Assembly: GCA_038882955.1 (NCBI GenBank)
Contig: JAVZNC010000002.1
Coordinates: forward strand, 32,001-96,000
Direction: 5' to 3'
Length of the DNA stretch: 64,000 nt
DNA from: Candidatus Bathyarchaeia archaeon
GTDB lineage: Archaea > Thermoproteota > Bathyarchaeia > Bathyarchaeales > Bathycorpusculaceae
Part shown: positions 1-64,000 of the stretch, piece after piece
Position numbering within the stretch: the stretch's first letter is position 1
How the letters are laid out: every line of letters starts with the position of its first letter
Translations under genes and position numbers: made by a program
The notes under the pieces: generated by a model
What the model saw: the letters and a program-made list of their open reading frames with translations, nothing else
What the model was told of the DNA's origin: nothing
Databases searched by the model: none

Positions 1-82
1 TTTGAGAATTTTTTGTTAGTTGCGGTTAAAGGAGAATAGAAAAAGGGGATGTTGCTGGAGAAATCGGCAATGTTTAGTAGAT

Positions 83-106
83 TTGACCGGACTATACTAC
101 CGGAGC
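83..106 (-). tRNA. 5' fragment (positions 1-21) of an archaeal tRNA-Glu; rest of tRNA not in window
   Basis: Minus strand reads GCTCCGG TA GTAT AGTCCGGTCAA: acceptor 5' strand, U8, D-stem 5' strand and D-loop with A14 G15 and G18 G19, as in archaeal tRNA-Glu. Non-tRNA sequence follows. No anticodon is visible, so the isotype is inferred. Confidence 0.65.
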
Positions 107-172
107 TTTTCCAGTAGTACTTTTGGTTTTTGGGTTTTGAAAAAGGGTTTGGAGAAAAGTTTGGAGGTGGTG

Positions 173-2485
173 TTATTTTCGGTTTTGTTTTCTTTTGTAT
201 AGTAGTGTTGTGAGTGTTAGTGCCATTAGCGCTGCTAGCATTATTTGTAGGATGAATTCTGGTATTGTGAATGGCAAGATTATTGTTACTTCTTTGTTTC
301 CATTCATTGTCACGGTTGCGCTGTTGTGGTATCCTTCGTAGTCTGTTTCTATCGTGTATGGTCCAAATTCGTATTCTATACCAGTTGCGTTGACAATTTT
401 TTCTAGCAGAGTGAAGACTGCCCAGCCGTTTGATTGTGTTTTGCCATAAGCGACGGTGCCAAATCCCGAGGCGGTTATTGTCACGTTTGCGTTCGGGACA
501 TCGTTTGGAGGTTGGGCTTGGTCTATCACGTGTATATTTAGCCACCAGCCTACGTAGAGCTTGGCGTTATTGGAAATGTTTGGAGTGGTGTGTATTGTTG
601 CGTTGAAAGCCCAGACTTTTGAGTCACCATACAAGTACAGGTAATATGTTTCTGTATTTTCTAGATAGCAACTAGCGTATTCATTTGTGCATATGAAGAC
701 GGTGACTTTTGAATCGTAAATTCCAGCCTTTGTTGACTCGTAGAAGTAGAGATTAAGGAGCGTGGATCTGAAGATTGTTATGTTTGAGGAGCCATAGCTG
801 CTTAAACCTAATCCGTCAGCAATGCATGTTTCGCTTATTGTTATGTTTGGGGCATAACCTGTCGGGCAGACGTTAACCGAGCAGTTTTCCAGAAAATTCC
901 AGTAGTTTATGTATCCTGGTTCTAAATTCGCCATTGTGACGTTTGCAGAAGACACTGTTATGGTTATCCAGTCGTTTATTGTGCAGTTAGACAGAACACA
1001 TTCTGCGTTGTTGAAGACTGCCACGCTTCTGTCTATTGTGCAGTTAACAGCAGAAACTTTCGCGTAATTGTAAGCGTACAAATTTCTTTGCAGCACTGAG
1101 TTAGTGATGTTTGCTGACGAGTAGTGCAGGAAGGTGAGGATGTAAGCGTTCGTTAATAGCCCATCTATTGTTGCTGTGCTATTTTCTTCAAAGTTTATCA
1201 TAAATGAATAATATGATGTTATGTTACTGTTTTCCGCTATTAGTCTAGCGCTTCCTCGGCACGTCATTGTGAACTGGTCATTACTTGTTTGTGTGAAGTT
1301 TATCCACGCATCACGCAGTATTAGCGTCGCGTTTTCTTCGGCTATTATGCTTCCGTTGAGGTTAAGCAGTCCATTAACGCATAAACATTCGTTGTCTTTG
1401 AGAATTATGTCTCCATTGTAGCTTGCGGGGTAATTGTAAAATACGTTTAATTTTACTTCTATTTCCGTATTGCCGTACATGTTTACTGATGTTGAATTTG
1501 AGCATTTCATATAGTAAGCAACAACTGTGTATGCTCCAGTCCAGTAAAAGCCTGTTTCGTTGACGAAACCCTTCATTAACGCTAACCGCGCCTTTCCATC
1601 AATTTCGGTTAGCTTTGAATCCATTAGAACGTTTTCAGAGTCGTATGCGGTTACGTTTGCTGACGGAACATCTTGCCCAACAAGGTCTGTTACGTGAACA
1701 TCAAGGTAGTAATATAAATAGGCAATAGAACTGTCGTATACTGCTCCATTAGTAATTGTTGTGTTAAAAAGCCATACTCTCGCATTATCATATAATGTTG
1801 CATTGGTAAAAACCGAATCGTAAATGTAGCATTTTGAATTATGACATGCTTCCGCGTTGCTTACCTCACAATTTAAAATCGTGAGTTCAGAGTTGACGCT
1901 AGCGGAGATTTCATCGAAAATTTCTGTGCCACTTATAGTAGCCTTCGCATTACCACTCAAGAAAACATAATTTATCCAAGCATTTGTCATGTGGAGAACT
2001 GCGTTAGCGTAAACATAAATGCTCCAAAATTCGGATTCAGTGATGTTGGCAAAAGAAGAGTCAAAGAAATTAAAAATGACCCTGTCAGGAGTAGCTGCTT
2101 GATAAGCCTCTAACGTGCTGTTGCCGTAAAAATACAGCATTAAAGCATAGCCATTTCCTGCTATGCCGCTGTAATTTTCAATTATGAGTCGCGGGTTTCC
2201 ATTGGCTGGGTTTTTAAGTGTCACGTTAAATTGGCTGCTGTATTGTTGTGTGAAGTTTATGCCTCCATGGTTGCGTATTATCAGCGTGGCGTTTTCTGTT
2301 ATGATTATGCTGCCGTTTATGTGGAGGATTTGATTTTCGATGATGGTGACGTTGTTTCCGCTAAGTATCAAGTCTCCTTCGTGGAATATATCTGCAGCTC
2401 TAACAGATGGAACATTCATGTTCGAAATAACCGTCAAAGACAAGAATAAGGAGACAATGGCAAAAAGTGCAGCGTACTTTCTCAT
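173..2485 (-). CDS. Secreted surface protein with two beta-helix + Ig/carboxypeptidase-regulatory-like modules and PEF-CTERM-like tail
   Basis: Signal peptide MRKYAALFAIVSLFLSL; internal duplication; many NxS/T sequons; C-terminal IPEF + hydrophobic helix + KRKQNRK. Confidence 0.7.
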   Translation of the reverse strand: MRKYAALFAIVSLFLSLTVISNMNVPSVRAADIFHEGDLILSGNNVTIIENQILHINGSIIITENATLIIRNHGGINFTQQYSSQFNVTLKNPANGNPRLIIENYSGIAGNGYALMLYFYGNSTLEAYQAATPDRVIFNFFDSSFANITESEFWSIYVYANAVLHMTNAWINYVFLSGNAKATISGTEIFDEISASVNSELTILNCEVSNAEACHNSKCYIYDSVFTNATLYDNARVWLFNTTITNGAVYDSSIAYLYYYLDVHVTDLVGQDVPSANVTAYDSENVLMDSKLTEIDGKARLALMKGFVNETGFYWTGAYTVVAYYMKCSNSTSVNMYGNTEIEVKLNVFYNYPASYNGDIILKDNECLCVNGLLNLNGSIIAEENATLILRDAWINFTQTSNDQFTMTCRGSARLIAENSNITSYYSFMINFEENSTATIDGLLTNAYILTFLHYSSANITNSVLQRNLYAYNYAKVSAVNCTIDRSVAVFNNAECVLSNCTINDWITITVSSANVTMANLEPGYINYWNFLENCSVNVCPTGYAPNITISETCIADGLGLSSYGSSNITIFRSTLLNLYFYESTKAGIYDSKVTVFICTNEYASCYLENTETYYLYLYGDSKVWAFNATIHTTPNISNNAKLYVGWWLNIHVIDQAQPPNDVPNANVTITASGFGTVAYGKTQSNGWAVFTLLEKIVNATGIEYEFGPYTIETDYEGYHNSATVTMNGNKEVTIILPFTIPEFILQIMLAALMALTLTTLLYKRKQNRK

Positions 2486-2621
2486 TTTTACCACCATTTC
2501 TTTCAATTTTCCCACTTTTTCAAAAATTTCCGTATATATGCTTTATGAATTATTACTATGAGGCGAACTCAAAATCGGGAACAGATTGCGAGCAGAAAAA
2601 GGGGATTATTTAAAAATTGGT

Positions 2622-4274
2622 TTAGTATTCTTCGCTTTCGCCTTCACCTGGCGGTTTTTCTGGTCCCTTCTCTTCTTTTGGTTTTGTTGCCGCTATCACG
2701 TCGTCTATACGCAGTATCATTGAAGCGGATTCTGCGGCGCTTTTTACTGCTTGCTCCTTCACGACTAATGGTTCAACTACGCCGTTTTCGCGCATGTTTT
2801 CAACTTTCCCTGTGAAGACGTTTACGCCCATGTGCGCGCCGTCTTTTTTCTCGTGGTTCGCTCTCAGTTCCACAATTATGTCTATTGGTTCCAGCCCAGC
2901 GTTTTCAGCCAGCGTTTTTGGTATTATTTCTATTGCGTCTGCAAAGGCTTCTATGGCTAGTTGTTCGCGTCCGCCGACTTTTGTGGCGTAGTCGCGGAGT
3001 TCCTTTGCTATTTCAATTTCCACTGCGCCTCCACCCGCGACGATTTTGTTGTTTTCGATAACGTCTGAAACCACTGATAGGGCGTCTGTTAGGGCTCTTT
3101 CTGCCTCGTCAACCATTCTTTCGAGTCCAGCGCGTATGAGTATCGCCACTGAACGTGGGTCTCGACATTTTTCCACGAAAATCATTTTGTCTTCGCCGAT
3201 TTTTCGCTCTTCAACCAGCCCAGCTTCGCCGAGATCTTGCCTTGTTAGGTCATCTAGGTCTGTGATTATTCTTCCGCCTGTTGCTCTTGCAAGTTTCTCC
3301 ATGTCTGACTGTTTTACGCGTCTGGCTGCGAGTATTCCTTCTTTTGCTAGGAAGTGTTGCGCCATGTCATCTATGCCTTTTTGGCAGAAGACCACGTTTG
3401 CGCCTGAAGCCTTTATTTTGTCAACCATTTCTTTGAGCATCTTTGTTTCTTGGTCCAGGAAGGCTTTCATTTGGGTTGGGTCGCGTATGCGGATTTCTGC
3501 GCTGAACTCTGTCTTTTCAATTTCTAGTGGGCAGTCCAAGAGTGCAATTTTCGCGTTTTCCACTTTTTTGGGCATTCCTGGGTGGACGACTTCCTTGTCT
3601 ATTATTAAGCCTCTGACGAGTTGGGATTCGAAGAGGCTTTTTCCGGTTTTCTTTATGATTTGGATGTTGTCTATGTCTGCGACCATGCGTTCTCCGCGTT
3701 TTTCTGCTATTTGCTTGACTGCGTCTATGGCTATTTCTGCTAGGTGCTCTTTTGCTGGTCCAACGGCTTTGCTTGACATTGATGTTAATGCTACTTTTTT
3801 GAGTGTTTCTCTGTCTTCGATGTCCACTGGCGTGGCGATTTTGTTTATTACTTCCATTGCTTTTTGGGCTGCTTTGCGGTAGCCGCTTACGATTATTGTT
3901 GGGTGTATGTTTTGGTCAAGGAGCTCTTCTGCCTTCTTGAGTAGTTCGCCGGCCAAAACTACGGCTGTTGTTGTTCCGTCTCCAACCATGTCGTCTTGGG
4001 TTTTTGCTATTTCAACCATCATTTTTGCTGCTGGGTGCTCCACTTCTATTTCGTCTAGGATTGCTGCGCCGTCGTTGGTTATTGTTATGTCGCCTAGGCT
4101 GTCGATGAGCATTTTGTCCATTCCGCGTGGTCCAAGTGTGGTTTTTAGGACTTCGCCTATGATGCGTGCTGCCATTATGTTGTTTCTTTGGGCTTCTCTT
4201 CCTCGGCTACGGGTTGTTCCTTCTTTTAGGATGAGTACTGGTTGTCCCGACTGTGTTGTTGTTAAGTAAGCCAT
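2622..4274 (-). CDS. ths: Thermosome (group II chaperonin) subunit
   Basis: [34 protein letters not shown] motifs; GGAGG SD before ATG 4274. Confidence 0.97.
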
Positions 4275-4434
4275 ACAAGGTTCCTCCAATTACTTTAGAA
4301 TGTTTTTCAGCTATTCCGATAACCAAAATGCACTAAAATATAAACTTTTACCCAGCTTTTTGGCGGAACGCATACATTTTTCTGTAACAGTTAAATTTAT
4401 GACTTGCACGGATACTTTCTTGAGGGTTTGCGCC

Positions 4435-4728
4435 ATGCGGGTTTCGGTGCGTTTCTTCACAAGCCTAAGAGAGATTGTTGGTAAGCGAGAAGAAACTTTA
4501 GAGTTTTCCGATGGCGAAAGGGTTACGGTGAATACTGTTCTTAAGCGGTTGAGTGAGCGTTATGGAAAGGATTTTGATGATTACCTTTATGATGGTAAGA
4601 CTGGCGAGGTTAAGGGTTTCTTGCAGTTTCTAATTAATGGCAGAAGCGCTTCTACGCTTAAGGGTTTGGAGACTGAACTTTCTGATGGGGATGTTTTGGC
4701 AATAATTCCGCCAGTGGGCGGCGGATAA
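4435..4728 (+). CDS. Ubiquitin-like small archaeal modifier protein (SAMP / MoaD-ThiS family)
   Basis: MRVSVRFFTSLREIVG...LING...LSDGDVLAIIPPVGGG with C-terminal di-glycine. Confidence 0.9.
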   Translation: MRVSVRFFTSLREIVGKREETLEFSDGERVTVNTVLKRLSERYGKDFDDYLYDGKTGEVKGFLQFLINGRSASTLKGLETELSDGDVLAIIPPVGGG

Positions 4729-4826
4729 CCTTAGGAATTTGGATTGTTTTTCAGTTTTATTTTCTCTACCCTCTCCCTCTATAGGTTTTTAGGCTTGTTT
4801 TGCTTTTTTTCATTTTTGAGTTTGTT

Positions 4827-5939
4827 ATGGGAAAATGCAAAGTTTGCGGCGAAGAATCGCCTATAATCTCTGATGGTGTTGGCGTCTGCCTAAAATGTAT
4901 TAGGGAAAAGCCTCAACAAGCCTTGGAAATTACTAAGCGCGTTCACGCTGAAAGCCGCGGTGGTTTTGGTTTGCCGGCTGAACCACCGCGTGATTCTGGT
5001 GGACTTGCGTGTGGTGTCTGCGCCAACAACTGTGTTATTGGTGTTGGCAAGTGTGGTTTTTGTGGGCTTGTTTGGAATGTTGGTGGGCGTTTGGTACGTT
5101 TTGGCGGCACGGCGGAAAAGGGCGTTTTAGAATGGTATTATGATGGTTTGCCAACCAACTGCGTTAGCTGGTGGTTTTGTCCCGGCTGCACTGGCGCTGG
5201 TTATCCGCGTTTTGCTTATGCGCCAGAAGCCGAGTACGGCTACGCGAATTTGGCTGTTTTTTACGGCGCTTGCAGCTACGACTGCCTATACTGTCAGAAC
5301 TGGCATTATCGTAGGCTTTCTGTTAAGCATAAGCCCGTCTTGAGCGCTGCCGATTTAGCCTCAAAAGTGGATAAGCATGTTTCGTGCATATGCTATTTTG
5401 GCGGTGACCCTTCGCCGCAGATGCCCCATTCGCTTGAAACGAGCCGTTTGGCTTTGGAGAAGGCGAAAGCTGAAAAGCGTATTTTGCGTGTTTGCTGGGA
5501 AACCAATGGCTACATGAACACGCAGTTGGCTGAAAGGGCAGCGGAGTACGCGCTTGAAAGCGGCGGCAACATAAAATTCGACTTAAAAGCGTACAGCGAA
5601 GAACTATCAATTGCGCTATGCGGCGTGTCCAACAAGCCTTCGCTTGAGAACTTTCGTCTAATAGGAGAAAAATACTACAGCAAGCGCGAAGAACTGCCAG
5701 TGCTAACGGCGAGCACTTTGCTTGTGCCAGGCTACGTGGACGCTGAGGAAGTGGAGAAAATAGCGCAGTTCATAAGCCAAGTAAACCCGAATATTCCGTA
5801 CACGCTTTTGGCTTTTTATCCATGCTACTTGATGAATGATTTGCCAACAACCAGCAAAAAACAAGCCCTAGAATGCCAAAAAACAGCACAAAAACACCTA
5901 AAAAACACACAAATAGGAAACATACACCTGCTAACATGA
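4827..5939 (+). CDS. Radical SAM protein (PflA-like / AmmeMemoRadiSam-like)
   Basis: CSYDCLYCQN (CxxxCxxC), FGGDP, ETNG, DLKA; extra N-terminal Cys clusters. Confidence 0.85.
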   Translation: MGKCKVCGEESPIISDGVGVCLKCIREKPQQALEITKRVHAESRGGFGLPAEPPRDSGGLACGVCANNCVIGVGKCGFCGLVWNVGGRLVRFGGTAEKGVLEWYYDGLPTNCVSWWFCPGCTGAGYPRFAYAPEAEYGYANLAVFYGACSYDCLYCQNWHYRRLSVKHKPVLSAADLASKVDKHVSCICYFGGDPSPQMPHSLETSRLALEKAKAEKRILRVCWETNGYMNTQLAERAAEYALESGGNIKFDLKAYSEELSIALCGVSNKPSLENFRLIGEKYYSKREELPVLTASTLLVPGYVDAEEVEKIAQFISQVNPNIPYTLLAFYPCYLMNDLPTTSKKQALECQKTAQKHLKNTQIGNIHLLT

Positions 5940-6017
5940 ATGCAATTGAATAATATTTATTGATACAGAATACTTTTTTACTTCCTATTGAGTTTAATGG
6001 GTAGGAGGTAAAATAGC

Positions 6018-6245
6018 TTGAAAGAGATTCGTATTCGGTGGATTAAAAGAAATGACCCTAAACGTTTACCGTATGGTTGCGTTTGGGTCGTCAAGGTTCC
6101 TGAAAATATGTGGCCGGAAGTTTCCAAATGGTATAAAAGATACATAAGTCGTTCCGGAGTCTCGGAAAAACATCATCGCATATGGGTTCGGACACTTGGT
6201 CATCTAATGGATTTGATACGAAAAATAACCGAAATCTCTGAATAA
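6018..6245 (+). CDS. Small basic hypothetical protein
   Basis: 75-aa ORF with AGGAGGT SD just upstream of the TTG start. Confidence 0.55.
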   Translation: MKEIRIRWIKRNDPKRLPYGCVWVVKVPENMWPEVSKWYKRYISRSGVSEKHHRIWVRTLGHLMDLIRKITEISE

Positions 6246-6325
6246 TTTTTACCTGATTGAATGTAGTTATTGGATAGAAAAAAGTTTAAATATTTAGTAA
6301 TACTTGGTTTATTTGGTTGGTGTAT

Positions 6326-7000
6326 ATGGGAAAAATTGGAAAATACGATTATCCGGATGTATCCTTAAGCGAGTCAATAAAAGATGCCAAAAAAATTTAT
6401 GACCGATTTAAAGACGAGGCTGTGGATGCCACTCTTATATCCGAAACAATCGGTTATAAAGGAGGTACTTTTTTTCAAAGGCTATCTTCTTTAAGAAAAT
6501 ATGGGTTGGTAACAAGTAAAGGTAAAGTAGGAATAACCGAGTTGGGCAAAAGGATAACATATCCTGCCAACAAGGATGAGGAGTTGGAGGCTATAAAAGA
6601 GGCTATAGGAAATGTAGAATTGTTTAGAGCCCTTTATGAGAAATTTGATTTGCAATTACCAAAAGAAAAGTTTTGGGTAAATCTTGTAAGTATAACTGGT
6701 GCGGAAGCTCCGGATGCGCAGGCTAAAGCCGACGTTATCCGGAAAATTTTTGAAGAGTCAGTAGCTCCATTAGCAGTAAAGCCTGAAAAGGCAAGGGAAA
6801 TAACTCCTTCAAAAATCATAGGTCAGCCAGATTTTGCTGTATTTGAGACCGATGATTTTGTTATCCGAGTTCGCAAGGACTTAAATTCAATAAGGTTCGT
6901 CAAGGAGCAACTAATGGAAACTATTAAACATTGGTTAGATCACGTTGAATATAAAGTAAAAGTTGAATCTAAGGAAAGCTCTGGTGAAAAAAATGCCTAA
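6326..7000 (+). CDS. Hypothetical winged-helix-like protein
   Basis: YPDVSLSESIKDAKKIY...RLSSLRKYGLV...GITELGKRI pattern typical of wHTH wings; stop overlaps the NYN start. Confidence 0.6.
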   Translation: MGKIGKYDYPDVSLSESIKDAKKIYDRFKDEAVDATLISETIGYKGGTFFQRLSSLRKYGLVTSKGKVGITELGKRITYPANKDEELEAIKEAIGNVELFRALYEKFDLQLPKEKFWVNLVSITGAEAPDAQAKADVIRKIFEESVAPLAVKPEKAREITPSKIIGQPDFAVFETDDFVIRVRKDLNSIRFVKEQLMETIKHWLDHVEYKVKVESKESSGEKNA

Positions 7001-7568
7001 GAAATTGATGATTTTCATAGATGGGCAAAACTTGTTCTTCGGCTGTAAAGGTTTTGATAAAGATTTTAAGTACGATATTGATAAACTAGTGGAAGTTTTA
7101 AAGTCACTAGAGCCTGATTGTGAACTAGTTGAAGTTTTTTATTACAGTTCAATTAAGCCACCAGATCCTAGTGTGGAAGAGGATGATAGGCGTTTTCAAA
7201 AGCAACAAAGATTTTATGAAGGATTGAAGTTTAAATATCAAGTTTACATTAAAAGAACAAAAATGAAAGAAATAAAATGTAAACTGTGTGGTCGAACGTT
7301 CTCAGAACCTAAAGAGAAAGGAATAGATGTTGCAGTGGCGACAGATTTTCTGTTGTATGGACTTGTCGGTGAATATGATGTGGCAATAATAGTAAGTGGT
7401 GACTCAGATCTGGCTCCCGTTATTAAAAAACTAAGAGAAAGAAAACCTTCATTAAGAATTTACGTTGCTCAGTTCAAGCATATGGTGGGCGTCGAATTAA
7501 GGCAAGTTTGTCATAAATTCTTTCAGTTAGATGAGATAGCTAAGACCTTTGAGATGGAAGAAAAGTAG
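6993..7568 (+). CDS. NYN/LabA-DUF88 (PIN-like) ribonuclease with CxxC insert
   Basis: IFIDGQN, KEKGIDVAVATD, IVSGDSDL acidic motifs; CKLCG insert; GGTGA SD. Confidence 0.85.
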   Translation: MPKKLMIFIDGQNLFFGCKGFDKDFKYDIDKLVEVLKSLEPDCELVEVFYYSSIKPPDPSVEEDDRRFQKQQRFYEGLKFKYQVYIKRTKMKEIKCKLCGRTFSEPKEKGIDVAVATDFLLYGLVGEYDVAIIVSGDSDLAPVIKKLRERKPSLRIYVAQFKHMVGVELRQVCHKFFQLDEIAKTFEMEEK

Positions 7569-7576
7569 TTGTTATA

Positions 7577-7613
7577 GGTAGGTGATATAACATATTATGT
7601 TATATCACCTACC
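7577..7613. repeat. Perfect 18-bp inverted repeat with 1-nt spacer
   Basis: ggtaggtgatataacata t tatgttatatcacctacc; the arms are exact reverse complements. Confidence 0.95.
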
Positions 7614-7713
7614 GAATTGTTATTCAAAAGTGAATGAGCAAGAACTGTCTTATAAATTTTATGAAGAATTACAAATTAATTTTCGTAAAAGTTAACGAAA
7701 TGATGTTTAATCA

Positions 7714-9495
7714 CTATGTTGTCCAGTGTGGTGTTTTCTTTTTCATTATGTTTACGTACTCGTTTAGTGCTTCCTGCTCTTCCGCTGTCAGCTTGTCTAT
7801 GAACGTTGTCTGCAAAGCCCTTGCGTGTTGTTCTGGCACCTTCACGTACAAAATGTCCTTCTCAAAAATATGCCTACCAACCGTTGGCTTGTCTAGGCTT
7901 ATAGCTACCTGCATACCCTTACTCGCTTCTGAAAGCGCTTGTCCCTTCTCTTGGATTTGCAGTATTTCGCCTATTTCCTCGCCATCCTCCGCTCTTATTA
8001 GCGTTAGTTTTGGCTTTATTTTTCCCGCTAGCACTTCGACGCCTACAATTGCTGGTTTAGCCCTTCTGAAAACGTAGCCTTCCAAAATGCGGATTTTCGC
8101 TGGTTTAACCAGATTCGCAAATTCCTGCTCAATCTTTGCTTCACTTTGCGCTTTAAGCCAAGACAAATAATTATCTATCAAATGATAAATTATTCGTTCT
8201 TGAAAAATCTGTACGCCCTTATTCTTTGCTTCTTCTTCAGCGTCTGGCAAAACCTTAACGTTAAAGGCTAAAATAGCCCCGTAAAATGGCTGGTGCTCCT
8301 TAACAATAGCTGCCTCCGTAACCTCACGCTTTGAAACGTCCCCAACATCAGCCATCCTAATCGGCACATTGTTACGCTTCAAATGTTCGGCAATAGCCTC
8401 CAAAGAACCCAGCGTATCAGCCTTCAAAATAACCCCGTCAACGTCAGTAGCAATCCTTATACGCTCAATCTCTTCGGAAACAGCCCTAACATACTTGTCG
8501 ACGCTTTCGCCCTCGCCAACAGCATACAAAGGCGCCCCAGCTAACGCACCTTCCAAATCAGGCGCGACGATTTTTACACCAGCCGCCGCAGAAACAGAAT
8601 CCACAGAAGAAAAACGGTCACGAGGGTCCCTAATTTCATCAAGCGGTTTAGGCACCAAAATAGCTCTAATCCGCGTTACGATAGGCTTTTCTTTGCCGCC
8701 AACAACAATCAAATCATCTTTGCGTAGTGTTCCATCATAAACAATCGTGTTAAGCGTCAAACCAAGACCAGGCTCCTCCTTGACCTCCAAAACCGTGCCC
8801 TTGGCTGGTCCCTCGGTTGTCTGTAAACGCTTCTTCAAGTACTGCTGCGTCAAACCAACCAAAACCATGAGAAGCTCTGTTATGCCCTCTCCAGTCTTGG
8901 CGCTTGTAGGCACAATAGCCACGGTCTTCGTAAAATCCTTTATATGGTCAAAACGGTCCGCTCTAAAGCCTAAACGCGAAAAAATCCCAATAATGTCATA
9001 AAGCCGGTTATCCAAATCCTCGCGCACGTAAGGGTCCTGCATCTGATAAGCCTTCATGAAAGGCACGTCTGGAAGAGACTTCCAACCTGGAATGCGGTCA
9101 ATCTTGTTAGCAGCAACAAGAAAAGGCGTCTTACGCGCCTTCAAAATCTCAAGACACTCGTAAGTCTGCGCCTCAAAACCACGCAGCACATCAATAACGA
9201 GAATGGCGATGTCGGCAACGCTTCCGCCACGCTTACGCAAATTCGTAAAGGCTTCATGTCCAGGCGTGTCAATGACGAGCAGCCCTGGAATCTCAATTTC
9301 GCCCTTAACCATCGACAAAAGCGGACCAACAAGCTGTTTAAGCGTGTCAACTGGAAAGAAACTGGCGCCGATGTGCTGTGTGATTCCGCCAACTTCCCTA
9401 GCCTGGACGCTTGTCTTACGAATCTTATCCAAAAGCAAAGTCTTACCCGTATCCACATGACCGAGAACGCAAACTATTGGCTGACGAATAGACAT
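7714..9495 (-). CDS. infB: Translation initiation factor aIF5B (IF-2 homolog)
   Basis: RQPIVCVLGHVDTGKT, GGITQHIGA, DTPGHEAF, NKID, KADTLGSLEA. Confidence 0.97.
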   Translation of the reverse strand: MSIRQPIVCVLGHVDTGKTLLLDKIRKTSVQAREVGGITQHIGASFFPVDTLKQLVGPLLSMVKGEIEIPGLLVIDTPGHEAFTNLRKRGGSVADIAILVIDVLRGFEAQTYECLEILKARKTPFLVAANKIDRIPGWKSLPDVPFMKAYQMQDPYVREDLDNRLYDIIGIFSRLGFRADRFDHIKDFTKTVAIVPTSAKTGEGITELLMVLVGLTQQYLKKRLQTTEGPAKGTVLEVKEEPGLGLTLNTIVYDGTLRKDDLIVVGGKEKPIVTRIRAILVPKPLDEIRDPRDRFSSVDSVSAAAGVKIVAPDLEGALAGAPLYAVGEGESVDKYVRAVSEEIERIRIATDVDGVILKADTLGSLEAIAEHLKRNNVPIRMADVGDVSKREVTEAAIVKEHQPFYGAILAFNVKVLPDAEEEAKNKGVQIFQERIIYHLIDNYLSWLKAQSEAKIEQEFANLVKPAKIRILEGYVFRRAKPAIVGVEVLAGKIKPKLTLIRAEDGEEIGEILQIQEKGQALSEASKGMQVAISLDKPTVGRHIFEKDILYVKVPEQHARALQTTFIDKLTAEEQEALNEYVNIMKKKTPHWTT

Positions 9496-9588
9496 GGCAA
9501 ACGCCCTTCTTCATGGTGTCCTTCAAAAATAATGCTGCATACCCTAATAAACACTTTTAAGTCTCAGCGTTCCCACTAGGATTGGACG

Positions 9589-9915
9589 GTGAAAAAGTTG
9601 CCATACTGCCCAAAATGTGGAGCAAAACTGAAAGATGAAGACAAATTCTGCTATGCCTGCGGCGCCCCAACCGCAAAAATCACGCGGGAAGAATTTTCAG
9701 TTTCCGCAGACGACCTAATTGAAAGGGTGAAGCAACTCCTACGGGAAGGAAACATAACGCGGATAATCGTCAAAGACGAAAAGGGAAGCGTGCTGCTTGA
9801 GATACCGGCAACAGTTGGCGTTATTGGCGCTGTTTTGGCTCCGTGGCTTGCAGCCCTAGGCGTAATAGCAGCACTCGCAACAAAATGTAAAATAGTCGTC
9901 GAAAAAAGAGAATAA
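9589..9915 (+). CDS. Zinc-ribbon + DUF4342-like protein
   Basis: CPKCG...FCYACG followed by EGNITRIIVK...LEIPATVGVIG...ALGVIAAL. Confidence 0.75.
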   Translation: MKKLPYCPKCGAKLKDEDKFCYACGAPTAKITREEFSVSADDLIERVKQLLREGNITRIIVKDEKGSVLLEIPATVGVIGAVLAPWLAALGVIAALATKCKIVVEKRE

Positions 9916-9921
9916 AAGCTT

Positions 9922-10122
9922 TCACTCCGTCTTGGCGGTTATCAATAACATTCCAAGCGCAAGCATGAAGATTGATAGGAAGCCGAAAAGCCAAATGTAG
10001 TTTCCCAAATCTCCGATGCTTGTGAAAGTATAGTAGCTTGTGAGAGCACCAACAATAAGCAGTAATAACCCGAAAAACTTTTCAGCCAACGTTAAGCCGA
10101 AACCGCCGCCCTCTTCGCTCAT
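9922..10122 (-). CDS. Small two-TM membrane protein
   Basis: 66 aa with two hydrophobic helices. Confidence 0.6.
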   Translation of the reverse strand: MSEEGGGFGLTLAEKFFGLLLLIVGALTSYYTFTSIGDLGNYIWLFGFLSIFMLALGMLLITAKTE

Positions 10123-10193
10123 AACTGAACCATCCAGTTCACTGAATGTTTTACATCATAAACGTGAACAGTTATTTTAAACTTCCCTTCCGT

Positions 10194-11297
10194 TTACCGT
10201 GTCTCTTCAAGTTTTGCCGGTAAATACTCGTCAACAATGTATGTCAAACCGTATCTGCTGAAAGCCTCCTGCTCTGCCTTCCGCTTGATTTTCATGAAAG
10301 TTTTGATTTCCCTCTGCCAAAGCGGATCCTTGTAGCGCGGGTCTCGCTGCAACTCATAAAGCCTCTTCATGTCCACGTCGTCCAACGGGTCGGTTGGCAA
10401 CTTATAATTAACAATGTCAGTCGCCCAAACGCCACTCCACTTCGCGTCTGGCGTGTTCAATTCGCGTAGGTGCGCGGCGTTTGCAGAACCAGAAATTATC
10501 ACCATGGCTATGTGCATTCCCCAAGGGTCGCCATCCGTGAAAATGTAAACTGGGAGCTTTAGTTCGCTGTTTAACCGCCTAATGAAATGTCTCGTAGCCC
10601 TAGGAGCTTGTCCGGCAGTCAAAACAAGTATGGCGTTAAACTTCTTATGCACATTTTCCTCGATGAAACGTGTGAATAAGCCTCCCTTCTCTATGGCTAT
10701 GACTTTGTCCGCTGTGGTTTTAACGAACTCTGCGGAAGTTAAGGCTGGTCCGATGAGGACGCCGTCTGGGTGCGAAGTCAAGTTTAGGGTTCTGCCCTCG
10801 TAGCCTGGCACAGTATACTCTATGGTTAGGTCTCCGAACACTGCTGAACGTTCTTCTGGAAAAATATTGAAGTCTTCCCTTGAAAATCCTAGCACTGTTT
10901 CCAAGTCCGTTATTATGTTGTTTGATTCTTGCTGGTCTGTGAAAGTCATCTCGTAGGCTTGTGCGGAATAGTAAACATCCCTCAAGGTTGAGGTTTTCCT
11001 CTGTGATGTCAACTCGTGTGAGAAGGCTGCTGCCCAGACGAGTTGCGTGAACGGTTTTATGTGGCGTATGTTGCGTGTGCTTCTGCGTATTCGCCTATCA
11101 CCGAGAACAAACTGCCTCAAATTTGGGTCATAGTAAATGTTTTCTATCGAGCGGCTAGGCATGTCCACCGTTGGAAAATATCCATTATCCATCTGATTGT
11201 AAATTCTCAACCCCAAATTTTGCAGACTTGACAAAACTTCTTTCTTTTTCTCCATTATGCTACTTTTAAACTTCTTCTGCTCCAAACTTTTCCACAC
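10194..11297 (-). CDS. top6A: DNA topoisomerase VI subunit A (start uncertain)
   Basis: TLRDVYY catalytic Tyr, IEK, DGDPWG TOPRIM motifs, KAEQEA; follows top6B. Confidence 0.95.
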   Translation of the reverse strand: MWKSLEQKKFKSSIMEKKKEVLSSLQNLGLRIYNQMDNGYFPTVDMPSRSIENIYYDPNLRQFVLGDRRIRRSTRNIRHIKPFTQLVWAAAFSHELTSQRKTSTLRDVYYSAQAYEMTFTDQQESNNIITDLETVLGFSREDFNIFPEERSAVFGDLTIEYTVPGYEGRTLNLTSHPDGVLIGPALTSAEFVKTTADKVIAIEKGGLFTRFIEENVHKKFNAILVLTAGQAPRATRHFIRRLNSELKLPVYIFTDGDPWGMHIAMVIISGSANAAHLRELNTPDAKWSGVWATDIVNYKLPTDPLDDVDMKRLYELQRDPRYKDPLWQREIKTFMKIKRKAEQEAFSRYGLTYIVDEYLPAKLEETR

Positions 11298-12807
11298 TCC
11301 TTAAGAGCTTCTCAACATCTGGAAGCCTATCCTTACCCGCCAACTTGGTTGAAAACTCAGCTATTTTTGGAAGGTACTTGCTGAAAACCCCCAAGCGTTT
11401 CCGTTGCCTATCCACGTGCTCCCGCTTTGTTAGAAAATGTTGAAGTTGACGGGCAACCTCGCGCAGTCCATTTGCAACCTCCCTCCGCACTTCTGGTCTG
11501 TCGGCGATAAACTCTTTCCCAACAGTCTTGTATGGAACTTTCGTGCTGCAAATATGCACAAGTATGGCGATTGGCATGTCAGGCGTGGCCTTGTACCTAC
11601 GCCAGTTCATGGCGTTAATCACTTTAACCGAAACGTCGCTTGCCTCGTCGTAAAGCAGCGGAATACGATTGGCGAAACGGTAAATTAGGAAGTTTCCCTT
11701 CTTTGGGATTTCTCCGCCATAAGCAATGCCAACCTCGATTATAAATGGATGTCCAGCATATGTTGCTGGCTTACGCTGGTGAACAGCTACAAACTCTGGT
11801 TTCAACTCTTTTAATATTCCGACTTTTAACAGTTCTTCGCCAAGTGGCGATAGGCAACTCGCATCTGGCGGTAGAAAATCCTTAAACTTTTTAAGCATCT
11901 GCATTAGCCTAACTATTTCTTCATGCGAAAGTTTCTTCGGGTTTTTTGTTGGGCTTATGTTGCTGAAATCAAGAAACTTTTGCGCGGTTACCTCTCCAAC
12001 TCTGTGGAAATGATTTTTCAGAAAATCAAGCATGTTCTTGTGAGGAGTAAGCTGTATAAGCCTTTGAAGAAGCTCAACGTCAACGCCATACGGATGCGGC
12101 AAAGTTTCTTTTGGCGGTTCAGGCATCTCCTTTGTAACCCTTGTGAACTTGTACAGTCTTCCCTTCGGGTCTACGAAGGTTAAGTTCGCGTATGGATTGA
12201 CAAGGGCTGTCTGCTTGAAATAATCCAAAATTTTAGGCATCGCCCTAAGATAGTCGCCTTCAAGGCAAAATTCTACGATTGTTCCCCGCCACCCTTCCTT
12301 GTTCAAAAAAACTTTCCTATCAACTATTATCGGGCGGTTCCTTTGGATGTCGATCATGAGCTTATACATGTAAATTCTGGACATGCCAGTGCTTGATATT
12401 ATGCAGGCTGGCTGATGCGTGGTTATCTGCCCGTACAGTATTGCCATTTTTCCGCCTAAGCCGAAGGTTCCTCTCTGCTGTTTCAGCTTATATTTTGAGC
12501 CGAAGAGCACTTGTCCGAAGGCTGATGGTATGTGTCTCGGCGGGACACCAGTGCCGTTGTCTTCTACGCGTAGTTTGTAGATTTGGGTTTCTTTGCTTGC
12601 TTCGCCTTCATAGGAGAGCCGCACATAAATGTCTGGAGGCGCCTTTATGCTTTCGGCGGCGTCAAGCGAGTTCTCAACAAGTTCTCTTATTGCCGCGAAT
12701 ACGGCTCTTGAAGGGTTTGTGAAGCCCGCTATGTCCCTGTTTCGGTAGAAGAAGTCTGAAGCGCTGATTTCCTCGAAGGTTACTTGAGCCACGTTGAGCT
12801 TCACCAA
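11266..12807 (-). CDS. top6B: DNA topoisomerase VI subunit B
   Basis: FFYRNRDIAGF, RELVENSLDA, EDNGTG GHKL motifs, RFANRIPLLY. Confidence 0.96.
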   Translation of the reverse strand: MVKLNVAQVTFEEISASDFFYRNRDIAGFTNPSRAVFAAIRELVENSLDAAESIKAPPDIYVRLSYEGEASKETQIYKLRVEDNGTGVPPRHIPSAFGQVLFGSKYKLKQQRGTFGLGGKMAILYGQITTHQPACIISSTGMSRIYMYKLMIDIQRNRPIIVDRKVFLNKEGWRGTIVEFCLEGDYLRAMPKILDYFKQTALVNPYANLTFVDPKGRLYKFTRVTKEMPEPPKETLPHPYGVDVELLQRLIQLTPHKNMLDFLKNHFHRVGEVTAQKFLDFSNISPTKNPKKLSHEEIVRLMQMLKKFKDFLPPDASCLSPLGEELLKVGILKELKPEFVAVHQRKPATYAGHPFIIEVGIAYGGEIPKKGNFLIYRFANRIPLLYDEASDVSVKVINAMNWRRYKATPDMPIAILVHICSTKVPYKTVGKEFIADRPEVRREVANGLREVARQLQHFLTKREHVDRQRKRLGVFSKYLPKIAEFSTKLAGKDRLPDVEKLLRSVEKFGAEEV

Positions 12808-12865
12808 CGCCTTTCTACTGCTTTTCTAGGGATAATGTTTTGCCCACACTTTAATTTAACTACGC

Positions 12866-13318
12866 TTAACGGGCGTTTCTCACATATCTTTTAAAGGGAG
12901 AAGGCAACAACTCCTCAAGAGTCTTTACTTTAACAGCCTCAAATAGGACTTCACCGTTTTCCACTTTTGCCATAACAATTTTAATTTTGGAATTTTCGGC
13001 AAAATCCGCAATGTACTGTAAACATGCACCACACGGTTTCGGGTCTTCGCTGTTCTCTTTTTCCATAACTAGAGCCACCGCTTTGATTCTTCTATTTCCA
13101 TGCAATACTGCATGGTTGACAGCACATCTTTCAGCGCATATGCCAAGTCCAGAAACCCAACTCTCCACGTTGCAACCATCATAAATTTTTCCGTCTTCGC
13201 CAAGCACAGCAGCGCCAACCCTGAAACCCCAAAGCACATATGCCTTGTAAAGCGCCTTTGCAGCAAACTCCAAAAGCATCTTTTCCTCTTTTCCAATGTT
13301 AACCATAAATCCACTCAC
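12866..13318 (-). CDS. cdd: Cytidine deaminase
   Basis: FRVGAA, GCNVE, CAER, PCGAC zinc motifs. Confidence 0.88.
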   Translation of the reverse strand: MSGFMVNIGKEEKMLLEFAAKALYKAYVLWGFRVGAAVLGEDGKIYDGCNVESWVSGLGICAERCAVNHAVLHGNRRIKAVALVMEKENSEDPKPCGACLQYIADFAENSKIKIVMAKVENGEVLFEAVKVKTLEELLPSPFKRYVRNAR

Positions 13319-15105
13319 TCTTTATCCAATGAACGAACATAATAATATTCTCCAATCTCCTGTTGAAACTTGTCAAGCTTCGAGCCTTCCTTGTTAACTC
13401 TAGGTCGTCTTGTAGTAGGATCTCTTCGGAAAGTGACACCCATTTCCTTCAAGAACACGTTCATACCGTCCCTCAGCGTTGTCGGCGAATTTGCAAAACC
13501 TCTAACGCCTGGTTCTCCAGTGAAAACCATTAGGCGGTCTGCGATGAAGTCTTGGGCAACTACGTCGTGTTCGACTACGAAGGCTGCTGCGTTGTAGTTT
13601 TCAATGACTCTACGGATAGCTCTAGCCATGTTTAGTCTTTCTTCAACGTCCAAGTATGCGCTTGGCTCGTCAAGCAAATAAAGCTCTGCTTGCCTTGATA
13701 GGCATGTTGCTATGGTTACTTTCTGAAGTTCGCCGCCGCTTAGCTCATTGACTTTTCGGTCAAAGAGAAAATCCAGCTTGAAGGGGTTAATTATCTCCGT
13801 TCTGTACCAGCTTGAAGTGAAGTTCTCCTTTGCCACGCTCATTAGGAGTTCTTGAACTGTTCCTTCGTATTCGGCTGATATGTACTGTGGCTTGTAACTT
13901 ACTTTAAGTGTGTCGAACTTTTTGCCACCGTCAGCTTCTTCGATTCCAGCAAGAATCTTGATGAACGTTGTCTTGCCTATGCCGTTAGCTCCCAAAATTC
14001 CAATTATTTCTCCGCGTTTCACTTCGCCGGCACCCGCAACAAGCCTAAACTCCTCATAAGTTTTTTCAATTTTATCCCATTTCAGCATTGTTTCGCCAAC
14101 ACCGAAGCTTGCTGTTGGCGGCTTCTCATGAAAAATTATCGATTCTTTCCTGAAACGAACATTTTCATCTGGAATATAACCCTGCAAGTAAATGTTTATG
14201 CCAACCCTTACGCCGTGAACGTTTGAAACCACACCGTAAACGCCTGGCTCCCCATAAAAGAGGCATATGTTGTCTGAAAGGTAATCGATTATGGCGAGGT
14301 CATGTTCTGCAACAATTATCGTCTTTCCATCGTCTTTCAAGCTTCTTATGGCTTTGGCTACCTCAAGCCTCTGCTTCACATCCAAGTAACTTGAAGGCTC
14401 ATCAAACAGGTAAACATCTGCTTCTCGGCAGATTGCCGCGGCAACCGCAACCCGTTGAAGCTCGCCTCCACTTAAAACTTCAAGTGGGCGGTTCCAAAGC
14501 GGTTTGAGTTCAAGCTGTTCGGCTATTTTTGCCATTTTTCCCCTTTCATCCACCTTTTCTAGGAGTTCTCCAACGTTGCCCGAAACAGCTTTGGGAATCT
14601 TATCCACATACTGCGGTTTATGCACAACCTTAAGCTTTCCATCAGCCATCTTCGCAAAGTAATCTTGAAGCGTTGAGCCCCTAAAATGCGTGATGATTTC
14701 TTCCCAGCTTGGCGGTTCAGCGTATCTTCCAAGGTTTAGTTTTATCTCGCTAGAAAGTATCTTTAGCGTTGTTGTTTTGCCAATACCGTTCTGTCCAAGC
14801 AGTCCCAGAACCGCTCCTTCCGACGGTGTTGGCAGCCTATAAAGTTTGAATGTGTTTTCTCCGAAGCGGTGGCTGCAATCCTTTTCTAACTCGTCTGGAA
14901 GGTTGACTATGGATATCGCCTTGAATGGACATTTTTTTACGCAGATTCCGCATCCAGTGCATAGAGACTCAACAATTACTGGTTTGTCATTTTCAAATTT
15001 TATGGCTTCTACGCGGCTCCTGACGATTGGGCAGAAGCGATGGCATAGTCTACCGCAACGTTTTGGCTTACACTTGTCTGCGTCCAACACCGCTACGCGT
15101 GTCAT
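13315..15105 (-). CDS. Ribosome recycling ATPase ABCE1/RLI
   Basis: N-terminal Fe-S domain (CTGCGICVKKCPF) and two ABC domains (GIGKTT, LSGGELQ, DEPS). Confidence 0.97.
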   Translation of the reverse strand: MTRVAVLDADKCKPKRCGRLCHRFCPIVRSRVEAIKFENDKPVIVESLCTGCGICVKKCPFKAISIVNLPDELEKDCSHRFGENTFKLYRLPTPSEGAVLGLLGQNGIGKTTTLKILSSEIKLNLGRYAEPPSWEEIITHFRGSTLQDYFAKMADGKLKVVHKPQYVDKIPKAVSGNVGELLEKVDERGKMAKIAEQLELKPLWNRPLEVLSGGELQRVAVAAAICREADVYLFDEPSSYLDVKQRLEVAKAIRSLKDDGKTIIVAEHDLAIIDYLSDNICLFYGEPGVYGVVSNVHGVRVGINIYLQGYIPDENVRFRKESIIFHEKPPTASFGVGETMLKWDKIEKTYEEFRLVAGAGEVKRGEIIGILGANGIGKTTFIKILAGIEEADGGKKFDTLKVSYKPQYISAEYEGTVQELLMSVAKENFTSSWYRTEIINPFKLDFLFDRKVNELSGGELQKVTIATCLSRQAELYLLDEPSAYLDVEERLNMARAIRRVIENYNAAAFVVEHDVVAQDFIADRLMVFTGEPGVRGFANSPTTLRDGMNVFLKEMGVTFRRDPTTRRPRVNKEGSKLDKFQQEIGEYYYVRSLDKE

Positions 15106-15227
15106 TGTAAACTCGAAAGTGAAGAAAACAATTGCTGGTTATAAATATGTGCCCAAAAACAGCAAAATTAGAACGAAATTTTGATGAAAGAAAAAACAAA
15201 ACTGCTTGGAAGTGTAAGCCTAAAAGC

Positions 15228-15302
15228 TTACCATTCTTCCTCTTCCCACTCTTCATCTTCTTCCCACTCTTCTTCTTCCCAGTCTTCCTCTTCTTCTCGC
15301 AT
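15228..15302 (-). CDS. 24-aa acidic Glu/Trp-repeat microprotein MREEEEDWEEEEWEEDEEWEEEEW
   Basis: GGAGGTGA SD 7 nt before ATG; mixed GAA/GAG codons; stop immediately after the last repeat. Confidence 0.6.
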   Translation of the reverse strand: MREEEEDWEEEEWEEDEEWEEEEW

Positions 15303-15421
15303 CCCATTTTCACCTCCTAAACTTTTGTCGGTGCGTAGTGAAGCACCACAACAACGTTTTAAGCATTTTTCTTCGGCAAATGTCGATAAACAAGTCATCA
15401 AAGCGAGTTTTCACATACAAC

Positions 15422-16396
15422 CTATAAACTTTCTTTCACTATTTTCGCGGTTAAAGAGACCACTGGCTCAGGAGTTTCCGATGTAACATAAGCCCAGCAA
15501 AGATTAGGCGAATTATGCGCTGCGCCAAACCTGCCATGAACGTCAACTGCAATCAAACCCATGTGGTTGTAAACTCCAGTTATCCGTCTATTAACAAGTT
15601 TTATCGCCATCTCAACAGCCTCCTGTGCTGTCTTGCCACTCTCCATGTAATTGCAAACAGTTTTCGCCAAAACAAGTCTTATCGCCACTTCGCCTACGCC
15701 CGTAGCTGAGCAAGCTCCAGAATTGTTGTCCGCGTAGGTGCCACATCCAATTGAAGGCGAATCCCCAATTCTTCCAGGAAGCTTGAGTGGAAAACCGCCC
15801 GTAGAGGTTGCAGCTGCAACGTTGCCATCCTTGTCTAGGGCGACCGCCCCAACAGTTTCAAGTTTAAACACTTCTGGAAAACTCTTTACAAGCTCATGAA
15901 GCCTTGGCAACTCGTATTTTCCTTCAAGCAGAGCCTTCTTGTACGTCTCGTAATACTTCAACCTAAGCTCCGTCAGCGGGTTTCTCCTCTCAAGATTATA
16001 AATCCTCGCAAGTCTTTCAGCGCCCTCGCCAACAACAAAAACGTGGTCTGTTTTCTCCATAACTATCCTCGCCAAACGAACTGGATTCCTAATATCCCTC
16101 AAAAGCCCAGCAGCACCAGCGCTTAGAGTTTTCCCATCCATAACAGAAGCTTCCATCTCAACTTCCCGCTCAATGTTCAGGCTCGAACCGTAACCAGCAT
16201 TAAACGAACCGTCGTCTTCTAAAACAGCAACAGCTTCCACGACGCTGTCAACAGCGCTGCCGCCACCATCCAAAACGTCAAAACCAGTTTTCGCCGCACG
16301 TTTAACGCCTTCCAGCCCAGACTGGCTTCGTTCTGGATGCCAAGTTCCAGCGCCACCATGAACAACAATTATGGGTTTAGATGCCTTTTTCAACAC
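15422..16396 (-). CDS. Isoaspartyl peptidase / L-asparaginase (Ntn hydrolase)
   Basis: VHGGAG, FNAGYGS, ETVGAVALD nucleophile Thr, AATSTGG, GRIGDSP. Confidence 0.93.
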   Translation of the reverse strand: MLKKASKPIIVVHGGAGTWHPERSQSGLEGVKRAAKTGFDVLDGGGSAVDSVVEAVAVLEDDGSFNAGYGSSLNIEREVEMEASVMDGKTLSAGAAGLLRDIRNPVRLARIVMEKTDHVFVVGEGAERLARIYNLERRNPLTELRLKYYETYKKALLEGKYELPRLHELVKSFPEVFKLETVGAVALDKDGNVAAATSTGGFPLKLPGRIGDSPSIGCGTYADNNSGACSATGVGEVAIRLVLAKTVCNYMESGKTAQEAVEMAIKLVNRRITGVYNHMGLIAVDVHGRFGAAHNSPNLCWAYVTSETPEPVVSLTAKIVKESL

Positions 16397-16505
16397 GTGC
16401 CCACTTCCTTCGCCTTTTAGACAAGTGCAATTGCACCCCACAAATTTAAGTTTAACGTCTAACAAATTCAAAACAAATAAATCTTTGTGATGGCATTTAT
16501 CTGTT

Positions 16506-16571
16506 GGGATGATGTGAGGCGACGGCTAAGAGCCGCAAGCTGTGAAAAAGCCACTAACCTGCACTGACCTC
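16506..16571 (+). ncRNA. Candidate C/D-box (K-turn) sRNA
   Basis: GGG-AUGAUGU ... CUGA-CC over about 65 nt, followed by a T-run, in an intergenic gap; internal boxes degenerate. Confidence 0.35.
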
Positions 16572-16631
16572 TTTTAAGCAGCGAAAATAATAATAAAAAT
16601 AATATTTTGACTTATTACTTGGGGCAGCTTT

Positions 16632-17156
16632 ATGATTCGAGATTTTAACCTCTTGGTTACAACTTCGAGAGGTAATGAGGATGAGTGTTGTTCTGAGCTT
16701 TGGTATCTTCTAGGCGAAATAGGCGATTCCGCGCCTGTTGTTGACAAGACGGGTGTTGCCGGCTTGGTTGCCGTAAAAACTGTTTTAAACCCATTTGAGG
16801 CTGTAGAGAAGCTGCGCAAAATTCTACATGAACGACCATACGAGTTCCGTTATACGCTTAGGGTTATCCCCATCGAAAAAGTTGTACGCACAGACCTCGG
16901 CGAAATTCAGCGGACAGCCACAGAGCTAAGCTCAAAAATCGGCGAAAACGAAACATTTAGGGTTACAGTGGAAAAACGTTTTACGGAAACCTCAACCCGC
17001 GATATTATTGAGGCGACCGCAGCAAACATTGAACGGAAAGTGGACCTAAACAAGCCCGACAAGATACTTTTAGTCGAGGTTGTTGGCGGCTTGACTGGAA
17101 TATCCGTAATAAAGCCAGACGACATCTTAGCCGTTATCAAAGAGAAGATTTTGTAA
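16632..17156 (+). CDS. THUMP domain RNA-binding protein
   Basis: RVIPIEKVV, TFRVTVEKR, KVDLNKPDKILLVEV. Confidence 0.88.
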   Translation: MIRDFNLLVTTSRGNEDECCSELWYLLGEIGDSAPVVDKTGVAGLVAVKTVLNPFEAVEKLRKILHERPYEFRYTLRVIPIEKVVRTDLGEIQRTATELSSKIGENETFRVTVEKRFTETSTRDIIEATAANIERKVDLNKPDKILLVEVVGGLTGISVIKPDDILAVIKEKIL

Positions 17157-17159
17157 AAG

Positions 17160-17723
17160 CTAAATTTGCGTTGCCAAAAGCGCCATGCGCTCTATCACAA
17201 TATCGATTAAAGCCTTCTTTAAGTCGCCCTTCTCAATAACCGCTTCAAGCTCCAAGTCTGAAATTTTAAATATTTCACGTATGCCAACGATTTTTTCCTC
17301 TGTCAACTCGAGAACTTCGTCGTTTCTTTTTGCTTTGGCAACACGTACCACAGTGTTCAAAGCAGATTTTATAGTTCTGGGCTCATCTCCCACCATTACC
17401 AACGCCACTTCTGTGGTTCCAAGCTTGATTCCAAGTTTTCCTAACGCCTTTTTGATTTGGCGTTGTGCCGAGGCATAAAGGATTGTTTCCATGGCTAGGT
17501 TTTTTGAAATGCTACGCTTGTTCTTGAAGGCTGTTAGTGCATTTAAAACTGCAAAGTAAAGGTGTTGCCAGCCAGCAACAAAGCGTGCATCAAAAAATTG
17601 AATCTCTACGCCAAGGCTTTCTTTGCTGAATCTTTTTAGGAACTTTTCCGTATCCTCAATCTTTACGTCTTTCAAACCAGCAATAAGCACGTATTTTCCG
17701 AACTCTTCAATATGCTTTAACAA
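17160..17723 (-). CDS. cgi121: KEOPS complex subunit Cgi121
   Basis: IQFFDA...HLYFA...NLAMETILYASAQRQIKKAL...IERMALL. Confidence 0.88.
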   Translation of the reverse strand: MLKHIEEFGKYVLIAGLKDVKIEDTEKFLKRFSKESLGVEIQFFDARFVAGWQHLYFAVLNALTAFKNKRSISKNLAMETILYASAQRQIKKALGKLGIKLGTTEVALVMVGDEPRTIKSALNTVVRVAKAKRNDEVLELTEEKIVGIREIFKISDLELEAVIEKGDLKKALIDIVIERMALLATQI

Positions 17724-18313
17724 TTTTCTTCCCTAAGCGCCTCTTTCAAAAATTTTTTGACAAGTTTTTTCTGCGCTCCAGCCGCGATAAGTTTTGCAAT
17801 CTCGCTATCTATGGACTTTTTAGTTTCCCTACATTTCTTAACAATTTTCTTAACTGTTTCATTTGTTTCCCATGGAAAAACAACCCAACGCCGCGTTTCC
17901 CTCTCATAATAGTCTGGCTTCACTATGCTCCAAGGCTTATAGTACACTGTGGCAATTTTAACTTCTTTCGCACCATTCGCTATCAAATGCTCCTTAACAA
18001 CTCTCAAACTTTTACCCGTATCCGCGATTTCATCAACAACGAGCACTTTTTTCCCAGATACGTCAACTGAAACTGGCTGCGTTAAGACTGGCTCACCCTT
18101 TGTTTCAGCCACGCCCAGATAAAATTCAGCCTTGACATTGGCAATGTTTGGGTTGTTCAGTAGGTCTGATAGGACTCTGGCTGGAGGCCAACCTCCGCGT
18201 GATACTCCTACAATTACGTCTGGTTTGAATCCATTTTTTCTTATTTTTTCAGCGAGGTTTAACAGCATTTTGTATATTAGGTTCCATGTTGGAACTTCAA
18301 ATTCAATATTCAA
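17717..18313 (-). CDS. Type I phosphoribosyltransferase (purine PRT-like)
   Basis: VGVSRGG, VLVVDEIADTGKS PRPP loop, WVVFPWE. Confidence 0.88.
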   Translation of the reverse strand: MNIEFEVPTWNLIYKMLLNLAEKIRKNGFKPDVIVGVSRGGWPPARVLSDLLNNPNIANVKAEFYLGVAETKGEPVLTQPVSVDVSGKKVLVVDEIADTGKSLRVVKEHLIANGAKEVKIATVYYKPWSIVKPDYYERETRRWVVFPWETNETVKKIVKKCRETKKSIDSEIAKLIAAGAQKKLVKKFLKEALREENC

Positions 18314-18393
18314 GCCATTTTTCTCCTAGACAGCGCTTGTTCTGTTTGAGAAGCTTTCAAAAATAAAAAATTTGGGATTTAAAAGTACGTGGT

Positions 18394-19353
18394 TTATGCT
18401 TGTGGTGGTGCTTTTGGTTTTCTCCACGCGTATACTATGGCTGCAAGACCGAAGAACATGAAGCCCAAACCAAAGATTGCAAGCGCAACGGCGTTGATAA
18501 CCATGGCTTGTGCAAGCGCGTTCGCCTCAATCAATCTTGCTGTGGCATTCGCGTTTATTGCATTTGCTTCTGCTTGAAGCGCATCTGCTTCAGCCTTATC
18601 CTTGTTCAGTTTATTTTCGTCATATTCAGCTTTTATGCCTATGTAGACTGTCCATGCTTGCTTTATCAAGTTTATTGCCGTCTGATAGTGCTGTAATGAG
18701 ACGTTAAACTCGCCTTGCGTGTAAGAATATAGTGCCGTGTTTGCTTCTGTTTCTGCTTGGACGTATAGGCTGAAGGATTCTGCGTAATCATCAACATAAG
18801 TGCTTACGGTGCTCTTTAGGAGTGAGTATTCCCAAGAGGCTTGTGAGACATCATATTGTGTTTGTGTTAAAACTGCGAATCGGTCGCCGTCATAAGTCCA
18901 CGAGTCTTTTACGGTTGCTGGTACCCCTCCACTTACGGTTGTGTATTCAAATTCTATGTAGATTCTGTATCGATGGGTGAAGAGGTTCGAAGCGATTGTT
19001 GTCAGTTCTGTTGTGCCGTTAATGGTAAACAAGTATTCGTCATTGTATTTTATTAGAACGTCTTTTGTTGTGTTGTAAAACTTGTTCCAGTCAAACCACA
19101 CCGCAATGTTTTTAACTGTTATGTCTACTGGGTGCCCAGTTGCGTTACGTTCAGTGTTTCTAACCCAAATATTAATTATCCATGTCGTATTTTCAATGTA
19201 CGCTATGTCGACGCTGCCTAGAAATGGGTCAGTTCTATTTTTCCATACTGGTTTTATCCATGTTAGGCTGGTTATGCCTGCGCTTGCTGGCGCAACAAAA
19301 GAAATGCATAATATTATTGCCAGCGAAATTATTGCTGCGTGTGATTTTTTCAT
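18394..19353 (-). CDS. Secreted, C-terminally membrane-anchored hypothetical protein
   Basis: Signal peptide, beta-rich domain, coiled-coil, C-terminal TM helix; GGTGA SD. Confidence 0.7.
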   Translation of the reverse strand: MKKSHAAIISLAIILCISFVAPASAGITSLTWIKPVWKNRTDPFLGSVDIAYIENTTWIINIWVRNTERNATGHPVDITVKNIAVWFDWNKFYNTTKDVLIKYNDEYLFTINGTTELTTIASNLFTHRYRIYIEFEYTTVSGGVPATVKDSWTYDGDRFAVLTQTQYDVSQASWEYSLLKSTVSTYVDDYAESFSLYVQAETEANTALYSYTQGEFNVSLQHYQTAINLIKQAWTVYIGIKAEYDENKLNKDKAEADALQAEANAINANATARLIEANALAQAMVINAVALAIFGLGFMFFGLAAIVYAWRKPKAPPQA

Positions 19354-19519
19354 TAAATCACCTTAAACGGTAGGTGTCATAGCATATGCAATATATAATT
19401 TTCGGAACACATCATACGCGAGCGCAACCGCGTGAAAGGGAAAACATTTTCTTTCCCCACAATACACTTATCTCATCCGCCATCACTGTAGCGTTTACAC
19501 TTAAAAGGAAGGGTTCCAA

Positions 19520-20440
19520 ATGGTTTGCGTAATAGAATGCGTACCCAACTTCAGCACTTCCAACCCGAAAGTTGTTGAGTCAATAATTAATGAAATTAGG
19601 AATACTCCGAAAGCTTTCCTTTTGGACTACACGTTTGACGATTATTACAATAGACTTGTGGTTTCTTTTGTTGGCGACAAGAAATCCGTGCTTGAAGCCG
19701 CCCTAAAAGCTTCTTTCAAAGCAATAGAGCTTATCGACATGCGTCAGCATAAAGGGCAGCATCCGCGGATTGGCGCTGTGGACGTTGTTCCATTCATACC
19801 ATTAAGAAACGCCATGATGGAAGATTGCGTTAAGCTTGCAAGGGAATTTGGTGAAACGCTCGCAAAAAAGTGCAACGTGCCCGTCTATCTTTATGGCGAA
19901 GCGGCAACAAGCATCGAAAGAAAGGATTTGGACTGGATTCGTGAAGGCGAGTATGAACGGCTCGCAGAAATGATTGCCAAGCCCGAGCGGAAACCAGATT
20001 TTGGTCCAGCATCACCACATCCAACGGCTGGTGCTACGATTACTGGTGCGCGGAAGGTTATGGCTGGGTTTAACGTTAACCTAGGCACTTCAGACTTGAG
20101 CATCGCCAAAAAGATTGCCAAGGCTTTACATGCGAAGAAGGGTGGCTTTTCAACTGTTAAGGCTATGGCTGCCCACATTCCAGAAAAGAATATTACACAG
20201 ATTGGGATGAGCATATCCGATTTTGAGAGAACCCCCCTTTACCGCGTTTTCGAAATGATTCGAGTTGAGTGTGAACGCTATAATGTTCCAATAGTTGGCT
20301 CTGAATTTTGCGGCTTGGCTCCCTTAAAGGCGCTTGTTGACGTTGCCGCATACTACCTAAAAATTGACAATTTAACCGAAGATAGGGTTTTGGAAATGGC
20401 GGTTTACAAAGCCATGGAAAAGGGCGGTGCCTTTGAGTAA
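19520..20440 (+). CDS. ftcd: Glutamate formimidoyltransferase
   Basis: IECVPNFS, IDMRQHKGQHPRIGAVDVVPF, PDFGP...HPTAGAT. Confidence 0.93.
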   Translation: MVCVIECVPNFSTSNPKVVESIINEIRNTPKAFLLDYTFDDYYNRLVVSFVGDKKSVLEAALKASFKAIELIDMRQHKGQHPRIGAVDVVPFIPLRNAMMEDCVKLAREFGETLAKKCNVPVYLYGEAATSIERKDLDWIREGEYERLAEMIAKPERKPDFGPASPHPTAGATITGARKVMAGFNVNLGTSDLSIAKKIAKALHAKKGGFSTVKAMAAHIPEKNITQIGMSISDFERTPLYRVFEMIRVECERYNVPIVGSEFCGLAPLKALVDVAAYYLKIDNLTEDRVLEMAVYKAMEKGGAFE

Positions 20441-21752
20441 GAGCATTAAAACTAAAGCTAGAGAAAAAGTTGACTTGCTCATAGTGAATGCCAACGAACT
20501 TGTCACGCTTGCTGGAGGAAACGAGAAGCCCCGCATTGGCAAGCATATGCGAGAGCTAGGAATAATCCACAATGGTGGCTTGGCAATAAAGGACGGAAAG
20601 ATAGCCGCAGTTGGAAAAACTTCTGAAATAACAAAAGCCTTTAGGGCTGAAACAATAATAAGCGCGAATGGAAAAACTGTTTTGCCAGGCTTTGTTGATC
20701 CTCACACGCATCTTGTTTTTGCTGGTTCGCGTGAAGATGAATTTCAGATGCGCGTTGAAGGCGCCTATTACATGGAGATTCTAAGCGCTGGCGGCGGCAT
20801 ACTAAAAACTGTTAGGGAAACACGGAGAGCAAGCATCGACAAGATTGTTGATTTTGGATTGAAAACCCTCGACGTCATGTTAGAGTATGGAACAACTACG
20901 GTTGAAGCCAAAAGTGGTTATGGATTAACCACAAAGGATGAGTTGAAGCTTCTGGAAGCCATAAAACGTCTTGCACAACTGCATTCAGTCGACGTTGTGC
21001 CAACTTTTATGGGCGCACATGCAATCCCCACCGAATACAAGAATGCACCATCAGATTACGTTAACGTCGTTGTTGAGGAGATGATTCCCGCGGTGGCGGA
21101 GAAGAAGCTTGCTGAATTTTGCGATGTCTTTTGCGAGAAAGGCGTTTTCACGTTAGAGCAGAGCAAACGCATCTTGCTAGCAGGAAAAAATTATGGCTTA
21201 AGCCCGAAAATTCATGCCGACGAAATGAGCATGTGCGGCGGAACGGAACTTGCAGCAGAAGTTGAAGCAGTTTCTGCCGAACATTTGCTTTATGCATCTG
21301 ACGAGGGCATTAAAGCCCTTGCAAACAAGGGTGTAATTGCGGTTCTGTTGCCTGCTGCTTCCTTCAGTTTGATGGGTGCGCAGCATGCAGATGCAAGGAA
21401 AATGATTGAAGGTGGGGTTCCAGTTGCTCTTGGAACAGATTTTAACCCGAGTTGCTGGGTGGAAAACATGCAATTAGTAATAGCTTTTGCATGTCATTTT
21501 TTGAGGTTAACTGTAGCAGAAGCCATAACCGCGGCGACGATTAACGCGGCGCACGCCATTAAAAGGGCTCATGAAGTTGGAAGTTTAGAAGCGGGGAAAA
21601 AAGCTGACGTTGTTATTTTGGATGTGCCCAATCACAAGTTTCTCGGCTACCGTTTTGGGGCGAACCTTATTGACAAAGTTATTAAAAATGGGAGACTGGT
21701 TGTTGACAGAGAAAAATGCTATGAACCCGTGATTCCAAGTGAAACCGAATGA
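20427..21752 (+). CDS. hutI: Imidazolonepropionase
   Basis: PGFVDPHTH, GGGILKTV, EAKSGYGL, KIHADE, TDFNP. Confidence 0.95.
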   Translation: MPLSKSIKTKAREKVDLLIVNANELVTLAGGNEKPRIGKHMRELGIIHNGGLAIKDGKIAAVGKTSEITKAFRAETIISANGKTVLPGFVDPHTHLVFAGSREDEFQMRVEGAYYMEILSAGGGILKTVRETRRASIDKIVDFGLKTLDVMLEYGTTTVEAKSGYGLTTKDELKLLEAIKRLAQLHSVDVVPTFMGAHAIPTEYKNAPSDYVNVVVEEMIPAVAEKKLAEFCDVFCEKGVFTLEQSKRILLAGKNYGLSPKIHADEMSMCGGTELAAEVEAVSAEHLLYASDEGIKALANKGVIAVLLPAASFSLMGAQHADARKMIEGGVPVALGTDFNPSCWVENMQLVIAFACHFLRLTVAEAITAATINAAHAIKRAHEVGSLEAGKKADVVILDVPNHKFLGYRFGANLIDKVIKNGRLVVDREKCYEPVIPSETE

Positions 21753-21773
21753 GACAATTAGCAATTGTGCCGT

Positions 21774-22013
21774 TTACTTTTTCAATGCCTTTTTGCCGAA
21801 CGTGAAGATAAGCCATATTACAACGCCGTAGATTATTCCATTGAATATTGCTGACAACAGCGTTTTCACGGCCAACCCACTCCACTCCAATGTGGGGTCT
21901 ATGCCCATAGAATCGCTAATCGAGTTGCCTGGAGGTAGGTCAGCATAAGCAAAGGTTGCAGCCAAGAATATTATGAAAACTATTACGAAAACTATTGCTC
22001 CTTCACCTTTCAT
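21774..22013 (-). CDS. Small two-TM membrane protein
   Basis: 79 aa with two hydrophobic helices; GAGG SD. Confidence 0.6.
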   Translation of the reverse strand: MKGEGAIVFVIVFIIFLAATFAYADLPPGNSISDSMGIDPTLEWSGLAVKTLLSAIFNGIIYGVVIWLIFTFGKKALKK

Positions 22014-22108
22014 TCATTTTCTCCTCATTAACCCACCGTATGATGAAACCTCTTCTAATAAACTTGGTGGTGCAGTAAAAATTATAATTCACTTTTACAT
22101 TCTGGTGC

Positions 22109-23782
22109 ATGGTGAAAACGGTAATGCTGAAAATTGAAAAGCCCGTCAAATGTTTGACTGGTTCTACGCTTCATTGTAAGAACTGGCAAATTGAAGGAAT
22201 TCTCCGCATGCTTTTTAATGTTGTCGACCCCGAGGTGGCGAAAGACCCCGAAAGGCTTATTGTTTATGGTGGAACTGGCAAGGCTGCGCGGAACTGGGAG
22301 TGCTTCGAGAAAATTGTTGAAACTTTAATTGAGCTTGAACCAGATGAAACAATGCTTGTCCAAAGTGGTAAACCAGTTGCAGTTTTTAAAACTCACAAGT
22401 GGGCTCCAAGAGCCTTAATCGTCAACGCCATGCTTGTGCCAAAATGGGCAACGTGGGACTACTTCTACGAGCTTGAACAGAAAGGCTTAATCATGTTTGG
22501 ACAGATGACCGCTGGCTCTTGGGCATACATTGGAACACAAGGCATATTGCAAGGCACGTATGAAACGCTTGCAGCAGTTGCCAAAGAACATTTTGGCGGT
22601 TCCTTGAAGGGCAGACTTGTTTTAACCGCTGGTTTAGGCGAGATGGGCGGCGCCCAACCCTTGGCTGTCACAATGAACGAGGGCGTTGCTTTGGTTGTTG
22701 AAATTGACAAGAGAGCAATTGAAAGAAGGCTCCGGCATGGATATTTGGAAATGTGGACAGACGATTTGGACGAAGCCGTTAAACTAGCTGTAGAAGCAAA
22801 AAGGGAAGGCTTTCCAAGGAGCATAGGCTTGTTGGGCAACGCGGCAGAAGTGCATTCCGAATTACTGCGAAGAGGCATAATACCAGACGTTTTAACAGAC
22901 CAAACATCCGCCCACGACCCGTTAAACGGCTATTATCCAGCGGGCTTATCCAAGGAAGAAGCGGACGAACTTAGAAAAAATGACCCACAAGAATATTTGC
23001 ACCGCGCAAGCGAGAGCATGCGCCTACAAGTAGAGACAATGGTTAAAATGATGAAAAAAGGCGCCATAACATTCGAGTACGGCAACAACCTCCGCCAACA
23101 AGCATACAACGCTGGCTTCAAAGAAGCATTTACATATCCGGGCTTTGTCCAACGCTATATTAGACCAATGTTCTGCGAGGGAAAGGGGCCGTTCCGTTGG
23201 ACATCGCTTGTTGGAAGTGCTGAAGACATTTACACTCTTGACGACGTTATTTTGGACAAGTTCGCCTATAACAAGGAGTTGTGCCGATGGATAAGAAAAG
23301 CCAAAGAACAAGTTAAGTTTCAAGGCTTGCCCGCAAGGGTTTGCTGGCTTGGCTTCGGCGAGAGGGCGCGCTTCGGCAAAATCATGAATGACATGGTGGC
23401 AAGTGGCAAAATTAGCGGTCCAGTGTGGATTGGACGCGACCACCTAGACGGCGGAAGCGTTGCATCGCCAAACCGCGAAACAGAAGGCATGATGGACGGA
23501 AGCGACGCAATCGCGGACTGGCCAATACTTAACGCTTTAATTAACGCTGTAGGCGGAGCAACATGGGTCAGCGTTCATCACGGCGGAGGCGTAGGTATAG
23601 GCTATAGCATACATGCTGGCATGTGCTTGGTGGCTGACGGCACAAAAGAAGCAGAAAAACGCATAACAACAGTCTTAACAACAGACCCTGGAACAGCTAT
23701 AGTAAGGCATGCGGATGCGGGCTATGAGAAAGCGCAGAAAATAGCTAAAGAAAAGGGCATTAAAATGCCGATGTTAAAGTAG
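22109..23782 (+). CDS. hutU: Urocanate hydratase
   Basis: [52 protein letters not shown]. Confidence 0.97.
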
Positions 23783-24037
23783 ACTGTATGCCGCTTTCGC
23801 CAGTAAAACTATAATCGCGGTTATTGCAGTCCAGAACAAAAAGTCAAGGAGAAACTCGTAGTACAAGATTTTTTCGCCTACAAACGCGTCGCTTATCCGC
23901 CAAATCATTGGGAATCCGTAATACTTGTTTTCCGGGATAATCACGCCGCTTGGCGTGTTTTCGACAAAGCCAGTAAATGATGTTATGCAAACGCCGATTG
24001 TTACGGCTAAAACCAAGATTCGCCAATTAACCTTCAA
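23774..24037 (-). CDS. Small two-TM membrane protein
   Basis: 87 aa; TM - YYGFP loop - TM. Confidence 0.55.
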
Positions 24038-24149
24038 ATATTCTTCACTTTAATAAAAACTTGAAAGCATAGCATAAAACTTTTTAGTAAAAAACCAAGT
24101 TGTGAAACCTATTGTGACAGAAAAATTGTGGAGAAATGAAATGGAGGCT

Positions 24150-25799
24150 TTAGTCTTCGCCGAACTCTGAAGGTTCTTTGGATGGCTTCTTTCCTTCCTT
24201 CTCCTTCTCCATGCCCTTGGCAGCAATCAAATCGTCGATCTTCAGTATCATGTTGGCGGCTTCGGTTGCTGACTTAATAACTTGCTGTTTAACCCTTAAC
24301 GGTTCAACAATGTTTAGTTCCAGCATGTCCCTGATTTTTCCAGAGAAAACGTCAACGCCGTATGATGGGCTTGCAGCGCTTTCATGTTTGGCTCTTAATG
24401 CCACCATTATGTCGATTGGGTCCAATCCAGCATTTTCCGCCAATATCAACGGAATGGATTCGACAGCGTCCGCGAACGCCTCTATAGCTAGTTGTTCTCT
24501 TCCGCCCACTTTAACAGCGTAATCTCTAAGCTTTTTGGCGACCTCTGCTTCTGGCGCGCCGCCGCCTGGAACTATTTTGCCGTCTTCGATGGCGTTTCTT
24601 ACAACACAAAGTGCGTCGTGGAGTGAACGTTCGGCTTCGTCTATAACGTGTTCTGTTCCGCCTCTGATGACTATGGTTACAGCCTTTGGATTCTTGCATT
24701 CACGCACATATACAAGCTTGTCTTCGCCGATTTTAACTTCCTCGACGGTTTTTGCTTCTCCAAGCATGTCAGATGTTAACTCCTTGACGCTTGCAACGAT
24801 TTTTCCGCCAGTGGCTTTGGATAGTTTCTCCATGTCGCTGCTGCTCACGTTCTTAACGGCTAAAATGCCTCGTTTTGCCAAGAAGTGCAATGCAACATCA
24901 TCAATGCCTTTTTCGCAGAATACTACGTTGGCGCCTGCCTCTGCAATTTTGTCAACCATCTCTTTGAGCATGCGCTCTTCTTCGTCCAAGAAAAGCTTCA
25001 TCTGCTCTGGAGTTTCGATGTTTATTTTTGCGTCGAACTCTGTCTTCTCAATTTCTAGTTTCGCGTTTAGCAAAGCAATTTTCGCATTATTAACAATCTT
25101 GGGCATCTGCGGATGCGCAACTTCCTTGTCGATGACCATGCCCTTGACAAGTTCAGTTTCATCCAAGCTTTTTCCATGCTTCTTTAGAACCTTTATTAGG
25201 TCAATGTCCGCTTTTATCTTTCCATCTTTCTCTTCTGCAACTTGTTTGACGGCTTCAACCGCAAGCCTTGCAAAGTGTTCTTTCGCAACTGTTATTCCTT
25301 TGCTTCCCATCGATGTCACTGCAACATCCATCAAACGCTTTTCGTCGTTAATGCTCACTGGAATTGCCATTTTCTCTAGGATTTCCTGCGCTTTTTCGCT
25401 TGCCTTCTTGTAGCCGTCAATAATTACTGTTGGATGAATGTTCTGGTCGAGAAGGTTTTCAGCCTTTGAAAGCAATTCGCCAGCCAAAACCACCGCTGTT
25501 GTTGTTCCGTCGCCAACCTCGTTGTCCTGTGCCTTGGCTACCTCGACAAGCATTTTTGCTGCTGGATGTTGCACGTCAAGCTCCTTCATTATTGTTGCGC
25601 CGTCGTTTGTTATTGACACGTCGCCGAAGCTGCTGACAAGCATCTTGTCCATTCCACGCGGTCCAAGCGTGGTTTTTATGGTTTCAGCTATTATTTTTGC
25701 AGCTGTAATGTTGTTTCTTTGGGCTTCTCTTCCACTTGTTCTGCTTGTTCCTTCCTTCAATATTAAAACTGGAACTGTTCCAGAAGGGGCAACAGCCAT
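24150..25799 (-). CDS. ths: Thermosome (group II chaperonin) subunit, second paralog
   Basis: [27 protein letters not shown]; GGAGGTGA SD. Confidence 0.97.
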
Positions 25800-25908
25800 T
25801 ACTCATCACCTCCACACTTCTAGGTGTGATAGGTGAGTTAGCAAGCAAAATTTTAGACGGAAGACGCTTCTATATAAACATTTCTAGGCGTGATTCTGGC
25901 AGCCAAAC

Positions 25909-26967
25909 TTAAGCCTTAACAATTCTGTATCCAGCAGCCTTGCGAAGCCTATTCATAACAGCCAAACCAAGTCCTTGAGACGGCACACCTTCTGCAATTA
26001 TAATGTCAACCTTTTCCATGTCAAACTCCCTCAAAAGCCTAAACAGGTTTTTGGCGATTATCGCTAAGTCGCTTCTGCTTCCCAGAGATTTTACAATGTA
26101 ACCTTCATAATGGGCAGCTGTTTCGTCTGTCGCAAGGATGCCAACCCTCAAACCCTCTTTTGCGTATTGTTCCGCCAGCTCTCTCGCTTTCTTTACAATC
26201 GCTTGAGCTTCTCCCTCAACAACAATAACTTCGGCTTTGGGCGCATAATGCTTGTGTTTGACGCCTGGCGAGCGGGCTTTCTCGACTGGCACTTCCCTAT
26301 CCGCAACTGCAACTGGATGAATCGCCACTTTTCCGAGAACTTCCTTCAATTCTTCGTATGGTGTTCCCCCTGGACGGAGAACCTGCGGAGGGTCGCTTGT
26401 CAAATCCAGAACTGTTGATTCCACACCAATGTTTGTTGGTCCAGCATCCAAAACTGCGTCTATTCTCCCATTTAAATCTTCTAGGACATGTTCGGCGCTT
26501 GTTGGACTTGGCTTTCCAGCAAGGTTTGCGCTTGGGGCCGCTATTGGGCAGCCGCTTTCCCTAAGCAAAGCCAAAGCCACATTGTGTCGTGGCATTCGAA
26601 TCGCTATAGTGTCCAATCCAGCCACGGTTACGCTTGGAACAATTTCTGAACGCTTAAAAATTAGCGTTAATGGTCCAGGCCAAAACCTTTCCATTAGCTT
26701 TTCAGCTTTTTGTGGAACATATCGCGTCAATTTGTAGACTTCCCCGATTTTTCCAACATGAACTATCGGTGGGTTGTCCAACGGTCTTCTTTTTGCTTCG
26801 AATAGGGCTAGAACCGCTGTTGGGTTTAGCGCATCTGCCCCCAAGCCGTAGACAGTTTCGGTTGGAAAGGCAACCAAGCCGCCTTTCTTGATGAAGTCTG
26901 CTGCTATGCGTATTTTTTCTGGTTCTGGACTTTGTGAATCAACTTTTAGTACTAATGTTTGCTTCAC
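25909..26967 (-). CDS. sua5: L-threonylcarbamoyladenylate synthase Sua5
   Basis: VAFPTETVYGLGA, AKRRPLDNP, APSAN, C-terminal SUA5 domain (HYAP, AVMNRLRKAA). Confidence 0.95.
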   Translation of the reverse strand: MKQTLVLKVDSQSPEPEKIRIAADFIKKGGLVAFPTETVYGLGADALNPTAVLALFEAKRRPLDNPPIVHVGKIGEVYKLTRYVPQKAEKLMERFWPGPLTLIFKRSEIVPSVTVAGLDTIAIRMPRHNVALALLRESGCPIAAPSANLAGKPSPTSAEHVLEDLNGRIDAVLDAGPTNIGVESTVLDLTSDPPQVLRPGGTPYEELKEVLGKVAIHPVAVADREVPVEKARSPGVKHKHYAPKAEVIVVEGEAQAIVKKARELAEQYAKEGLRVGILATDETAAHYEGYIVKSLGSRSDLAIIAKNLFRLLREFDMEKVDIIIAEGVPSQGLGLAVMNRLRKAAGYRIVKA

Positions 26968-27032
26968 GTTTGCCCCAAATTAATGCGGTTTGGGAGGCAT
27001 TTAAGCTTCTTGCGTCAAAACAAAAGGCGAAG

Positions 27033-27560
27033 TTATACAACGTAATAGTCTATGACTTTTTTGATGCTTTTTGGAGGGGCTTGTCTTGCGGCGAGCTGTT
27101 TAAGTATTTTTATCATTTGAGGTTGGAAACGCGCTATGTCAGTTAAAGAGACTAAACCCACTAGACGTTTTCCTTCGACAACAGGCAGCTTCTTAATTTT
27201 CATTTGAAACATTAGTCTCACGGCTTCTTCCAAGTCCATGTTTGGCTCAACAACAACCAGCGGGCTTGACATAATATCCTTAACTTTTGTTTTGCTTGCG
27301 TCTCTTGCTTCTGCAACAACCCTTTTCAGAAGGTCTCTTTCGGTTATTATACCCATGGCTTTCCCTTTCCTAACAGCAATTAAGCAGCCGATTTCAAATT
27401 TGTTCATTATTTCTGCAGCCTCTTTAACCGTGGCGTTCTCGTCTATCGTTATGACTTCTTTTATCATTACGTCGCTGACTTTTAACGTAAGCCCGCTTTC
27501 CTCTTCCGTTTCTTCAGACAACAAACCACCAGCTTCCTCTATCTCTTCTGTAGAAGTCAC
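27033..27560 (-). CDS. CBS-pair protein (start uncertain)
   Basis: Two CBS repeats (GIITERD; KKLPVV...GLVSLTDI). Confidence 0.88.
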   Translation of the reverse strand: MTSTEEIEEAGGLLSEETEEESGLTLKVSDVMIKEVITIDENATVKEAAEIMNKFEIGCLIAVRKGKAMGIITERDLLKRVVAEARDASKTKVKDIMSSPLVVVEPNMDLEEAVRLMFQMKIKKLPVVEGKRLVGLVSLTDIARFQPQMIKILKQLAARQAPPKSIKKVIDYYVV

Positions 27561-27584
27561 ATATATAAAATGGTGTGCGACTTT

Positions 27585-28931
27585 CTACTTCACCGTTTTT
27601 AACAGCTTTTCTAACAGCTTTTCGACGCTTTTACTTGTTGGTATTTTTGCTCTTTCAAACTTTTCTTTAGGCTTATTGAACGGCCTTGTGGCGTCGATAC
27701 CCATTTTAGTCGTTAACCCAGTTTCTTGGTCTGCGGATGAATCCAAGGTGGAGCCGCGCGCGTTGCTTATGACAATTAGGTCTTCGGATGCTTGAAAGCG
27801 TGTTGCAATGGCCCATTCAACATCGCTAACGTCAAAGACGTTTATGTCTGAATCCACAACAATAGCGTGTTTTAGGCTTGGATGCGCTGCAAAAGCGGCT
27901 AACAAAGCGTTTTTGCCGTCTCCATCAAGCTGTTTTTCGATGGATATAATTGCGTGAAGCCATCCGCTTCCGCCTTGCGAGAGGTTTACCGCGCAAACTT
28001 TTGGCACAACCTTTGAAACAGCCTCCCAAATGAGCACCTCGTGTGGCAGACCCATCAAAATTTTGTGTTCAGCCCCGGAAGGCAGAAGAGCTTGGTAAAT
28101 ATAGTCCTTTCTGTGCATTGCACCAATTATTTCAACGATGGGCTGTTTTCGCTGTATGTCATACGTCCCAGTTATGTCAACAAATGGTCCCTCTGCGACC
28201 TCTTTTGTTGTGGAAATTATGCCTTCAAGAACAAGCTCCGCGTCTGCGGGTGCATACGCGTCAACATGCTCGCATTGCGTTAGGCGAAGCTTGCCATCCA
28301 TAAGCGTATTTGCTACCCCGAACTCGCTGACGCCGAACGGTAAAGGCGAAGAAGCTGCCAGCATGACCGCTGGATGTACGCCAACAGAGATTGAAACTTC
28401 CAAGTCTTTATTTGCCTCTTTTGCCATTTGCCAAAGCTTAAAAAGATGCCTAGGAACCAAACGAATAGCCACATGATTCTTATCCAAAACTTGAAGTCTA
28501 TGCACAGAAACATTTTCAATTGTACCGTCAACACTTTTTGCATAAACAACTGCCGAAGTAAAATATGAACCAGCATCCTTTTCGAAATGAGTTAAAACGG
28601 GAATGCTTGACAAATCCTTTTCCGCAACCTCTTTTACTGGACCTTCTGAAACTATTTTCGGCTTTTTTGGCGAAAGCCAAGCGCTAGCCAAATGTGAATA
28701 AAGTTTTTCTTGGTTGATGCCAAGCGCTTTACAAATTCTTTCTCTTTTCCCGCAAACGTTTGCAACAACTTTCGCCTTATAATTCTTGACCCTTTCAAAG
28801 AGAAGGATTGGACCTTGATTGTCAAACTGATTCATCACGTAGGAGATTTCAAACTTTGTTGAAACCTCGTCCTTTACATGCAAAATTTCCTTTTCATTTT
28901 CCATTTTTTCCAGAAAATCTCTGAGACTCAT
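27585..28931 (-). CDS. UbiD-family prFMN decarboxylase (possibly anhydromevalonate phosphate decarboxylase)
   Basis: PADAELVLEG, EGPFVDITGTY, VDSDINVFD...WAIATRF, KMGIDAT. Confidence 0.9.
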   Translation of the reverse strand: MSLRDFLEKMENEKEILHVKDEVSTKFEISYVMNQFDNQGPILLFERVKNYKAKVVANVCGKRERICKALGINQEKLYSHLASAWLSPKKPKIVSEGPVKEVAEKDLSSIPVLTHFEKDAGSYFTSAVVYAKSVDGTIENVSVHRLQVLDKNHVAIRLVPRHLFKLWQMAKEANKDLEVSISVGVHPAVMLAASSPLPFGVSEFGVANTLMDGKLRLTQCEHVDAYAPADAELVLEGIISTTKEVAEGPFVDITGTYDIQRKQPIVEIIGAMHRKDYIYQALLPSGAEHKILMGLPHEVLIWEAVSKVVPKVCAVNLSQGGSGWLHAIISIEKQLDGDGKNALLAAFAAHPSLKHAIVVDSDINVFDVSDVEWAIATRFQASEDLIVISNARGSTLDSSADQETGLTTKMGIDATRPFNKPKEKFERAKIPTSKSVEKLLEKLLKTVK

Positions 28932-29299
28932 GCTGTTGTTCCCTCTTTTTCGGATGTTTGATAAGTGACCTTTTCGATTAGGCGCATAAAAATTGACTGT
29001 GCTTGCATTTCGCTGAGTGTTTCCAAGTAAACCGAAACAAGTGCTATCTTCTTCTTTCTCGAAGCCATATACTCTGCGAACATGCGGGCTGAAATCGCAT
29101 TTTTGTCGCCTAGAAGGATGGATGAGGAAACCGGTCCTGGGATGTCTCCAGTTTTCGGAACTGCCACAGCGAGCGTTCCAAGTTTATCTTCTCTTTCGCT
29201 TAATAGGATTAGACACGCGTTTTTTGTCTCCATGTATATAGCCAAAAAATGCATGTTCTGCTCAACAATCTCTTCTTTTACGACTTTTGCGCGTTCCAT
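28928..29299 (-). CDS. Hypothetical protein (possible PAC4-like fold)
   Basis: Coupled to the UbiD gene by ATGA overlap; LGTLAVAVP...SSILLG pattern. Confidence 0.55.
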   Translation of the reverse strand: MERAKVVKEEIVEQNMHFLAIYMETKNACLILLSEREDKLGTLAVAVPKTGDIPGPVSSSILLGDKNAISARMFAEYMASRKKKIALVSVYLETLSEMQAQSIFMRLIEKVTYQTSEKEGTTA

Positions 29300-29373
29300 G
29301 CGGCTTGTTCTCCGTTGCTTATTTATAGCTTTATGATTCACTATTTATTATTTTCAAATGTTGGGACAAGCAC

Positions 29374-30036
29374 ATGACCAAAGAGAGAGCTGAAAAGATA
29401 CTCCAAATTCTGCGTAAATCGTTCACAAAGCCAAAGTGGGTTTCTTCGCGGAGCGACCCCTTTGAAACGTTGATTATAACGATAATTTCACAGAATACTG
29501 CTGATAGAAACACTGCTAGGGCTTTCGAAAACCTTTCGAAGCATTTTCAGATAAAGCCCGAAGTTTTGGCGAAGGCTGAAACACGGCAAATTGAAGAATA
29601 TCTAAAAGTGGCTGGTTTGTATAGGAACAAAGCCAAGACAATAAAAAACGTGTCAAAAATAATATCTGAAAAATTTCACGGCGACATGAACCAAATATTA
29701 TCACTGCCACTAGCAGAAGCACGCAAAACACTTTTGCAACTCCCAGGGGTTGGACCTAAAACGGCGGATGTTGTTCTTCTTTTCTGTTCGAAAAAGCCTA
29801 CAATACCAGTTGACACGCACGTTAACCGCGTTGCAAGAAGACTTGGTTTAGCCCCTCAGGTTGGCGACTACGAGGTTGTGCGCGAATCTCTGCAGTCGCT
29901 TTATGACTCGAAAGATTATTTGGATGTGCACGTTTTGTTTATTTTGCTTGGAAGGAAGTATTGTAAGGCAAGACAACCGTTGTGTGCAGAGTGTGTGCTG
30001 GACGCCCTCTGTCCGAAAATTTTTGAAAAACGTTAA
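29374..30036 (+). CDS. nth: Endonuclease III
   Basis: HhH motif LPGVGPKTA, PVDTHV, Fe-S motif CKARQPLCAECVLDALCP. Confidence 0.93.
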   Translation: MTKERAEKILQILRKSFTKPKWVSSRSDPFETLIITIISQNTADRNTARAFENLSKHFQIKPEVLAKAETRQIEEYLKVAGLYRNKAKTIKNVSKIISEKFHGDMNQILSLPLAEARKTLLQLPGVGPKTADVVLLFCSKKPTIPVDTHVNRVARRLGLAPQVGDYEVVRESLQSLYDSKDYLDVHVLFILLGRKYCKARQPLCAECVLDALCPKIFEKR

Positions 30037-30044
30037 CCGCGTTT

Positions 30045-31358
30045 TCAGAGTTTTTGTATGAATGTGAAATTTTGTTGACTCTCATCTTCGAAAAATGGGA
30101 TTTCCTTCAAATTCTTGTCGAGCTTAATCTTTCCAACAACGATTGTTGCAATTTCCTTGGACACTGGTGTGAGAATTTTCAAGGTTTTTCTGATATAGTC
30201 AACTTCTTGCAGTACGCCTATTCCTAAAAATTTTCTTTCGCCATCGTATAGGGCTGTAAGGGCACCTTCTTCCTGCCCCTTTCGGATTACTTCAACCCGT
30301 TTTTCAACAAACTGCTCAACTTTCCGAATGTTTTCATCGCTTATCCATCTACCTCTTCCTATAACAACGTAAACTTTATCTTTCAACTCCACAAAATGCA
30401 AGGGTTTCATTCCCAGCAGATCGTAAATGATTCTCGCTCTCTTGCTTTTCTCGGAAATTTTGCTTATGTTGAGAAGCTCACTCCCTTCAATGTTAACCCA
30501 ATTTAACGGGATAGACTGCACCTTAGCATTTTTCAAATACTTTATATATCCAAGCTCCCTTAGGCTTTTGCGTCTTTCTCTGCTTCTCTGTTTTATGGCT
30601 GGAGGTGATTCGACAACAAGTTTTCTGAAGCTTTCTATGGCGTTTACCAAGGGCATTATTTCCTCGCCTTGTTTTATGCATAGAACCATGTTGGGCAATA
30701 GTTCATTCACAAGTCTAATTTTGTAGTTGACGGCGTCTTCGCCTTCAATCCAACCGTCAGTATTTACGACAATAAAGTCTGGGTTACCATCAAGGATCTC
30801 CCTTTTTAGCGAAACCAAGCCTTCAATTACCTTGTCGATTGCTGAACTTGGAGATGCCACTCCAACGAAAAAAGCGTTTTTCGTCTCTAGATTGAAGAGG
30901 TCTGTCACTGGTTTTGCCACGAAGTTGTAGGCGACCGAACATGGTGGTCCTATGTCTGACTGCCCCAAATCACCATCCAAAACTGCAACCTTGTGTTTTT
31001 CATTCAAAAGCTTATTTACAATGTAGGTGCAGAAGCTTGACTTTCCAGAGTCCACGTTTCCAATGACCATTATTAAGGCTGGTCTTTCCTGAATCTCCAA
31101 AACTTCGTTGGACGCTTCAATCCAAGATGGGGGAATTGTGCTTCCTTCAACCTCTTCCACGCTTGCGCTTTCACCAATGGAAATGTCAAACTCCGTTTTC
31201 TCTTCTGTGGCGAACGGCAGCCTTTTTCCTTCACGTATCACAACTTTGCCTTTTCCACTTATCACCGCGCCGAACACATCCACTACGCCAGACGTAACTG
31301 TAACGGATGCTGGTCCGTCAACCAACAATGTTCTGCCCTTTTCAACCACCTTAATCAT
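30045..31358 (-). CDS. Clp1/Grc3-family polynucleotide 5'-kinase
   Basis: GNVDSGKSS P-loop, DGDLGQSDIGPP, NTDGW, RSRERRKSLRE lid. Confidence 0.88.
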   Translation of the reverse strand: MIKVVEKGRTLLVDGPASVTVTSGVVDVFGAVISGKGKVVIREGKRLPFATEEKTEFDISIGESASVEEVEGSTIPPSWIEASNEVLEIQERPALIMVIGNVDSGKSSFCTYIVNKLLNEKHKVAVLDGDLGQSDIGPPCSVAYNFVAKPVTDLFNLETKNAFFVGVASPSSAIDKVIEGLVSLKREILDGNPDFIVVNTDGWIEGEDAVNYKIRLVNELLPNMVLCIKQGEEIMPLVNAIESFRKLVVESPPAIKQRSRERRKSLRELGYIKYLKNAKVQSIPLNWVNIEGSELLNISKISEKSKRARIIYDLLGMKPLHFVELKDKVYVVIGRGRWISDENIRKVEQFVEKRVEVIRKGQEEGALTALYDGERKFLGIGVLQEVDYIRKTLKILTPVSKEIATIVVGKIKLDKNLKEIPFFEDESQQNFTFIQKL

Positions 31359-31995
31359 GCGTTTTCCTCCTCGGAAATTTTTGTCCACTTCTTCCAGCAA
31401 TTCTTATTGCTGACACTATGTCTCTTAACCCGCGTCTATGTTTTGTTCTGCTTAGGTAGCGGTCTGTTCCAACCTCGCTAACGCTTTCTAATGTAACGCT
31501 TGGAGGTAAAGCATCATCAAGCGACTCTAAAAGCTTTTCCTTGTAGGCTGGCACTCCATCACCAACCTTCACGGAAACGGAGGCGACAGAAATCTTTCCA
31601 AAGTTCTTCAAAAACTTGATTATCTTATTAACTGTTTCTTCAACACTGAAGCAGTTTTCAGTCTCAACAACCTTTCCGTCAGCCAAAACTGCAAGTCCGA
31701 AAATTTCGCCCGGGTCAACACCTATAACTAGCCTTTCGTATTCTTCTTTTCCGTGAATGAAGCGCAGCGCCTCGTTTACAAGTTCCTCTGGTTCTGTTCC
31801 TTCCTTGTAGACTAAAACGTTTTCGTGCTTTATGAGTGGGCGCTCATTCTCGGTGGTTAAAACGATTTTTATTTCTGCTGGAATTTCCTCGTTTGGAATT
31901 AAGCTCAAAAAGGGCAAATTTCTCCGCTTTAATTCGTTTACAATTAGGTAATATGCCTTTCCCGATGTCGTTGCAACCGCGATGTTTGCTTTCAT
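31351..31995 (-). CDS. Hypothetical protein with RNase H-like (YqgF/RuvC-type) C-terminal domain
   Basis: VIGVDPGEIFGLAVL, VKVGDG, VSEVGT, RDIVSAIRIA. Confidence 0.6.
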   Translation of the reverse strand: MKANIAVATTSGKAYYLIVNELKRRNLPFLSLIPNEEIPAEIKIVLTTENERPLIKHENVLVYKEGTEPEELVNEALRFIHGKEEYERLVIGVDPGEIFGLAVLADGKVVETENCFSVEETVNKIIKFLKNFGKISVASVSVKVGDGVPAYKEKLLESLDDALPPSVTLESVSEVGTDRYLSRTKHRRGLRDIVSAIRIAGRSGQKFPRRKTHD

Positions 31996-32060
31996 AACAT
32001 CTCCTTTTAAGGGCGCGCAAGCACAAAGCAAATTATTTGTTTCGAGACTTATATTCGTTG

Positions 32061-32771
32061 ATGTGCGTAAGCGTGCTACAAAAAATTCCAACAAGCTGCA
32101 AAGTCCTTGATGACGCTTTAGAGGGGGGTATACCAACAAAAAGCCTCACTCTAGTTTACGGGGAAGCGGAAACTGGAAAAACAACGTTGGCAATGCAAGT
32201 GGTTGTAAACTGTGCACTGCAAGGCTACAAAACTTTATTCGTGGACTGTGACGACACTTTCTCATCGCGGAGACTGTCACAGATTGCCGCGGGAAGGCTT
32301 AATGAGATTGCGGAATTGATTATTTTGATGAAACCGCGCAGTTTTCACGAACAAACATTTGTTATAGACCACTTAAGCGATTATGTCACAAAACATTTTG
32401 GACTTGTGGTTATTGACACTGTTACCTCGCTTTACAGTTCCAGAATCGCCGAAAATCCACAGAAGACGTTCGAGCTAAACCGCGAATTAAATAGACAGAT
32501 AGGATTGCTTGCTCAACTGGCGAAAACAAATAAGATTTCGATTTTAGCAACAAGCCAAGTTAGGAGCACTTTTGAAGAAGGCTACGTAAGTGTGGAACCA
32601 GTTGCCACAAGAGTATTAAAGTTCTGGGCTGAAACCATAATTGCCATGAAACCAACAGAAAATCCGAGAATAATTAAGGCAACAGTTGAAAAGGGCGCAA
32701 AAACACAACAGCAATATGCTTGCCTTCTGCAGATAAGAGAAGGCGGACTAAGCGACGCTCTAAAGCCTTAA
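32061..32771 (+). CDS. RadB/aRadC-like RecA-family ATPase
   Basis: LDDALEGGI, GEAETGKT, VVIDT, TSQVR; lacks the RadA N-terminal domain. Confidence 0.8.
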   Translation: MCVSVLQKIPTSCKVLDDALEGGIPTKSLTLVYGEAETGKTTLAMQVVVNCALQGYKTLFVDCDDTFSSRRLSQIAAGRLNEIAELIILMKPRSFHEQTFVIDHLSDYVTKHFGLVVIDTVTSLYSSRIAENPQKTFELNRELNRQIGLLAQLAKTNKISILATSQVRSTFEEGYVSVEPVATRVLKFWAETIIAMKPTENPRIIKATVEKGAKTQQQYACLLQIREGGLSDALKP

Positions 32772-32784
32772 CGAGGCTGCCATC

Positions 32785-33279
32785 ATGGACTTGACGCAGT
32801 TAATTGTTGAAGCGTTAAAGTTTATTTTTCCAGCTTATTGTGCAAACGCCGTTCCAGTCATTGTGGGCGGCGGTCTCCCAATAGATTTAGGTAAAAACTT
32901 TTTTGATGGAAAACCAATCTTTGGAAAAAATAAGACCTATAGAGGTTTCCTTTTCGGTCTTCTCGTGGGAACCTTTGTTGGCTCAATGGAAAGCTTGCTC
33001 TTCGGTTATCACCCGCTTTTCGGTTTTCTGCTATCTATGGGCGCGCTGTTTGGAGATTTGGCTGGAGCATTCTTAAAGAGAAGATTGGGGCTTGCGCCTG
33101 GAGAGCTGTTGCCCATAGTTGACCAAATAGACTTTGTTGTTGGCGCCATAGTGTTTGCAGTTCCAATTTCAATTTTAACTGTGGAACTTGCAATAACGGC
33201 GTTAATTATAACTCCGCCGATACATTTGCTGACGAATTTTGCTGCCTGTAAACTTGGCTTAAAAAACAATCCGTGGTAG
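32785..33279 (+). CDS. carS: CDP-archaeol synthase
   Basis: PAYCANAVP, IFGKNKT, GDLAGAFLKRRLG, DQIDF, GLKNNPW. Confidence 0.92.
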   Translation: MDLTQLIVEALKFIFPAYCANAVPVIVGGGLPIDLGKNFFDGKPIFGKNKTYRGFLFGLLVGTFVGSMESLLFGYHPLFGFLLSMGALFGDLAGAFLKRRLGLAPGELLPIVDQIDFVVGAIVFAVPISILTVELAITALIITPPIHLLTNFAACKLGLKNNPW

Positions 33280-33280
33280 C

Positions 33281-33703
33281 TTATCTGCCAGTTATCTTCA
33301 ACTGTATCGTGACTTCAAGATATATGTAAGCTATCAAAATCAGGGTTATCCCCACTAGTAACATCATGTATGCTTGTCTCGGCTTGTAGGCGTATTTTGT
33401 GCTCTGGTACATCACGATTACTCCAACAATGCCAAGCGCGTACAGAACCATTGAAACGAGACTGTCAAATATGAACTGTGAACCAAGTTCTGGATATAGC
33501 AAATAAAATCGTCCACCATAATAGACGGCTGGATAAGGCTTCATTATTATGTTGTATAAGCCACCGCCAAATAGAAAAACAGCTACCGCGATGAGAATTG
33601 CTGAAAGAATGAGACTTGACGGTTTTGTTGTCGTAATCTTCTCGTACAGTTTTGTTAAGGAATGTGATGCTGAGGATATTTGCCTTTTAACTTTCTTTGA
33701 CAT
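33281..33703 (-). CDS. OSTC/DC2 (OST3/OST6-related) oligosaccharyltransferase accessory subunit-like protein
   Basis: Three TM helices; FLFGGGLYNII..P, SQFIFDSLVS..LYALG pattern resembles eukaryotic OSTC. Confidence 0.6.
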   Translation of the reverse strand: MSKKVKRQISSASHSLTKLYEKITTTKPSSLILSAILIAVAVFLFGGGLYNIIMKPYPAVYYGGRFYLLYPELGSQFIFDSLVSMVLYALGIVGVIVMYQSTKYAYKPRQAYMMLLVGITLILIAYIYLEVTIQLKITGR

Positions 33704-33920
33704 TTCCCAATTCTCCACTTTTTATTAGGTATTCCGCCACTTCTTTAGTCCACTCGCCTGCCAGTGGATTCTTGACAATCTCACTTAAATACTCTTTCCA
33801 AGAAATTTCTAGAGCTTTCCTCCACCTCTCATACTTTTTGACAAGGGCTTCGTAAGCCTTCGCATGCAATTCGCAGTAACCGTTTTCAACGGCTTCTTTA
33901 CTGCATATTTTGCATTGCAA
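33687..33920 (-). CDS. Small Zn-finger protein (CxxC-x9-CxxH)
   Basis: MQCKIC...YCELH; overlaps the topA stop and the next gene. Confidence 0.7.
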   Translation of the reverse strand: MQCKICSKEAVENGYCELHAKAYEALVKKYERWRKALEISWKEYLSEIVKNPLAGEWTKEVAEYLIKSGELGNVKES

Positions 33921-35997
33921 TTCGTCTTTTCCTCTCCTCTTTTAATGGACATTGCGGATTAAAACAGAGCGTCCATGGGCGGTTTCCCTTCATGCGCACT
34001 TGAACTATTGGCCAACCGCATCCACGGCAATTCCTTCCAAGAGGCTTGACGACGCCTCTCTGTGGAAGTGGAAATGCCGCTTTGCATGCACTTTTGAAGT
34101 AGTTGGTGCATCCTATGAACCTTTTGCCCGTTTTTCTAGAGTATAATGTCATAAGTTTTCCAGTGTTGCAAACTGGGCATGTGCCAATCACTCTTTCCTC
34201 AAGTCTCGCCCGTTTTATGGCACTGCTTAACTGCTCACCTATAACTTTCTCTTGGAGCTTCAGCTCTTCCACAACAGGCTTTAGGATTTCAACAGCCGCC
34301 AAAAGCACATTTTCTCTTTTTTCACTGTTCAGCTGAATTTTGTTCATCTTTTCCTCCAGGTCCCTTGTCAATTTAATTGAAACAACCGTTGGACAATATT
34401 TCTTTAAAAGCTCGGTAACTTCAAAGCCGAGATCTGTTACAACCATCCGCTCATCTCTAACGTATTTCCTATCATACAAAGTCTGTATTATACCAGCCCT
34501 AGTCGCCTTTGTTCCAATCTCGGCTTCCTCCATTTTCTTGAGGAGACTTCCAGGGTTATATCGTGGCGGCGGCTTAGTGAATTTGTCCTCCAAAACTATT
34601 CTTCTGATTTTTACACTTTGCCCTTCTGTTATTGGCGGCAAAACAACCTCTTCAGCCTTCACGTATGGCTCGTAAAAGTGAAGCCACCCTTCCTTCAGAG
34701 TTTGCCTTCCCCTAAGATAGAAGCGAAAATCGCTTATGTTTATGCATGCCTTTACGCTTTGTCTTAATGCTGGTTCTCCGAAAACAGCCATAAATCTTCT
34801 AATAACTAAATCCCAAATTCTCCTTTCAGACTCGTCCAAAACCCTTTCGGGCAAGTTTCCAGTTGGATAAATTGCTGGATGCGCGGGGTCTTCCTTCTTT
34901 CCCTCGTTTGGCCTCAACTCTTTTACTGCGAGAAGTTCTGCTGTTAGCTTCTTGTATTCTGACGCCCTGTTTAGATTTTTAAGTATCTCCTTATAGCCTA
35001 TCGCTGGAGGAAGCTTTTGGCTGCTTGTTCGTGGATATGAAATTAACGCGTCCAGGTACAAGCGTTGGGCGATGTTTAACGTGCGCATTGGCGTATAACC
35101 AAAAAGGCTGTAGGCTTCACTTTGAAGAGCACCCAAATCAAATGGTGTTGGCGGCATCTGCTGAAACTTCTTAACTTCTATTTTCTCTATTTTTCCGTCT
35201 TTTCCCTTGCAAGCCTCAACTACTGCGTTTGCTTCTCTTTTTGTTTCTATAATTTGCTTTTCAAATTCAGCCTCAAGAACAGCCCCGTCTATTTTAACCT
35301 CTGCCTTTATACTCCAGTAAGGTGTTGGAACAAAACATCTGATCGCCTTTTCTCTGGCAACAAGAAACCTTAATGTTGGACCTTGCACTCTTCCAGTGCT
35401 CAATGTTGCGTATTTTCCACTCCAGTCCTTCGCCGCTATTGTTAAGGCTCTTGTTAGGTTTACGCCGTAAAGCCAATCCACTTCATGACGTGTGCGTCCA
35501 GCCTCTATTAGGGCGAAGTCCAAGTGTGGCAAGGGCTCAGCGAAGGATTTCTGTAGCTCCTCTTTTGTCAATGTTGAGTATTTCATGCGTTTTGAAATGT
35601 TTTCTTTGTTGCCGCAGGCATATTTGAGTATGCAGTACCCTATTATGCTGCCCTCTATGTCATAGTCGCATGCGTCGATGAACGTGTCGGCTTTGCTTGC
35701 CAGCTTTGAAATTGTTTCAAGCCATGTGCGGATTTGTTTTGCGCCTCTCTCTGCGATATATCGTGGAACCCATCTAAAGCTGAAAACTGGATAGTAACGT
35801 CTTCCACTTCTTTCTTCAGCGACTGTGTATAAGTGTCCAATTGCTGGAACAACAATTATGTCTTTGTCCCTCTTCGCCACAAAATACGGCACACCATTTT
35901 CTTCCATTTTAATTGCTTTGCCTTGCAAGTCCAATGCCGAGGCTATCCTCTGCGCTGCATCTGGCTTTTCAGTGATGATTAGCGTGTATTTCTCCAT
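33898..35997 (-). CDS. topA: DNA topoisomerase IA
   Basis: IITEKP, DYDIEG TOPRIM, GRVQGP, ISYPRT catalytic Tyr, GTKATRA, C-terminal Zn ribbons. Confidence 0.95.
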   Translation of the reverse strand: MEKYTLIITEKPDAAQRIASALDLQGKAIKMEENGVPYFVAKRDKDIIVVPAIGHLYTVAEERSGRRYYPVFSFRWVPRYIAERGAKQIRTWLETISKLASKADTFIDACDYDIEGSIIGYCILKYACGNKENISKRMKYSTLTKEELQKSFAEPLPHLDFALIEAGRTRHEVDWLYGVNLTRALTIAAKDWSGKYATLSTGRVQGPTLRFLVAREKAIRCFVPTPYWSIKAEVKIDGAVLEAEFEKQIIETKREANAVVEACKGKDGKIEKIEVKKFQQMPPTPFDLGALQSEAYSLFGYTPMRTLNIAQRLYLDALISYPRTSSQKLPPAIGYKEILKNLNRASEYKKLTAELLAVKELRPNEGKKEDPAHPAIYPTGNLPERVLDESERRIWDLVIRRFMAVFGEPALRQSVKACINISDFRFYLRGRQTLKEGWLHFYEPYVKAEEVVLPPITEGQSVKIRRIVLEDKFTKPPPRYNPGSLLKKMEEAEIGTKATRAGIIQTLYDRKYVRDERMVVTDLGFEVTELLKKYCPTVVSIKLTRDLEEKMNKIQLNSEKRENVLLAAVEILKPVVEELKLQEKVIGEQLSSAIKRARLEERVIGTCPVCNTGKLMTLYSRKTGKRFIGCTNYFKSACKAAFPLPQRGVVKPLGRNCRGCGWPIVQVRMKGNRPWTLCFNPQCPLKEERKRRIAMQNMQ

Positions 35998-36136
35998 TTT
36001 CAAGCCACGTGACCTCATAGAGAAGCATTTCCTCAAATTAAATATTTATCCAGGAATAAATTTTCCGCCGCTTATTAATTAGCAATCGATAAATATGGCG
36101 TTGGGTTTATTTCCTATCTACACGGAGCGTGTTTGG

Positions 36137-36307
36137 TTGCCCCAACGAGTTGTTTGTCAACAGTGTGGTCGTGTTTTGTATGAGGGGGCTGAACTTAAGC
36201 CTCCAGACGAGATTATACATATGCATGATGGAAAATGTCCAGGATGCGGCAAGAAACTTTCTCTTATACCAATTAACGTTGATGTTAAACCAATAAAACT
36301 GAAGTAA
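36137..36307 (+). CDS. Small zinc-ribbon protein
   Basis: (M)PQRVVCQQCG...GKCPGCGKKL; TTG start inferred. Confidence 0.7.
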   Translation: MPQRVVCQQCGRVLYEGAELKPPDEIIHMHDGKCPGCGKKLSLIPINVDVKPIKLK

Positions 36308-36332
36308 ACAAACGAAAGGTTGTGTTGCAAAA

Positions 36333-37475
36333 ATGGAAGGAACACGGCGAACGCAACTTTACGAAGCACACAAGCAAAGCGCGAAGTTAACGGTTTTTGC
36401 TGGTTTTGAGATGCCCTTATGGTACAAGGGCGTTATACAAGAGCATTTGGCTGTCCGAAACAGTGTGGGGCTTTTTGACATATCTCATATGGGACGCATA
36501 ATAATTCAAGGTCCCGATTCAGAGCGCTTTTTAAACTACGTGATAACAAATGACGTTTCCAAATTGTCACCGAACAGCGCGCAATACTCCGTGATGTGCA
36601 ACGAGAAAGGCGGCATAATCGACGACTTTGTAGTTTATAGGTTGGAAAGCGAAAAGTTCATGTTTGTTGCAAATGCCGCCAACCGCGAAAAAGACTACAA
36701 CTGGCTTGTGAAAAACTCCAAGGACTTTAACGTGAGAATAACGGAGATTTCAGATAACGTTGCAATGCTTTCAGTTCAAGGTCCAAACACCGAAAAGACG
36801 CTTCAAAAACTTTCCACAGAGGACTTAAGCAAAATCGAACGGTTTAAAGGCGCAACTGCACGCCTAGCAAATGTGGAAGTTTTCATATCTCGCACGGGAT
36901 ATACTGGCGAAGATGGATTCGAAATTTTCATATGGAACGCTCCGCTGGACAAACCCACCAACGCCATAAAACTTTGGAATGCAATACTAGAGGCTGGCAG
37001 AGATTTTGGGATAGAACCATGCGGTCTCGGTGCGAGGGACACCCTAAGGCTTGAGGCTGGAATGTGCCTTTATGGAAACGACATAGACGAAACCACAACA
37101 CCGCTGGAAGCAGCACTAAGCTTTGTTGTGAAGCTTCAAAAGGACAACTTCATAGGAAAAGAAGCGTTGACAAAGCAGAAAACTGAAGGAATCAAGCGCA
37201 AACGTGTAGGCTTACTTATGCTTGAACAAGGCATACCGAGACAAAAATATGAAGTTTGTGACGATAAAGGCGAAAATATTGGCTATGTGACAAGTGGAAC
37301 GTTTTCTCCTCTGCTCAACTGTGGGATAGGTATGGCTTATGTGGTGATGCCAAACGCTCAAGAAGGAAACATTGTGAACGTGAAGATACGTGGAAAAATG
37401 TTGAAAGCGAAAGTTGTTGCTTTCCCGTTTTATGACACGGAAAAATATGGATACAAACGTAAGGCTTCAATTTAA
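36333..37475 (+). CDS. gcvT: Glycine cleavage system aminomethyltransferase T
   Basis: FAGFEMP, LFDISHMG, RTGYTGEDGFE, GLGARDTLRLEAG, VTSG. Confidence 0.95.
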   Translation: MEGTRRTQLYEAHKQSAKLTVFAGFEMPLWYKGVIQEHLAVRNSVGLFDISHMGRIIIQGPDSERFLNYVITNDVSKLSPNSAQYSVMCNEKGGIIDDFVVYRLESEKFMFVANAANREKDYNWLVKNSKDFNVRITEISDNVAMLSVQGPNTEKTLQKLSTEDLSKIERFKGATARLANVEVFISRTGYTGEDGFEIFIWNAPLDKPTNAIKLWNAILEAGRDFGIEPCGLGARDTLRLEAGMCLYGNDIDETTTPLEAALSFVVKLQKDNFIGKEALTKQKTEGIKRKRVGLLMLEQGIPRQKYEVCDDKGENIGYVTSGTFSPLLNCGIGMAYVVMPNAQEGNIVNVKIRGKMLKAKVVAFPFYDTEKYGYKRKASI

Positions 37476-37574
37476 AGAATTTTATTGTAGGAAAGGTATA
37501 TACGAGTGGTTCGAGTTTATGAACTCTATTAACCGTAAGAATAATAAAACACGTCAATAATCTCTGTAGGAGAG

Positions 37575-39878
37575 ATGAATCCAATGGGCATTCGCGAAGC
37601 CTTATCAAAAGAAAGCATCGCTAACGGAATAAAAAGTTTGGGAAAACTGCGCGTCAGAATGAGCCACAGCTCAATAATGACCATCTCAGCCTTGCTGCTC
37701 ATACTATTTGTGGCATTCACCATTCGCATCTTGCCGCTACGCTGGGAAATAGCGCCAGAAAAAAACACATTGCTGCTTTCAGAGTTCGATCCCTACTACC
37801 AATATAGCCTTACAAAATACATGGTGGAAAACGGCTTCTTCGCGCCATACATTCCTCCAGGATGGGTTGACCACCAACGTTGGTACCCAGACGGAATAAA
37901 CATGTCGCAGTCCTACCCTTCTCTAGCAATGACGGCGGCATTCCTTTACAATATGATCTCCATGTTAGGAATAAACATTGACTTGATGAGTTTCTGCGCT
38001 CTTTTCCCTGTAATAATGGGTACACTAGCATGCCTAATAATCTACTTCGTCGGCAAAGACATTGGCGGAACCACCATCGGATTGCTTTCAGCATTGTTTT
38101 TGGCGCTAAGCCCATCTTACATTCAGAGAACATCACTAGGCTTTTTCGACGACGAAACAATAGGCATAGTCGCACTACTCTTGTTTATGTATATGTTCTT
38201 AAAATCCCTTGAAGAGGATAGACCGCTCAACTCTACGATGAAGTACGCCATTGGCTCTGGACTGGCTTTAGGTTATTTCATTTCTGGATGGGGTGCAGCT
38301 TTTTATCCCATCGGGTTAACGGCGCTATTCGTTCTCGTTTTAATCTTGATTAAAAGGTACTCGCAGAGGCTACTATTATCTTACACGGTGACGTTTGGGC
38401 TAGGCTTACTCATAGCAATAAACGTTCCCTATCTTTCACCGAGCTATTTGACGGCGACAGCTATAATTCCAGTCGCTGGAGTATTCGTATTGCTATGTGC
38501 CGCTGAAATTCTGCGCAACATAACATCAACTGGAATGCGTATAACATTTGCTATACTCTTCATTTGCGCTTTAATAGGTGGATTCGCCTTTCTGTGGCAA
38601 TGTGGATATTTAGGAGGTATTGCTGGCAAATTCCTTTCCGTAATCGACCCATTTGCAAGGGCAGAATCTCCGCTTGTGGAATCTGTTGCTGAACACAGAA
38701 TTTCCGCTTGGGGCTCAATATACTACGAGTTTGGAATAGGCATAATATTTTTCATAGCAGGACTATATTTCCTTGTTAGGAACCCAACAAACAAAAACTT
38801 GTTCATAATACTTTTCGGCATAACGTCACTCTATTTTGCCTGTTCAATGGTACGTCTGCTCGTGCTCATGGCTCCAGCCTTCAGCCTAGTGGCAACAAGC
38901 GGCGTATTAGGCGTGCTAAAACCCTTTTACACGCTGTTAAAGGAACCGCCAAAGATAATTACAAAGAGGAAGTATGGTTTAGAGCATGTTGGAAAAGAGT
39001 TCAGCGGAACAGCAATATTCCTAATATTCCTAATACTAATGACAAACTTCGCCTTCTCGCCGCAATCAGGCGGCATGCCAAAAGTTTACAAGCAAGCATA
39101 CACGCCAACAACAATTTCTGCTGGGAGCCTTCCAATAGCGCCCAACGAACCAGTTAAGGAATGGTTGGACATGTTAAGCTGGCTAAGAAGTAATTTAGGA
39201 CCCAAACCAATAGGTGAAAAAGTTGTTTGCAGCTGGTGGGACTATGGCTATTGGCTTTCAATACTTGGCAATGTGACATCGCTCGCGGACAACGCAACAA
39301 TAAACACTACGCAGATAGAGAACATAGGCTTCATATTTATGGCCAACGAAACAGACGCATTGAAAATGCTGAAACTCTACGATGCAAGATACATCCTCGT
39401 TTTTGTGACTATAAGCACTGACGGTGGACTTGCAAATGCTGGCGGGGATGAAGGGAAATGGGTTTGGATGGCGCAAATTTCCGGTGTATCCAGAAGGCGT
39501 TTTATAGATGGCGGCTTTATAGATGAAAATTTGATGTGGACTTCGAGTTTTGAGCAAGTTCGAGCAATGTTTGGCAATTATACTTTAGGGTATGATTGGA
39601 CAGACACAAATGGCAATAACAAAGTGGATGAGGGCGAGCTAATTAATATTAGTGAAGGACAAAATTCGACGATATATAAGTTAATGCATTATGCGCGGGA
39701 AAGATGGCTACAAGAACAGAAAGGCTACTCTCCGACTATTCAGCCGACATACTTTAAGGAAGCTTACATTGCTGGACTGAAAAACGATGGGAGCAAATAT
39801 GGTTATAGCATTATTCCGCTTGTTGCTTTGTATGAAATTGATTGGGAAAAATATTACACGGACTTTCCAAACACATAA
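37575..39878 (+). CDS. aglB: Oligosaccharyltransferase AglB/STT3
   Basis: EFDPYY, GFFDDE, SVAEH, WWDYG, ADN, DEGK motifs; many TM helices. Confidence 0.95.
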   Translation: MNPMGIREALSKESIANGIKSLGKLRVRMSHSSIMTISALLLILFVAFTIRILPLRWEIAPEKNTLLLSEFDPYYQYSLTKYMVENGFFAPYIPPGWVDHQRWYPDGINMSQSYPSLAMTAAFLYNMISMLGINIDLMSFCALFPVIMGTLACLIIYFVGKDIGGTTIGLLSALFLALSPSYIQRTSLGFFDDETIGIVALLLFMYMFLKSLEEDRPLNSTMKYAIGSGLALGYFISGWGAAFYPIGLTALFVLVLILIKRYSQRLLLSYTVTFGLGLLIAINVPYLSPSYLTATAIIPVAGVFVLLCAAEILRNITSTGMRITFAILFICALIGGFAFLWQCGYLGGIAGKFLSVIDPFARAESPLVESVAEHRISAWGSIYYEFGIGIIFFIAGLYFLVRNPTNKNLFIILFGITSLYFACSMVRLLVLMAPAFSLVATSGVLGVLKPFYTLLKEPPKIITKRKYGLEHVGKEFSGTAIFLIFLILMTNFAFSPQSGGMPKVYKQAYTPTTISAGSLPIAPNEPVKEWLDMLSWLRSNLGPKPIGEKVVCSWWDYGYWLSILGNVTSLADNATINTTQIENIGFIFMANETDALKMLKLYDARYILVFVTISTDGGLANAGGDEGKWVWMAQISGVSRRRFIDGGFIDENLMWTSSFEQVRAMFGNYTLGYDWTDTNGNNKVDEGELINISEGQNSTIYKLMHYARERWLQEQKGYSPTIQPTYFKEAYIAGLKNDGSKYGYSIIPLVALYEIDWEKYYTDFPNT

Positions 39879-39892
39879 GGAAGCGGTGACTG

Positions 39893-40753
39893 TTGTTTCC
39901 GAAAGTTCCGGACCAGCACAAGCCAAACAAGCCGTTGGTTCCAAACGGCTTAGGCGCAATTTACGTTATAGCTAGTGCCGTATACCTTTTCACTCTTGAA
40001 TATTTTCGTTCTCCAAGCGATAATGTTTCTAAGGCTTTAACTTTGGCTGTCTGCATACTGTTCGGCGGGTTTATGGGTTTGCTCGATGATTGGATGGATT
40101 TGCGTTGGCGCTATAAGGCTTTCTTTCCGTTAATTGCTGCTATACCGCTTGCTTCTTTGGCTATGAGGCTCGGAGTGAGAACTTCAATGACAATTCCTTT
40201 GATAGGAGTTGTTTTAGATTTTGGTTCTGCTTATTTTTTGGTGGTCATTCCGTTAATTGTTACTATAACCACAAACACCGTGAATCAGCTCGGTGGGCTA
40301 AATGGTCTGGAAACGGTTTGTCCAGCCATAGTATTGGTTGGGTTGATGGTTATGTCTGGCGATAATGCTGTTCTCTTGTATGTTCCATTGGCTGTTTGGT
40401 TGATTTTGGCTTTTTTAAATTTTCGAGGCAGAATTTTTGTTGGAAATACTGGGTCTTTCGCCATCGGGATAACTTTGTCGGCTTTTGCAATAATTTCCGA
40501 TTTAAAAATGAGTCTGGTGGTTTGCATCTTACCATATATTTTTAATTCAGCGTTAATCTTGTTGTCATATTTTCTTTTTAGGGTTAAGGCGCATGTTTCT
40601 TTTGATGGAGAAAGACTCGTTTCAGACCATAGAAGAAGCTTGGTTACGCTGATTACTTATAATCGTCCGTTGAGAGAACGCCAAGTGGTGGTTATAGTTT
40701 CGCTTATAGTGGCGCTTTTCACCCTATTTGCTGTTCTTCTCGAGTTTTTATGA
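39893..40753 (+). CDS. Polyprenyl-P GlcNAc-1-P transferase (AglH/Alg7/MraY family)
   Basis: GLLDD, NTVNQLGGLNGLE, IFVGNTGS. Confidence 0.85.
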   Translation: MFPKVPDQHKPNKPLVPNGLGAIYVIASAVYLFTLEYFRSPSDNVSKALTLAVCILFGGFMGLLDDWMDLRWRYKAFFPLIAAIPLASLAMRLGVRTSMTIPLIGVVLDFGSAYFLVVIPLIVTITTNTVNQLGGLNGLETVCPAIVLVGLMVMSGDNAVLLYVPLAVWLILAFLNFRGRIFVGNTGSFAIGITLSAFAIISDLKMSLVVCILPYIFNSALILLSYFLFRVKAHVSFDGERLVSDHRRSLVTLITYNRPLRERQVVVIVSLIVALFTLFAVLLEFL

Positions 40754-40942
40754 GCGTACTTTTTATGCGTGCTGTGTGCGTAGCATTTTGCTACACACAA
40801 AAGGCAAAAATCGGTTTTAGTCGAGGCTTAATTGCGAGAGGCTGAATGGCTAAAGAAAATGCTGTTTGGTTAGAGTGAGGAATCAACTATTTGCCCAGCA
40901 TTATATGTTCCTAACGTTTCAGTTAAGGTTGAAATTTCAAAA

Positions 40943-41380
40943 TTGTTAGGTGTAAGGCTTGACGTTAAGACTGGTGGGGCTGAAACTATAAATTTTGATG
41001 TTAAGGCAAGGCTTGAGGAGAGAGAGCGTAAAAGCCAGCTTGTCGTTGTTAACTTCAGCCTCGTCCTCTCTACAAAGCCAAGTGTGGTTAAGTTTGAAAT
41101 TGAAGGTGCAGCAACATTAACTGGCAAGGATTCCGAAATAAGCAAGATGTTAGAAGTGGACCCAGAAACAAAAGTGCCATACGTCTTCCACAGGGTTTAC
41201 CAACATGCATTCACAGCCATGTACTTACTGTCGACAATTCTAAACACGCCGCCTCCACCACAAGACTTGCTATTCTCAAATAGGGAGCAAGGACTGCCAA
41301 TCGAAGACGTTAACGTGGAAGTAGCCGAAGCAGCCGCAGACCTTGTTAAGGTTCAAACTGAAACAGAGAGCAAAACTTAA
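40943..41380 (+). CDS. Hypothetical SecB-like fold protein (true start probably upstream)
   Basis: Beta-rich region, helix and PPP tail; frame is open back to 40874 with no earlier canonical start. Confidence 0.55.
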   Translation: MLGVRLDVKTGGAETINFDVKARLEERERKSQLVVVNFSLVLSTKPSVVKFEIEGAATLTGKDSEISKMLEVDPETKVPYVFHRVYQHAFTAMYLLSTILNTPPPPQDLLFSNREQGLPIEDVNVEVAEAAADLVKVQTETESKT

Positions 41381-41408
41381 TAGCGTTAGAGAATTTTCCA
41401 TATGCAAA

Positions 41409-41469
41409 TGGCGGGTGAGTGGACCTCCACCCGTTCCGCCACATAAACCCCGGTGTAGGAGGTGGAAAA
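41409..41469 (+). promoter_or_regulatory. Structured 5' leader of queT with anti-SD; candidate riboswitch
   Basis: UGGCGG/CCGCCA stem; loop ACCUCC complementary to SD GGAGGU. Confidence 0.5.
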
Positions 41470-41958
41470 GTGAAATTTGGTAGTAAAGAGGCGGTGTTGA
41501 CTGCGGTTTTCGCTGGGCTTTATGCTGCTTGTGTGGTTCTCCTTGCGCCTATAAGCTTTGGAGTTTACCAAGTTAGAGTTGCTGATGCTCTGCTGCCGTT
41601 GTCCATCATATTTGGGTTGCCGAGTGCCATAGGCTTAAGCCTTGGATGTTTAGTCGCGAATTTCTATGGCAGTTTAGGAATAATCGACATTGTTGGTGGA
41701 ACAATTGCAAACTTTGTAGCGTGTACGTTGGCTTGGTACGTTGGCAAAGGCGGATTTGTGCGAAGGTTATTTGGAAGTTTTGTTGAAACGCTGGCTATAA
41801 CGGTGATTGTTGGAGGCTACTTGTCGCTAATATTCAATGTTCCAGTTGAAATTGGCTTGCTCGGCATATTCATAGGCTCTGTCGTAGCGATAAATGTTCT
41901 TGGCTTTGCGTTGGAAGAGGGCTTATATCGAAGCGGCATATGGAAAGGTGTCAAGTAA
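41470..41958 (+). CDS. queT: QueT-family (COG4708) transporter / ECF S component
   Basis: LAPISFGVYQVRVADAL..L...GLSLGCLVANF...GIIDIVGG; SD AGGAGGTGG before GTG 41470. Confidence 0.85.
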   Translation: MKFGSKEAVLTAVFAGLYAACVVLLAPISFGVYQVRVADALLPLSIIFGLPSAIGLSLGCLVANFYGSLGIIDIVGGTIANFVACTLAWYVGKGGFVRRLFGSFVETLAITVIVGGYLSLIFNVPVEIGLLGIFIGSVVAINVLGFALEEGLYRSGIWKGVK

Positions 41959-41973
41959 CATACGACAAAATCT

Positions 41974-44655
41974 TTACATGAAGCGTTCCAGTTTTGTCAG
42001 CCCTATTATTTCATCAAAGTCTAGACCCAATGCGTCCAGAACTTGGTCAAACGTTGAGTGGAGATACGCGATGTACTTGTCAACGTCTATTTCGTTGTTT
42101 GTCGCTAGCTCTACCGGTTTGACGTGTGGTTCTTTAACTACTTTGACGAAGCTTATGAGGTCTCCAGCTTTAAGCTCTAATCCTCCCTCTTTTAGGATTC
42201 TTGCCGCTTTGACGTGTTGTGGCGTTGTTTTTGTGTAGCGTTCTGGTTCTTCACCTAGCACTACATTGAAGGCTAGTTCTTCTAGGCTTGTCCATTCTCG
42301 TCTTTTTAGGCGCATGTAGCAGTCGCGGATTATTTCACATGTGTCTTTTTTGGCTTTTTCAAAGTCTGCTGGCGTTTTCACTGTGGCTAGGCGTTCCTTC
42401 ATTCTGTCAAAAGCCTTCTTGATGAACAGTGGTATGTGCCTTTTCTTGCCCGTTAATCCCTTAACGTCGACGCTTCCGTCCTCTAAAACTCCGAGATAAT
42501 TCTTTTTGCGTGAGCTGAAAACGATGTATCTGTAGATTTTGTCCACGTCCAAGCTCATTTTTAATTCGCTTTCAGCCCACTTGGACAGTTCTTCGATCTG
42601 CTCTTTTGACGGGTTTTTTAAGAATATGCTGTCCGTGTCGCCGTAAAGCACCTGGATGTTAAGTTCCTTGGCTTTGTTGATTATCTGTGTTATTGAGTGT
42701 CGCCCTATGGCTGCTGTTGCTTCAGCGACTGGTGGACAATAGAGGTCAAAGGTTTCGGCTCCGAAGACGCCGTAGCTTGCATTCAAAATAACCTTTAAGG
42801 CGCCTTGGATGGGATTGTACCAGCCTTTAAGCTCCTTTGAGAGGCTTTTGTCTTTTGACCTTGGTTTGTACCAGCGCACGCGCAGGTCCCTAAGTGAGCC
42901 TATTAGGAGGCTTTCTAATGCCCGTTTTTTGGTGCAAACCCAGTGTGGCGTGTCTGGGATTAGGTTGCTGCGACATTCTGGATGTTGGCATAAGATTGAT
43001 TGGTAGCCCAGGTTCCAAACTTTTATTATTGATGGGTATAGGCTTTGGAAGTCCAAGTCTGCCACGTTGAAGTGGACGCCTGGCACTGGTTCAACGACTA
43101 TTGCACCTTTGTATTTTTTGCCTTTGATTATGGCTTTTGTGGCGGTTTTGCCTTTCACGGCTAGGATTTCCTCTGCGTTTGGGATGAGCATGTTTCTTCT
43201 GCGGTGCTCTCTGTGTAGGAAATTCCTTATCCAACGTGAAACTCCTTGGCGGCTCACGTCTTCCATTGGCATGCTGCTTATCCTAGCCAAAACCAGGATG
43301 AGTTTCATTACTAGCTCGTCTTCGAAGCTTGTAAGTTTGAAGGTTATTTCCGCGTCTCTAAAGCAGTATTTTGCAAGTTCCGTGTAAGTTAATTCGCCTA
43401 AGTTCTTTTCTAGGCGTATTTTTTCCATGCCAATTAGGGCTTTGCCAACATCGTCGAGGGTTACGTCCCTATAACGGTTGTTGAAGGCGTAAATTTGGAT
43501 TGAACGATTGAAGAAGAACTTGTAAAGGTCTATGTGAACGCCATATTTTAGAAGGCAGACGCGCTTGCCAACATCTATTGGAATTTCGTCCCTTCTGAAA
43601 CCGAATTTTTCTGCTCTGTGCACCAAATAACGTAGGTCAAAATCATCCCCGTTAAAAGTTATGACGAAGGGATAATCCCACAAAACTTCAAAAATAGCTT
43701 TTATAAGCTTCTCTTCCGAGTCAAAATATTCTAGGTTTACGTCAGCGGGCAAATGTTCGGTTCCTTCTCGGACTCCCTCACGCTCCAAAAGCAACACTTT
43801 CATTAGCCCATCAGAACCGTAAAGTGAAGCGCACACGATTGGGTATTCTGCCTCGCGGGCATCTGGCATACGTGTTGGAATTGGTGAGTAAACTTCTATG
43901 TCCAACGCTACGCGGCGAAACTTGGGAGCGGGATACTCTAGAAGCCTCGCCCACTGTTCAATGTACTGTAACTCCTCTTCTGTTGCGCCTTCAAAGAGGC
44001 TCATTATCTGCTTTACAGTTTTTTCTGATTCATTCAAACTTTTCATGACAAGTTTGCCGTTTCTAATTTCGTAGAGCATTCCAGGCCACAAGTCATTGTC
44101 GTAAATGTATGACTGGTAATACTTTATTTTTGATTCCCAAACCTTGATTTGTTCTTGGGCTATTGGCGTGTCGGCCACTTTTGGGAAGTCTTCTGGGATT
44201 ATGTCTCTAATGCAGCCTTTTGGTCGTCCTCCAATCGCTAGGGGGTCTTTAGCCACAATCTTTGTTACTTTCACAGTCTTATTCAATAACGGGTCAAATT
44301 TTTCCACGATTTCAAAATGGTCGAAGCCTTGATGTTGCCTTAGGTGGTCTATTTTTTCGAGTTCTAATGGTGAAAGGTTTGTGAGGCAATAAGGCTTATG
44401 CCCGCTATTGTCGTACCAAAAGTAGATTTTGCCCGAGACTGGCTCGTAAAGTTTGATTAGGACTTTTCCAGCTTTTCCATCATACGTGGCTGAAACAAAG
44501 TATGATGATGGCAGGTTTTCTGGCGCCAACGGCGGGAATGTTCGTTTTTCTTTTTCCTTTTTTATGGTTTCTGTGAAGGGTAGGGCTTCTGCTTCTTTTT
44601 CTTTTAATGTTTCGGTTTTTGGTTTGTAGAAGTCTTCTAGACGTTTCTGCGCCAT
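41974..44655 (-). CDS. polB: Family B DNA polymerase (PolB1 type)
   Basis: DIEV, FNGDDFD exonuclease motifs; DFQSLYPSII, KVILNASYG, YGDTDS; no intein. Confidence 0.96.
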   Translation of the reverse strand: MAQKRLEDFYKPKTETLKEKEAEALPFTETIKKEKEKRTFPPLAPENLPSSYFVSATYDGKAGKVLIKLYEPVSGKIYFWYDNSGHKPYCLTNLSPLELEKIDHLRQHQGFDHFEIVEKFDPLLNKTVKVTKIVAKDPLAIGGRPKGCIRDIIPEDFPKVADTPIAQEQIKVWESKIKYYQSYIYDNDLWPGMLYEIRNGKLVMKSLNESEKTVKQIMSLFEGATEEELQYIEQWARLLEYPAPKFRRVALDIEVYSPIPTRMPDAREAEYPIVCASLYGSDGLMKVLLLEREGVREGTEHLPADVNLEYFDSEEKLIKAIFEVLWDYPFVITFNGDDFDLRYLVHRAEKFGFRRDEIPIDVGKRVCLLKYGVHIDLYKFFFNRSIQIYAFNNRYRDVTLDDVGKALIGMEKIRLEKNLGELTYTELAKYCFRDAEITFKLTSFEDELVMKLILVLARISSMPMEDVSRQGVSRWIRNFLHREHRRRNMLIPNAEEILAVKGKTATKAIIKGKKYKGAIVVEPVPGVHFNVADLDFQSLYPSIIKVWNLGYQSILCQHPECRSNLIPDTPHWVCTKKRALESLLIGSLRDLRVRWYKPRSKDKSLSKELKGWYNPIQGALKVILNASYGVFGAETFDLYCPPVAEATAAIGRHSITQIINKAKELNIQVLYGDTDSIFLKNPSKEQIEELSKWAESELKMSLDVDKIYRYIVFSSRKKNYLGVLEDGSVDVKGLTGKKRHIPLFIKKAFDRMKERLATVKTPADFEKAKKDTCEIIRDCYMRLKRREWTSLEELAFNVVLGEEPERYTKTTPQHVKAARILKEGGLELKAGDLISFVKVVKEPHVKPVELATNNEIDVDKYIAYLHSTFDQVLDALGLDFDEIIGLTKLERFM

Positions 44656-44868
44656 TCAGTCCCTAACCCAACTAACCTTATGAGCACCATATCCTAAAAT
44701 CTCTTACTGAAAATGTTTCTTTGACGACTTTTGTAGTCCTTGACTGTTAGGGGTCTGTTTTTGGCTTTGAAACTAACCAATAGGTGTCTACCCCCTCTAG
44801 TTTTCTGGTGCGTTGCGCCTTTAATCTTATTTATTTCTCACGCATTTGTTATGAATTTGTGAATAGAG

Positions 44869-46221
44869 TTGCTTAAGGAAGCTTGGACGCTTGCCATTGA
44901 AAGCCTAAGTTGGATGGAAATGCAAAAGTTAAGCGAGCGACTAGCATTGGCTAAAACTGTTAGGCAGTTGGGCATTGACGACGCGGATGCAGTGCGGTTT
45001 GCGCACATGCTTGTTTGCGAAACCGTTAGGCGTCGAAACTTCATAGACACTTTCATAAACAATGTTTTGAAGCCAAAAACCATCGGCGAATTTGACTTGG
45101 GCGTTCAAGCCTTTTTGAGACTTTACGTTTACCAAACGCGCATAGCCAGAAACTGGCTGAAAATTGATGTTAAGGAAGCTGAAAACATAGCGAAAATTGT
45201 CCGTGCGATTCTCGGATGGAAAAGCCTTAAAGAAGTTGAGCCTTTTTTGGGCGCTTTGCTTACTCAAAATCCTAGGAGCGTGCTTGATGGTTTAGGCGAC
45301 GAGGAAAAGATTGCGCTTTTAACGTTTCACCCAACATGGTTTGTCAAGTACTGTTTCAGGCTTTTTGGGCGTGTTGAAGCCATAAAAATTTTAGAGGCAA
45401 ACTTGCAGTCTCCGCCAACATACATTAGGTTGAACACGCTGAAGACTGACGAAGAAACAATTTTGGACGAACTTGAAAAGGAAGGCGTGAAGGTTGAAAA
45501 GGTCAAAGAGCTAAAGTATGCCTACAAGGTTTTAGCCGCTCAAAAGCCGTTAACGCGCATAGAGAGTTTCCAAAAAGGCTTGTTCTATATACAGGATAAG
45601 GCGAGTTGTTTTGCTGCTGAAGCGTCAAATCCCCAGCCCGACATGGTTGTTCTCGATGTCTGCGCTGCTCCTGGAGCAAAAACCACGTATTTGGCGCAGT
45701 TGATGCAGAACCGCGGCGCAATATACTCAATCGACTATTCAAAGCGTAGAATTGGCGTATGGAAAAGCGAAATTACCCGTATGAGCGTAAATATAGCCAT
45801 TCCAATAATTGCTGATGCATGCAACCATTTACCCGTCAAACTGGAAGCGGACATCGTCATTTTAGACCCGCCGTGCACGAGCACGGGCGCATTTGGAAAG
45901 CTACCCTCAGCCAGGTGGAGGCTTACAAGGCGTTCTGTTGATAAGATGGCTGAAATTCAGTGGCAGATGCTTTGCAGTTGCGCAGACAAGGTGAAGAATG
46001 GCGGCAGGCTTGTTTATTCTACTTGCAGCATAACAACTGAAGAAAACGAGATGCTTATTGAGCGTTTCTTGAAGTGGCATCCAGAATTTTCCTTGGTTGA
46101 CATAGCGCCAAAAATGGGTTTGCCTGGATTAAGAGAATTAGAAAAGTGTAGGCGACTTTATCCGCACATACATTCTTGTAATGGGTTTTTCATTGCACAA
46201 ATGTTAAAGAGCAAAAGTTAG
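44869..46221 (+). CDS. RsmB/NOP2-family m5C RNA methyltransferase with NusB-like N-terminus
   Basis: QDKAS, DVCAAPGAKT, DPPC, YSTCS...ENE, GFFIA. Confidence 0.92.
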   Translation: MLKEAWTLAIESLSWMEMQKLSERLALAKTVRQLGIDDADAVRFAHMLVCETVRRRNFIDTFINNVLKPKTIGEFDLGVQAFLRLYVYQTRIARNWLKIDVKEAENIAKIVRAILGWKSLKEVEPFLGALLTQNPRSVLDGLGDEEKIALLTFHPTWFVKYCFRLFGRVEAIKILEANLQSPPTYIRLNTLKTDEETILDELEKEGVKVEKVKELKYAYKVLAAQKPLTRIESFQKGLFYIQDKASCFAAEASNPQPDMVVLDVCAAPGAKTTYLAQLMQNRGAIYSIDYSKRRIGVWKSEITRMSVNIAIPIIADACNHLPVKLEADIVILDPPCTSTGAFGKLPSARWRLTRRSVDKMAEIQWQMLCSCADKVKNGGRLVYSTCSITTEENEMLIERFLKWHPEFSLVDIAPKMGLPGLRELEKCRRLYPHIHSCNGFFIAQMLKSKS

Positions 46222-46234
46222 ATGAAGAGTGAAA

Positions 46235-47137
46235 TTAAGCCTTTTTTCGAGATTTCTCCAAATAACAGAGCACCTCAAAAATTACTTTTGCTGCTTGTAC
46301 TGCTGAAACTCCTTGGTCATAGTTTGGCGCAACTTCTACAACGTCAAAGCCGATAATCCTTTTGTCGCAGATGCTTTCAAGGATGTCAAATAGCGTGTGC
46401 GTTTCAATTCCATCTGGTTCTGGGTTCTGCACTGCTGGAGCATAAGCGGGGTCCAGTACGTCCATGTCAACTGATAGGTAGATGCTTTTGTATGCTGCAA
46501 GTTTCTCCCTCAATTTTTCGGCAATTCCTTTGCTCCCTTCCTTCCGTATTTGCCGTGTCGTGAAAAATTCTATTTTTGCCTTTTTCGCATAGGCTAGTTC
46601 CTCTTTGCAGACTGCTCTTGTGCCAACTTCAAAAATCTTCGCTTGCTTTAACTCCTCATTTATTCTTCGCATGAAAGTTGTATGCGAAAGTTTCAAATCC
46701 ATAAACTCATTTCGCAAATCAAGATGCGCATCAAAACTTACAAGCGCTGTCTTTTGCGCTTTGCTTCTTAAACCAGCCACAACGCCAAAAGTTATTGTGT
46801 GTTCTCCGCCAATTGCCACTGGAATTTTTTCAGCATCAAAAATTTCTGCAGCAACATCCGCGGTTCTTTTAAGCGTTTCTTTTATGTTTGCAGAGACATG
46901 CAAGTCTCCCAAATCATATATTTTCAAGTCTTCAATGTCAACTCCAGTGCGAAAGCTGTAAGTTTCAATGTTTAGTGATGCTTGCCTGATGGCTGTTGGT
47001 CCAAACCTTGCTCCAGTGCGGTATGTGCTCGTTACGTCGAATGGAACTCCAAAAACCACATAGTCAGCCTCTTCGAAACTCTTCTGGAAGCCGCTGAAAA
47101 TGTTTGGTTGCGAAGTAAAAAGTTCGCGTTTACCCAT
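46235..47137 (-). CDS. speB: Agmatinase
   Basis: GARFGP, GGEH, FDAHLD, SVDMDVLDP. Confidence 0.92.
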   Translation of the reverse strand: MGKRELFTSQPNIFSGFQKSFEEADYVVFGVPFDVTSTYRTGARFGPTAIRQASLNIETYSFRTGVDIEDLKIYDLGDLHVSANIKETLKRTADVAAEIFDAEKIPVAIGGEHTITFGVVAGLRSKAQKTALVSFDAHLDLRNEFMDLKLSHTTFMRRINEELKQAKIFEVGTRAVCKEELAYAKKAKIEFFTTRQIRKEGSKGIAEKLREKLAAYKSIYLSVDMDVLDPAYAPAVQNPEPDGIETHTLFDILESICDKRIIGFDVVEVAPNYDQGVSAVQAAKVIFEVLCYLEKSRKKA

Positions 47138-47291
47138 ATCTTTTCTCCTTTTTGGAGTGACATATTCTATTGCGTCTGTTTCTAAATTTTTCGTTTTATA
47201 AGCCGGCATATGCGATGCAGCGGGCTTTAAGACATTAAATTTATTAATGTTGCCGTTAAATGCATTAGAAGTTAAAAGGAGCGAACAGAAA

Positions 47292-47648
47292 TTGTCAATT
47301 AAATCTAAACTCAAAATTGAAAGCACTGGAATGCTTCTAGCTTCCGTGTTCTACCTTGTTGCTGGCGCTTTGTGTTTCTACTTCTTGGCTGAAAACCTAA
47401 GCTTAATTCACATCGGCATAATCGGGATTCTCAGCGTAATAACCGCCTATGGAGTTTTCAGCAAGCGCTTTTGGGCTTTTTGGACAGCAATCATACTTTT
47501 CTTTATGGTCACAATGTTTTCCGCTGTTATGCTCTACTACTTTCTTGGAACAGACATAATCCTCGACATAAGCTTCGCGGCATACTTAATACTCACATGG
47601 ATTTCCACGGCATATTTAGCCTCTAAAAGGAAAAACCTTGCAAGCTAA
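47292..47648 (+). CDS. Four-TM membrane protein
   Basis: Four hydrophobic helices; start inferred. Confidence 0.65.
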   Translation: MSIKSKLKIESTGMLLASVFYLVAGALCFYFLAENLSLIHIGIIGILSVITAYGVFSKRFWAFWTAIILFFMVTMFSAVMLYYFLGTDIILDISFAAYLILTWISTAYLASKRKNLAS

Positions 47649-48873
47649 ACAATCTAACAACGACTTCTTCCCCTTCCTCCACAAATTGCTGGTTTTCCAC
47701 AATTTCAATGAAACCGTCAGCCCTTGCAAGAGTTGTTATCGCCCCAGAAAGCCCAAACTGAACCGGCTCGGCTAGGAGACGATTCTTTTCATCGCGAACA
47801 AGCCTAACCATAACGAAGGTTCGCCTACCCTTAGCTGGAAAAATCCGCGTTGCTGAAAAAGCCTTAATCGTCAAGCCTTCTGTGACGCTTCTTCCAGTCA
47901 TGCTCAGGATTATTGGACGAACAAGAAGGTGGAAAATCAGCAATGCGGATGTTGGGTGTCCTGGAAGCGAAAAAACTGGTTTACTATTAACCACGGCTAC
48001 GGTTGTCGGCTTTCCAGGTTTTGTGGCAATTCCGCAGATTATAACGCCTGGTTTTCCAAGCGAATCTAGAATTTTGGGAATGATATCCTTTGGACCCACA
48101 GAAACCCCGCCTGAAGTTATTACGATGTCTGCTGATTCCAAAGCCTTTTCAAGCGCTTTTTGCAGCGTTTCCTTATCATCGGGGAATACTCCCATGTAAA
48201 CTGGTTTTCCACCGCTTTCCAAAACTGCTGCGCTTATGCTGTAAGCGTTTATGTCATAAATTTTTCCAGGAAGAAGCCTCTTGTCTGGTTCTGTTATTTC
48301 AGCGCCTGTTGACAAAACTGCCACTCTAGGGCCAATGTAAACTTTCACTTTCGCCGTTCCTAAGGCGGCTAAAACGCCTATCTCCCTCGAACCCAAAAGT
48401 TCTCCAGCCTTTAGAACAGTTTCGCCTCTTCTTATGTCTGCACCAGCCTTCATGACGTTTTCATCCTTCGCCACCGCGCTGTAAACATAGAGTGCATTAT
48501 TTTTCCGCTCCGTCTGTTCTACCGGAACAACAGCGTCTGCCCCTTCAGGCATGGGCGCTCCAGTCATGATTTCAGCCGCCATGCCCTTTCTAACTTTCAT
48601 TTTTGGTTTTTCTCCAACGTTCACTGTTCCGCAAATTTCCAACGTGACGGGTTTGTTTTCTTCTGCGCCAAACGTGTCCTGCGCCCTTACGGCGTATCCG
48701 TCGACTGTTGAACGGTTGAATGGCGGAATATCCAGGTTTGCGGTTACGTTTTCCGCAAGAACGCGGTTGTAGGCTTCTATGAGCGGAACTTCCTCAGCGC
48801 CCAATGGTTTTGGCTTAAAGTATTCTTTAATTTTTTGTTGGGTTTCCTCGAAAGTTAAAAGTCTCCTAAACAT
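47623..48873 (-). CDS. moeA: Molybdopterin molybdotransferase MoeA
   Basis: PPFNRSTVDGYA, TGAPMPEGADAV, SGGVSVG, KPGKP, LPGHP. Confidence 0.93.
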   Translation of the reverse strand: MFRRLLTFEETQQKIKEYFKPKPLGAEEVPLIEAYNRVLAENVTANLDIPPFNRSTVDGYAVRAQDTFGAEENKPVTLEICGTVNVGEKPKMKVRKGMAAEIMTGAPMPEGADAVVPVEQTERKNNALYVYSAVAKDENVMKAGADIRRGETVLKAGELLGSREIGVLAALGTAKVKVYIGPRVAVLSTGAEITEPDKRLLPGKIYDINAYSISAAVLESGGKPVYMGVFPDDKETLQKALEKALESADIVITSGGVSVGPKDIIPKILDSLGKPGVIICGIATKPGKPTTVAVVNSKPVFSLPGHPTSALLIFHLLVRPIILSMTGRSVTEGLTIKAFSATRIFPAKGRRTFVMVRLVRDEKNRLLAEPVQFGLSGAITTLARADGFIEIVENQQFVEEGEEVVVRLFSLQGFSF

Positions 48874-50125
48874 GCGTTTCTCCCTCTACAGCCTCAAACA
48901 AGTGAACAATGACTGTTTCGCCTTCATCCAAGCCTTCAATGTTTTCTGGTGCAACAACGTAGCCGTTAGCCCTAGTCATTGTTGAAATTATGCCAGAACC
49001 GCGGGCGCTTATCGGCTCAGCGAGATACTCTTCTCCGCTTTTGAACACGCGAACTCTAACAAACGTTTTGCGTCCCAACGCTGTTGTTACACGCTTTGTC
49101 ATCTTCGCCTTAACCACTGGTCTAGGCTCTTCTTTTTCTAGTCCCATGAGTGCGTTTATCACTGGCTTTGCAAAAACTTCGAATCCAATCATGGCGGCGA
49201 CCGGATTGCCTGAAAGAATCATTATTGGCTTTTCGTTTACTACTGCTAGGGCTGTCGGCATGGCTGGGCGCATTGCTATTCCGTGAACTATTACGCCTGG
49301 CTTTCCAAGTTTGTTAACGGCTTCTGGGACAAGGTCTGAAACTCCAACGCTCGTGCCTCCAGTAGTTATTACCATATCAGCAGCCTCTAGACCCCTCTTC
49401 AGTTTAGCCGTTATCTCGCCCACGTCGTCTTTCGCTATGCCCAAGTCAACTGGTTCAGCCTCTAACTCGCGACACAACGCTGAAAGGACAAGCCTATTAA
49501 CTTCATAAATTTGGTCTTTTCTTGGTTTTGCTCCTACTTCAATAAGCTCATTTCCAGTTGCAAGAATAGCCACTTTTGGCTTTTCAAAAACCTTGACCTC
49601 GGCTTTTCCCAAAGCCGCCATTAACCCCAAATGTTGAGGTTTAAGGCGAGTCCCAGCCTTTATGGCGACTGTCCCCTTCTGAATGTCTTCGCCCCTTTTT
49701 GAGACATTTTCGCCCGGCGTAACTGAAACCAACACTTCTAGTTCTTCGCCAATTTTCTTTGTATTTTCAAGCATGACAACGGCATCCGCCCCCTTCGGAA
49801 GCACGTTGCCAGTCCAAACCTGCTTTACTTCGCCGCTTCCAATGTCTTCGTTAATGGTTACCCTGAACTTTTTTGGTTTAAACTGTGATACGCCAATTGT
49901 TTCTTCGGCTTTGATGGCGTATCCGTCAACAGCGGAGCGGTCAAACCTTGGTAAATTTTCATCAGCAATAATGTCTTCTGCCAGAACGCGGTTGAGCGCT
50001 TGGCTGAGTTTGACCTTTACAGTTTTCGGCGTTTTAATTCGTAGTTTGCTGAAGAATGATTTTTTCGCCTCTTCTATTGCTGTGAGTTTTTGGAATCCTT
50101 TAAGTCGCGCCAAAACGTGCACCAC
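48866..50125 (-). CDS. moeA: Molybdopterin molybdotransferase MoeA, second paralog
   Basis: PRFDRSAVDGYA, GADAVVMLE, TGGTSVG, LSGNP. Confidence 0.93.
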   Translation of the reverse strand: MVHVLARLKGFQKLTAIEEAKKSFFSKLRIKTPKTVKVKLSQALNRVLAEDIIADENLPRFDRSAVDGYAIKAEETIGVSQFKPKKFRVTINEDIGSGEVKQVWTGNVLPKGADAVVMLENTKKIGEELEVLVSVTPGENVSKRGEDIQKGTVAIKAGTRLKPQHLGLMAALGKAEVKVFEKPKVAILATGNELIEVGAKPRKDQIYEVNRLVLSALCRELEAEPVDLGIAKDDVGEITAKLKRGLEAADMVITTGGTSVGVSDLVPEAVNKLGKPGVIVHGIAMRPAMPTALAVVNEKPIMILSGNPVAAMIGFEVFAKPVINALMGLEKEEPRPVVKAKMTKRVTTALGRKTFVRVRVFKSGEEYLAEPISARGSGIISTMTRANGYVVAPENIEGLDEGETVIVHLFEAVEGETHV

Positions 50126-50173
50126 AACAGAACAGCACTACATAAAGCATACAAAAGCGTATCGCATTAAACG

Positions 50174-51037
50174 TTATCGTTTAATCTCCCTTTTGAGTAT
50201 GTCGCGCATCTTTATGGCGTCTAAATCCAGAATTGGGCTTTCGCTTATTACAACTGGTTTTAGGTCAAATTCTACAATGACCTTTGCAAGCATCGCGAAG
50301 TCTGGTCCGTAACCCTCCTCTTCCAACGTGTGATGGCACTTTTCGCCTTTTTCCGTAAACTCCACCTTCGTAAAGTGGCAATGCATGTTCTTTATGGCTT
50401 CTTTTCCAAGCCTATCCTCAACTGTTTCAATTACCCTGCGAAAGTCATCAACAGTTTTGAAGCGCCCATTTTCCCTAGCGTGCAGATGCGCCCAGTCAAT
50501 CACGGGTTGCGTTTGCTCCACTTCCTCACATAGGCTTAGGATTTCTTCTAGGCTTCCAAACTGGGACGGTTTTCCCATTGTTTCTGGACCGATTTTAACG
50601 TTTTTTATGTTTAATGCTTTCATTGACTCAACAACTTCCTTTAATGCTTCAAAGCAGTTTTTGAAAACCTCTGTTCGCGACGTTTTTCCGTAGAATCCTG
50701 GATGAAAAACAACCGTGTGAGCTTTCATCCATTCTGCTGCTGTTGCACATGCTATCAGGCGCTGTTTACTTGCATCTATAACCTCCTTTCCGCCGCAGAA
50801 GTTTATGAAGTACGAACCGTGCAAGCTAAGCCAAACATCACTTTCAGAAGCCTTTAAACCAAGCTTTTCGGCTTCTCCCCTTCTCATTTGAGGTTTTGTG
50901 CCCCATCTCACCGCCTGATACTCAAAGGCGTCAAGACCTTCATCCCTTAAAAGTTTCGGGACGTCTTCCAGTTTTGCTTTCAACATGCGAAAGGTTGGAG
51001 GCACGCCAGCGGGGCCGAACCTTGGGCGGTCAGCCAT
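50174..51037 (-). CDS. nfo: Endonuclease IV (AP endonuclease 2, TIM barrel)
   Basis: FGPAG, HGSYFIN, FHPG, ETMGK, DWAHLHAR, ISESP. Confidence 0.85.
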   Translation of the reverse strand: MADRPRFGPAGVPPTFRMLKAKLEDVPKLLRDEGLDAFEYQAVRWGTKPQMRRGEAEKLGLKASESDVWLSLHGSYFINFCGGKEVIDASKQRLIACATAAEWMKAHTVVFHPGFYGKTSRTEVFKNCFEALKEVVESMKALNIKNVKIGPETMGKPSQFGSLEEILSLCEEVEQTQPVIDWAHLHARENGRFKTVDDFRRVIETVEDRLGKEAIKNMHCHFTKVEFTEKGEKCHHTLEEEGYGPDFAMLAKVIVEFDLKPVVISESPILDLDAIKMRDILKREIKR

Positions 51038-51049
51038 TAAAATCCCTTT

Positions 51050-51841
51050 TTAGCCTTTCCTTCTTATTCTGTATCTCCGACCTTTGCGTATGTATTCTCC
51101 GTAGGTTAGAGCTAATAGGGCTGAAATCCAAGCTGCAGCGTTTTGGATTGCTAAATATTTTCCAGCCGCGTCTGAGCCAACTAATGGGCTGATGATTGTT
51201 CCTAGAGTTAGAATAAAATTTCTAAATGTGGGTGCAAGGGAAATAAGGGCGTTGCCTACAGCTGAGAATAGCCAGAAAATTGGCGCCAAGGCTTCTGTTG
51301 TGCCCTTAACAAAATTCAAAAGGGCGGTATTATTTCGGTAAGTGTTTGCTACAGCTTCGTAGATTATTCTTGGGTATGCTAAAAGGGAAACTGTGAAGGC
51401 AAAAACTATGAACAATAAAAGAATTGTTAAGGCGCTTTTTATTGTGGCATTCGCCATCTTCTGTTGAAGGCTAACAAAAACTTTTACTCCGAATATTTTC
51501 GCCTTTAACCCGCTGAAGAACGAAGCTTTGGGTTTTCCCTTCTTGGCGGTAATCGCCTTCTTTTTCAATGGTTCCTGTTGTTTTGTTGCCATACACCTTG
51601 TTAGGTAAGTCCAGCTGAACGCGAGTGTGATGACAACTGCTGCTGGGATTAAATGGAACAGTGGACTTATTACGCCGAATATTCGACTATCGGGATTTTC
51701 CGTTAAACCTAACCCCAGCGCGTACAAAATAATTACGCTTTCAACCAAAACTGCCAGAATCAAGAAGGCAAGTATTGACGCTATTCCCTTTAGCGATGCC
51801 CAGCGGACAAGCGATGGTTTTTGAGGTTTTTGCGTTGCCAA
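51050..51841 (-). CDS. Hypothetical membrane protein
   Basis: Several TM helices with a basic loop and tail; GGTGA SD. Confidence 0.7.
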   Translation of the reverse strand: MATQKPQKPSLVRWASLKGIASILAFLILAVLVESVIILYALGLGLTENPDSRIFGVISPLFHLIPAAVVITLAFSWTYLTRCMATKQQEPLKKKAITAKKGKPKASFFSGLKAKIFGVKVFVSLQQKMANATIKSALTILLLFIVFAFTVSLLAYPRIIYEAVANTYRNNTALLNFVKGTTEALAPIFWLFSAVGNALISLAPTFRNFILTLGTIISPLVGSDAAGKYLAIQNAAAWISALLALTYGEYIRKGRRYRIRRKG

Positions 51842-51902
51842 CGAATCACCGTTTATAGTTCATTTGAATATATCTGTTCACATTAAAAAACGTGACTGTC
51901 CC

Positions 51903-52061
51903 TTATGATAGTGGAAACTCGTTTCCACATTTTGGGCATTTCGCCATTCCACATTGCACCGATGACGGACAACCGGAACAGGCAAATGCCCTACCATAAG
52001 TTATGTCAAAAGCGAAACCGCATTTCGGACAGTTTATTAATCGTTTTGTCTGTGTCTTCAT
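51903..52061 (-). CDS. 52-aa Cys-rich metal-binding microprotein
   Basis: Manual translation: MKTQTKRLINCPKCGFAFDITYGRAFACSGCPSSVQCGMAKCPKCGNEFPLS*; below the 60-aa track cutoff. Confidence 0.8.
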   Translation of the reverse strand: MKTQTKRLINCPKCGFAFDITYGRAFACSGCPSSVQCGMAKCPKCGNEFPLS

Positions 52062-52215
52062 TATGCGCCGTTTTCTCCGTTTCGTTCTAATTAGAAATGG
52101 TTGCCAAGCTGCCTTTAAAGTTTATGTGAAAATCTTAAAAATAAATCATTAAATATCATTAGGTTAGTAGTGTGTAGTACTGCCAGTTGAAAGGCATCTC
52201 AAGTTTGGGAAAAAG

Positions 52216-53196
52216 ATGCTTAAACCCGATAAGTTGGAGCGTTTGGAACTTTACAAGGATCGTAATACACAGGTTTTCTTAAACAAGTTTCTGAGCGAGG
52301 AAATAAGCGAGCTTGAACCAGTGTACGATCCCAAGGTTGGGTATCACTACCCAATTGTTGAGGCGATTGTCGGCGACGTTCAGAGTGCAGAAGCCTTTTT
52401 GAATAGGCTTTATGATGCGGGAATACTTGAAAGGCGGCTTTACGACAAAATCATTTACTGTCCAAAATGTGGCTCTGCAAACGTTTCGGTGCGCTACTGT
52501 TGTGCTTACTGTAAGTCTTTTGATATTCAAAGAAGCGCTTTGATTGAGCATGTTAAATGCGGTTACATGGATGTTGAGGAAAACTATAAGAAGGGAAACA
52601 AGCTTGTCTGCCCGAAATGCCATGAAGAACTGAAAAAGCCAGATGTGGATTACCGGAGGGCTGGAACTTGGTGTACATGCAAAGACTGCAAGAAGAGTTT
52701 TGACATTCCAGTCGTTGCGCATTTTTGCAGGGACTGCCATATAGCCTTCACTTTTGAAGATGCCGTGATAAAAGATGTTTACGCTTACACGCTGAGGGAG
52801 GAGGCGAAAGAGGAAGCAGCACGCGGATGGGTTATAATCGCTCCAATTAGGGACTTCTTACTAGAAAATGGATTTGAAGTTGAAAGTCCAGCTTTTTTGA
52901 AAGGCAAGTCTGGGGCAAATCACATGTTTGACATAGTGGCATACGAGGGAAAAACCAAAAAATTGACTGTTATTGACGTGGCAATGTCGGTTGAAGATGT
53001 TGTTTCCGAGCAACCAGTCATCGCCCTATTCGCAAAAATATTTGATGTTTCCCCAGACAGTGCCTACTTAATTGCGATTCCAAAAATAAACGATAACGGG
53101 AAAAAAATGGCTGAACTCTATAACATTCATGTTTTGGAGGTTAAAAACCAAAAAGAGGCAATAAAAGCCCTAAAAGAGGAAATGTTTAGGGAGTAA
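52216..53196 (+). CDS. TackOD1-like multi-Zn protein with C-terminal restriction-endonuclease-like domain
   Basis: CPKC, CAYC, HVKC, CPKC, CKDC, CRDC array; then GKSGANHMFDIVA. Confidence 0.75.
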   Translation: MLKPDKLERLELYKDRNTQVFLNKFLSEEISELEPVYDPKVGYHYPIVEAIVGDVQSAEAFLNRLYDAGILERRLYDKIIYCPKCGSANVSVRYCCAYCKSFDIQRSALIEHVKCGYMDVEENYKKGNKLVCPKCHEELKKPDVDYRRAGTWCTCKDCKKSFDIPVVAHFCRDCHIAFTFEDAVIKDVYAYTLREEAKEEAARGWVIIAPIRDFLLENGFEVESPAFLKGKSGANHMFDIVAYEGKTKKLTVIDVAMSVEDVVSEQPVIALFAKIFDVSPDSAYLIAIPKINDNGKKMAELYNIHVLEVKNQKEAIKALKEEMFRE

Positions 53197-54988
53197 AAAC
53201 TGCGATATTTCCTCTTTCAGTAACAACTTTAACCATGAAGTTTCCTTCTGGAAGTTTTATGTCCGCTCTTATGTATGTGATTATTTCGCCTATGTTTACG
53301 AAATAGTTCGCCTCATAACGCCTATGAACTGTCGAATTAACAACCCATATAGAAACTATATGTGCAGTTGTTGAACCAGAATTTTTTACGCTGAACTGTG
53401 CGCCATCAATTTTTGCTCTCACAGCGAAGAAATCTATGTCGACAATTGTTTGGTTTACGTCTAAACTTGCATCGCAGAACATTATCCTAATTGCACCTTC
53501 ACTGTTGACGAAGCTTTGCCAATTTTCTGTTATATTAACCGCGTAATCCGTGAAGTCTGTTGTCAAGGTCATTTCCATTGCATCGCCGAATTCCGCGCTT
53601 GTCCAATTATAAACTTTTAAAAACCAATTTTCGATGGTGTCGTTTGCTCTTAGGCGAATTTGAATTTCAAGTGCTTCAATGTATGCGAGTGGATAATTTT
53701 TCGTGTCGATGGTAAAGTCGCCAATTATGTTAAGAGCATAGGCGTCTTGCATTTCAGGCTTTAATTCCACTAAATCCAATTTTAAATCAAACTGTGCATT
53801 GGTTGCTTTAACTCCTTTAACTCTCAATTTCCAATTGCTTGAGCTGTCCTTGAAGTGTGTTGCGTTTTCGGTTATTGTTTGCGTTTTCGTTTCATCAACG
53901 TTTGGAATCGCGCTTGAAACGTATGATATGTAGCCATCTCCGTCTTCTGGATAACTGTTAGTCTGGTAATTGAATAATTGTAATGTTACATTTACGTTGC
54001 CCGTTGTAAAAGAGCTCGTGACTTTCCATGTTAGGCTTGCCCAGATTTCCATGTTTGATGTTCCCGTGAACTCCACTTCAACTGTGTATTCAACTGGCTG
54101 TTCATAATTGCAGTAAATGCTATACCGATTAGCATTGTGCAAAGCATCCGTCGGGTCTGTTGGCGAAGCATAATTGTTAGTCGTATCATAGTGTCCTTGG
54201 TTAGTTGAGCCAACCGCGTAATAAAATCTGACTTGCGCGTCTGGTATTATCATTAAAAGGTACTCCGTATCAGGCATCAAAGTTGGCGGATTTGGAAAAG
54301 TGACAGTCCACCATTGGAGCGTCGTTGTGATTGACACTGGATTCGTTATGGCGATTACTTTTAAGTCGCTGTGCCGAACAATCAAGCATTTAACGTTCCT
54401 CGTCTGAGAGGCGCTTCTGCCATAAAACGTCATGCTTTTCGCAATTACGGTTGCCGAGGGCGAAGTAAAAAGGCTTCCATACATGATGTTTGCACCAACA
54501 GTTGTATAGCTTGAGCCTGGAACAGTGTTGCCAAAACTGCCCGTTACGTTTTGCGAGGCGTAACTTCTAAAGGTCATGTAAGCTTCATCGTCTTTTTTCA
54601 AATTTGCTAATGAGCCCGAAACGTATTGCGTTGAGTTTATAGGGTTGTATGCGGACGGATTGTAAATGTAGCCGTTTTCTTCCATAAAACTTTCATAATT
54701 TCCGTCAGCAACATGCGTGTCTACATACGTTCCGTTTTTGCTACCAATAATAATTGTGTACTCATTATTTGTTGTAAACCATGGCGAATTGGTAACACGT
54801 GTTACATTTTCGACTTTTACGCTTTCCTGTATTCTTTCTAGGTCGAACTGGTTCATTTGGTAGCTCCATAAAACCACGTTTGAAACTATAAGCGTTATTA
54901 GGATTAGGCTCAGCATTACAACTATCACATTGCTTATGCCCCTTTGCGCCTTCTTGAAACGTTTAAGGTGCTTTGTAATAGTCTGCAA
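53186..54988 (-). CDS. Large type IV pilin-like adhesin
   Basis: Class III signal KKAQRG|ISNVIVVMLSLIL; pilin-like C-terminus (VKNSGS...KVVTERGN); large beta-rich insert. Confidence 0.75.
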   Translation of the reverse strand: MQTITKHLKRFKKAQRGISNVIVVMLSLILITLIVSNVVLWSYQMNQFDLERIQESVKVENVTRVTNSPWFTTNNEYTIIIGSKNGTYVDTHVADGNYESFMEENGYIYNPSAYNPINSTQYVSGSLANLKKDDEAYMTFRSYASQNVTGSFGNTVPGSSYTTVGANIMYGSLFTSPSATVIAKSMTFYGRSASQTRNVKCLIVRHSDLKVIAITNPVSITTTLQWWTVTFPNPPTLMPDTEYLLMIIPDAQVRFYYAVGSTNQGHYDTTNNYASPTDPTDALHNANRYSIYCNYEQPVEYTVEVEFTGTSNMEIWASLTWKVTSSFTTGNVNVTLQLFNYQTNSYPEDGDGYISYVSSAIPNVDETKTQTITENATHFKDSSSNWKLRVKGVKATNAQFDLKLDLVELKPEMQDAYALNIIGDFTIDTKNYPLAYIEALEIQIRLRANDTIENWFLKVYNWTSAEFGDAMEMTLTTDFTDYAVNITENWQSFVNSEGAIRIMFCDASLDVNQTIVDIDFFAVRAKIDGAQFSVKNSGSTTAHIVSIWVVNSTVHRRYEANYFVNIGEIITYIRADIKLPEGNFMVKVVTERGNIAVFTP

Positions 54989-55382
54989 TGTGAGACCCCC
55001 TCTTTGTAACAACGTCTATGTAGTATAGGCTTCCACTTGTCCAAGCATAGCCTGAAACATTAAGCCACTTGTGTTCGCCTAACTCCAAACGGAAGGGCTG
55101 ACTGAAAGACTGTGCTGTATGGTTTATGTATATCCCCGAAACTTCGATGGAGACTTTTCCAATGTTCTGCATGTAAATGTGGATGCTGCCAGTCAAATTG
55201 TTGAACCAAACATCTTCTACTATGACGCGTTCGCCCATCGTTTCACGAAGATTTGTTGTAATTACGTATGTGGCTGTTGTGGCAATCGCCATCGCCGCCA
55301 CCGCTACAGCCGTTAGTAGAAGGTTGCTGAGCACGGGGGTTATGGCCCTCTTATCTGCGAAAAACCCTCTTTTTCTTGTCAT
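54963..55382 (-). CDS. Archaeal type IV pilin
   Basis: DKRA|ITPVLSNLLL class III signal; ERVIVEDV, NIG, VVTKRG. Confidence 0.85.
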   Translation of the reverse strand: MTRKRGFFADKRAITPVLSNLLLTAVAVAAMAIATTATYVITTNLRETMGERVIVEDVWFNNLTGSIHIYMQNIGKVSIEVSGIYINHTAQSFSQPFRLELGEHKWLNVSGYAWTSGSLYYIDVVTKRGSHIADYYKAP

Positions 55383-55391
55383 GTTTTCACC

Positions 55392-56213
55392 TTAAAGGAA
55401 AAGTTTTAGGGCTATGTAACCGCTGATCATCATTATTAGACTATGTTTTAAGCCTGCACTTATTGCGCCTTCACCCATCTTCCCAGCAATGAGCCCTCCG
55501 AACAGCGCTTGTACTACTGTCATGTGGAAGAACAGGCGTTTCATTTCTTCTGGAGCCATGACAGCCGTTCCCAGTGTTGGCAGTCCTTCTATGCTTGCAA
55601 AGAACGACTTGAAGAGGAGTACTACCGTGAAGAGGAAGACGAAGTAGGCTACATAAATTATCGCGATGTACGGTCTTGTCTGATTTCGTCTTTCCTTATC
55701 CAGCAAAAGCGTTGTCTGTATGAATTTGCCAGTTGGTGCAAAAACCTTTTCCACGTGTCCGCCAGAGCGGCTTGCCTCAATTATTAGTGGGACGGTTCTC
55801 TGCACAAGCACGGTGTTGACGCGTTTCCCCAAAGCCAAAAGAGCCTCTTCAAAGGTCATTCCCCAAGAAATCTGCGCCGTCATCTTCTTCAACTCGCCTG
55901 TCAGCGGTCCATAGTTTCTTTTTGATGCTTCTTCCAAGGCTTGTGGAAGCGTCATCCCAGTTTCTTGCGCTTGAACTATGCTTCTGAAAAGGTCTGGCAA
56001 GTGCTCGTCTACGGCTTTTCTCCATTTAAACTCTATGTAATTCAAAATTGCTGGTGGAAAAATGCCAATTATTAAGGCGAAGAAAACGAACTCGTCAAAG
56101 GTTCTGGTTCCCCAAAAATTGAAAAATGCAAAAATGACCATGACGGCGGCTATTGAAATCGAGGCGGTCCACGCCAACTTTTTATCTTGTGCACTTATTT
56201 TTGGCATTTTCAT
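55392..56213 (-). CDS. Type IV pilus platform protein (TadC/T2SS-F family)
   Basis: LPDLFR..ETGMTL..AL, GLIAGKMGEG..SAGLKH. Confidence 0.9.
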   Translation of the reverse strand: MKMPKISAQDKKLAWTASISIAAVMVIFAFFNFWGTRTFDEFVFFALIIGIFPPAILNYIEFKWRKAVDEHLPDLFRSIVQAQETGMTLPQALEEASKRNYGPLTGELKKMTAQISWGMTFEEALLALGKRVNTVLVQRTVPLIIEASRSGGHVEKVFAPTGKFIQTTLLLDKERRNQTRPYIAIIYVAYFVFLFTVVLLFKSFFASIEGLPTLGTAVMAPEEMKRLFFHMTVVQALFGGLIAGKMGEGAISAGLKHSLIMMISGYIALKLFL

Positions 56214-57200
56214 CTACCATTTAGGTGAAACAGCATCCAAAATTATCAGAAACATTATTGAGCCCAATGGTATTCCAATGTAGGTTAAGATGTTGAGCAA
56301 AATGTCTGGATCCAACGCGCCTAAGCCTCCGCCAAGCATGCTCATAACCGCAAGCATTATAACCAAAAGCAGTGGTCCAGTCACAAGCAGAGCCACATAA
56401 AACTCTGACAAGATTGATAGTGTGTCTGAAAATTTGCGTAGGCTAATCCTCTTCAGTTTCATGTACTGCGTTGACTTTTCGCGGAGGTAATGTGCCAAGT
56501 TGCCTCCAGAATGTATTGTTGAAATGAAACCTTCAAGCATTTCGCGGAACTTTTCAGATGGCGTCAGCCTAGAAGTTTCTTCAAGAGCAGAAATGACGTC
56601 TAAACCGAAGAGGTTTATGTTTCTAACAATGTTTTTCGCTTCGCTTGTCATTGCCAATGGCGGGGTCAAGTTTGAAAGTGAATAGAAAATCTTTTCTGGA
56701 GAAACGCCCGCACTTGAGAGAATCGCCATATAACCAGTTGTGAACGGCAACTCGTCCTCTAAGTCTCTCTTGACCTTGTCTGCACGGTAAACTGGGTAAA
56801 TGTAAAAGCCAATTATGGAAAAGGCGCAGGCGAACAGTCCTCCGCCGATGCCGAACATGAACGATGGCATTAGCGGAACTCCAAAGCCTAAGAAAAGTAT
56901 TGAAGGAATTATTGCCAATGCTGCTACTAAAAGCAGAATTGCCGTAAAAACTGTTAGGCTAACATACGCCTTAAAACTGACTCTAATTCCAGATTTCTGC
57001 AAGTTCAAGTCTAAATCTTTGAAAAGTGGCAAAAACCGCTCGGTTTTTCCTCCAATAAACTTGTATGCCATCGAATAGAACTCTACTTTCTGTGACTTGC
57101 TGGTTTTTGCAGCAGATTTTTCGCTTATATGTCCTTCGAAAAGCATCTTAAAACGTGTGCAAAAGCGCTCAATTTTTTCCAGAACTTTACTTGTTTTCAT
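56214..57200 (-). CDS. Type IV pilus platform protein (TadB/C, T2SS-F family)
   Basis: ELPF..YMAILSSAG, FGLDVISAL, TPS, SGG. Confidence 0.9.
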   Translation of the reverse strand: MKTSKVLEKIERFCTRFKMLFEGHISEKSAAKTSKSQKVEFYSMAYKFIGGKTERFLPLFKDLDLNLQKSGIRVSFKAYVSLTVFTAILLLVAALAIIPSILFLGFGVPLMPSFMFGIGGGLFACAFSIIGFYIYPVYRADKVKRDLEDELPFTTGYMAILSSAGVSPEKIFYSLSNLTPPLAMTSEAKNIVRNINLFGLDVISALEETSRLTPSEKFREMLEGFISTIHSGGNLAHYLREKSTQYMKLKRISLRKFSDTLSILSEFYVALLVTGPLLLVIMLAVMSMLGGGLGALDPDILLNILTYIGIPLGSIMFLIILDAVSPKW

Positions 57201-58756
57201 TTAAGTCCAACCCTTGCCTTCTGGAAGACACGGTTTGGGTTTGCATAGTACTCGCGAATCACGTTTGCCACGTCTGTGTGGCGTCTTATACCCTCACGAA
57301 CCATCCATTCTAATACTGTTTTTCTCCTATGTAGCTCGCGCCTAACATCATCCTCGCTTATGCCCGATTTGCTCATGCGCTCATCTAAAAGCGCACTGTG
57401 ACCAGAAAAAACGAATTTGTCTTCACGAGGGTTCCAGCGGAAGACATCCTCTGTTACGATATTCTTTTTCTTACGGTCAAATTCTATAACCTCAGTTGTT
57501 GTGGTCGCTCTTCTGGCTGGTCTTCCTTCAATTTCTGTTCTCGTCATAACCATTATGACGTCTGTCATGGCTATAAGCGACTTCGGAATATTCATGGGCT
57601 CGGATTCAAGCCTATTTATCACGGCTTCGACGGACTCTGCGTGTATTGTGCTCATTCCTAAGTGCCCAGTTGCCATCGCTTGGAAAAGTGTATAGGCTTC
57701 TTCTCCTCGTACCTCACCCACTATTATGTAGTCTGGTCTTTGTCTAACAGCCGCTTTTAACAAGTCAAAAAGGGTTATTGTGCCGCTTCTTTTGTCTTCA
57801 TGCCCAAAACCTAAGCGTATGACTGAGGGTATCCAGTTTTCGTGTGGTAGGTTAAGCTCTTGAGTGTCTTCTACGCTTACGATTTTCATTTCTGGCTTTA
57901 TGAACATTGAAAGGCAGTTCAGCATTGTTGTTTTTCCAGCCGCGACGCCTCCAGCTACAATTATTGAGGCTCTGTTTTCTATTATGTACCAGAGGTAGGC
58001 AGCCATTTCCGAGGAGATTGTGTTGAAGGCAATTAAGTCTGAAATCGTGAGCGGGTCAACTCTGAAACGTCTAATTGTGAATGTTGAGCCTCTGCGTGTA
58101 ACCTCGTTTCCATAAGTTAGTTGTATTCTGCTGCCGTCTGGAAGTGAAGCGTCCAATATCGGGGATGCTATTGATATGTTTTTTTCAGATAGGTATGCGA
58201 GGCGTACTATGAAGGAGTTTAGTTCTGCTTCATCCTTGAATATTATGTTTGTTGGTAAGGACTCGTAGATTCTGTGCCAAACGTATATTGGTATGTTTAC
58301 GCCGTCTGCCGATATATCCTCTATGAAGTGGTCTTTCATTAGGGGGTCTATTTTTCCGTAGCCTATGAAGTCCCTTACAATGTAATAAGTGAGTTTGTCA
58401 ACGGATTCTTGTGGGATTTTTAGGCGGTATTTTTTGATTATTTCCTTTGTCTTCTCTATTAGGTAGTTTTCCGCCTTTTCTCTTGTTTCTATGTCTTTTA
58501 AGTTTACGTCAACCTCCTCCATCAAAAACCGCTTTATTTCTTGTAGTTTTTGCTCCTCTTCTTTTTGCAGTGTTGGCTCTATGATCTCATACATTGTTTT
58601 TTGGGTTTCCGGATTTTTGACTATCGCTGCATAAACGTATGGCTCTTTTACTGGGTAAACTTCTCTGAATACTGTTGGTTTTTTTGTTTCTTCTTTCACT
58701 ATTATGCCTATCTCTGCCTGTTCAGTCTGCTCTGTGGCTTTTGGTTTTCTTGGCAT
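57197..58756 (-). CDS. Type IV pilus assembly ATPase (ArlI/VirB11/CpaF family)
   Basis: GGVAAGKTT, EDTQEL, RQRPDYIIVGEVRG, ATGH...HA. Confidence 0.95.
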   Translation of the reverse strand: MPRKPKATEQTEQAEIGIIVKEETKKPTVFREVYPVKEPYVYAAIVKNPETQKTMYEIIEPTLQKEEEQKLQEIKRFLMEEVDVNLKDIETREKAENYLIEKTKEIIKKYRLKIPQESVDKLTYYIVRDFIGYGKIDPLMKDHFIEDISADGVNIPIYVWHRIYESLPTNIIFKDEAELNSFIVRLAYLSEKNISIASPILDASLPDGSRIQLTYGNEVTRRGSTFTIRRFRVDPLTISDLIAFNTISSEMAAYLWYIIENRASIIVAGGVAAGKTTMLNCLSMFIKPEMKIVSVEDTQELNLPHENWIPSVIRLGFGHEDKRSGTITLFDLLKAAVRQRPDYIIVGEVRGEEAYTLFQAMATGHLGMSTIHAESVEAVINRLESEPMNIPKSLIAMTDVIMVMTRTEIEGRPARRATTTTEVIEFDRKKKNIVTEDVFRWNPREDKFVFSGHSALLDERMSKSGISEDDVRRELHRRKTVLEWMVREGIRRHTDVANVIREYYANPNRVFQKARVGLK

Positions 58757-58918
58757 CGTGTTTCCCTTTTTAGAGTGTGGAGTGTCTTTCCTAGATATAG
58801 TGTGTAGGAAGTCTTAATAAGCTATATGCACGCCTAATCTTTACCACGCTTAACACTGAAAAAACAAAAACTAAACAAAATCAAACCTAAAATTAAAGAA
58901 AAACCTTTAGAACAAACT

Positions 58919-58996
58919 CTACTTGTACCGTGCCCTTCTTTTTTGCCGCTTCTTCTTCTGTCTCTTCATCCTCTTCTTTTTCCATTTAGCCCGTAT
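58919..58996 (-). CDS. rpl41e: Ribosomal protein eL41 (eS32) with ATA at the start position
   Basis: (ATA)RAKWKKKRMKRQKKKRQKRRARYK*, 25 codons, matches [25 protein letters not shown]; in-frame TAG two codons upstream. Confidence 0.85.
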   Translation of the reverse strand: MRAKWKKKRMKRQKKKRQKRRARYK

Positions 58997-59020
58997 CTTC
59001 TACACGCTCCATACAAGCGC

Positions 59021-59644
59021 CTATTCTATTGTTGCATGCCTACGCTTTAAATCCTCTTCCGTCCGCCCCATCCTATGCATCAACTCAACAACAAGACTAT
59101 CCAAAAAAACCATACAGTTGTTCTCGAAGACACTTCCAAGTGGAGTTAGGGGCTCCCTCTCGCCCATAATTTGCCTAGCCAAATAATCCTCTTCTCTCGG
59201 CCACCCAGTTTTTGTTCTTCCTTTCACCGTTACTATGTGATCCGCCATTCTTCCAAGCTGGGATTCGGGAAACGATGTTATGGCGATCACCGTTGCGCCT
59301 ATTTCCTTTGCCGCTGCGCTAGCTGTTAAAACCATTTTTGTTGAGCCTGTTCCTGAAATTGCTATTAACAAGTCACCTTTTTCGGCTGCGGGAGTTATGG
59401 TTTCGCCTAGGAAGTAAACGTTGAATCCCAGATTCATGAGGCGCAGTGCAAAGGCTCTTGCGACGAAACCGCTTCTTCCCATGCCGACAATGAATATTTT
59501 CTTGTCTTTCGCTTCTAAAAGCAACTCAATTAGCCTTTCAACTTCCTTCATATTCAGTTCTTCAATTGAGCTTTTTATTCCGGCAATTATTTCGTTTGCC
59601 GCTGCCTTTAACCATTCCAATTTTTCAAGCTCCGAGAAAACCAT
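59021..59644 (-). CDS. hxlB: 6-phospho-3-hexuloisomerase
   Basis: GMGRSG, FALRLMNLG, GETITP, ISGTG, PLGSVFE, RHATIE. Confidence 0.92.
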   Translation of the reverse strand: MVFSELEKLEWLKAAANEIIAGIKSSIEELNMKEVERLIELLLEAKDKKIFIVGMGRSGFVARAFALRLMNLGFNVYFLGETITPAAEKGDLLIAISGTGSTKMVLTASAAAKEIGATVIAITSFPESQLGRMADHIVTVKGRTKTGWPREEDYLARQIMGEREPLTPLGSVFENNCMVFLDSLVVELMHRMGRTEEDLKRRHATIE

Positions 59645-59675
59645 TACAAATGTGTCCCTATTAAAAGTCTTGCGG

Positions 59676-60464
59676 TTAAATGAAACCTAAAAGTTTGCTT
59701 AATGAAGGAATTGCGAATGTTAAACGAATGTAGATGGCTGCGGCTAAAATTCCGATGGTTAGGGCTAGAAGAATAAAATCTTCACTGTGCATCTTCAGAA
59801 CGTAAAGGTTTGTGCGTTTCTTTGTTGCTCCCCACGCTCGGGATTCCATGGCTTCAGCGAGTTCGAGACTTCTTCTTATGGCGCTTATTATGAGCGGTAT
59901 CAATATCGGAATGTAATTTCTAATTCTTTTTAAGAAGTTTCCGCGTTCAAGCTCCAGTCCCCTTGCCTTTTGGGCATCCATTATTGTTTGGGCTTCTTCA
60001 GCGAGCACTGGAACGAAGCGCACTGCCGTTGTGAAGGCGAATGTAAACTCGTATGGCACATGCGTCTGTTCTAGGGCGAGGCTTAAAGTGTCTGGCGAAG
60101 TTGTTAAGAAGAATATTGAGAAGGATTCGACGAGTACTATAAAGCGCAATGTCAATGCTGAGGCATTTTCTAGACTTACCGCTAATGGGTAATGCGTAAA
60201 GAAATACGTTACAACAAAGTTTGTTAGAAAAATTATTGTTGCCAGAAAGGCTGCACCTCGCATAGAACGCATCCATTCACGTTTTACTCTGGCTAATAGG
60301 ACGAGGGGAACTTGCATAACAAACAGCACCATAAGCGGGATAAGCTCGCTAAAAATTATTGCTATCACAAATATTGCACATACATAAATGAACTTTATTC
60401 TAGGATCTAAATCATGAATTGGCGAATGAACCTTCCTAAACTTTAAGCCATCAAAAACGCTCAC
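59676..60464 (-). CDS. ecfT: ECF transporter T component
   Basis: LDPRIK, RFVP, AQKARG, AMESRA. Confidence 0.92.
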   Translation of the reverse strand: MSVFDGLKFRKVHSPIHDLDPRIKFIYVCAIFVIAIIFSELIPLMVLFVMQVPLVLLARVKREWMRSMRGAAFLATIIFLTNFVVTYFFTHYPLAVSLENASALTLRFIVLVESFSIFFLTTSPDTLSLALEQTHVPYEFTFAFTTAVRFVPVLAEEAQTIMDAQKARGLELERGNFLKRIRNYIPILIPLIISAIRRSLELAEAMESRAWGATKKRTNLYVLKMHSEDFILLALTIGILAAAIYIRLTFAIPSLSKLLGFI

Positions 60465-61285
60465 GGTTTCTTTCCCTCTAAAACGTTGAGCAAAATTTCG
60501 CGCGCTTCATAAACATCGATGACATCCTTCTTTAATCCCAAATCTGACAGTTGCGAAAAGATTTGTGTCACCTGCGGTTGGACAATTGATGCTTGAGTTA
60601 GAAGCTCCTGATTTGTTAGCACTTCTTTTGCTGGTCCGTCTGCAACAATTTTTCCTTCGCGCATCAACACGACCCTCGGGTTGCATTCTGCCACAAACTC
60701 GACGTCATGCGTGACTATTACAACCGTTTTTCGCTGAGTTTTCATTTGCATTATGAATTGCCGAAGTTTCTCCTTTTGCTGGTAATCCTGTCCTATTGTT
60801 GGCTCGTCCAAAATGAGTATTTTTGGGTTCCAAGCCAAGACTGAGGCTAATGCCACACGTTTTCTTTCGCCCCCGCTCAGCATGAAAGGCGAGGTTTTTC
60901 TGTATTGCGTTAAACCCAGAAGGTTTAGCGCCCATGTTACGCGCCTCTTTATTATGTTTTCTTTGAATCCGAAGTTTCGCAGCGCGAAGGCTATTTCTTC
61001 CTCGACTGTTTCGCTGAAAAGCTGATGGTCTGGGTTTTGGAACACAAACCCAACATTTCTGGCTAACGTTGCCACGCTTACTTTCGTTGTTTCAACTCCG
61101 TCAACTAGCACTCTGCCCCTCGTTGGTTTGAGGAGTCCGTTAAAATGTTTGACCAGTGTTGTTTTTCCAGCCCCGTTCTGTCCCATTATTGCCACGAATT
61201 CTCCATTCTCTATTTTTAGTGATACTCCTTTTAGGGCTTCAACGCCGTTTGGATATGTGAAATAGACATCTTCAACTTCAATCAT
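60461..61285 (-). CDS. ecfA: ECF transporter ATPase
   Basis: GQNGAGKT, FQNPDHQLF, LSGGE, DEPT. Confidence 0.93.
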   Translation of the reverse strand: MIEVEDVYFTYPNGVEALKGVSLKIENGEFVAIMGQNGAGKTTLVKHFNGLLKPTRGRVLVDGVETTKVSVATLARNVGFVFQNPDHQLFSETVEEEIAFALRNFGFKENIIKRRVTWALNLLGLTQYRKTSPFMLSGGERKRVALASVLAWNPKILILDEPTIGQDYQQKEKLRQFIMQMKTQRKTVVIVTHDVEFVAECNPRVVLMREGKIVADGPAKEVLTNQELLTQASIVQPQVTQIFSQLSDLGLKKDVIDVYEAREILLNVLEGKKP

Positions 61286-62133
61286 TTGCGCTTCAAAGCC
61301 TCCCTCAGCATTTTTGCCATCTCTTCAGAAGACAATGGAACAGTGCTGCCAAGCTTTACGCCGTCACTTTTAAGCATGTGGTAAAGCCTTGTCGCCTTTG
61401 GAATCCCTATGCCAATAAGACGCGTTTCTTGTAGGCTCAAAATTTCGCGTGGGTCGCCGTCTAAAACTACTTTTCCATCATCCATCACTATGATGTGGTC
61501 TGCATAAGCCGCCGTCAAATCCAACCTATGTTCAACAAGAATTACTGTTATTCCCAGTTTTCTATTCAAATCATAAATCACTTCAAATATTTTCTTCGCA
61601 CTTAAGGGATCGAGGAATGATGTTGGCTCATCCAAAACCACAACTTCTGGTTGCATAGCCAAGACTGACGCTATGGCAACGCGTTGTTGCTGTCCGCCAG
61701 AAAGCTCATGTGGCGGTCTATCTCTTAAGTCGTATATGCCCGTCAACTCTAAAGCCCAGTCAACCCTTTTGCGCATTTCTTCTCTTGGAACCCCAAGATT
61801 TTCAAGTCCAAAGGCTACGTCTTTCTCCACTGATAAAGCGAAGAGTTGGTTTTCTGGATTCTGAAATACAAGTCCAACATGTTTGGCTAGTTCGTAGGTG
61901 GGGTGTTCTGAAACCTTAAACCCTACCACCGTGATTTCGCCTTCAAGCGTTCCCTGATAAAAGTGTGGGATTAACCCGTTGAAGCATCTGCATAGTGTTG
62001 TTTTTCCGCAGCCACTTGGACCTGTGATTAACACGAATTCGCCTTTTTCTATTTTGATGGAGATGTCCCTAATTGAAGGCTTTGCTGCTCCTGGGTATGA
62101 GTATGTTAGAGCTTTTGTTTCGATTATCGCCAT
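61282..62133 (-). CDS. ecfA: ECF transporter ATPase
   Basis: GPSGCGKT, FQNPENQLF, LSGGQ, DEPT. Confidence 0.93.
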   Translation of the reverse strand: MAIIETKALTYSYPGAAKPSIRDISIKIEKGEFVLITGPSGCGKTTLCRCFNGLIPHFYQGTLEGEITVVGFKVSEHPTYELAKHVGLVFQNPENQLFALSVEKDVAFGLENLGVPREEMRKRVDWALELTGIYDLRDRPPHELSGGQQQRVAIASVLAMQPEVVVLDEPTSFLDPLSAKKIFEVIYDLNRKLGITVILVEHRLDLTAAYADHIIVMDDGKVVLDGDPREILSLQETRLIGIGIPKATRLYHMLKSDGVKLGSTVPLSSEEMAKMLREALKRK

Positions 62134-62187
62134 GCTCTTTTTCCCATTCTTATGTAGCAAAATTTCGTCTCATTTAAGAGTAGCTAC

Positions 62188-63183
62188 TTAATTTTGCTTT
62201 GCCAAACGTTCCTTTAAAAGGCGTAAACATTTCTTAAGTCCAGCTTCGATGTCGCCGACACCGTTCACTCCTGCGGCTGTAGCATGGCCCCCACCCATTC
62301 CGTTAAGCTGTTCTCCGAGAGGCTTGGCTATGTCTCTTCCCAAATGGGTATGCGTCTTCTCTACAAATTCGCTGGTGCATCTTAAGCTGATTTCTATATT
62401 TTCATTCTTCTGTCCAGCAACAACCGCAACATGCGCACCCAAATCTATTATGGCTCTTGCCGCGGATGCTTGGTAGGCACTAACATGCGAAAACGCGATA
62501 ATCCATTCCCCAACTTTAAAGAGTTTCGCTCTCCTGCACGCTTTAAGCCTTGCCACGCGCTCCGAAAAGTCCATTGGAAGGGCAAGCATTGAAAGCGCTT
62601 CCCTCGCGTTTACTCCAGCATCAACCAGCTCCGCTACACTTTTTAGTGTTGAAGAGCTTGCCAACACGAAGTGGCGTGTGTCAAAGGCTATTCCAAGAAA
62701 TAGAGCTTTAGCCTCATCCGCATTCACCTTGGCGCCCATCTCTTTGAAAAAGCCATAAACTATCTCGCATGTTGATGACGCCTCCTCATTTGTTATGCAT
62801 GCCTTCGCTATTTTCTGTGTCTCCGGATGGGCCGCGTGGTGATCTATAACGATTATTGGCGCCCTAGAGTTTTTCACTTTTTCAGCCAAATTGTTCAGCT
62901 GTTGAATGGTGTTCGTGTCAAGAAGTATTATGGATTCCGCTCTTTCAATGTTTGGCTGCACACTTACCGTGATCGGCAGGTTTTTCAGAAGATGCTTTGA
63001 AAGCCTGCTTATTCCTTGAGCTGCACCTATTTCGACTTCCAAGTTCGGTTTTAAACGTTTTAGTAAGCTTGAAAAAGCGTAAGCTGAACATATCGCATCT
63101 GGGTCTGCATTATGGTGGCATAGTAAAAGTGCAAACTTCGCATTTGATTCTTCCAATGTTCTTGTTATTTCTGCAAACGACAT
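62188..63183 (-). CDS. DHH-family phosphoesterase
   Basis: HHNADPDA, IDHH, DT, GGGHATAAG. Confidence 0.9.
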   Translation of the reverse strand: MSFAEITRTLEESNAKFALLLCHHNADPDAICSAYAFSSLLKRLKPNLEVEIGAAQGISRLSKHLLKNLPITVSVQPNIERAESIILLDTNTIQQLNNLAEKVKNSRAPIIVIDHHAAHPETQKIAKACITNEEASSTCEIVYGFFKEMGAKVNADEAKALFLGIAFDTRHFVLASSSTLKSVAELVDAGVNAREALSMLALPMDFSERVARLKACRRAKLFKVGEWIIAFSHVSAYQASAARAIIDLGAHVAVVAGQKNENIEISLRCTSEFVEKTHTHLGRDIAKPLGEQLNGMGGGHATAAGVNGVGDIEAGLKKCLRLLKERLAKQN

Positions 63184-63467
63184 TTGATTTCCCTCAAATA
63201 TTCCTCTGCAGCCCTAAACGCCTCTTTCACAGCCCCATCCACAAGGCTTTGCGCGTTATAATCCTTCATGATTCTCGTCAATGTAATGTCGACGTCAACG
63301 GTCAACGTCAATGGTTTGTTTCCTTCAGCCTCAGCGCTTACATTTAACATTTTTATTCCTTTCGAGGGAAGCCTCGAAAGCACATACTTCCTAGCAGCTT
63401 CTTCAGCCGTCGAGCATAATTCTTCCATCTGCGCGTCAGTCAACTCTGGAATGCCCGAGTCTTCCAC
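63165..63467 (-). CDS. DUF3194-like archaeal protein
   Basis: GIPELT..EELC..AEEAARKY...VDVDI...AVKEAF; lies next to prefoldin beta. Confidence 0.7.
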   Translation of the reverse strand: MEDSGIPELTDAQMEELCSTAEEAARKYVLSRLPSKGIKMLNVSAEAEGNKPLTLTVDVDITLTRIMKDYNAQSLVDGAVKEAFRAAEEYLREIKCRLQK

Positions 63468-63482
63468 ATTTTCACCCAGAGT

Positions 63483-63881
63483 TTACGGCGGGGGTGATGA
63501 TGGAGAAACTGGGCTCAAGTCCTGCTGAAGCTTGGCTTGTAAATCCTTTAGTTGACTGCGTAAACGTTCTTCTTGTTTGCCTAAAACCGTAGCACGTGTG
63601 TTGAGCAGCTCCTTCCTTTCGTTTAGGTCTGCTACAACCTTCGCCTTTTCAGCTTTCACCAAAAGTGTGCCGATAGCCCTATAAATTACGACGTCATCCG
63701 CCGTTTTCTGCAGTTCACTTAATGCCTGTTCAATTTCTGTAAGTTCAAGTTCCACTTGCTGTTTTTGCGCCAGAACTGATTGGAGAGTCTGCTGTAGCTG
63801 TTGAAGCCTCAAGAGACGTTCTTGAACATGGGGTGGAAGCTTTGAAATTTCTTCACTCACGTTTTGCACTTCCATCTGCAC
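63483..63881 (-). CDS. pfdB: Prefoldin beta subunit
   Basis: LPPHVQE..QLQQ coiled coil, IYRAIGTLLV beta-hairpin, second coiled coil. Confidence 0.92.
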   Translation of the reverse strand: MQMEVQNVSEEISKLPPHVQERLLRLQQLQQTLQSVLAQKQQVELELTEIEQALSELQKTADDVVIYRAIGTLLVKAEKAKVVADLNERKELLNTRATVLGKQEERLRSQLKDLQAKLQQDLSPVSPSSPPP

Positions 63882-63957
63882 AGCAATAAACCAAGCCCCT
63901 AATTAACATTTTCTAAGCCTCAAAAGCGTTTAGGATTCTAACTGAAAATTTATTGTA

Positions 63958-63999
63958 TCATTTTTCTAATTTTAGAGATTCTAAAACGTTAGATATCGA
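63958..63999 (-). CDS. C-terminal end of an upstream ORF (possibly KEOPS Pcc1), truncated by window edge
   Basis: ...SISNVLESLKLEK*; identity guessed only from the usual pcc1-pfdB gene order. Confidence 0.25.
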   Translation of the reverse strand, partial: SISNVLESLKLEK

Positions 64000-64000
64000 G

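Follow-up and report, generated by a model that had tools for sequence, protein, structure and literature searches.

The queT locus and its leader

The window, i.e., the whole stretch of 64,000 nucleotides that was analysed, carries a queT gene on the forward strand. The product was assigned to QueT by Pfam search (PF06177, E 4.7e-26, 92.2 bits against a gathering cut-off of 33.7) and is predicted to be the S-component of an ECF transporter for queuosine/archaeosine precursors. The gene stands by itself. The upstream ORF, i.e., an unassigned 145-aa ORF at 40943-41380, lies before the leader element and terminates within a TATA-like box. Neighbouring genes (window 37575-40753 and 41974-44655) include a 767-aa membrane protein, which is oligosaccharyltransferase-like by eye with no search made, and a glycosyltransferase family 4 protein (PF00953). 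Beside queT, a convergent 893-aa ORF on the opposite strand resembles family-B DNA polymerase by eye. The leader and its gene were divided into the following features.

41370-41383, forward strand: promoter-like region, made up of the TATA-like box CTTAATAG (41376-41383) and an A-rich stretch before it; shares bases with the upstream ORF's stop codon
41409-41414, forward strand: 5' strand of helix P1, UGGCGG; covaries with 41436-41441
41415-41422, forward strand: joining strand L1, GUGAGUGG; G41415 and U41416 near-invariant
41423-41430, forward strand: 5' strand of helix P2 (pseudoknot), the anti-Shine-Dalgarno ACCUCCAC; partner at 41455-41463
41431-41435, forward strand: joining strand L2, CCGUU; almost no variation; candidate pocket strand
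41436-41441, forward strand: 3' strand of P1, CCGCCA; covaries with 41409-41414
41442-41454, forward strand: joining strand L3, CAUAAACCCCGGU; A-rich and of variable length, then conserved AAA-N-CCC(GG)
41455-41465, forward strand: 3' strand of P2, GU-A-GGAGGU; includes the Shine-Dalgarno (SD) sequence GGAGGUGG (41458-41465); covaries with 41423-41430
41470-41958, forward strand: queT coding sequence with GTG start, from the ORF list and PF06177

Several of these parts had been picked out from the letters alone in a first-pass annotation. The stem TGGCGG (41409-41414) / CCGCCA (41436-41441), the linker CATAAAC (41442-41448) and CTTAATA (41376-41382, 27 nt 5' of 41409) were all present where it had placed them, and the loop ACCTCC (41423-41428) is complementary to GGAGGT (41458-41463) as it had described. 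In single-sequence folding, the leader gave the stem with an inner GUGG/CCAC hairpin at an MFE of -23.5 kcal/mol (z -0.66). Because 52 of 200 shuffled sequences were equally stable, the lone sequence proves nothing. It is the comparative evidence, i.e., the presence of the element at 29 of 30 QueT loci and its covariance model score, that makes the leader more than chance.

Conservation and distribution

QueT was searched in 61 related genomes and the gene was present in 54, with 30 loci listed. The same element of approximately 57 nt was observed in 29 of these 30 loci. It stands directly 5' of the matched queT in 27 of the 30, and in L018 and L019 it precedes an upstream queT paralogue. One listed locus, L009, has queT without the element, and some other queT-bearing genomes also lack it. 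The RNA of the element is nearly unchanged, although QueT identity drops to 32-45%.

One genome per species was scanned with a pattern that combined the conserved blocks, which gave at least 120 stretches. Full context, i.e., an SD-like tail and moderate G+C, was found in 64 of the 120 stretches listed. The other 56, all bacterial, were judged chance matches with high G+C and no SD/queT context. Among the 80 record titles listed, the true matches were nearly all from Candidatus Bathyarchaeia or Bathyarchaeota; the titles listed also include single records of Methanomethylicota (L053) and Promethearchaeota (L038) and a few of Nitrososphaerota or only "archaeon". The loci L031-L150 were gathered by this pattern, which fixes GCGGGT, CCGTTCCGC and CCCGG. 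The invariance of those blocks within L031-L150 is therefore partly ascertainment. The QueT-based and model-based sets, which are free of the pattern bias, show the same blocks.

The spread of the element was measured with a covariance model (R1), for which only sampled genomes of two phyla were scanned. The window element scored 81.4 bits (E 3.7e-18). Within the window's class, which is Bathyarchaeia according to public record titles, the model found the element in 93 of the 151 genomes sampled and in 71 of the 94 of high quality. In a sample of the phylum, 28 of 151 genomes carry it. Outside the window's class but in the same phylum, 15 genomes of four families were positive (9/15, 3/3, 2/2 and one genome), and no element was detected in three other families of 19, 13 and 13 genomes. 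The class of the genome that holds L038, from a record titled Promethearchaeota, has the element in 7 of 7 genomes, and its phylum in 23 of 151. Among all records examined, the element was seen only in archaeal ones.

Only one other comparable match was found in the window's 1.54-Mb genome. It scored 77.7 bits and lies before a second queT (G000 contig C19:6475-6853, L152), which is 76% identical to the window's queT and is cut by the contig end. This second copy of element and gene may be paralogous, or it may stem from contaminating sequence, put at 6% for the assembly.

One weak match, L247 (G251:C1:9320-9384; 22 bits, E 0.0084), was rejected as probably chance, its next genes being secreted-looking and non-QueT. 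It has a GUCGG/CCGAC stem and a AAAACCCCG...GGAG tail.

Promoter-like sequence

When 98 upstream regions were aligned, the sole conserved feature was a T/A box together with an A-rich stretch, with the consensus aaAAAaTTTTTa. Measured from the G of GCGGG (41411 in the window), 72 of 129 TATA-like matches begin between -36 and -32. The usual spacing between promoter and transcript start in archaea was used to place the start of the transcript. In the absence of RNA data, the start is inferred approximately 3-6 nt 5' of P1, i.e., at about 41403-41408. A promoter-like box at a fixed distance puts P1 at the 5' end of the mRNA, again without RNA data. The first-pass annotation had held that a start downstream of the stem would refute it; the placement of the box means that the stem should be transcribed, and this also remains an inference.

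Helices and covariation

Both helices were observed by covariation. In P1, among 99 distinct sequences, pair 4/40 was GC in 65, AU in 19, GU in 6, UA in 5 and CG in 1, with 3 unpaired. Pair 3/41 was UA in 38, AU in 18, UG in 3, CG in 2, GU in 2 and GC in 1, with 34 unpaired. The four inner P1 pairs were invariant among the 99 distinct model-aligned sequences, but L245, L246 and L248 have C-G in place of the innermost G-C. Compensated variants of P2 were found as UUCACCUCC/GGAGGUGAA (L017), UUCCUCCC/GGGAGGAA (L018), UCCGAC/GUCGGA (L196), GCCCCCU/AGGGGGC (L202) and CUUCC/GGAAG (L244), and as CUCGCA/UGCGAG in subtype D of the second phylum.

Over both helices, 91.6% of cells were paired, against 34-60% when the partners were slid by 1-3 columns. 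The covariation score was 0.263 against 0.143 +/- 0.008, a value reached by none of 500 shuffles (99 sequences; the A1 alignment was similar). Without any alignment, the duplexes of each loop with its own tail averaged -12.88 kcal/mol against -11.28 +/- 0.19 for permuted partners, and 0 of 10000 permutations reached it. A second loop/tail permutation test gave -12.36 against -11.07 +/- 0.17 (0/5000). The sequences are phylogenetically related, so these shuffle figures overstate independence and are not probabilities. Conservation and covariation among queT leaders, without which the first-pass annotation would have been refuted, proved strong, and the stem and the loop-SD pseudoknot both covary. 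From sequence comparison, it is supported that P1 and P2 form a putative H-type pseudoknot.

A leader structure that is merely constitutive, or a DNA operator in which the inverted repeat GGCGG/CCGCC is read by a transcription factor, would need no RNA switching. The P1 repeat does lie just downstream of the promoter-like box, and the predicted fold is not unusually stable. However, both P1 and P2 tolerate G-U pairs, and these would count as mismatches in DNA or on the opposite strand. They are frequent and occur on this strand only, which shows that it is RNA that pairs and that this RNA is sense. In covariation, the loop is partnered by the SD region at a distance of 30 nt, an arrangement unlike a palindrome, and an operator would leave the conserved single-stranded blocks unexplained. 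An operator or a constitutive structure is thus considered very improbable, and a regulatory RNA pseudoknot is retained.

Other pairings in the leader were less well supported. The competing pairings of the first-pass annotation, i.e., CGGGTG (41412-41417) / CACCCG (41428-41433) and GTGG/CCAC, do exist in the sequence but have no covariation support. In the GUGG/CCAC helix, supposed for the apo state, 91.4% of cells were paired and the covariation score was 0.091, as in the shuffles (0.091); only pair 14/29 has double changes (4). This hairpin is kept as a possibility and not as a finding. A helix of CCG (41431-41433) with CGG (41451-41453) is compatible in subtypes A, B and D. Its only changes are from C-G to U-G, no double change was found, and L201-L205 have no such partner. 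The alternative to P1 in which the L3 CCC pairs with GGG (41413-41415) was rejected, because in L245, L246 and L248 a G there has become C while the CCC is kept and the P1 partner compensates. RNAalifold gives only P1 because it cannot model pseudoknots. It also reports a G-U between columns 9 and 35 in each of 100 sequences, and a wobble pair of G41415 with U41435 is possible.

Joining strands and subtypes

Outside the helices, three blocks are near-constant across four subtypes, i.e., G-U at 41415-41416, C-Y-G...U at 41431-41435 and AAA-N-CCC at 41445-41451. The AAA and CCC of L3 were invariant in 100 of 100 sequences (alignment A3). The base before the 3' strand of P1 was U in 100 of 100, and the base preceding it was U, C or A. 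It is inferred that these invariant joining strands, which meet at the helix junction, resemble the ligand pockets of small pseudoknot riboswitches.

Variation of L2 was limited. CUG, with a U-G wobble to CGG, occurs in L191, L193, L194, L195 and L198, and CCG(C/A/U)U in L201-L205, where the GG of CCCGG is also replaced by AAAA. In subtype D (L231-L243, second phylum), L2 is enlarged to CCGUGCU or CCGAGUU. Loop insertions are sporadic (L017, L079, L101 and L148).

In L196 (301-364) and L199 (1501-1562), P2 pairs GUCGGA or GUCGG, and not an SD-like GGAGG, with a loop that matches, so SD masking is not universal. The start codon of these two loci is 3-10 nt downstream of the paired sequence, and what their pseudoknot covers may be the start region in place of an SD.

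The start codons themselves also vary. The queT start position holds ACG in L003/L139 and L138 and CTG in L065, L097 and L106, with GTG, TTG or ATG in relatives. No canonical in-frame start was found between the preceding stop and the ACG in L003. It seems that translation of these queT genes starts at near-cognate codons that follow a strong SD.

Genes behind the element

The element is associated with genes of 7-deazaguanine metabolism. By phmmer, 82 of 89 downstream ORFs of the first two locus sets were QueT-like, and three further ORFs (L042, L095 and L102) were QueT-like by eye. Among divergent matches of the class, 18 of 20 precede QueT-like ORFs, and the remaining two are truncated where the contig ends or have no called ORF. 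All checked matches of other classes of the window's phylum (10/10) precede QueT-like ORFs, and in the second phylum, with the record titled Promethearchaeota, all 22 checked loci precede queT.

Synthesis genes were also found behind the element, as is expected of a 7-deazaguanine sensor. It lies before a QueE-like radical-SAM gene in L061 and before QueE-like and then QueC-like genes in L071. For these genes, QueE and QueC were the best models, yet the scores were below the NCBIfam cut-offs. In L121 it precedes queC (QueC, 212.5 bits), and in L019 the order is queT, queC (188 bits), queT. In L098 it precedes a 277-aa ORF (5727-6557, reverse strand), which is followed by QueC (205 bits). This ORF had no Pfam or NCBIfam match and is a candidate for a new player in 7-deazaguanine metabolism. 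In the same Bathyarchaeia record, a phosphoribosyltransferase-like gene also follows the 277-aa ORF, together with queC. The genome of L071 (G330) has three copies of the element, two of which (among L071, L219 and L220) stand before QueE-like genes. Its third copy, with 47.6 bits and an altered L3 reading AAAUCACGG, is before an ORF without assignment.

Bacterial preQ1 riboswitches control the same gene set, i.e., queT and queCDEF, according to the accessible portions of two papers (PMC11625349, PMC5372724). The archaeal element meets the generic description of a riboswitch, i.e., a conserved structured leader with covariation that precedes genes of one pathway (queT, queC, queE).

The pseudoknot might still be a real cis-regulator with an effector other than a 7-deazaguanine base, e.g., a protein, a tRNA lacking archaeosine, another purine or temperature. 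The identity of the ligand rests only on the controlled genes, and the position that reads the guanine-like face in preQ1 class I is U here. Near-invariant unpaired strands and small size are, however, typical of metabolite aptamers, and the genes are restricted to synthesis and uptake of preQ0. The element also spans two phyla, and no conserved neighbouring regulator gene was noticed in the loci that were read, which was not a systematic survey. Another effector is therefore regarded as unlikely, and a 7-deazaguanine base is preferred.

Physiology and proposed mechanism

Apart from the steps cited below, the archaeosine pathway is textbook knowledge. The window's genome is 95.6% complete and encodes the tRNA-guanine transglycosylase (TGT) of archaeosine formation (285 bits). 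No true QueC was found in it, only partial PP-loop matches of 24 bits; QueD was not found; and for QueE there was just a radical-SAM match of 33 bits. With TGT present and queC, queD and queE absent, the organism should depend on import of a 7-deazaguanine, and queT fits salvage in this genome. In archaea, preQ0 is the free end product of QueC and is inserted into tRNA by the transglycosylase before conversion to archaeosine, as given in the available part of PMC5372724.

The element is proposed to act as follows. P1 (UGGCGG/CCGCCA) and P2, in which the P1 loop ACCUCCAC pairs with the SD-containing GU-A-GGAGGU, would form an H-type pseudoknot. A ligand pocket may be built at the P1/P2 junction from the G-U at the start of L1, the CCGUU of L2 and the AAA-N-CCC of L3. 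When the free 7-deazaguanine base is plentiful, its binding would lock P2, the SD would be hidden from the ribosome, and no importer would be made. When the base is scarce, P2 would open and QueT would be translated. The ligand would most likely be preQ0, after which the archaeosine pathway has no further free intermediate. Shutting off an importer and synthesis genes by the same RNA would follow the logic of end-product feedback, and preQ0 is for this reason the best ligand candidate.

The ligand, the OFF direction and the pocket are inferred without binding or expression data. With this restriction, 41409-41465 probably comprises both aptamer and expression platform of an OFF riboswitch that acts on translation and responds to a 7-deazaguanine, most likely preQ0. 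The translational switch sensing a 7-deazaguanine, which the first-pass annotation had proposed, is in this way supported by conservation, covariation and the association with queC and queE, still with no binding data. The element is a real and widespread archaeal cis-regulatory pseudoknot, and most likely it represents a new class of 7-deazaguanine riboswitch by which queT translation is repressed.

Confirmation would have several meanings. It would show how uptake and synthesis of an archaeosine precursor are balanced in uncultured Bathyarchaeia and related archaea, and it would support QueT as the archaeal preQ0 importer. SD-sequestering translational control would be established in Thermoproteota and in the Asgard-labelled phylum, and if the mechanism is true, there would be direct evidence in these lineages that translation is regulated by SD masking through a ligand-locked pseudoknot. 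The element could also serve archaeal genetics as a compact (approximately 57 nt), G-C-rich and probably heat-tolerant ligand-controlled switch. The four sequence subtypes are a ready mutational map for biochemistry.

Comparison with known riboswitches

No Rfam match at the gathering score was found when the whole 64-kb window was searched. No Rfam 15 match at E<=10 was found in 41300-41560, nor at the element in 20 further loci. Three weak and unrelated matches in these searches lay away from the element. The earlier impression that the sequence lies outside the known classes was therefore borne out in 21 loci, the preQ1 models included. In open-access full texts and bioRxiv, neither this motif nor any archaeal riboswitch for preQ0/preQ1 was found described; supplements were excluded and an earlier mention is possible.

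One of the closest known systems is preQ1-I (RF00522; types I-III). As summarised in the accessible text of a 2024 review (PMC11625349), class I riboswitches are H-type pseudoknots controlling queCDEF and queT, and they bind preQ0 only 17- to 130-fold more weakly than preQ1. Both RNAs have an A-rich strand after P1 and SD bases in P2, stand upstream of queT and of genes for synthesis of queuosine precursors, and likely share the same ligand family. In class I, UC or AC precedes the 3' strand of P1 and the C reads the ligand (PMC11625349, in the part available). The archaeal element lacks this specificity C and has U instead, so the analogy to known preQ1 aptamers yields no pocket model. Its length is approximately 57 nt against approximately 34 nt, and its conserved blocks are G-U..., CCGUU and AAA-N-CCC. 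Its hosts are archaea, whereas the portions available of the review name bacterial phyla only and do not mention archaea (PMC11625349).

It could be argued from these likenesses that the element is a diverged and enlarged member of bacterial preQ1-I and not a new class. The order of strands is identical (P1, P2 loop strand, P1 3' strand, A-rich L3 and SD-bearing P2 3' strand), and the gene set, queT with queC/queE, is the same. This strand order is, however, common to any H-type pseudoknot, and even at E<=10 neither the window nor the 20 further loci matched an Rfam model. The class-defining (U/A)C is UU, CU or AU, its last base being U in every one of the 100 sequences, and the size and the conserved blocks of L1, L2 and L3 differ. 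Membership in preQ1-I is accordingly given little credence, and a separate class is favoured.

PreQ1-II (RF01054, the COG4708/queT motif), which controls queT at translation alone, is alike in having the SD buried in a pseudoknot helix of the aptamer. This trait is met in the window, where GGAGGU (41458-41463) and ACCUCC (41423-41428) covary. From what could be consulted of PMC11625349, class II is an HLout pseudoknot of four helices (P1-P4) with a three-way-junction pocket built on U-A-U triples, and it is known from Bacillota only. The archaeal element differs in having only two conserved helices, no conserved inserted hairpin and a G-C-rich P2, and in giving no model match.

PreQ1-III (RF02680) is likewise found upstream of queT, and its loop anti-SD pairs with the SD. 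It is approximately 100 nt long with five pairing regions, and its SD is far from the pocket (both points from the accessible part of PMC11625349). The archaeal element has approximately 57 nt and two helices, and no match to the class III model. With its SD within the aptamer pseudoknot, it resembles class II and class I type III, but it is a member of no preQ1 class.

Whether the element is a fourth, structurally unrelated class of 7-deazaguanine riboswitch, tuned to preQ0 and not to preQ1 and native to archaea, is judged somewhat better than an even chance. Such a class would extend over Bathyarchaeia, other Thermoproteota and the phylum with the Promethearchaeota-titled (Asgard) record, and if confirmed it would be a new fold of 7-deazaguanine aptamer.

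To our knowledge, natural archaeal riboswitches are very few. In the available part of a 2021 paper, the fluoride riboswitch is the only one experimentally determined in archaea (PMC8241225). The Thermococcus kodakarensis fluoride riboswitch is like the present element in being a natural archaeal riboswitch. It differs in its ligand and genes, and its family is common to bacteria. The queT element, if the proposal is true, would be the first riboswitch class that is both widespread and, as far as is known, exclusive to archaea.

Follow-up and report, generated by a model that had tools for sequence, protein, structure and literature searches.

The ribosomal protein eL41 (RPL41; named eS32 in some PDB entries) is located in the ribosome between h27, h44 and h45 (bridge eB14), and in eukaryotes it is a single basic helix-type peptide of 25 residues. 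In Archaea the start codon is chosen by the eukaryote-like factors aIF1, aIF1A and aIF2 on an mRNA that is positioned by its Shine-Dalgarno element. Outside Archaea, feedback through a weak start has been shown experimentally for two genes of the translation apparatus: bacterial infC, which encodes IF3 and has an AUU start codon, and the gene of eukaryotic eIF1, which has a poor start context; in both cases the product itself discriminates against weak starts.

The same ribosomal protein, with a shared basic helix core, is found in Euryarchaeota (Pyrococcus abyssi, Pyrococcus furiosus and Thermococci). In the passages of Coureux et al. 2020 that describe it, Pyrococcus eL41 is 37 residues long and reaches P-site-linked rRNA modifications with an extra 14 residues at its N terminus, and the archaeal protein adjoins both these modifications and domain III of aIF2-gamma (PMC7005279). 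According to the available passages of the surveys of archaeal ribosomal proteins, L41e is confined to Euryarchaeota, Nanoarchaeota and DPANN (PMC3353972, PMC9258230, PMC9932298). Yutin et al. 2012 mapped its origin to Euryarchaeota and Nanoarchaeota, and noted that such a distribution is at odds with eukaryotes having arisen from TACK (PMC3353972); Meheust et al. 2022 recovered it chiefly from Thermococci (PMC9258230); and in Table 1 of a 2023 review it is marked as lacking from Bathyarchaeota, from every other TACK phylum and from Asgard (PMC9932298). A full-text search of the openly accessible literature returned no report of eL41 in Bathyarchaeia and, within the same scope, no link of eL41 with AUA or another non-AUG start.

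The gene considered here lies in a window of 64,000 nucleotides (the whole stretch of DNA that was analysed) from a hot-spring Candidatus Bathyarchaeia archaeon, whose family is labelled f1 below. The initial annotation had reported at 58919-58996 an eL41 gene of 25 codons with ATA at the position of Met1, and direct reading of the minus strand recovers exactly this, the interval being the ORF plus its stop codon. The features of the locus are the following.

58922..58996, minus strand: coding sequence of eL41, 25 codons, product (I/M)RAKWKKKRMKRQKKKRQKRRARYK; conserved length, dN/dS of about 0.03
58994..58996, minus strand: ATA, codon 1, putative near-cognate start, aligned with Met1 of eukaryotic eL41
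58919..58921, minus strand: eL41 stop codon TAG, read directly
59003..59010, minus strand: extended Shine-Dalgarno element GGAGCGTG, predicted to pair with the 16S rRNA 3' end
58997..59002, minus strand: 6-nt spacer TAGAAG, taken as untranslated; TAG (59002-59000) is in frame, AAG is at 58999-58997
59021..59644, minus strand: SIS-domain gene, probable sugar-phosphate isomerase, 207 codons (Pfam PF01380, E=3.6e-19)
58859..58915, minus strand: T-rich tract directly 3' of eL41, likely archaeal oligo-T transcription terminator by general rule
57197..58756, minus strand: type II/IV secretion (FlaI/PilB-like) ATPase gene, downstream neighbour (Pfam PF00437, E=5.3e-38)

Archaeal RNA polymerase terminates at oligo-T runs, and this is the rule by which the T-rich tract is read as a terminator. 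The secretion ATPase gene is outside the eL41 feature and only marks synteny in family f1.

From 58996 to 58922 the minus strand contains 25 sense codons, IRAKWKKKRMKRQKKKRQKRRARYK, followed by TAG; the first five are ATA CGG GCT AAA TGG, and codon 25, AAG, is at 58924-58922. Leader and ORF translated together in this frame give E*ALVWSV*KIRAKWKKKRMKRQKKKRQKRRARYK*S. The first stop in the leader is the TAG of the SIS gene itself (59023-59021), which shares the frame of eL41, so that two in-frame stops precede the ORF; the second, at 59000-59002, closes the frame upstream of the ATA, as the translation confirms, and between it and Arg2 only the codons AAG and ATA are present. The same translation agrees with two further details given at the outset, namely that codon 10 is the sole in-frame ATG of the ORF and that a Shine-Dalgarno-like element, GGAGCGTG at 59010-59003, is found 6 nt upstream of the ATA. 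The distance from the SIS stop codon to the ATA is 24 nt, a gap from which the two genes are probably co-transcribed; together they would most likely form a unit of two genes, the SIS-domain isomerase gene first and eL41 second. No Rfam family matched at E<=1 across 58300-59800. Folding of 59040-58900 gave a single-sequence z of -3.19, and the consensus of 16 f1 loci keeps only 6 weak pairs with no compensatory change; no RNA structure is claimed for the locus.

As for the ATA itself, no other letter was found at 58994-58996 among the differences listed for the assembled contigs X1, X3 and X9 over 58970-59006, which lends slight support to the base as it had been read; it is better supported by four species of the genus, all with ATA at codon 1. 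The public data compared with the locus (X1, X2, X3 and X9) are assembled contigs, X9 being labelled metatranscriptomic but probably DNA, and no RNA data set was listed for the locus. In public hot-spring assemblies a TAG/TGG polymorphism is present at 59001.

The identity of the product was examined by profile and structure-based searches. The window protein matches Pfam PF05162 (Ribosomal_L41) over positions 2-25 of 25, at E=0.0087 and 16.4 bits, below the curated cut-off of 22.3; short, compositionally biased profiles score weakly. The same profile is matched by 20 of the 22 aligned relatives at E<=1 (best E=4.1e-07), and the window gene is its single match in the genome (1,537,843 bases in 31 contigs, completeness 95.6%, contamination 6.1%). 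No NCBIfam model matches. Searching PDB chains, all 21 sequences obtained at E<=10 are eL41/eS32 chains, and residues 1-25 of the window product align to residues 1-25 of chain 4v6w_Cn at E=0.01, with Ile opposite Met1. The identity proposed by the initial annotation from a RAKW.KKRM motif is thus borne out by end-to-end alignment with solved eukaryotic eL41, in which R2, A3, K4, W5, K7, K8, R9 and M10 are shared; with the Drosophila (4v6w) and wheat (4v3p) chains the identity is 17 of 25 residues. The window protein is closer to these eukaryotic chains (E=0.01) than to the archaeal chain 4v4n_Ah (E=1.2), and Bathyarchaeia eL41 is devoid of the 14-residue N-terminal extension described for Pyrococcus (PMC7005279). 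It differs from the eukaryotic protein in its C-terminal RARYK, in place of R(A/Q)RSK, and the gene differs in being archaeal, placed behind a Shine-Dalgarno element in a prokaryote-type gene pair, and in having ATA instead of ATG as codon 1.

The genomic neighbourhood is of two main kinds. The order SIS-then-eL41 is kept in families f1, f2, f3, f6 and f8, while in families f4, f5, f10, f11 and f12 eL41 is directly upstream of an aEF-2 paralogue, a translation-related context that is supportive of the eL41 identity, although not defining. On all these comparisons the ORF of the window is a real, conserved and unannotated eL41 gene of the short eukaryotic type.

The distribution of the gene in Bathyarchaeia is patchy. 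The protein query matched 28 of 41 genomes, comprising that of the window and 40 relatives from its family and order, while the 22-sequence profile A1 matched 53 of 301 genomes of the class and 22 of 401 genomes of the phylum, with only one match outside the class. The exception, G329, comes from a class with a single genome. A scan of species genomes gave at least 599 pattern matches; 10 loci were confirmed among the matches listed, and these ten public-genome loci are all from Candidatus Bathyarchaeota/Bathyarchaeia MAGs. Of the 48 genomes sampled in family f1, 13 were matched by the profile; in the other 35 this search did not find eL41 (genus g17: 0 of 14), and a Pfam search of five of the non-matching f1 genomes gave nothing credible for eL41. 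Such results are to be read as "not found" and not as "absent", since the genome sets are samples and the first-pass filter may miss so short a query; taken at face value, they would indicate that the protein is dispensable in close kin. In families f25 and f31 an eL41-like variant occurs, which shares the C-terminal core (...KKMKRQKKARQKRRARYK) with the 25-codon form and is different from it in lacking Trp5 and in being longer, with 29-30 residues from a conserved M(A/S)RKH start. The ATG of this start is present in 9 of 9 variant copies examined, some ORFs having extra in-frame ATGs a few codons upstream.

For the analysis of the coding sequence, 69 copies of the 25-codon form were extracted, requiring the KW[KR][KR][KR] motif and the 25-codon length; 65 of them are distinct, and the loci left out of this set are L029, the nine f25/f31 variant loci, and L028 and L079, both truncated by the end of a contig. 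All 65 copies stop after codon 25, by TAG in 30, TAA in 22 and TGA in 13. Codon 2 is Arg in every copy, although encoded by CGA, CGG, CGC, CGT, AGA or AGG, Trp5 is likewise present in 65 of 65, and Ala3 is encoded by four codons; in the 22-sequence alignment 11 columns are invariant. Thirty-three of the 65 copies have ATA, ATC or ATT (ATH) at codon 1, and for codons 2-25 of these mean dN divided by mean dS is about 0.03, a value obtained from the 114 of 528 pairs with finite dS, the remaining pairs being saturated. Between the window and the related copy G002, both with the upstream TAG, 11 codons differ, all synonymously, and there is no non-synonymous change. Codons 2-25 are under strong purifying selection, a pattern that marks the gene as functional, with its translation covering everything from codon 2 on.

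These data bear on two alternative explanations. In the first, the ORF would be a pseudogene in decay, or a lysine- and arginine-rich frame that arose by chance, and the real product would be encoded by the acidic frame MEKEEDEE... at 58985-58893. This frame has indeed a proper ATG, and the failure to find eL41 in 35 of the 48 sampled f1 genomes would fit a gene in decay; against it stand the dN/dS of about 0.03 and the 25-codon length kept in 65 of 65 copies, and the acidic frame is only 52% identical between ATH copies, versus 92% for the eL41 frame, and its first stop comes after anything between 6 and more than 39 codons. To the extent that sequence can decide, this explanation is refuted, and we regard it as barely conceivable. 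According to the second, translation starts only at the internal ATG, yielding a 16-residue peptide, and codons 1-9 are an untranslated leader. Codon 10 is the sole canonical start in frame and encodes Met in 56 of 65 copies; however, the ATG is missing in the other 9 (K, L, V or Q), the alignment with eukaryotic eL41 starts at residue 1 and not at residue 10, and codons 2-9 evolve as coding sequence, with 1450 synonymous versus 230 non-synonymous codon differences summed over pairs of the ATH group. An Arg2 that is invariant through six different codons also argues against an internal start. Purifying selection and this invariant Arg2, taken together, speak for the exclusion of both explanations, the internal start being extremely unlikely.

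With a gene translated from codon 2 onward, the question becomes which codon serves as its start. The relatives do not all have ATG at codon 1: ATH is found there in 33 of 65 distinct copies. Codon 1 is ATG in 29 copies, ATC in 15, ATA in 13, ATT in 5, TTG in 2 and GCA in 1, where an ATG is present two codons upstream. The copies are related, so these figures are not counts of events. ATH copies belong to families f1, f3, f4, f8 and f10, and ATG copies to families f2, f5, f6, f11, f12, f34 and f43, with two further ATG copies in f1 genomes; both the SIS-eL41 and the eL41-aEF-2 paralogue neighbourhoods include copies of either type. A tree of 36 loci was built from the neighbouring SIS protein, and codon 1, mapped on it, had changed at least 11 times among ATG, ATC, ATA, ATT and TTG, and at least 5 changes were needed for the three classes ATG, TTG and ATH; this is a quick maximum-likelihood tree in which 17 of 33 inner forks are unsupported. 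Among its 30 f1 rows, 2 have ATG, 1 has TTG and the rest have ATH, and ATG re-arose inside f1. As an arrangement, the putative AUH start of eL41 is conserved in many related genomes, as judged from these alignments.

The leader preceding codon 1 shows a definite geometry. The 16S rRNA of this genome has the 3' end ...GGAUCACCUCCU, with which the leader is predicted to pair through GGAG and GUG, with one bulged base, in a duplex of 7 bp and -9.4 kcal/mol ending 5-6 nt before the ATA; this energy places it among the strongest 11% of the genome's 1361 heuristic start sites, whose median is -4.4. The 5' end of GGAG is at -14 from the ATA, and before the 1361 long-ORF starts of the genome it peaks between -16 and -11, with 30, 27 and 33 cases at -14, -13 and -12. 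In the aEF1A model mRNA of P. abyssi, given as GGAGGUGAUUUAA-AUG in the available text of PMC6237735, the spacing is of six bases, equal to that from GUG to AUA in eL41. The pattern GGAGYGTG-N6-ATH has one match in the 64-kb window, against 0.09 expected from shuffled sequences, of which 9 in 100 likewise had one.

The element contains an in-frame GTG three codons upstream of the ATA, and a start at this GTG in GGAGCGTG would give a 28-residue eL41 in which Ile is internal. No stop closes the GTG frame in 23 of the 33 ATH copies, the window not being among them, and ATA, ATC and ATT are all Ile codons, so that their interchange would be silent; in those 23 genomes a 28-residue, GTG-started product, with Ile then an ordinary residue, may be made. 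In the window this start demands read-through of the TAG that follows. Four distinct copies have a stop in the spacer directly after GTG, TAG in the window, G001 and G002 and TAA in L032, yet the protein is fully conserved; moreover, TAG is the stop codon of eL41 itself and of the SIS gene. Read-through by pyrrolysine was considered, and no PylS match above the cut-off was found in the genome. GGAG is only 1 nt before the GTG, its 5' end being at -5 from it, outside the -16 to -11 range of the genome. The spacer sequence varies freely in relatives: the two codons after GTG are hypervariable (KK, QD, HN, GK, WK and others), the spacer of L026 is of 7 nt, and L016, L018 and L027 have no GTG at all. 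On balance, initiation at the GTG is very unlikely for this gene. A frameshift from the out-of-frame ATG at 59013-59011 was also considered and rejected, as this ATG is not conserved and is replaced by CTG, TTG or CGG in relatives.

The evidence for initiation at codon 1 is not limited to the window. In 7 of the 33 ATH copies (L002, L004, L006, L016, L018, L027 and L032, from families f1, f3, f4 and f10) the stretch from the upstream stop to codon 1 contains no in-frame ATG, GTG or TTG; in L027, whose codon 10 is Leu, an in-frame ATG is lacking altogether. Since no canonical start can give the full-length product, ATA is the only plausible start in the genome of the window. The AUA initiation proposed by the initial annotation therefore stands in so far as ATG, GTG and TTG offer no alternative and AUH is common to many relatives, initiation as such being deduced from this comparison.

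The strength of the element may be related to the nature of the start codon. The mean predicted duplex energy is -9.6 kcal/mol for the 33 ATH copies versus -6.4 for the 29 ATG copies; the Mann-Whitney p of 4e-10 for this difference ignores relatedness, and on the tree the association of ATH with strong Shine-Dalgarno elements can be examined in 1 independent pair if branches must be well supported and in 4 if all are admitted, too few for significance. In two f1 copies with other start codons, L053 (ATG) and L011 (TTG), the GUG half of the element has been lost, and this, together with the stronger ATH duplexes, fits compensation; in the f1 ATG copy L022, GGAG is directly followed by UGA without a bulge, and the duplex energy is predicted at -8.3 kcal/mol. 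These observations suggest that a strong Shine-Dalgarno element compensates for the weak ATH start codon.

Elsewhere in the genome ATH starts are not enriched, by a crude heuristic applied to ORFs of at least 100 codons: a Shine-Dalgarno motif precedes 3 of 279 candidate ATA codons, 7 of 273 ATC and 4 of 395 ATT, against a background of 1.2% and 12.5% for ATG. By this measure eL41 would be an exception within its own genome. The initiator-like tRNA has an ordinary CAT anticodon, and neither a special initiator tRNA nor one with a TAT anticodon was detected among the 33 tRNAs given by aragorn, an incomplete set.

It is thus quite likely that the 30S subunit, placed by the extended Shine-Dalgarno element, initiates on AUA with Met-tRNAi. 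In the mechanism we propose, the 7-bp duplex (GGAG and GUG with one bulge) would position the small ribosomal subunit so that the AUA, six bases downstream of the element, is placed in the P site; the ordinary initiator tRNA, with its anticodon CAU, would then start at AUA despite the mismatch at the third base, giving Met1, and the strong element would probably make up for the weak codon. Re-initiation by ribosomes that have finished the SIS gene 24 nt upstream may contribute.

A further proposal, put forward in the initial annotation as autoregulation through start-codon stringency, builds on AUA initiation rather than excluding it, and considers the AUH start as a selected regulatory device, with a feedback similar to that of infC. 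Ribosomes free of eL41 would discriminate less strictly and would be more efficient on the AUH-started message of eL41, by which eL41 synthesis would be restored. The likeness to infC and eIF1 is that a gene of the translation apparatus has retained through evolution a start which is weak, near-cognate or poorly placed, and ATH has indeed persisted through many speciation events in f1, where only 3 of 30 rows of the tree depart from it (2 ATG, 1 TTG). The contacts of archaeal eL41 with P-site-linked rRNA modifications and aIF2-gamma domain III, described in the passages of Coureux et al. cited above (PMC7005279), are also in favour. In contrast to infC and eIF1, however, the third base is free (A, C or T), sister lineages use ATG, and a discriminating role for the eL41 product is hypothetical. 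ATG is tolerated, being common in the sister families (29 of 65 copies) and having arisen anew within f1; in addition, as three ATH codons exist for each ATG, the rough neutral expectation is about 25% ATG, which by our estimate is not far from what is seen. In the mammalian RPL41 knockout, the passages available report effects on elongation and subunit dynamics and no effect on start codons (PMC13485352). Selection for such a device appears unlikely, and it is similarly doubtful that the AUH start acts as a sensor, an archaeal counterpart of infC/IF3 and eIF1, and, as a separate matter, that the 25-residue protein is a TACK-side, ancestor-like form of eukaryotic eL41.

A gene of this length easily escapes annotation. 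In an exact look-up, none of 17 candidate product forms, which included I- and M-started forms of the window, natural ATG copies, upstream-extended forms and variant forms, was found in a collection of about 15 billion predicted proteins. The expectation that gene callers would miss the gene is therefore supported, for a broader reason than the ATA: even natural ATG-started copies are missing from the collection, so that short length alone hides eL41. What is new here, on the genomic comparisons presented, is an apparently AUH-started eL41 of eukaryotic length in Bathyarchaeia, eL41 itself and near-cognate initiation being already known.

Because those 17 forms, the natural ATG-started ones included, are missing from so large a collection, tables compiled from predicted proteomes are unreliable as to the presence or absence of very small ribosomal proteins. 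The gene places an eL41 of eukaryotic length in a TACK lineage. If the reading of its start is true, Bathyarchaeia would possess a clade-wide, evolutionarily maintained AUA, AUC or AUU start in an archaeal housekeeping gene of essential type, and the eL41 leader would be a natural substrate for the study of start-codon stringency in Archaea.

In several other families of Bathyarchaeia (f4, f5, f10, f11 and f12), the extracted loci carry a paralogue of aEF-2 directly downstream of eL41, with an aEF-2-like ORF starting about 80-150 nt after it:

Loci L016, L017, L023, L025, L027, L054, L056-L059 and L061-L065: eL41 at approximately 1501-1575 within the locus, with the aEF-2-like ORF

The eL41-adjacent paralogue shares only 44-55% identity with the main aEF-2 of the window genome, and two aEF-2 homologues per genome are found in many members of the window's order.

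Variant forms of the protein are also present in the class. Families f25 and f31 contain an eL41-like gene that lacks Trp, with the sequence M(A/S)RKH(H/R)SKK(T/S)KKKKM(K/R)RQKKARQKRRARYK; counted from the M(A/S)RKH start, whose ATG is present in all nine copies (9/9), the product is 29-30 residues long:

Loci L073-L077 and L080-L083: Trp-less eL41-like variant, families f25 and f31

In the homologues of family f7 (L029 from genome G030 and L078 from G167) the codon 1 position is occupied by GCA, and an ATG lies two codons upstream, giving M-Y-A-R-K-K-W; the L029 homologue also bears a C-terminal extension of 9 residues.

Upstream of the window gene, a CAUGC/CACGC stretch near the 3' end of the SIS-domain gene encodes the conserved His-Ala of RHATIE at the C terminus and is a possible pairing partner for G(C/U)GUG, one half of the Shine-Dalgarno element:

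59036-59032 with 59007-59003, minus strand: predicted pairing, columns 15-19 with 48-52 of A2, the alignment of family loci

The predicted pairing is weak (consensus energy of -3 kcal/mol in A2), and no compensatory changes for it were found in this alignment. In the adjacent spacer, position 59001 is polymorphic (T/C, plus strand) in the hot-spring assemblies X1, X3 and X9, corresponding on the minus strand to TAG versus TGG at the codon following GTG; the same change separates genomes G000, G001 and G002 from G003.

An acidic ORF of 30 codons with a proper ATG (MEKEEDEETEEE...) overlaps eL41 in its +2 frame (58893-58985, minus strand). This ORF is not conserved; the AAG/AGA-rich eL41 coding sequence gives rise to it as a by-product.

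A tRNA search with aragorn found only 33 tRNAs in the window genome, which is 95.6% complete:

G000:C1:241546-241624 and whole genome: tRNA search entry, aragorn

The low count is likely due to tRNA genes that are split or contain introns; such genes are typical of the organism's phylum.

Within the window's own family the occurrence of eL41 is patchy: the profile search of the class sample did not find it in 35 of the 48 family genomes sampled, including all 14 of genus g17 (0/14 positive). A Pfam search of five negative genomes (G019, G070, G108, G005 and G187) likewise yielded no credible match. Many of the negative genomes are larger ones (2.0-2.9 Mb); this distribution suggests that eL41 was lost repeatedly.
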